Shown here: piece by piece, positions 1-18,009 of the stretch
How the letters are laid out: each line of letters begins with the position of its first letter
Numbering within the stretch: position 1 is the first letter of the stretch
Assembly: GCA_013416795.1 (NCBI GenBank)
Contig: RQSC01000062.1
Span: forward strand, 166,754-184,762
Origin: Prasinococcaceae sp. CCMP 1430
Lineage: Eukaryota > Plantae > Prasinodermophyta
Direction of reading: 5' to 3'
Length of the DNA stretch: 18,009 bases
Translations under genes and position numbers: made by a program
Notes under the pieces: generated by a model
The model's input: the letters and a program-made list of their open reading frames with translations, nothing else
Databases searched by the model: none
Told to the model about the DNA's origin: nothing

Positions 1-418
1 CGGACGCGCGCGCCAACAGCCCGCTGCGGCGCGCCGTGCCGTATGAGTTAGGGCGCGGCGGCGCCGGGCAACGCCCGCGCCCGAGCCCCCGGGACGTGCG
101 CGCGTGGGCCGGGAGCTGGTGACGGTCGAGCGGGCGCAAGCGTGCGCGCGCGCGTGTGTGTGTGGGGGGGGGATGGGGGGAGGAGGCGCCGGATTGCGAT
201 GCGGGGAGGGGGAGCTTGCCCGCGCGACGCCCTGCCTCCACGGGGCTGCGGCGCTCGCGCCGCCGATTGTCGATCTGCGTCTTTCGGAGCGCGCCTGCGA
301 TGCAACCGTGCGCTCGCCGCGGCGCGCAGCCGACCTCGTTAGCCGACGAGTAGCTGACCTCTCGCCCCCCACCCCCACCCCCCCTCACCCCCCCCGGCCG
401 TCCTCCATCCCACCGCAG
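1..418 (+). other. 3' part of the COPB2 first intron (donor not seen in the window)
   Basis: Branch motif GCTGAC at 353-358, AG-free C-rich tract 360-415, CAG at 416-418 directly before the in-frame PLRLE codons. No ATG followed by a GT donor occurs in 1-418. Confidence 0.75.
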
Positions 419-3250
419 CCGCTCCGCCTCGAGATCCAGCGCCAGCTGGCGCAGCGCTCGGACCGCGTCAAGAGCGTCGAGCTCCACCCGACGGAGCCAT
501 GGGTGCTGTGCAACCTGTACAGCGGCAGCATCTACATCTACAACACGCAGACGCAGGCGCTCGTGACGTCGTTCGAAGTGACCGAGCTGCCCGTGCGCTG
601 CGCCAAGTTTGTGGCGCGCAAGCAGTGGATCGTGTGCGGCGCCGACGACATGTTCATCCGTGTGTTCAACTACAACACGATGGACAGGGTCAAGGCGTTC
701 GAGGCGCACACGGACTACATCCGTTCGCTGGCGGTGCACCCGACGCTGCCCTACGTGATCTCGTCCAGTGACGACATGCTGATCAAGCTGTGGGACTGGG
801 ACAAGAACTGGGCGTGCACGCAGGTGTTCGAGGGCCACTCGCACTACGTCATGCAGCTGTGCTTCAACCCCAAGGACACCAACACCTTCGCGAGCGCCTC
901 GCTCGATCGCACGGTCAAGGTGTGGTCGCTGGGCTCGCCGGTGCCAAACTTCACCCTCGATGGCCACGAGAAGGGCGTCAACTGTATCGACTACTGCGCC
1001 AGCGGCGACCGGCCGTACCTGCTGTCGGGCGCCGACGACAAGCTGGTCAAGGTCTGGGACTATCAGACCAAGTCGTGCGTGCAGACGCTCGAGGGCCACA
1101 CGCACAACGTGAGCGCGGTCATGTTCCACCCCGAGCTGCCAGTCATCGTGACGGGCTCGGAGGACGGCACCGCCCGCATCTGGCACTCCACCACGTACCG
1201 CCTCGAAAACACGCTCAACTACGGCATGGAGCGCGTGTGGTCCATCGGCGGCGCCAAGGGCTCCAACCAGGTGGCGATCGGCTACGACGAGGGCACCGTC
1301 ATCATCAAGGTCGGCCGCGAGGACCCGGTGGCGAGCATGGACGGCAACGGTAAGATCGTGTGGGCGCGCCACAACGAGGTGCAGACAGTGAACGTCAAGT
1401 CGCTGCCCGCCGACTTCAAGATCACCGATGGCGAGCGCCTCCCGCTGGCCGTCAAGGAGATGGGCAGCACGGACCTGTACCCGCAGACACTGCGGCACAG
1501 CCCGAACGGCCGCTTCGTGGTGGTGTGTGGCGACGGCGAGTACGTCATCTACACGGCCCTGGCTTGGCGCAACAAGAGCTTTGGGCAGGCGCAGGAGTTC
1601 GCGTGGGGCGCCGACAACAACGTCTTCGCCGTGCGCGAGTCGAGCAGCAAGATCCGCATCTTCTCGAACTTCAAAGAGGCCAAGTCCATCCGCCCTGCGT
1701 TCCACGCCGAGGGCATTCACGGCGGCACCTTGATGGCGGTGCGCAGCTCAGACTTCGTGTGCTTCTACGACTGGGCCACCGCCAACGTTGTGCGCCGCAT
1801 CGATGTGGAGTGCAAAGCAGTGTACTGGTCAGACAATGGCGACCACGTGGTGATCGCCGGCGACGACAGCTTCTACGTGCTGCGCTACGACGCGGACGCG
1901 GTTGCGGCGGCGGTGGCGGCGGGTGAGGAGGTCGACGAGGACGGCGTCGAGGACTCGTTTGAGCTGCTTCACGAGATCAACGACACCGTGAAGACTGCTG
2001 TGTGGCTGGGCGATTGCTTCGTGTACACCACCGCGGGCAAGCGCCTCAACTACACGGTCGGCGGGGAGGTCACCACCATGTTTCACCTGGACAGGCCCAT
2101 GTACATCCTCGGCTACATGGCCGCCCAGAACCGCGTGTACCTGATGGACAAGGAGTTCGGCATCGTATCGTACACGCTGCAGCTGTCGATGATCGAGTAC
2201 AAGACGCTCGTGATGCGCGGCGACATGGAGTCGGCCGCGGAGGTGCTGCCCACCGTGCCCGTGGAGCAGCTGGACAGCGTCGCGCACTTTCTGGAGTCGC
2301 GCGGCGAGCTGGAGCTGGCGATATCGGTGGCGCAGGACAAGGACTTCAAGTTCGACCTCGCCATTCAGCTGGGGCGACTCGACATCGCCAGCGCGATCGC
2401 TGAGGAGGCCGAGAGCGAGAGCAAGTGGAAGCAGCTTGGGGAGCTCGCCATGTCCGCCGGCAAGCTCGGGGTGGCGCTGGAGTGCATGCGCAAGGCGGGC
2501 GACCTCAGCGGCCAGCTGCTGCTGCTTAGCTCGCTGGGCGACGCGGACGGCGTGCGCGACCTCGCCGCCGCGGCACAGGCCAAGGGCAAGACCAACGTTG
2601 CGTTCATCTGCCTGCTGCTGCTCGGGGAGACGTCGGCGTGCATCGACCTGCTGGAGAGGTGCGGGCGCGTGCCCGAGGCCGCCTTCATGGCGCGCACGTA
2701 CCTCCCCAGCCGCGTGTCGGACGCGGTCGAGCTGTGGAAGGCCGACCTCAAAAAGATCAACCTGAAGGCGGCGGAGGCGCTCGCCGACCCGAAGGAGTAC
2801 GCGAACCTGTTCCCCGACTTCGAGCTGGCCATGCAAGCTGAGAAGCTGTACGCACAGGCGAGCACCTCGCGCGAGGCTGCGACGTCGTACAAGGGCGCCG
2901 AGTTCTACCGCTCGCGCGATCTGCTGGAGGAGGCGCGCGGGGGCATCGCACCGGGCGGGGACGACGTTGCTGCTTCACCGGCGGACGTGGAGGCGGAAGA
3001 CATGGCCGAGGAGGACACGGCATCGCCGGAGCCCGAAGTAGCGACAGAGCCTGAGGCCGCCACACTGGAGGTCGAGGCGGAAGCGGAAGCCGAGGGGGAT
3101 GCGGATGCGGATGCGGAGGCGGAGGCGGAGGTGGAGGTGGAGGAGGAGGAGGAGGAGGAGGACGACGAGGATGATGATGAGGCGGACATGGCCGATGCGG
3201 CAGATGACCTCAACCTCGACGACGATGATGACTGGGGCGCCGACGACTAA
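419..3250 (+). CDS. COPB2: Coatomer subunit beta' (COPI, WD40 repeats plus coatomer WDAD solenoid); main coding exon. The initiator ATG is probably on an upstream exon outside the window.
   Basis: Translation from 419 is PLRLEIQRQLAQRSDRVKSVELHPTEPW..., matching the conserved beta'-COP N-terminus (MPLRL.IKRKL..RSDRVKSVDLHPTEPW). It has WD40 repeats (FEAHTDYIR, FEGHSHYVM, LEGHTHNVS) and an acidic tail, and stops at TAA 3248-3250. ORF residues encoded by 104-418 are intron-like: GCTGAC branch site 353-358, C-rich tract, CAG acceptor 416-418. Confidence 0.96.
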   Translation, partial: PLRLEIQRQLAQRSDRVKSVELHPTEPWVLCNLYSGSIYIYNTQTQALVTSFEVTELPVRCAKFVARKQWIVCGADDMFIRVFNYNTMDRVKAFEAHTDYIRSLAVHPTLPYVISSSDDMLIKLWDWDKNWACTQVFEGHSHYVMQLCFNPKDTNTFASASLDRTVKVWSLGSPVPNFTLDGHEKGVNCIDYCASGDRPYLLSGADDKLVKVWDYQTKSCVQTLEGHTHNVSAVMFHPELPVIVTGSEDGTARIWHSTTYRLENTLNYGMERVWSIGGAKGSNQVAIGYDEGTVIIKVGREDPVASMDGNGKIVWARHNEVQTVNVKSLPADFKITDGERLPLAVKEMGSTDLYPQTLRHSPNGRFVVVCGDGEYVIYTALAWRNKSFGQAQEFAWGADNNVFAVRESSSKIRIFSNFKEAKSIRPAFHAEGIHGGTLMAVRSSDFVCFYDWATANVVRRIDVECKAVYWSDNGDHVVIAGDDSFYVLRYDADAVAAAVAAGEEVDEDGVEDSFELLHEINDTVKTAVWLGDCFVYTTAGKRLNYTVGGEVTTMFHLDRPMYILGYMAAQNRVYLMDKEFGIVSYTLQLSMIEYKTLVMRGDMESAAEVLPTVPVEQLDSVAHFLESRGELELAISVAQDKDFKFDLAIQLGRLDIASAIAEEAESESKWKQLGELAMSAGKLGVALECMRKAGDLSGQLLLLSSLGDADGVRDLAAAAQAKGKTNVAFICLLLLGETSACIDLLERCGRVPEAAFMARTYLPSRVSDAVELWKADLKKINLKAAEALADPKEYANLFPDFELAMQAEKLYAQASTSREAATSYKGAEFYRSRDLLEEARGGIAPGGDDVAASPADVEAEDMAEEDTASPEPEVATEPEAATLEVEAEAEAEGDADADAEAEAEVEVEEEEEEEDDEDDDEADMADAADDLNLDDDDDWGADD
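2960..3250 (+). repeat. Low-complexity acidic coding tail of COPB2 (GAG/GAC/GCG-rich trinucleotide runs)
   Basis: Encodes ...EAEAEAEGDADADAEAEAEVEVEEEEEEEDDEDDDEADMADAADDLNLDDDDDWGADD; a (GAG)n run lies around 3140-3160. Confidence 0.85.
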
Positions 3251-3272
3251 AGAGGGCAGTCGGCGAACGCTA

Positions 3273-3408
3273 TTACAGTTTACTTGAAGAGGGACCCTGC
3301 CCACGAGTAATTACGACCTCCCTTTTTACAACCGCGCTCAGCGACGCGCCTGCGCACGCGCGCGCGTCGATCGGTCCGCTGGCAATGTATCACATAGAAA
3401 AAATTACA
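3273..3408 (-). promoter_or_regulatory. Three TGTAA (chlorophyte-type polyadenylation signal) candidates downstream of the PAM71-like gene
   Basis: TTACA on the + strand at 3404-3408, 3326-3330 and 3273-3277. UGUAA is the established poly(A) signal in Chlamydomonas-type green algae. Confidence 0.5.
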
Positions 3409-3411
3409 TCG

Positions 3412-4250
3412 CTAATTACTGAGCCCTGCGTCGACGAACGTGGCGAGCGCGAAGAAGAGGAAGAGCGACCCGCCCGCGTAGCCGATGACCTTCTCGTCGA
3501 CGCGCTCCTTGAGCGCCTCGCCCGTGAAGACGGCGATGAGGCAGATGGGAAAGAACCCCGCGATGGCGCCCGTGATCACCGAGGAGGGCGGCGCGCTCGC
3601 CGCGAGCGCGATGGTCGCAAGCTGGCTCTTGTCGCCCCACTCCGCCGCGAAGACCAGGGCGAACGTGCTCGCCACCATCTTGCCAAATTCGCCCCCGACG
3701 AAGTCGGCGATGGCCTCCTCCGCATCCTCCGCCTCCTCGGCCATCTTCACGTTGCCCGATTCGAGCTCATAGGTCTCCTTGAGGGTGCTGTAGCCGAACC
3801 AGAGCAGGAGGGTGCCCGCGAAGAGGTCGTCGAGCGGCAGCCCCGCCAGCGGCCCCGGCAGCTCGAGCGACGCGTCGGCGAGGTGCAGCGCCTCGCCGAG
3901 CGCGGCGCTCACGAGGGTCATCGCCGAGAGCGCGCCGAACGTGCCGAGGAAGACGCTGCCCTTGGACTGGCGCAGCGCGAGCAGCACGGCAATGAAGAAG
4001 GTCTTGTCGCCAATCTCGCTGAAGAAGATCAGCAGGAACGACTTGACGAAGCCCGACGACGCGTCGAGCGTCGCGACGTCACCGGCCGCCGAGGCGAGGT
4101 CGAACGCGGCGGTGGCGGACGCGGCGGCGGGCGCCACTGCGTGCGGCGTGGCCAGCGCGAGTGAGACCTGCGCCGCGTCGGCCACCGCACACGCGTCCAC
4201 GCAGGTTGCCGCGCAGCGCACTCCTGCTGCGCGCGCTCGTCCCCCGCGCC
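3412..4250 (-). CDS. PAM71: GDT1/UPF0016 family Mn2+/Ca2+ transporter, chloroplast PAM71-like; 5'-truncated at the gap
   Basis: Two UPF0016 signature motifs, FFSEIGDKTF and FAAEWGDKSQ. The segment GFVKSFLLIFFSEIGDKTFFIA...LPLDDLFAGTLLLWFGYSTL resembles plant PAM71 as I recall it. The frame stays open from GTG 4221 to the N at 4251 (RGGRARAAGVRCAA, transit-peptide-like) with no ATG. Stop TAG at 3414-3412. Confidence 0.88.
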
Positions 4251-4251
4251 N
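4251..4251. other. Assembly join (single N)
   Basis: One N between two divergent genes that both lack their 5' ends. Confidence 0.9.
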
Positions 4252-4628
4252 TGTACGAGGCCGGTGAGTCGCCCGATCACATCGTCGTGATCAAGTACCT
4301 GCCGTACGTGGGTGACTCGAAGCGTGCGATGGACGAGTACACCTCGGAGCTGTTCATGAATGGCAAGAACACCATCGTCATGCACAACACGTGTGAGGAC
4401 TCGCTGCTCGCAGCGCCCATCATTCTCGACCTGGTGCTGCTGGCCGAACTCATTACGCGCATCGAACTCAGGAAGGACGGCGAGGAGTTCCACGGCTTCC
4501 ACCCGGTCGCCGTGCTGCTTTCGTATCTCACCAAGGCGCCGCTGGTGCCCGAGGGCACTCCTGTCGTGAACGCCCTCGCGAAGCAGCGTGCGATGCTCGA
4601 GAACATCATGCGCGCGTGCGTGGGCCTG
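4251..4628 (+). CDS. INO1: myo-inositol-1-phosphate synthase (MIPS/INO1), C-terminal ~125-aa fragment; first part of the fusion ORF 4251-5306
   Basis: [66 protein letters not shown]...[37 protein letters not shown] is the plant/algal MIPS C-terminus. It begins at the N at 4251 and lacks the usual terminal APENNM.LEYK-type residues. Confidence 0.93.
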
Positions 4629-5306
4629 CTGTGGCGCGGTGCGGGGGCGGCGTTTGACGCGGCCGCGCACCTCGACGGCGAGGCGGCGCCGCGCGTGGCG
4701 GGCTTCGATCTAGACGGCACGCTCGTCAAAACCGAGTCCGGTGAGAAGAAGTTCGCCCACTCGGCGTCCGACTGGAAGCTCTTCAGCGAGGGAGTCGTGC
4801 CCGCCGTGCGCAGGCTGCACGCCGCCGGCCACATCATCGTCATCTTCTCCAACCAGAACAGCGTCAAGGGGGCGCTGGAAGGCAAGGCCGCGGCCAAGGT
4901 CAAGGGCAGGCTCGACCAGGTGATCGCAGAGCTCGGCGTGCCGGCGTTCGCCTTCGCCGCCACGCAGAAGGGCGACAAGGATCCGCAGTGCTACCGCAAG
5001 CCGCACGCGGGCATGTGGCAGCTCTTCGTGCGCTCGTGCCTGGGCGGGCGCGCGCCCGACATTGCGAGGAGCGTGTACGTGGGCGACGCGGCCGGGCGGG
5101 AGGGGGACTTCGCCGACACGGACAAGGGATTTGCGGACGCCGTCGGGGTGCGCTTCCTCACGCCCGAGGAGGCCTTCGGCGATGACAGCGCGGCGGCGCT
5201 CGAGTTTGCGGCAGGCCCCGCCGACGCCGCCGACGCGGCGGAGAGGCGGGATGGGCCGGCCGGGGGGGCAGTAGTAGACGACGGGCGTCCCGAGTCGACA
5301 CCGTGA
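4629..5306 (+). CDS. Polynucleotide/DNA 3'-phosphatase domain (PNK3P, HAD IIIA; PNKP/Tpp1/ZDP-like, no kinase domain); second part of the fusion ORF
   Basis: HAD motif [14 protein letters not shown] (DLDGT at 4707-4721), DWK, motif II IVIFSNQ, motif [12 protein letters not shown], motif [32 protein letters not shown]. Stop TGA at 5304-5306. Confidence 0.9.
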
Positions 5307-5327
5307 GACCTACCGCTGACGGTGCTG

Positions 5328-5332
5328 TGTAA
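5328..5332 (+). promoter_or_regulatory. TGTAA polyadenylation-signal candidate for the INO1::PNK3P ORF
   Basis: TGTAA 22 nt after the TGA at 5306. Confidence 0.5.
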
Positions 5333-5521
5333 TATGGTAATGATTGCGTGCGCACGCTCGCGCGCTCCGACCCCGCTCCGCCGCTCATGCGAGGAATGCC
5401 TCCGCTCGGTGCGACCAATCGCTCCTCTTTTATTATCCCTGCGGCTGTGTCCTGGTGCCCAGTGCGTCGTATTAAGTGCACCGACTTGCAGCAGGTGTGC
5501 ACGTAGCCAAGCGGGGCGAGC

Positions 5522-6464
5522 TCACGCGAGCCTGGGGACGAGTGGCGCATGCGCCCTCGTCAGTTCCTATCCATGCGGGGACGCGACCACTCGCCCTCGA
5601 TCTGCGAACGCGGGCGCCGGCATGCGCGCGCGAGGCGCATGCGCGCCTCTCACTGTCCGCAGTCGACGACGACGATCGGCTGCGTTGTCCTGCCGCTTAT
5701 GGAGCCGCACTCCATGATCTTCTCGAAGACGTGCATGGTGTCCTCGGTGACCTTGCCGAAGGCGACGTGCTTGCCGTCGAGCCAGGGCGAGGGCGCCTCA
5801 ACGATGAAGAACTGCGAGCTGTTGGTATCCCTGCCGCCGTTAGCCATCGACACGATACCCACCGAGTCGTGCCGCACGGTGAAGTTCTCGTCGGCAAAGC
5901 TCGTGCCGTAAATCGACTCGCCGCCCGTGCCGTTGCCGCGCACAAAGTCACCGCCCTGTGCGATGAAGTGCTTTATCACGCGGTAAAAGATGGAGCCCCG
6001 GTAGCACAGCGGCCGCCCCGACGCGCCCACGCCCTTCTCGCCCGTGCACAGGCAGCGAAAGTTCTCCGCGGTCTTTGGCACCTTGTGGGGCGGCGGGAAG
6101 GGAGGGGCGGAGGAGGCACGCGCCAGAGCGCCAGGCAGGCGGCCGACAGTCCGGGGATGTGCAAAATATTCGTGTGCGGCGGCAAGCGCGGACGGAAGGG
6201 GAGTGGAGGGGATTCAAGGTCAGCGCATGGTGCGTGCGCAACGATGCGCAATGAGATTTGCAGCTATGTCCACGCCCGCGCTGGTGCCTGCAGCCACCAC
6301 CACGACCATGGCGCGCCCTGCTCCGCCGTTCCCCCCCCCCACCGCCCTTCACGACCGCGCCCCGCCGCAGCCGCGCTCACTTTGTCGTTGAAGAGGTCGA
6401 TCTCCAGCCTGCCGCAGTGCTTCGCGCCGATGGACACGTCCAGGTACACGCGCGGCCTCCCCAT
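5522..6464 (-). CDS. Single-domain cyclophilin (peptidyl-prolyl cis-trans isomerase), divergent-loop type; exons 6464-6381, 6081-5654, 5531-5522 (173 aa)
   Basis: Exon 1 [28 protein letters not shown] ends at a GTGAGC donor. Exon 2 is [46 protein letters not shown]...[12 protein letters not shown]. Splicing CA|GTGAGA (5653) to CCCCAG|G (5532) adds CTC GCG TGA, giving DCGQLA*. The exon 3 call is less certain than exons 1-2. Confidence 0.92.
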
Positions 6465-6519
6465 CGCCGCGGCCACGGCCGCTCGCGCGCGCGCGCGCCC
6501 CACGAAACGACCAACCAAT

Positions 6520-6784
6520 CGAGCCCCAAAATCCATCCGAAAACAGCACGATGCAATCCAAATCCAAATCCAGAAACGATCAGTCGAGCCCCAAAAACCA
6601 TTCATAATTAAAACGACGCAGTCCCGAATCCGAATCCGCAAAGGATCACTCGAGCCCCAAAACGATCCGAAATTAGAAGGACGCAGTCCCGAATCCGAAT
6701 CCGAAAACGATCGGTCGAGCACCAAAAAACATCCGAAAACGGAACGACGCAAACCACTCCCGAAATCCGAATCCGAATCGATCG
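6520..6784. repeat. Degenerate tandem array of four ~65-69 bp units
   Basis: Units begin CGAGC(C/A)CCAAAA at 6520, 6585, 6651 and 6716. They share ATCCGAAA (units 1, 3, 4), (A/G)GA(C/T)GCA, doubled (G/A)AATCC and GATC.(G/C)T. Confidence 0.85.
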
Positions 6785-6942
6785 CGCCACAGTGGAGTTT
6801 GGGTGAATGTTTGGGGTTAGAGATAGGGTTCGTGTCAGGCGGAATTGAACCTTATCCAGCGGGCAGGCGGCGGATGTCCGCGGCCACACAAGTTTTTTCC
6901 CGGGCGGCGCGGCGCGCGGCGGGCGCGTGGCACTATCCACCG

Positions 6943-6961
6943 AGTGCGCGTGTTGTGTGTT

Positions 6962-7018
<57 letters not shown>

Positions 7019-7161
7019 ACGAGCATTCACGGGTCGGCGTGCGTGTGTATGCGCGCGTGTGTGAGCACCAATGTGCAAGCGCGTGCAGAGTACGCCCTCG
7101 CACACACGCACACATGCGCGCGCGCGCGCGCGCGCGTCCCCGTGTGTGTGTGTGTGTGTGT
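6943..7161. repeat. (GT)n/(CA)n/(CG)n microsatellite cluster running into the gap
   Basis: (GT)23 at 6969-7014, CACACGCACAC and a (CG)n run near 7100-7136, and (GT)~10 at 7142-7161 adjoining the Ns. Confidence 0.95.
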
Positions 7162-7241
7162 NNNNNNNNNNNNNNNNNNNNNNNNNNNNNNNNNNNNNNN
7201 NNNNNNNNNNNNNNNNNNNNNNNNNNNNNNNNNNNNNNNNN
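7162..7241. other. Assembly gap (80 N)
   Basis: N run following a (GT)n tract. Confidence 0.99.
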
Positions 7242-8696
7242 GGGCCGGCTCGCCGCGCGCGGCCGCGGCCGCGGCGCGACGTGTCGGTGGCGATGAGCGA
7301 CACGCCGGCAGACGACTGCAAGACGGAGCTGCTGCGGTTCGAGCGCGACTGGAAGCTCGACAAGACGCTGCGCGCGGTGCGCGACCTGGTCGAAGAGGAC
7401 GACGAGCGCGAGCGCGGGTCGGTGCGCCTTCCGGGCAACCTGGAGGTCTCGCGCCACGTGCAGCTGCAGGCGAAGCGGCACTGGCAGCGCCCGTTCAAAG
7501 GGGACGCCGACATGGACGAGCTCGAGACGCGCGCGCGCGAGGTGCAGACGCTTCTCGAGGAGTACCAGCGGCTGCCGCTCGAGGCGATGGATGCGGCGGA
7601 CAAGGTGTACGAAGATCTCATCGGCGTGCGCCCGAGCGACCTCATGCACGACCGCCGCGTGTTCGACTTCGAGCGTCGCCCCGAGCGCGGCACGCTCGAG
7701 CGCGAGCGCGCGGACCTCGAGGCGCGCCAGCGCATCGCCTCGTTCGGCGGGTACGGCGAGAGCGTGTGGTCGCCCGACAAGTGGGACCCCAACGACTCGT
7801 TGCTGAGGGAGGTGTGGAACGACCTGCCCAAGATCGACTGGTCCGAGGAGGGCCGCCAGAATGACGAGTTCCAGAGGGGCTACCTGCCCCCCGACTACTT
7901 CAGCACCAACATCGACTACGAGGCGCTGCCGCTGCAGGAGCGCTGCCAGATGGCGTGGGCGAAGATGAACTACGCGCGGCGGCGGCTGGCCGCCGCGAAC
8001 GAGCTACTGGAGGTCATGAAGGACATCGAGGAGCCCGAGCGCCGGTGGAAGCCATACGTGACCGACCTCACGCAGGACATTCGCGTCAAGGAGCTGCCGC
8101 TGTACGACAATGAGCAGCCGGACGCGCGCACCATGAGCGAGGAGGACGTTCTGGAGATTATCCAGCCGTCCTACATCCCCGAGGGCCCTCGCGGCGTGCG
8201 CGGTCTCACGCTTGAGACGGGCGGGCCCTCGGTGCGCTACCACGGCAACTTCGTTGTGCCATTCGAGGAGGAATTCGAGTACGAGCCCACCGTCGACGAG
8301 TGGTACGTGGCGTCGGGCAACATGATGGAGGACCACGCGATTGCGTCGCACTTCAAGAGCCTCGCGGCGACACTCACCAGCACTGAGCACCGCCAGGCAG
8401 CCAAGGAGGAGCTGGACGCGCTCATGGAGCGCACGGCGCACCTCGGCGACGACCCCGACGCCATTGATCCGGCGGGCGCGGACGACTTCGGGTACAAGCC
8501 CGAGGCCAAGAGCACGAAGGACGCTCCCACTGCGGGAGGTGGCAAGCGCGGCAGGCCCAAGAAGTCGGGTAGCAAGCCAGCTCCCAAGCGCGGCGACGAG
8601 TTCTTTGACGACGCCTTCGCGGGGCTCGAGGAGAACCTGAAGGCGGCGGCGGACGACGCCATCGACATCGGCGATTCTGTCGACGACGGCCCGTGA
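7242..8696 (+). CDS. Hypothetical acidic protein (~470-485 aa) with a C-terminal AT-hook-like motif; 5' end may be lost in the gap (first ATG at 7293)
   Basis: Open frame from the gap edge to TGA 8694-8696 with strong GC3 codon bias like the neighbouring genes. KRGRPKK at 8544-8564. Upstream residues GPARRARPRPRRDVSVA resemble the end of an organellar targeting peptide. AATAAA at 8775-8780. No family recognised. Confidence 0.8.
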   Translation, partial: GPARRARPRPRRDVSVAMSDTPADDCKTELLRFERDWKLDKTLRAVRDLVEEDDERERGSVRLPGNLEVSRHVQLQAKRHWQRPFKGDADMDELETRAREVQTLLEEYQRLPLEAMDAADKVYEDLIGVRPSDLMHDRRVFDFERRPERGTLERERADLEARQRIASFGGYGESVWSPDKWDPNDSLLREVWNDLPKIDWSEEGRQNDEFQRGYLPPDYFSTNIDYEALPLQERCQMAWAKMNYARRRLAAANELLEVMKDIEEPERRWKPYVTDLTQDIRVKELPLYDNEQPDARTMSEEDVLEIIQPSYIPEGPRGVRGLTLETGGPSVRYHGNFVVPFEEEFEYEPTVDEWYVASGNMMEDHAIASHFKSLAATLTSTEHRQAAKEELDALMERTAHLGDDPDAIDPAGADDFGYKPEAKSTKDAPTAGGGKRGRPKKSGSKPAPKRGDEFFDDAFAGLEENLKAAADDAIDIGDSVDDGP

Positions 8697-8983
8697 CAGT
8701 GCGCCATCGGCGCGGCATTGACACGAGCGAACACATCGATGCATGCAGTCGATCGCAGCGCGGACGCTGTGCATAATAAATGCCCTGTGATTATGACGCT
8801 GCTTCGCATTCGCGCGCATCCGAGCCGGCTGGTGCTCGATCGATCGATGGTGTGCCCGCCCCCGCGCTCGCATCGGGCCACGGGCGCGCACCAATCCCCT
8901 CTGCGGCGCGGTAGTCCGGGAGCGCATGCCGAGACAATTCTCTAGAGATTTTCGAGGGGCGATCGACCCCTACCTCCGCCCGC

Positions 8984-10048
8984 TCACTTCGCCGCGTTCT
9001 TCTGCATGTCCTTGTATTTTTGGTACTGGTACACAAACACGCCCGAGCAACAGAAGAGATAGCCGAACAGGTTGAGCGGCGTGAGCGGCGCCTTGAAGAC
9101 GAAGTAGCTGAAGAAGATGAGCATCCAGTCCTTGATGACGCCCGCGATGTTCATGGTGAGCGCGCTGGTTTTGCCGATGAGCAGGAAGACCGCGATATTG
9201 AGAGCGAAGGCCGCCAGGCCGTTGAGCAGCAGCACGTGCGGGCGGATGTCGAGCGTGTCGGCCGCGACGACTGTGCTGACGTCCTCGTACTCGACGAAGT
9301 AGAACGGCACCATGAGCGCGCAAAAGCACGCCGGGCAGATGTAGTACAGCGACTGCAGCGGGTCCATCTTCATGCCCTTGCGGTTGATGAGGATCTCGAT
9401 CATGGCCAGCCGGGTCGCCTCGAAGCCCAACGCCGTCAGCTGCTTGGCTAGGCCCTCCAACACCAGGTTCTCCTCGCCAAGGCCGCACACGATCACTCCG
9501 AATGCGATGAGCAGCATGTTGGCCGCGACGCTCCACCTGAAGGTGGCATTGCCCAGCAGCACGCCCGAGATGTACACAAGGCCCGGCATGAGGCTCTTGG
9601 TCATCTGGATGAAGCTCACACTCAGGAAGATGTAGCTCGCGTTTGACATCCACAGCGACGCAGCGTACAGCACGCCGATGGGCACCACGCGGCGCACGTA
9701 GTCCTCGCGCGACATGTTGTGCGACTTCGACACCTTGAGCACACGCACGCACACGAAGCCCACGCACGAACAGAACGCCATGTGCCAGCCCGTGAGGGTG
9801 ATCGGGAAGTGGAACTTTGTGTACGCCAGGAGCCACTTGTTGAACACGATCACGCTGATGGAGCACGCCATCCAGACAAGGACGTAGAAGTACGCGCGCA
9901 CGCCCGCCTGGATGATCTGCGCGCGGGAGAGCTTTTGGTCCTTCTTCGCATCTGCCTTTGCCGCTGGCGCGGCCGCCTCGGCCTTTGCCGCGAGCTCGGC
10001 CGCCTCGGCGGGCGCACCCACGAGGGGGGCCTTCTCGGACTCGCCCAT
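8984..10048 (-). CDS. Nucleotide-sugar transporter / triose-phosphate translocator family (SLC35/TPT) multi-pass membrane protein, 354 aa, single exon
   Basis: About 10 hydrophobic segments with family motifs VIVFNKWLL..FHFPITLT..HM, SNASYIFLSVSFIQMTKSLMP and FLLIGKTSALTMNIAGVIKDW. ATG 10048, TGA 8986-8984. Confidence 0.9.
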   Translation of the reverse strand: MGESEKAPLVGAPAEAAELAAKAEAAAPAAKADAKKDQKLSRAQIIQAGVRAYFYVLVWMACSISVIVFNKWLLAYTKFHFPITLTGWHMAFCSCVGFVCVRVLKVSKSHNMSREDYVRRVVPIGVLYAASLWMSNASYIFLSVSFIQMTKSLMPGLVYISGVLLGNATFRWSVAANMLLIAFGVIVCGLGEENLVLEGLAKQLTALGFEATRLAMIEILINRKGMKMDPLQSLYYICPACFCALMVPFYFVEYEDVSTVVAADTLDIRPHVLLLNGLAAFALNIAVFLLIGKTSALTMNIAGVIKDWMLIFFSYFVFKAPLTPLNLFGYLFCCSGVFVYQYQKYKDMQKNAAK

Positions 10049-10960
10049 GGCTCTGCGCGCCCCCCGCGCGCCGCGCCCCCACCCTCCTCCCCGCCCCGCG
10101 CGCCCCTCGCCGCTCGCCGCGCCCTGCCCCGCGCGCCCGCGCGCGCTCTATGGCCGCGCCGCAGGAATATCTCCTTGCGGTTCTCGCCGGCGCCAGCCTG
10201 CCCCCATGGCACGGACGGCCCGACGCGATCGATGGCGATTGCGTCCCTCACCCGGCCACATCCGGCCAGGCGCTCCGCTCCGCGCACCCCGCTCCTCATT
10301 CCGGAACGCACGCGCGCCGCAACGCAACCACAACCGCTTCGCGCCAGGCCGCGGATCCGGCGTTCGACGGACGCGGCGACGACAGCGACACGCGCTGCCC
10401 CGCGCGCCGCTCCGGCCACGTCGAAATGCATTATTGATTGAAGCCATGGCCAATTGATTGAAGGTGATTGGGTGTCGACGGCGCGCGCGCGCTTCGCCAT
10501 CCATCGCCAGCCAGTCCCAGCCACGGCTGCTGGGCAGCCCTCATTTTGATTCTTCGATTTTCGATGAATTTCGAATGCTCGGCCTGAGTTTGTAAGGCAA
10601 TTGAAATGTCACCGGCGCCATTTTTTTTTTGCCTGAGGGCGCGACCGATCGGCGGTATGATGGCGTGGCCGCGCGCGGTGGCGCCCACCGCTCGTTCGGG
10701 TCGGGCGTCGGCGACGCGTTGGGAATGACCTCCGCAGCCGCCTTTTCTCCCATTGGCAGCGCGATTTGGGGTTTATTTGGTCGCGCGGGCGGCGCGGGCG
10801 GAGGCATGTCCGTGTCTTTCGATATCAAAAACGCGTGGTATCCTCGCGCTTACAAACCCTTTGTTTTTGGTGGTCGGTGGGGCGCGCGAGCCCGCGAGAG
10901 CGCTCTCGTGGGTCCGCCGCCACAGCGCCCGCGCAGAGCGCAGCTTGCCGGACCGCCGCA

Positions 10961-12036
10961 ATGGCCTCCCTGAGCATGAGCCTGTCGGCGACCTCCCTCG
11001 GCAGCAAGGCCGCCGCCGCCGCGCGCCCCGTCGCCGCGCCTGCCGCGCGCGCCGGCGCCGCGCCGCTGGCCAACACGCGCCTGGTCACCGAGGCCAAGAA
11101 CCCGAAGCTCAAGACGAACAAGGTGCGTGGCGGCGGCCGGGGCGGCCGGGGCGGTGGCGGCGGCGCGCGTACGCAGGGGCGCGCGATGGGCAGCGGAACA
11201 TTGGGTGCACACGTGCCCGTGCGAGGAGGAGAGCCCGGCTGGGGGTGTGCTCGCTCGCCCGCCCGTGGGCGCTGGGGTGCGCCGCAGCGCAGCCCCCGCG
11301 AGGGTTTCGGGGGTGCGACCCGCACATATGTTTCGCATGCTGCTTGGTAGCGCTGCCTGTGAAGAGCGCCCACGCGAGCACGCCTTCGCCGCGGAGACCG
11401 CGCGGTCGGCGGTGCGAGCGCTCGCGGCCGCGGGGCTCCGGTGGCTGCACGCATGCCCAGCGCCGCTCGGGAGCGCAGGGAGGGAGGCGCTCAGCCGCTG
11501 GCGAGCGGAGCGCGCTGCGGCGCCTGCCAATGTGGGAGCTCGTCTGGCGCGGCGCTCGCTGTCGGCACCGCGCTCGCTGTCGGTGCCCATCGCGCAGTGC
11601 GCCTGCGCTGACAACGTGGCACGCCGGACCGCGTCCCCGACACACCACCACGACCGGTTCGGCTGCGCCCGCAGTCGGCGGCCAAGCGCTTCCGCGCGAC
11701 GGGCACGGGCAAGATCATGCGCAGGTGTGCTGGCAAGGCGCACATCAACGAGCACAAGTCCGCCGCGCAGCTGAAGCGCCTTTCGACCAAGAAGGTCGTC
11801 AAGGACACCGAGTGGGACAACATCTCGGGCATGATGGTGCGCACGCCGCGCCACGCGCGCGACGCGTCCACGCGCGCGACGCAGCCAGCCCATCGCGCGC
11901 GACATGCTGTGTGCCACTGGAGGGCTGCGCGCCTGCGCTCCCCATCCCCGACGCCGCTGACACTGCCGTGTCCGCGCACCACACTTGCTCTGCGCAGCCG
12001 TACCTCAAGCTCAACCGCCACTCGAACGCGAAGTAA
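10961..12036 (+). CDS. rpl35: Plastid 50S ribosomal protein L35 (bL35c), nuclear-encoded; exons 10961-11122, 11675-11836, 11998-12036 (120 aa)
   Basis: The joined product is the transit peptide MASLSMSLSATSLGSKAAAAARPVAAPAARAG... plus [30 protein letters not shown]...NISGMMPYLK. Donors GTGCGT (11123) and GTGCGC (11837), CAG acceptors at 11674 and 11997, GCTGAC branch sites at 11607 and 11956. Confidence 0.93.
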
Positions 12037-12173
12037 GCTGTAGGGCGAGTCTATTTGTATCGCGGGCGTAAATAAGACGATTGTCATCACCATCGGCGGC
12101 GAGCAGACGCTGTCCCTTTTTCGCACACGCATTGGCGGTCGGCCGCTCTGCCCCACATGTCCTGTTTGCGAGC

Positions 12174-12178
12174 TTACA
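12174..12178 (-). promoter_or_regulatory. TGTAA polyadenylation-signal candidate for the GT61-like gene
   Basis: TTACA on the + strand, about 75 nt downstream of the TAG at 12253. Confidence 0.45.
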
Positions 12179-12252
12179 CGGTGGCATTACGAGGTTGTTC
12201 GAGCCTGGCTAGTACTAGTTGAGATTATGCGCTCGCGCTCGCCGACACCAGA

Positions 12253-13989
12253 CTACAGCGCTGCCTCATCGTCGCCCTCCTCGTCCTCGTGGGGCGGCCA
12301 TGGGTGCTCCCACACGGGCTCGCCCGCCTGGATGCGCGGCAGCGTTTCATCGATCAGCGCCTTGAGCTCATCGAGGTCGACGGTGAAAGTGGTCTTGCTG
12401 TGCACGCCGATGCAGGCCTGCGTGACGCACTCGGAGGCCGTCCAATTGGCGAACTGCTCGCGCTTTCGCGGGTCGGGGAAGGTCACCTGGGACTCCTTCG
12501 TCGCGCGCCACGCGAAGTGGTGGATGTCGGCCGAGCCACGCGTCAAGTTCCAGTGCATCCGGTCGATGCCGTTCCACCTGCGAGCGCGCAGTAACGAGAG
12601 CGTAGGCTCGCCCACTTTTGTCAGCGCGAGCGCGAGAGCCACGCAAGGCCAGGCAACGCGCCGCCATCAGCCTAGCGCATCAATCTGTGGCGCGGACGCT
12701 CGCGCAGCACGGCAGCAGCGCGGCACTCACGTCCATCGGTACGGAAGGAGCTCGTATACCACGCCCCCAGGAGGCAGTAGCACCGCGTTAGTAAGGCTCG
12801 CACCCGTGATGGAAACGAGCACGCCAACGACGGCAATGGTGCGCACCACAAGGTCGAATGTCATTGAGATGCCCATGTCCATTTTGTAGACAGTGCGGTT
12901 GTACCCCTCAAGCATTTCAAGCAACTCGATCTCGTTCTCGACGCGCGTGTTGTTGTCCGGGCCGAGATAAAGGATGGGTGTAGCGGCCGCCACGTACGGC
13001 TCGAGGCGCGATGCACGATACGCGTCGTCGCGAAATGCGCGCGCGTCCGCAACCGACGCGAAACCACGGGCGCCCGTCGCTGGGTGGCGTTGATCTCGCG
13101 TGCTCAGCAGGTACTCGAAGCGCACCCACGCGCCGTCCTGGCCGAGCGGCTGCAACTCATCCCAGAACACCAGGGGGACATCGGCGCCGCCGGGAACAGC
13201 CGCTAGCGCCAGACGCAGGCTTTGTTCGTACCAGTCGATCCACGACCCCCTGCGGATGCCAACGAGCAGCACGCGCTCGATCGGGTAACCCTTCCACTCG
13301 TCGCTGCGCAGCGCCGAGTAGACCGGGAAGAACACCTCAGCCCAGTGCGCGACGTTGTGCGGAAACGCCGGGTAGGGCAGCTCGATGGCCAGCGTCACGC
13401 CGCTGAAGTAGCCCTTCTGGACCGCTTTGGCAACCTCCGCACTGCCGAGTGATGGGGGCGTTAGATGGCGCGCATGAGCCGCCATGCGTGTCAGCGCGCA
13501 CAGTGAGAGGTGCGGCGCGCACGCAGCGCGGCTCGGCGGCGCACGGCAGGTTGCGCGCGTCACGCCACTCGCATCGCGCAGCGCGCGGTGCCCCTCGCAG
13601 CACGCGCACCTGGCGCCCTCGGCGAGCTTCTGATCGGGCATGAGCAAGTTCGAGATGTGCGCGGCCGCGTTCTTGACAGGCAGCGCGGTCATGGTTATCG
13701 ACTTGGTGACCTTGCGCGCGTTGTTCTCGCGCCACGCGGTCTGCACGGCAGCTGTCGTACCGCCCGGCGCGGCCTCGAGCACCGCCCACGCACGATCGGC
13801 GTGCATCCACACGTTGCTCGCCATGCAGAAGAGCGCAGCGTCCGGGTCGTCGCCTGCGTTGCCGCCGCGCTCCTGGCATCGCGCAGACGTCGTGACCCCC
13901 GTGCCCTTGCCGCCGGCTGCGGCCGCGCACAGCGCACACAGCAGTGTGACCAGCAGCGCGGGCGCGCGGCGCAGGGCCGCGCGCGCCAT
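12253..13989 (-). CDS. Secretory-pathway glycosyltransferase family 61 (DUF563)-like protein; exons 13989-13610, 13441-12731, 12577-12253 (471 aa)
   Basis: N-terminal signal/anchor MARAALRRAPALLVTLLCALCAAAAG. GT61-like segments PHNVAHWAEVFFPVY, RVENEIELLEML and VLVSITGASLTNAVLLPPGGVVYELLPY, then W...HWNL...HHFAW. Both introns are GT-AG with GCTGAC branch sites and restore the frame. Confidence 0.72.
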
Positions 13990-14020
13990 GATCAGTCTCC
14001 CACCAGAGATCCAGTGAAAT

Positions 14021-14053
<33 letters not shown>
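14021..14053 (+). repeat. G33 homopolymer
   Basis: 33 consecutive G, starting 32 nt upstream of the GT61-like ATG (reads as C33 on the sense strand). Confidence 0.9.
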
Positions 14054-14193
14054 CGCGGGTCGGACCTGCCCGCGCGGTGTGCCGCCCGCGGCCGCGCAGG
14101 CCGCCAGCCTCTCTCTCTCAGCCGCACGCGGGGACGGAATCGAATCGGAGCCCTTGGCCGAAACAACGCATCGAAATGAAATGCGGTGCGCGT

Positions 14194-14229
14194 AAAAAAA
14201 AAACGCACGCGAAAAAAAAAACGCACGCG
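14194..14229 (+). repeat. Perfect 18-bp tandem duplication (A10-CGCACGCG) x2
   Basis: AAAAAAAAAACGCACGCG at 14194-14211 and again at 14212-14229. Confidence 0.9.
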
Positions 14230-14278
14230 ACTTGAGGACAGAGACTCATCAGGTGCCGAATTCGCTGCAGCATGTATT

Positions 14279-15807
<1,529 letters not shown>

Positions 15808-15872
15808 GGCTGCCGCGCGCCCCGCGAGGGGCGGAGCCGCGTGCCGCCCGCGCGGCGCGTCCCCCGGCGCGC

Positions 15873-16137
15873 NNNNNNNNNNNNNNNNNNNNNNNNNNNN
15901 NNNNNNNNNNNNNNNNNNNNNNNNNNNNNNNNNNNNNNNNNNNNNNNNNNNNNNNNNNNNNNNNNNNNNNNNNNNNNNNNNNNNNNNNNNNNNNNNNNNN
16001 NNNNNNNNNNNNNNNNNNNNNNNNNNNNNNNNNNNNNNNNNNNNNNNNNNNNNNNNNNNNNNNNNNNNNNNNNNNNNNNNNNNNNNNNNNNNNNNNNNNN
16101 NNNNNNNNNNNNNNNNNNNNNNNNNNNNNNNNNNNNN
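15873..16137. other. Assembly gap (265 N)
   Basis: N run upstream of RUVBL1, followed by a poly-A/poly-G tract. Confidence 0.99.
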
Positions 16138-16655
16138 AAAAAAAAAAAAAAAAAGGGGGGGGCGCCAATGCGTTTTGATGTATTCATATCAAAATGAACT
16201 CGAGCGTGCCACACTGCCAGCTACGAGGAACCCGCCCGTAGCCGGCGCGGCGACACGAGTCGGAAAAAAAAAAGGCAACAACGCGGCGATGGATTCCATT
16301 GAATTCGCACATGAATTGGGATAATTCGATATGGATTCCTAATTGGAATTGTATTTGATATGTTGCGATTCCGCATGCGCGCGCGGGGCGCGCGGGGCGG
16401 CGTGCACGGAGCACACGCCGCAGCGGCGATGGCGTCGCGTTTTTGGCGCGGCCTGAGTCAGCGCGGGGTCCGTTTCGCGCGCGGCGCTCCGCGGTTTCGG
16501 GCGACGGCGGGGAAGCCGGGAAGAACTGGCGTTTGCGCGGTGCTGCGGATCCGGAAAGTCGCGCAGTTCCGGAAAGTCGGCCGTGGCGTGGCGGCTCGGC
16601 GCCGCCACGGCGCGCGCGCGCGCGCGCCGCGGTGGCGGGTCCCGCGCCGCACCAC

Positions 16656-17772
16656 ATGGCAATGGCGAGCGCGGCTGCGCCGCGCGTGGCGTACCAGGGC
16701 ATGCCTGGGGCGTACTCCGAACGCGCCGCGCAGCTCGCGTACCCGGACTGCGTGCCAACCCCGTGCGACCAGTTCGAGGGCGCGTTCGCATCGGTCGAGC
16801 AGTGGACGGCCGACCGCGCTGTGCTGCCGCTCGGTGCGTCGCGCGAGCGCGCGACGCGGCGACGCGCTGCGCGCGAAGCGAGCGCGCGGGCGACGGGCTC
16901 GCGCGCCCTGGGCCTGCACCTCCATCTCCCGCTGACCCTCGGTGGCCGACCTCCCTCCCTTCGCACCCATCTGCGCCCCTCCGCGCCCTCTGCCCCCCCC
17001 GGCAGAGAATTCGCTGGGCGGCTCCATCCACCGCAACTACGACCTGCTGATGCAGCACCGGCTGCATATCGTGGGCGAGGTGAGCCTGAAGGTGCATCAC
17101 TGCCTGCTGGCGCTGCCGGGGACGAAGATCGAGGACCTCAATCGCGTGGCGAGCCATCCGCAGGCGCTCGCGCAGTGCGAGGGGTACCTGGACGGTCTGG
17201 GCAACAAGGACCTCAAGCGCGAGGCCGTCTTCGACACGGCCGGGGCGGCGGCGGACATCGCCGAGCGGAATCTCGAGGGGAGCGCGGCCATCGCATCGCG
17301 GCACGCCGCGGAGATCTATGGGCTTGAAATTCTAGCCGAGGGCATCCAGGACGACCCCAGCAACGTGACGCGCTTCATGGCGCTCTCGCGGGATCCGCTC
17401 ACGCGCGACACGCTGGGCGGCGCGGGAAGCGACGACACGTCGAACGCAACGGTCGCCATGAAGACCTCGCTGGTCTTCTCGTTGGACGAGGGCCCCGGCA
17501 TGCTCTTTAAGGCGCTGTCCGTGTTCGCGCTGCGCGACATCGACATGACCAAGATCGAGTCGCGCCCCCTGCGCACCAACCCGCTGCGCGAGGTCGACGG
17601 CGTCCAGGGCGTGCCCGGCGGCTCGAGGTTCAACTACCTGTTCTACGTGGACATCCTCGCCGGCATGGACGAGGAGGCCGCGCAGAACGCGCTCCGGCAC
17701 CTGCAGGAGATCAGCCCGTTCCTGAGGGTGCTCGGCTCGTACCCGGCGCAGCCATTCAGGGCACAGGCATGA
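16656..17772 (+). CDS. ADT: Arogenate/prephenate dehydratase (PDT plus ACT domain); exons 16656-16833 and 17006-17772 (314 aa); start codon uncertain
   Basis: [13 protein letters not shown], spliced [90 protein letters not shown]. Donor G|GTGCGT at 16834, branch GCTGAC 16931, acceptor CAG|AG at 17005. Confidence 0.93.
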
Positions 17773-17826
17773 GTGGTGCCATCGCCATGACGACGCATCG
17801 CCATCGCATCGGATCGCCAGCCTTCT

Positions 17827-17831
17827 TGTAA
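17827..17831 (+). promoter_or_regulatory. TGTAA polyadenylation-signal candidate for ADT
   Basis: TGTAA 55 nt after the TGA at 17772. Confidence 0.5.
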
Positions 17832-17886
17832 ACCCTAGCTAGCGATATACCTGAAAGTACTCTTCAGGACCTGAACCCTAAACCCT
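17830..17886 (+). promoter_or_regulatory. Telo-box / plant-type telomere-repeat motifs
   Basis: AAACCCTA at 17830-17837 and AACCCTAAACCCT at 17874-17886. Confidence 0.4.
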
Positions 17887-18009
17887 CGCCATGCTTCGCG
17901 CTCCCATCTCTCTCTAACTCTCTCTCCGTCTTCGTAGCCAGCGCGCTCGGCCGCGGCAGAGGGCGGTGCGCGCCACAGCGCCCGCCCAGGGCGCGGCCCG
18001 CCCGCGTCC

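Follow-up and report, generated by a model that had tools for sequence, protein, structure and literature searches.

Does the alga whose DNA was analysed here make an enzyme in which myo-inositol-1-phosphate synthase (INO1/MIPS) is fused to a DNA 3'-phosphatase of the PNK3P type? The question arises from one open reading frame in a stretch of 18,009 nucleotides, referred to here as the window. The preliminary description of this frame had offered two readings, a bifunctional MIPS-phosphatase that would replace IMPase or link inositol synthesis to DNA repair, and an assembly chimera formed at a short microhomology. Independent contigs, separate gene models of the species and a protein search that returned single-domain matches all agree with the second reading. 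We therefore interpret the apparent fusion, with a probability of about 0.9, as the wrongly assembled end of a contig that borders a scaffold gap, and not as an enzyme fusion. The first reading did not hold: a quarter of MIPS is all that is present, Prasinoderma coloniale has two separate intact genes, and a protein made of both parts was not encountered among the 150 top-scoring matches of the search.

As far as the letters go, the frame is as it had been described. A stop-free ORF runs from 4161 to 5306(+), with a single X where an N sits at 4251, and leads in one open frame from the MIPS C-terminus (4254-4628) into a complete PNK3P phosphatase of the HAD type, which ends with TGA at 5304-5306. 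The TGTAA noted behind the stop codon is likewise present, at 5328-5332(+), 22 bp past the stop; it is a candidate for the polyadenylation signal used by green algae. The claim of a complete phosphatase with its HAD motifs was also borne out. Pfam matched PNK3P over the full domain (profile positions 2-161 of 161, E 5e-43), and the score for PF08645, over the full profile length, was 147 bits where 22 suffice. Within the phosphatase part, DLDGT, the HAD motif I, lies from 4707(+) on, and residues 146-320 align with the phosphatase domain of mammalian PNKP.

The MIPS side of the frame looks different. Here the Pfam matches cover C-terminal ends only, namely profile positions 250-321 of 321 for NAD_binding_5 and 65-107 of 107 for Inos-1-P_synth, and the first 126 residues, the MIPS part, align with residues 380-506 of a solved plant MIPS of 516 aa. 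It had been stated that only the last ~11 MIPS residues are missing. This is correct for the C-terminus, where, with the P. coloniale protein P0271 as reference, exactly 11 residues (PPENNMMLEHK) are absent from the window, but it overlooks that just 125 of 507 MIPS residues are present, starting at 4252, one base past the single-N join. A natural fusion with both domains complete is thus not what the window holds, and neither the complete NAD-binding (Rossmann) domain nor the complete catalytic domain of MIPS is found in residues 372-496. The "MIPS" part of the window is a fragment, not MIPS. The open frame itself carries little weight, because a join falls in frame by chance in one of three cases and long open frames are common in DNA of ~69% GC. 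Two Met-started chimeric products are possible (from 4329 and from 4356), and an exact look-up of both in the protein collection gave no match, a blank that speaks for neither reading.

The origin of the MIPS piece (4252-4629(+), 378 bp, codons 372-496 of 507) could be traced. A word search with the MIPS part led to three metagenome proteins of 397 aa that are 100% identical to it and whose C-terminal end reads ...ACVGLPPENNMMLEHK. At the DNA level, window 4252-4629 is 100% identical over 378 bp to the Tara Oceans contigs L001 (1328-1705) and L002, which encode such 397-aa proteins; when both contigs were compared with the whole window, no match outside 4252-4629 was found. Eight further MIPS contigs matched the 378 bp at 100% (L009) or 99.7% (L005-L008 and L010-L012). 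All ten ocean-metagenome MIPS contigs extend beyond the equivalent of 4629, and on each of the six that have a complete, Pfam-bearing annotated neighbour, the gene downstream of MIPS is an EF-hand gene on the opposite strand and never PNK3P. The species' own MIPS is complete: by cluster look-up, P0271 is the EukProt entry PRCOL_00004431-RA of P. coloniale and also UniRef A0A7R9Y2L4, an inositol-3-phosphate synthase of 507 aa. Its residues 372-496 equal window 4254-4628 at 100%, after which the protein runs past the switch point and finishes with the 11 residues named above, the normal ...CVGLPPENNMMLEHK end. The piece is consequently misplaced. It resembles MIPS in reproducing codons 372-496 of the gene of this species without a difference, and it differs in holding the last quarter only, with the NAD-binding domain starting from profile position 250 of 321, whereas the true 507-aa gene lies elsewhere in the genome, in two coding pieces and next to the EF-hand gene. 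On the metagenome contigs the MIPS gene is called as two ORFs (L001:79-465 and 547-1740), and the break of ~80 bp between them is probably one short intron in the gene modelled as PRCOL_00004431.

The phosphatase, too, belongs to a gene of its own. Cluster look-up assigned it to P0279, the P. coloniale model PRCOL_00001017-RA, a stand-alone PNK3P protein of 273 aa. Residues 48-273 of P0279 match window 4626-5303 at 100% in tblastn, even at five sites where the metagenome strains have something else, so that codons 48-273 and the stop codon occupy 4626-5306(+). The protein has its own N-terminus, MERFLVAKR...EWRARDGS, with residues 1-47 reading MERFLVAKRTRDG...KRARSSEWRARDGS. This leader is rich in Gly and Ala and includes the basic patch KRAR. 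Algal homologues at a greater distance begin in a similar way to its MERFL...KR (P0126 MERFLKR..., P0153 MENFFKR...). Residues 1-47 were absent from the 18-kb window when sought by tblastn, which returned low-complexity noise only. By the same result, an arrangement in which this N-terminus is an upstream exon within the window and the MIPS piece an intron was ruled out. A separate INO1 3' end and a separate PNK3P 5' end, as proposed for a check, hence both exist in independent assemblies and gene models. With INO1 running on to an end of the ...PENNM type and PNK3P possessing N-terminal codons of its own, the fusion is refuted at the level of independent assemblies and gene models.

P0279 passes TIGR01664, the equivalog-domain model for DNA 3'-phosphatases, with 136.2 bits (cut-off 107.65), and fails TIGR01663, the model for bifunctional PNKP, with 109 bits (cut-off 502.8) and a match confined to profile positions 163-336 of 520. 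Past the HAD core there are just 30-40 more residues, and the C-terminal P-loop 5'-kinase domain is missing. Its HAD motifs FDLDGT (D75, D77), IFSNQ, YRKP and VGDAAGR are in register with those of mouse PNKP (3zvl), and the alignment to the PNKP phosphatase domain extends over ~175-200 residues (E 1e-23). A Pfam scan that covered the phosphatase part within the window, residues 48-273, revealed no FHA or PARP-type zinc-finger domain. With the PNK3P/HAD-IIIA DNA 3'-phosphatases (yeast Tpp1, mammalian PNKP, plant ZDP) P0279 thus shares a passing score in the Pfam PNK3P and NCBIfam DNA-3'-Pase models as well as the retained DxDGT, the SNQ motif, the RKP lysine and GDAAGR. It differs from PNKP in having no kinase domain, and the short N-terminal leader as the sole addition ahead of the HAD core is what we assume to be its likeness to Tpp1. 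On these sequence features, the real gene is predicted to encode an ordinary DNA 3'-phosphatase that, like Tpp1, stands alone and lacks kinase, FHA and zinc-finger domains. Its presumed task is to clear 3'-phosphates from broken DNA strands, and inositol metabolism has no part in it.

What the window lacks becomes apparent from the neighbouring genes. On the left, a gene for a cation transporter of the GDT1/TMEM165 family (3412-4185(-), 257 aa, P0284; Pfam GDT1, E 3.5e-35), the product of which is found on six metagenome contigs, is followed by its 5' flank and the end of the left contig (4186-4250). These six contigs (L013-L018) match the window at 99.0-99.6%. On the Tara contigs L013-L017 the match spans window 207-4250, ends at 4250 in each case and is followed by 205-651 bp of further sequence; on L018 it ends at 4223. 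The sequence beyond 4250 coincides, at 94-100% identity, with the initial 134-599 bp of L003 and L004, two contigs that carry PNK3P. The scaffold therefore has its genes in the right order, with GDT1(-) as the phosphatase's divergent neighbour. On the right, L003, the contig of protein P0121, matches window 4610-6492 at 98.4% and likewise contains the convergent downstream neighbour, a cyclophilin gene (5650-6081(-); Pfam Pro_isomerase, E 1.7e-36), which adjoins the phosphatase gene on all ten contigs shown (L019-L028). Read from these contigs, the native order is GDT1(-), a spacer of ~540 bp, the 273-aa PNK3P-type phosphatase(+) and cyclophilin(-).

The suspect join that had been pointed out upstream of the switch is thereby substantiated. 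The homology of the GDT1 flank halts exactly at 4250, where the contigs go on with native DNA, a single N occupies 4251, and the homology to MIPS starts at 4252. The N cannot be a mere ambiguous base, since homologies to unrelated loci end and start on its two sides. This scaffold join covers ~720 bp of native DNA, the spacer and phosphatase codons 1-47, which in the window are swapped for the N and 372-378 bp of MIPS. An exact look-up of contigs encoding P0279 gave no gene on record. We rebuilt the bridge from L015 (1-651, reverse) and L003 (600-673), so that the native 5' end of the phosphatase gene is read from metagenome strains that are 94-99% identical. The resulting 725 bp carry the start codon of the phosphatase (MERFL at ~base 590) and have a GC content of 80% overall and of 85-91% at both ends (100-bp windows), with runs of G and C only of up to 33 bases. 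P. coloniale-like populations with DNA 97-100% identical to the window occur in many Tara Oceans metagenome assemblies (L001-L028, from ENA assemblies and Logan runs), and their contigs offer a convenient control for other doubtful joins in this genome.

Three-way DNA alignments placed the switch from MIPS to phosphatase inside GCCTGC at 4624-4629(+), a microhomology that MIPS and the native PNK3P gene have in common. From there MIPS goes on with CTCCAGAG..., and the native phosphatase sequence is preceded by ...GACGGCA. A short microhomology had been proposed correctly, but its sequence, given as GGCCTG, is GCCTGC when compared with native PNK3P sequences. With cyclophilin as anchor, ten contigs (L019-L028) were examined from a set of at least 24 on which this gene is present. 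Nine of the ten show the native ...KRARSSEWRARDGS followed by LLWRGAG (...EWRARDGS, then LLWRG) across the switch point; all anchored contigs that reach this point are native there, and MIPS DNA was found in none of the ten. Seven of them stop 20-55 bp upstream of the switch point, inside the GC-rich Gly/Ala tract. One contig, L023 (Tara SAMEA6037123 scaffold_53593), diverges at the equivalent of 4696 into ~94 nt (2283-2376) with 58% GC that gave no match when compared with all fetched loci; here the GC-rich boundary may have given rise to a further chimeric contig end, or the variant may be real. The product of L023 (P0281) starts with MLVV followed by FDLDGT. The seven interrupted contigs together with the odd end of L023 suggest that short-read assemblies habitually break at this GC-rich boundary. 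Overall, the junction of the window did not recur in the gene models of the species, where the two PRCOL models are separate, or in independent contigs, where nine of ten PNK3P contigs and all ten MIPS contigs are native. When JGI metagenome contigs were scanned with 34 nt of the chimeric junction, no match appeared, but 35 nt of the native junction, used as a positive control, had none either. This collection does not contain the locus, so neither blank is informative.

A real strain-specific rearrangement would also place MIPS DNA at this position, and we consider it an unlikely explanation, though the best of the alternatives. It would have been a very recent event in the sequenced culture: the phosphatase gene suffered a double-strand break in its GC-rich 5' part, and microhomology-mediated repair captured a MIPS fragment of 378 bp or more there, at the cost of ~720 bp that comprised the promoter and codons 1-47. 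The 6 bp of microhomology at the junction are typical of microhomology-mediated end joining, the 100% identity of the piece to the functional MIPS gene fits a very recent origin, and the join is in frame. However, the left junction of such an insertion is missing from the assembly, with the N exactly where the MIPS piece begins. The P. coloniale model, which equals the window in all of 226 residues, has the native N-terminus, and every wild contig extending to the switch point is native there. The high GC content, together with contigs that break here repeatedly, accounts for the gap without any rearrangement. Even if the rearrangement were real, the outcome would be a disabled phosphatase gene and not a bifunctional enzyme, because three quarters of MIPS and the start of the phosphatase are absent. 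In that case, an enzyme that cleans DNA ends would have been knocked out in a lineage for which an unusually low mutation rate has been reported.

A genuine full-length MIPS-PNK3P fusion would require the gap at 4251 to conceal MIPS codons 1-371, and the HAD domain could then dephosphorylate inositol-3-phosphate in place of IMPase. The open frame over the join, the intact HAD motifs and the stop codon with the TGTAA behind it would agree with such an enzyme. We searched 1.84 billion representative proteins exhaustively, with matches ranked by whole-protein score, and none of the 150 top-scoring proteins considered matched both the MIPS and the PNK3P part. The best match, P0121, is a PNK3P-only protein of 292 aa (462 bits) that is 96% identical from LLWRGAG on and has its own N-terminus, and the next-best representatives are single-domain proteins with at most 219 bits. 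As the ranking used the whole-protein score, a two-part protein would have been placed far above such single-domain matches. In addition, related strains bridge the gap with the native spacer and the N-terminal coding sequence of the phosphatase, without MIPS, a separate 507-aa MIPS with canonical end exists in the species, and the HAD domain is recognised by the DNA 3'-phosphatase model TIGR01664. We consequently give this fusion hardly any chance. Just as improbable is an old, fixed MIPS pseudogene fragment in the 5' region of the phosphatase gene, for example one read as an intron or 5' UTR, for which nothing but the presence of the fragment speaks, since the fragment is 100% identical to the functional gene without any decay, replaces essential conserved coding sequence instead of adding to it, and is missing from every related contig.

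The mis-assembled contig end, on the other hand, is consistent with the entire setting of the MIPS piece, which is bounded by a scaffold join and a 6-bp microhomology, replaces conserved coding sequence, occurs in no independent source and adjoins a block of extreme GC content. The window would derive from a gapped, scaffolded assembly of P. coloniale or a near-identical strain. Short-read coverage would have failed in the GC block formed by the spacer and the Gly/Ala-rich first 47 codons (80-91% GC). The contig to the right of the N would then carry a false left end, 378 bp of a MIPS gene from elsewhere in the genome attached to phosphatase codon 48 via the microhomology. It might have been extended by a chimeric molecule, produced by template switching or ligation in library preparation, or by a gap-filling step; polymerase stalling in the GC block and a template switch during library amplification would be a plausible source of the chimera. 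The scaffolder could subsequently have set both contigs side by side with a minimal gap. An overlap of 6 bp is too short for a k-mer or overlap mis-join, which favours a chimeric template. Two observations argue against an artefact: the short microhomology would require a chimeric molecule or an over-eager gap filler, and the join is in frame, although this has a one-in-three chance.

Chimeric contig ends at GC-rich gaps of short-read scaffolds share several features with this case. The foreign piece lies exactly between the scaffold N and the resumed native homology, the missing DNA is 80-91% GC, and independent assemblies break at the same place, in L023 with an unrelated end. The difference is the 6-bp microhomology, which a chimeric template would explain better than a k-mer mis-join. 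The published long-read assembly of P. coloniale is described as PacBio contigs in 22 chromosomes, with MAKER models. As the window contains N runs of 1, 80 and 265 bases, it appears to come from another, scaffolded assembly. PRCOL_00001017 would likewise have been modelled on a different assembly than the window, because its first 47 codons are absent from the latter.

As biology, the apparent fusion has no significance: it provides neither a link between inositol synthesis and DNA repair nor a replacement of IMPase. For annotation it matters more, as a gene model built on the window would yield a false Rosetta-stone fusion and a phosphatase without its true start. Similar false fusions in this assembly could be sought by their signature: next to a block of 80-91% GC, a piece of another gene, 100% identical to it, fills the space from a single N to where native homology resumes. 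GC blocks like the spacer between GDT1 and the phosphatase gene are likely sites of further gaps or false joins in this assembly.

Other weak spots exist within the window. Microsatellite tracts of the type (GT/CA)n at 6830-7161, which translate into poly-Cys-Val or Thr-His, run straight into the 80-N gap (7162-7241), and this gap is another contig break at low-complexity DNA. An ORF for a RuvB-like TIP49 ATPase (14279-15490(-)) starts at position 41 of the P-loop domain profile, and an ORF for prephenate dehydratase (16942-17772(+)) matches its profile from position 49 of 181 on. The N-terminus seems to be incomplete in both, and the missing upstream exons or sequence may lie in the 265-N gap at 15873-16137. 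At the left end of the window, an intronless ORF of 1048 aa (104-3250(+)) resembles, by eye, WD40 or coatomer beta'-like proteins and has a long acidic Glu/Asp/Ala tail; its homologue on the Tara contig L014 matches many WD40 beta-propeller families of Pfam.
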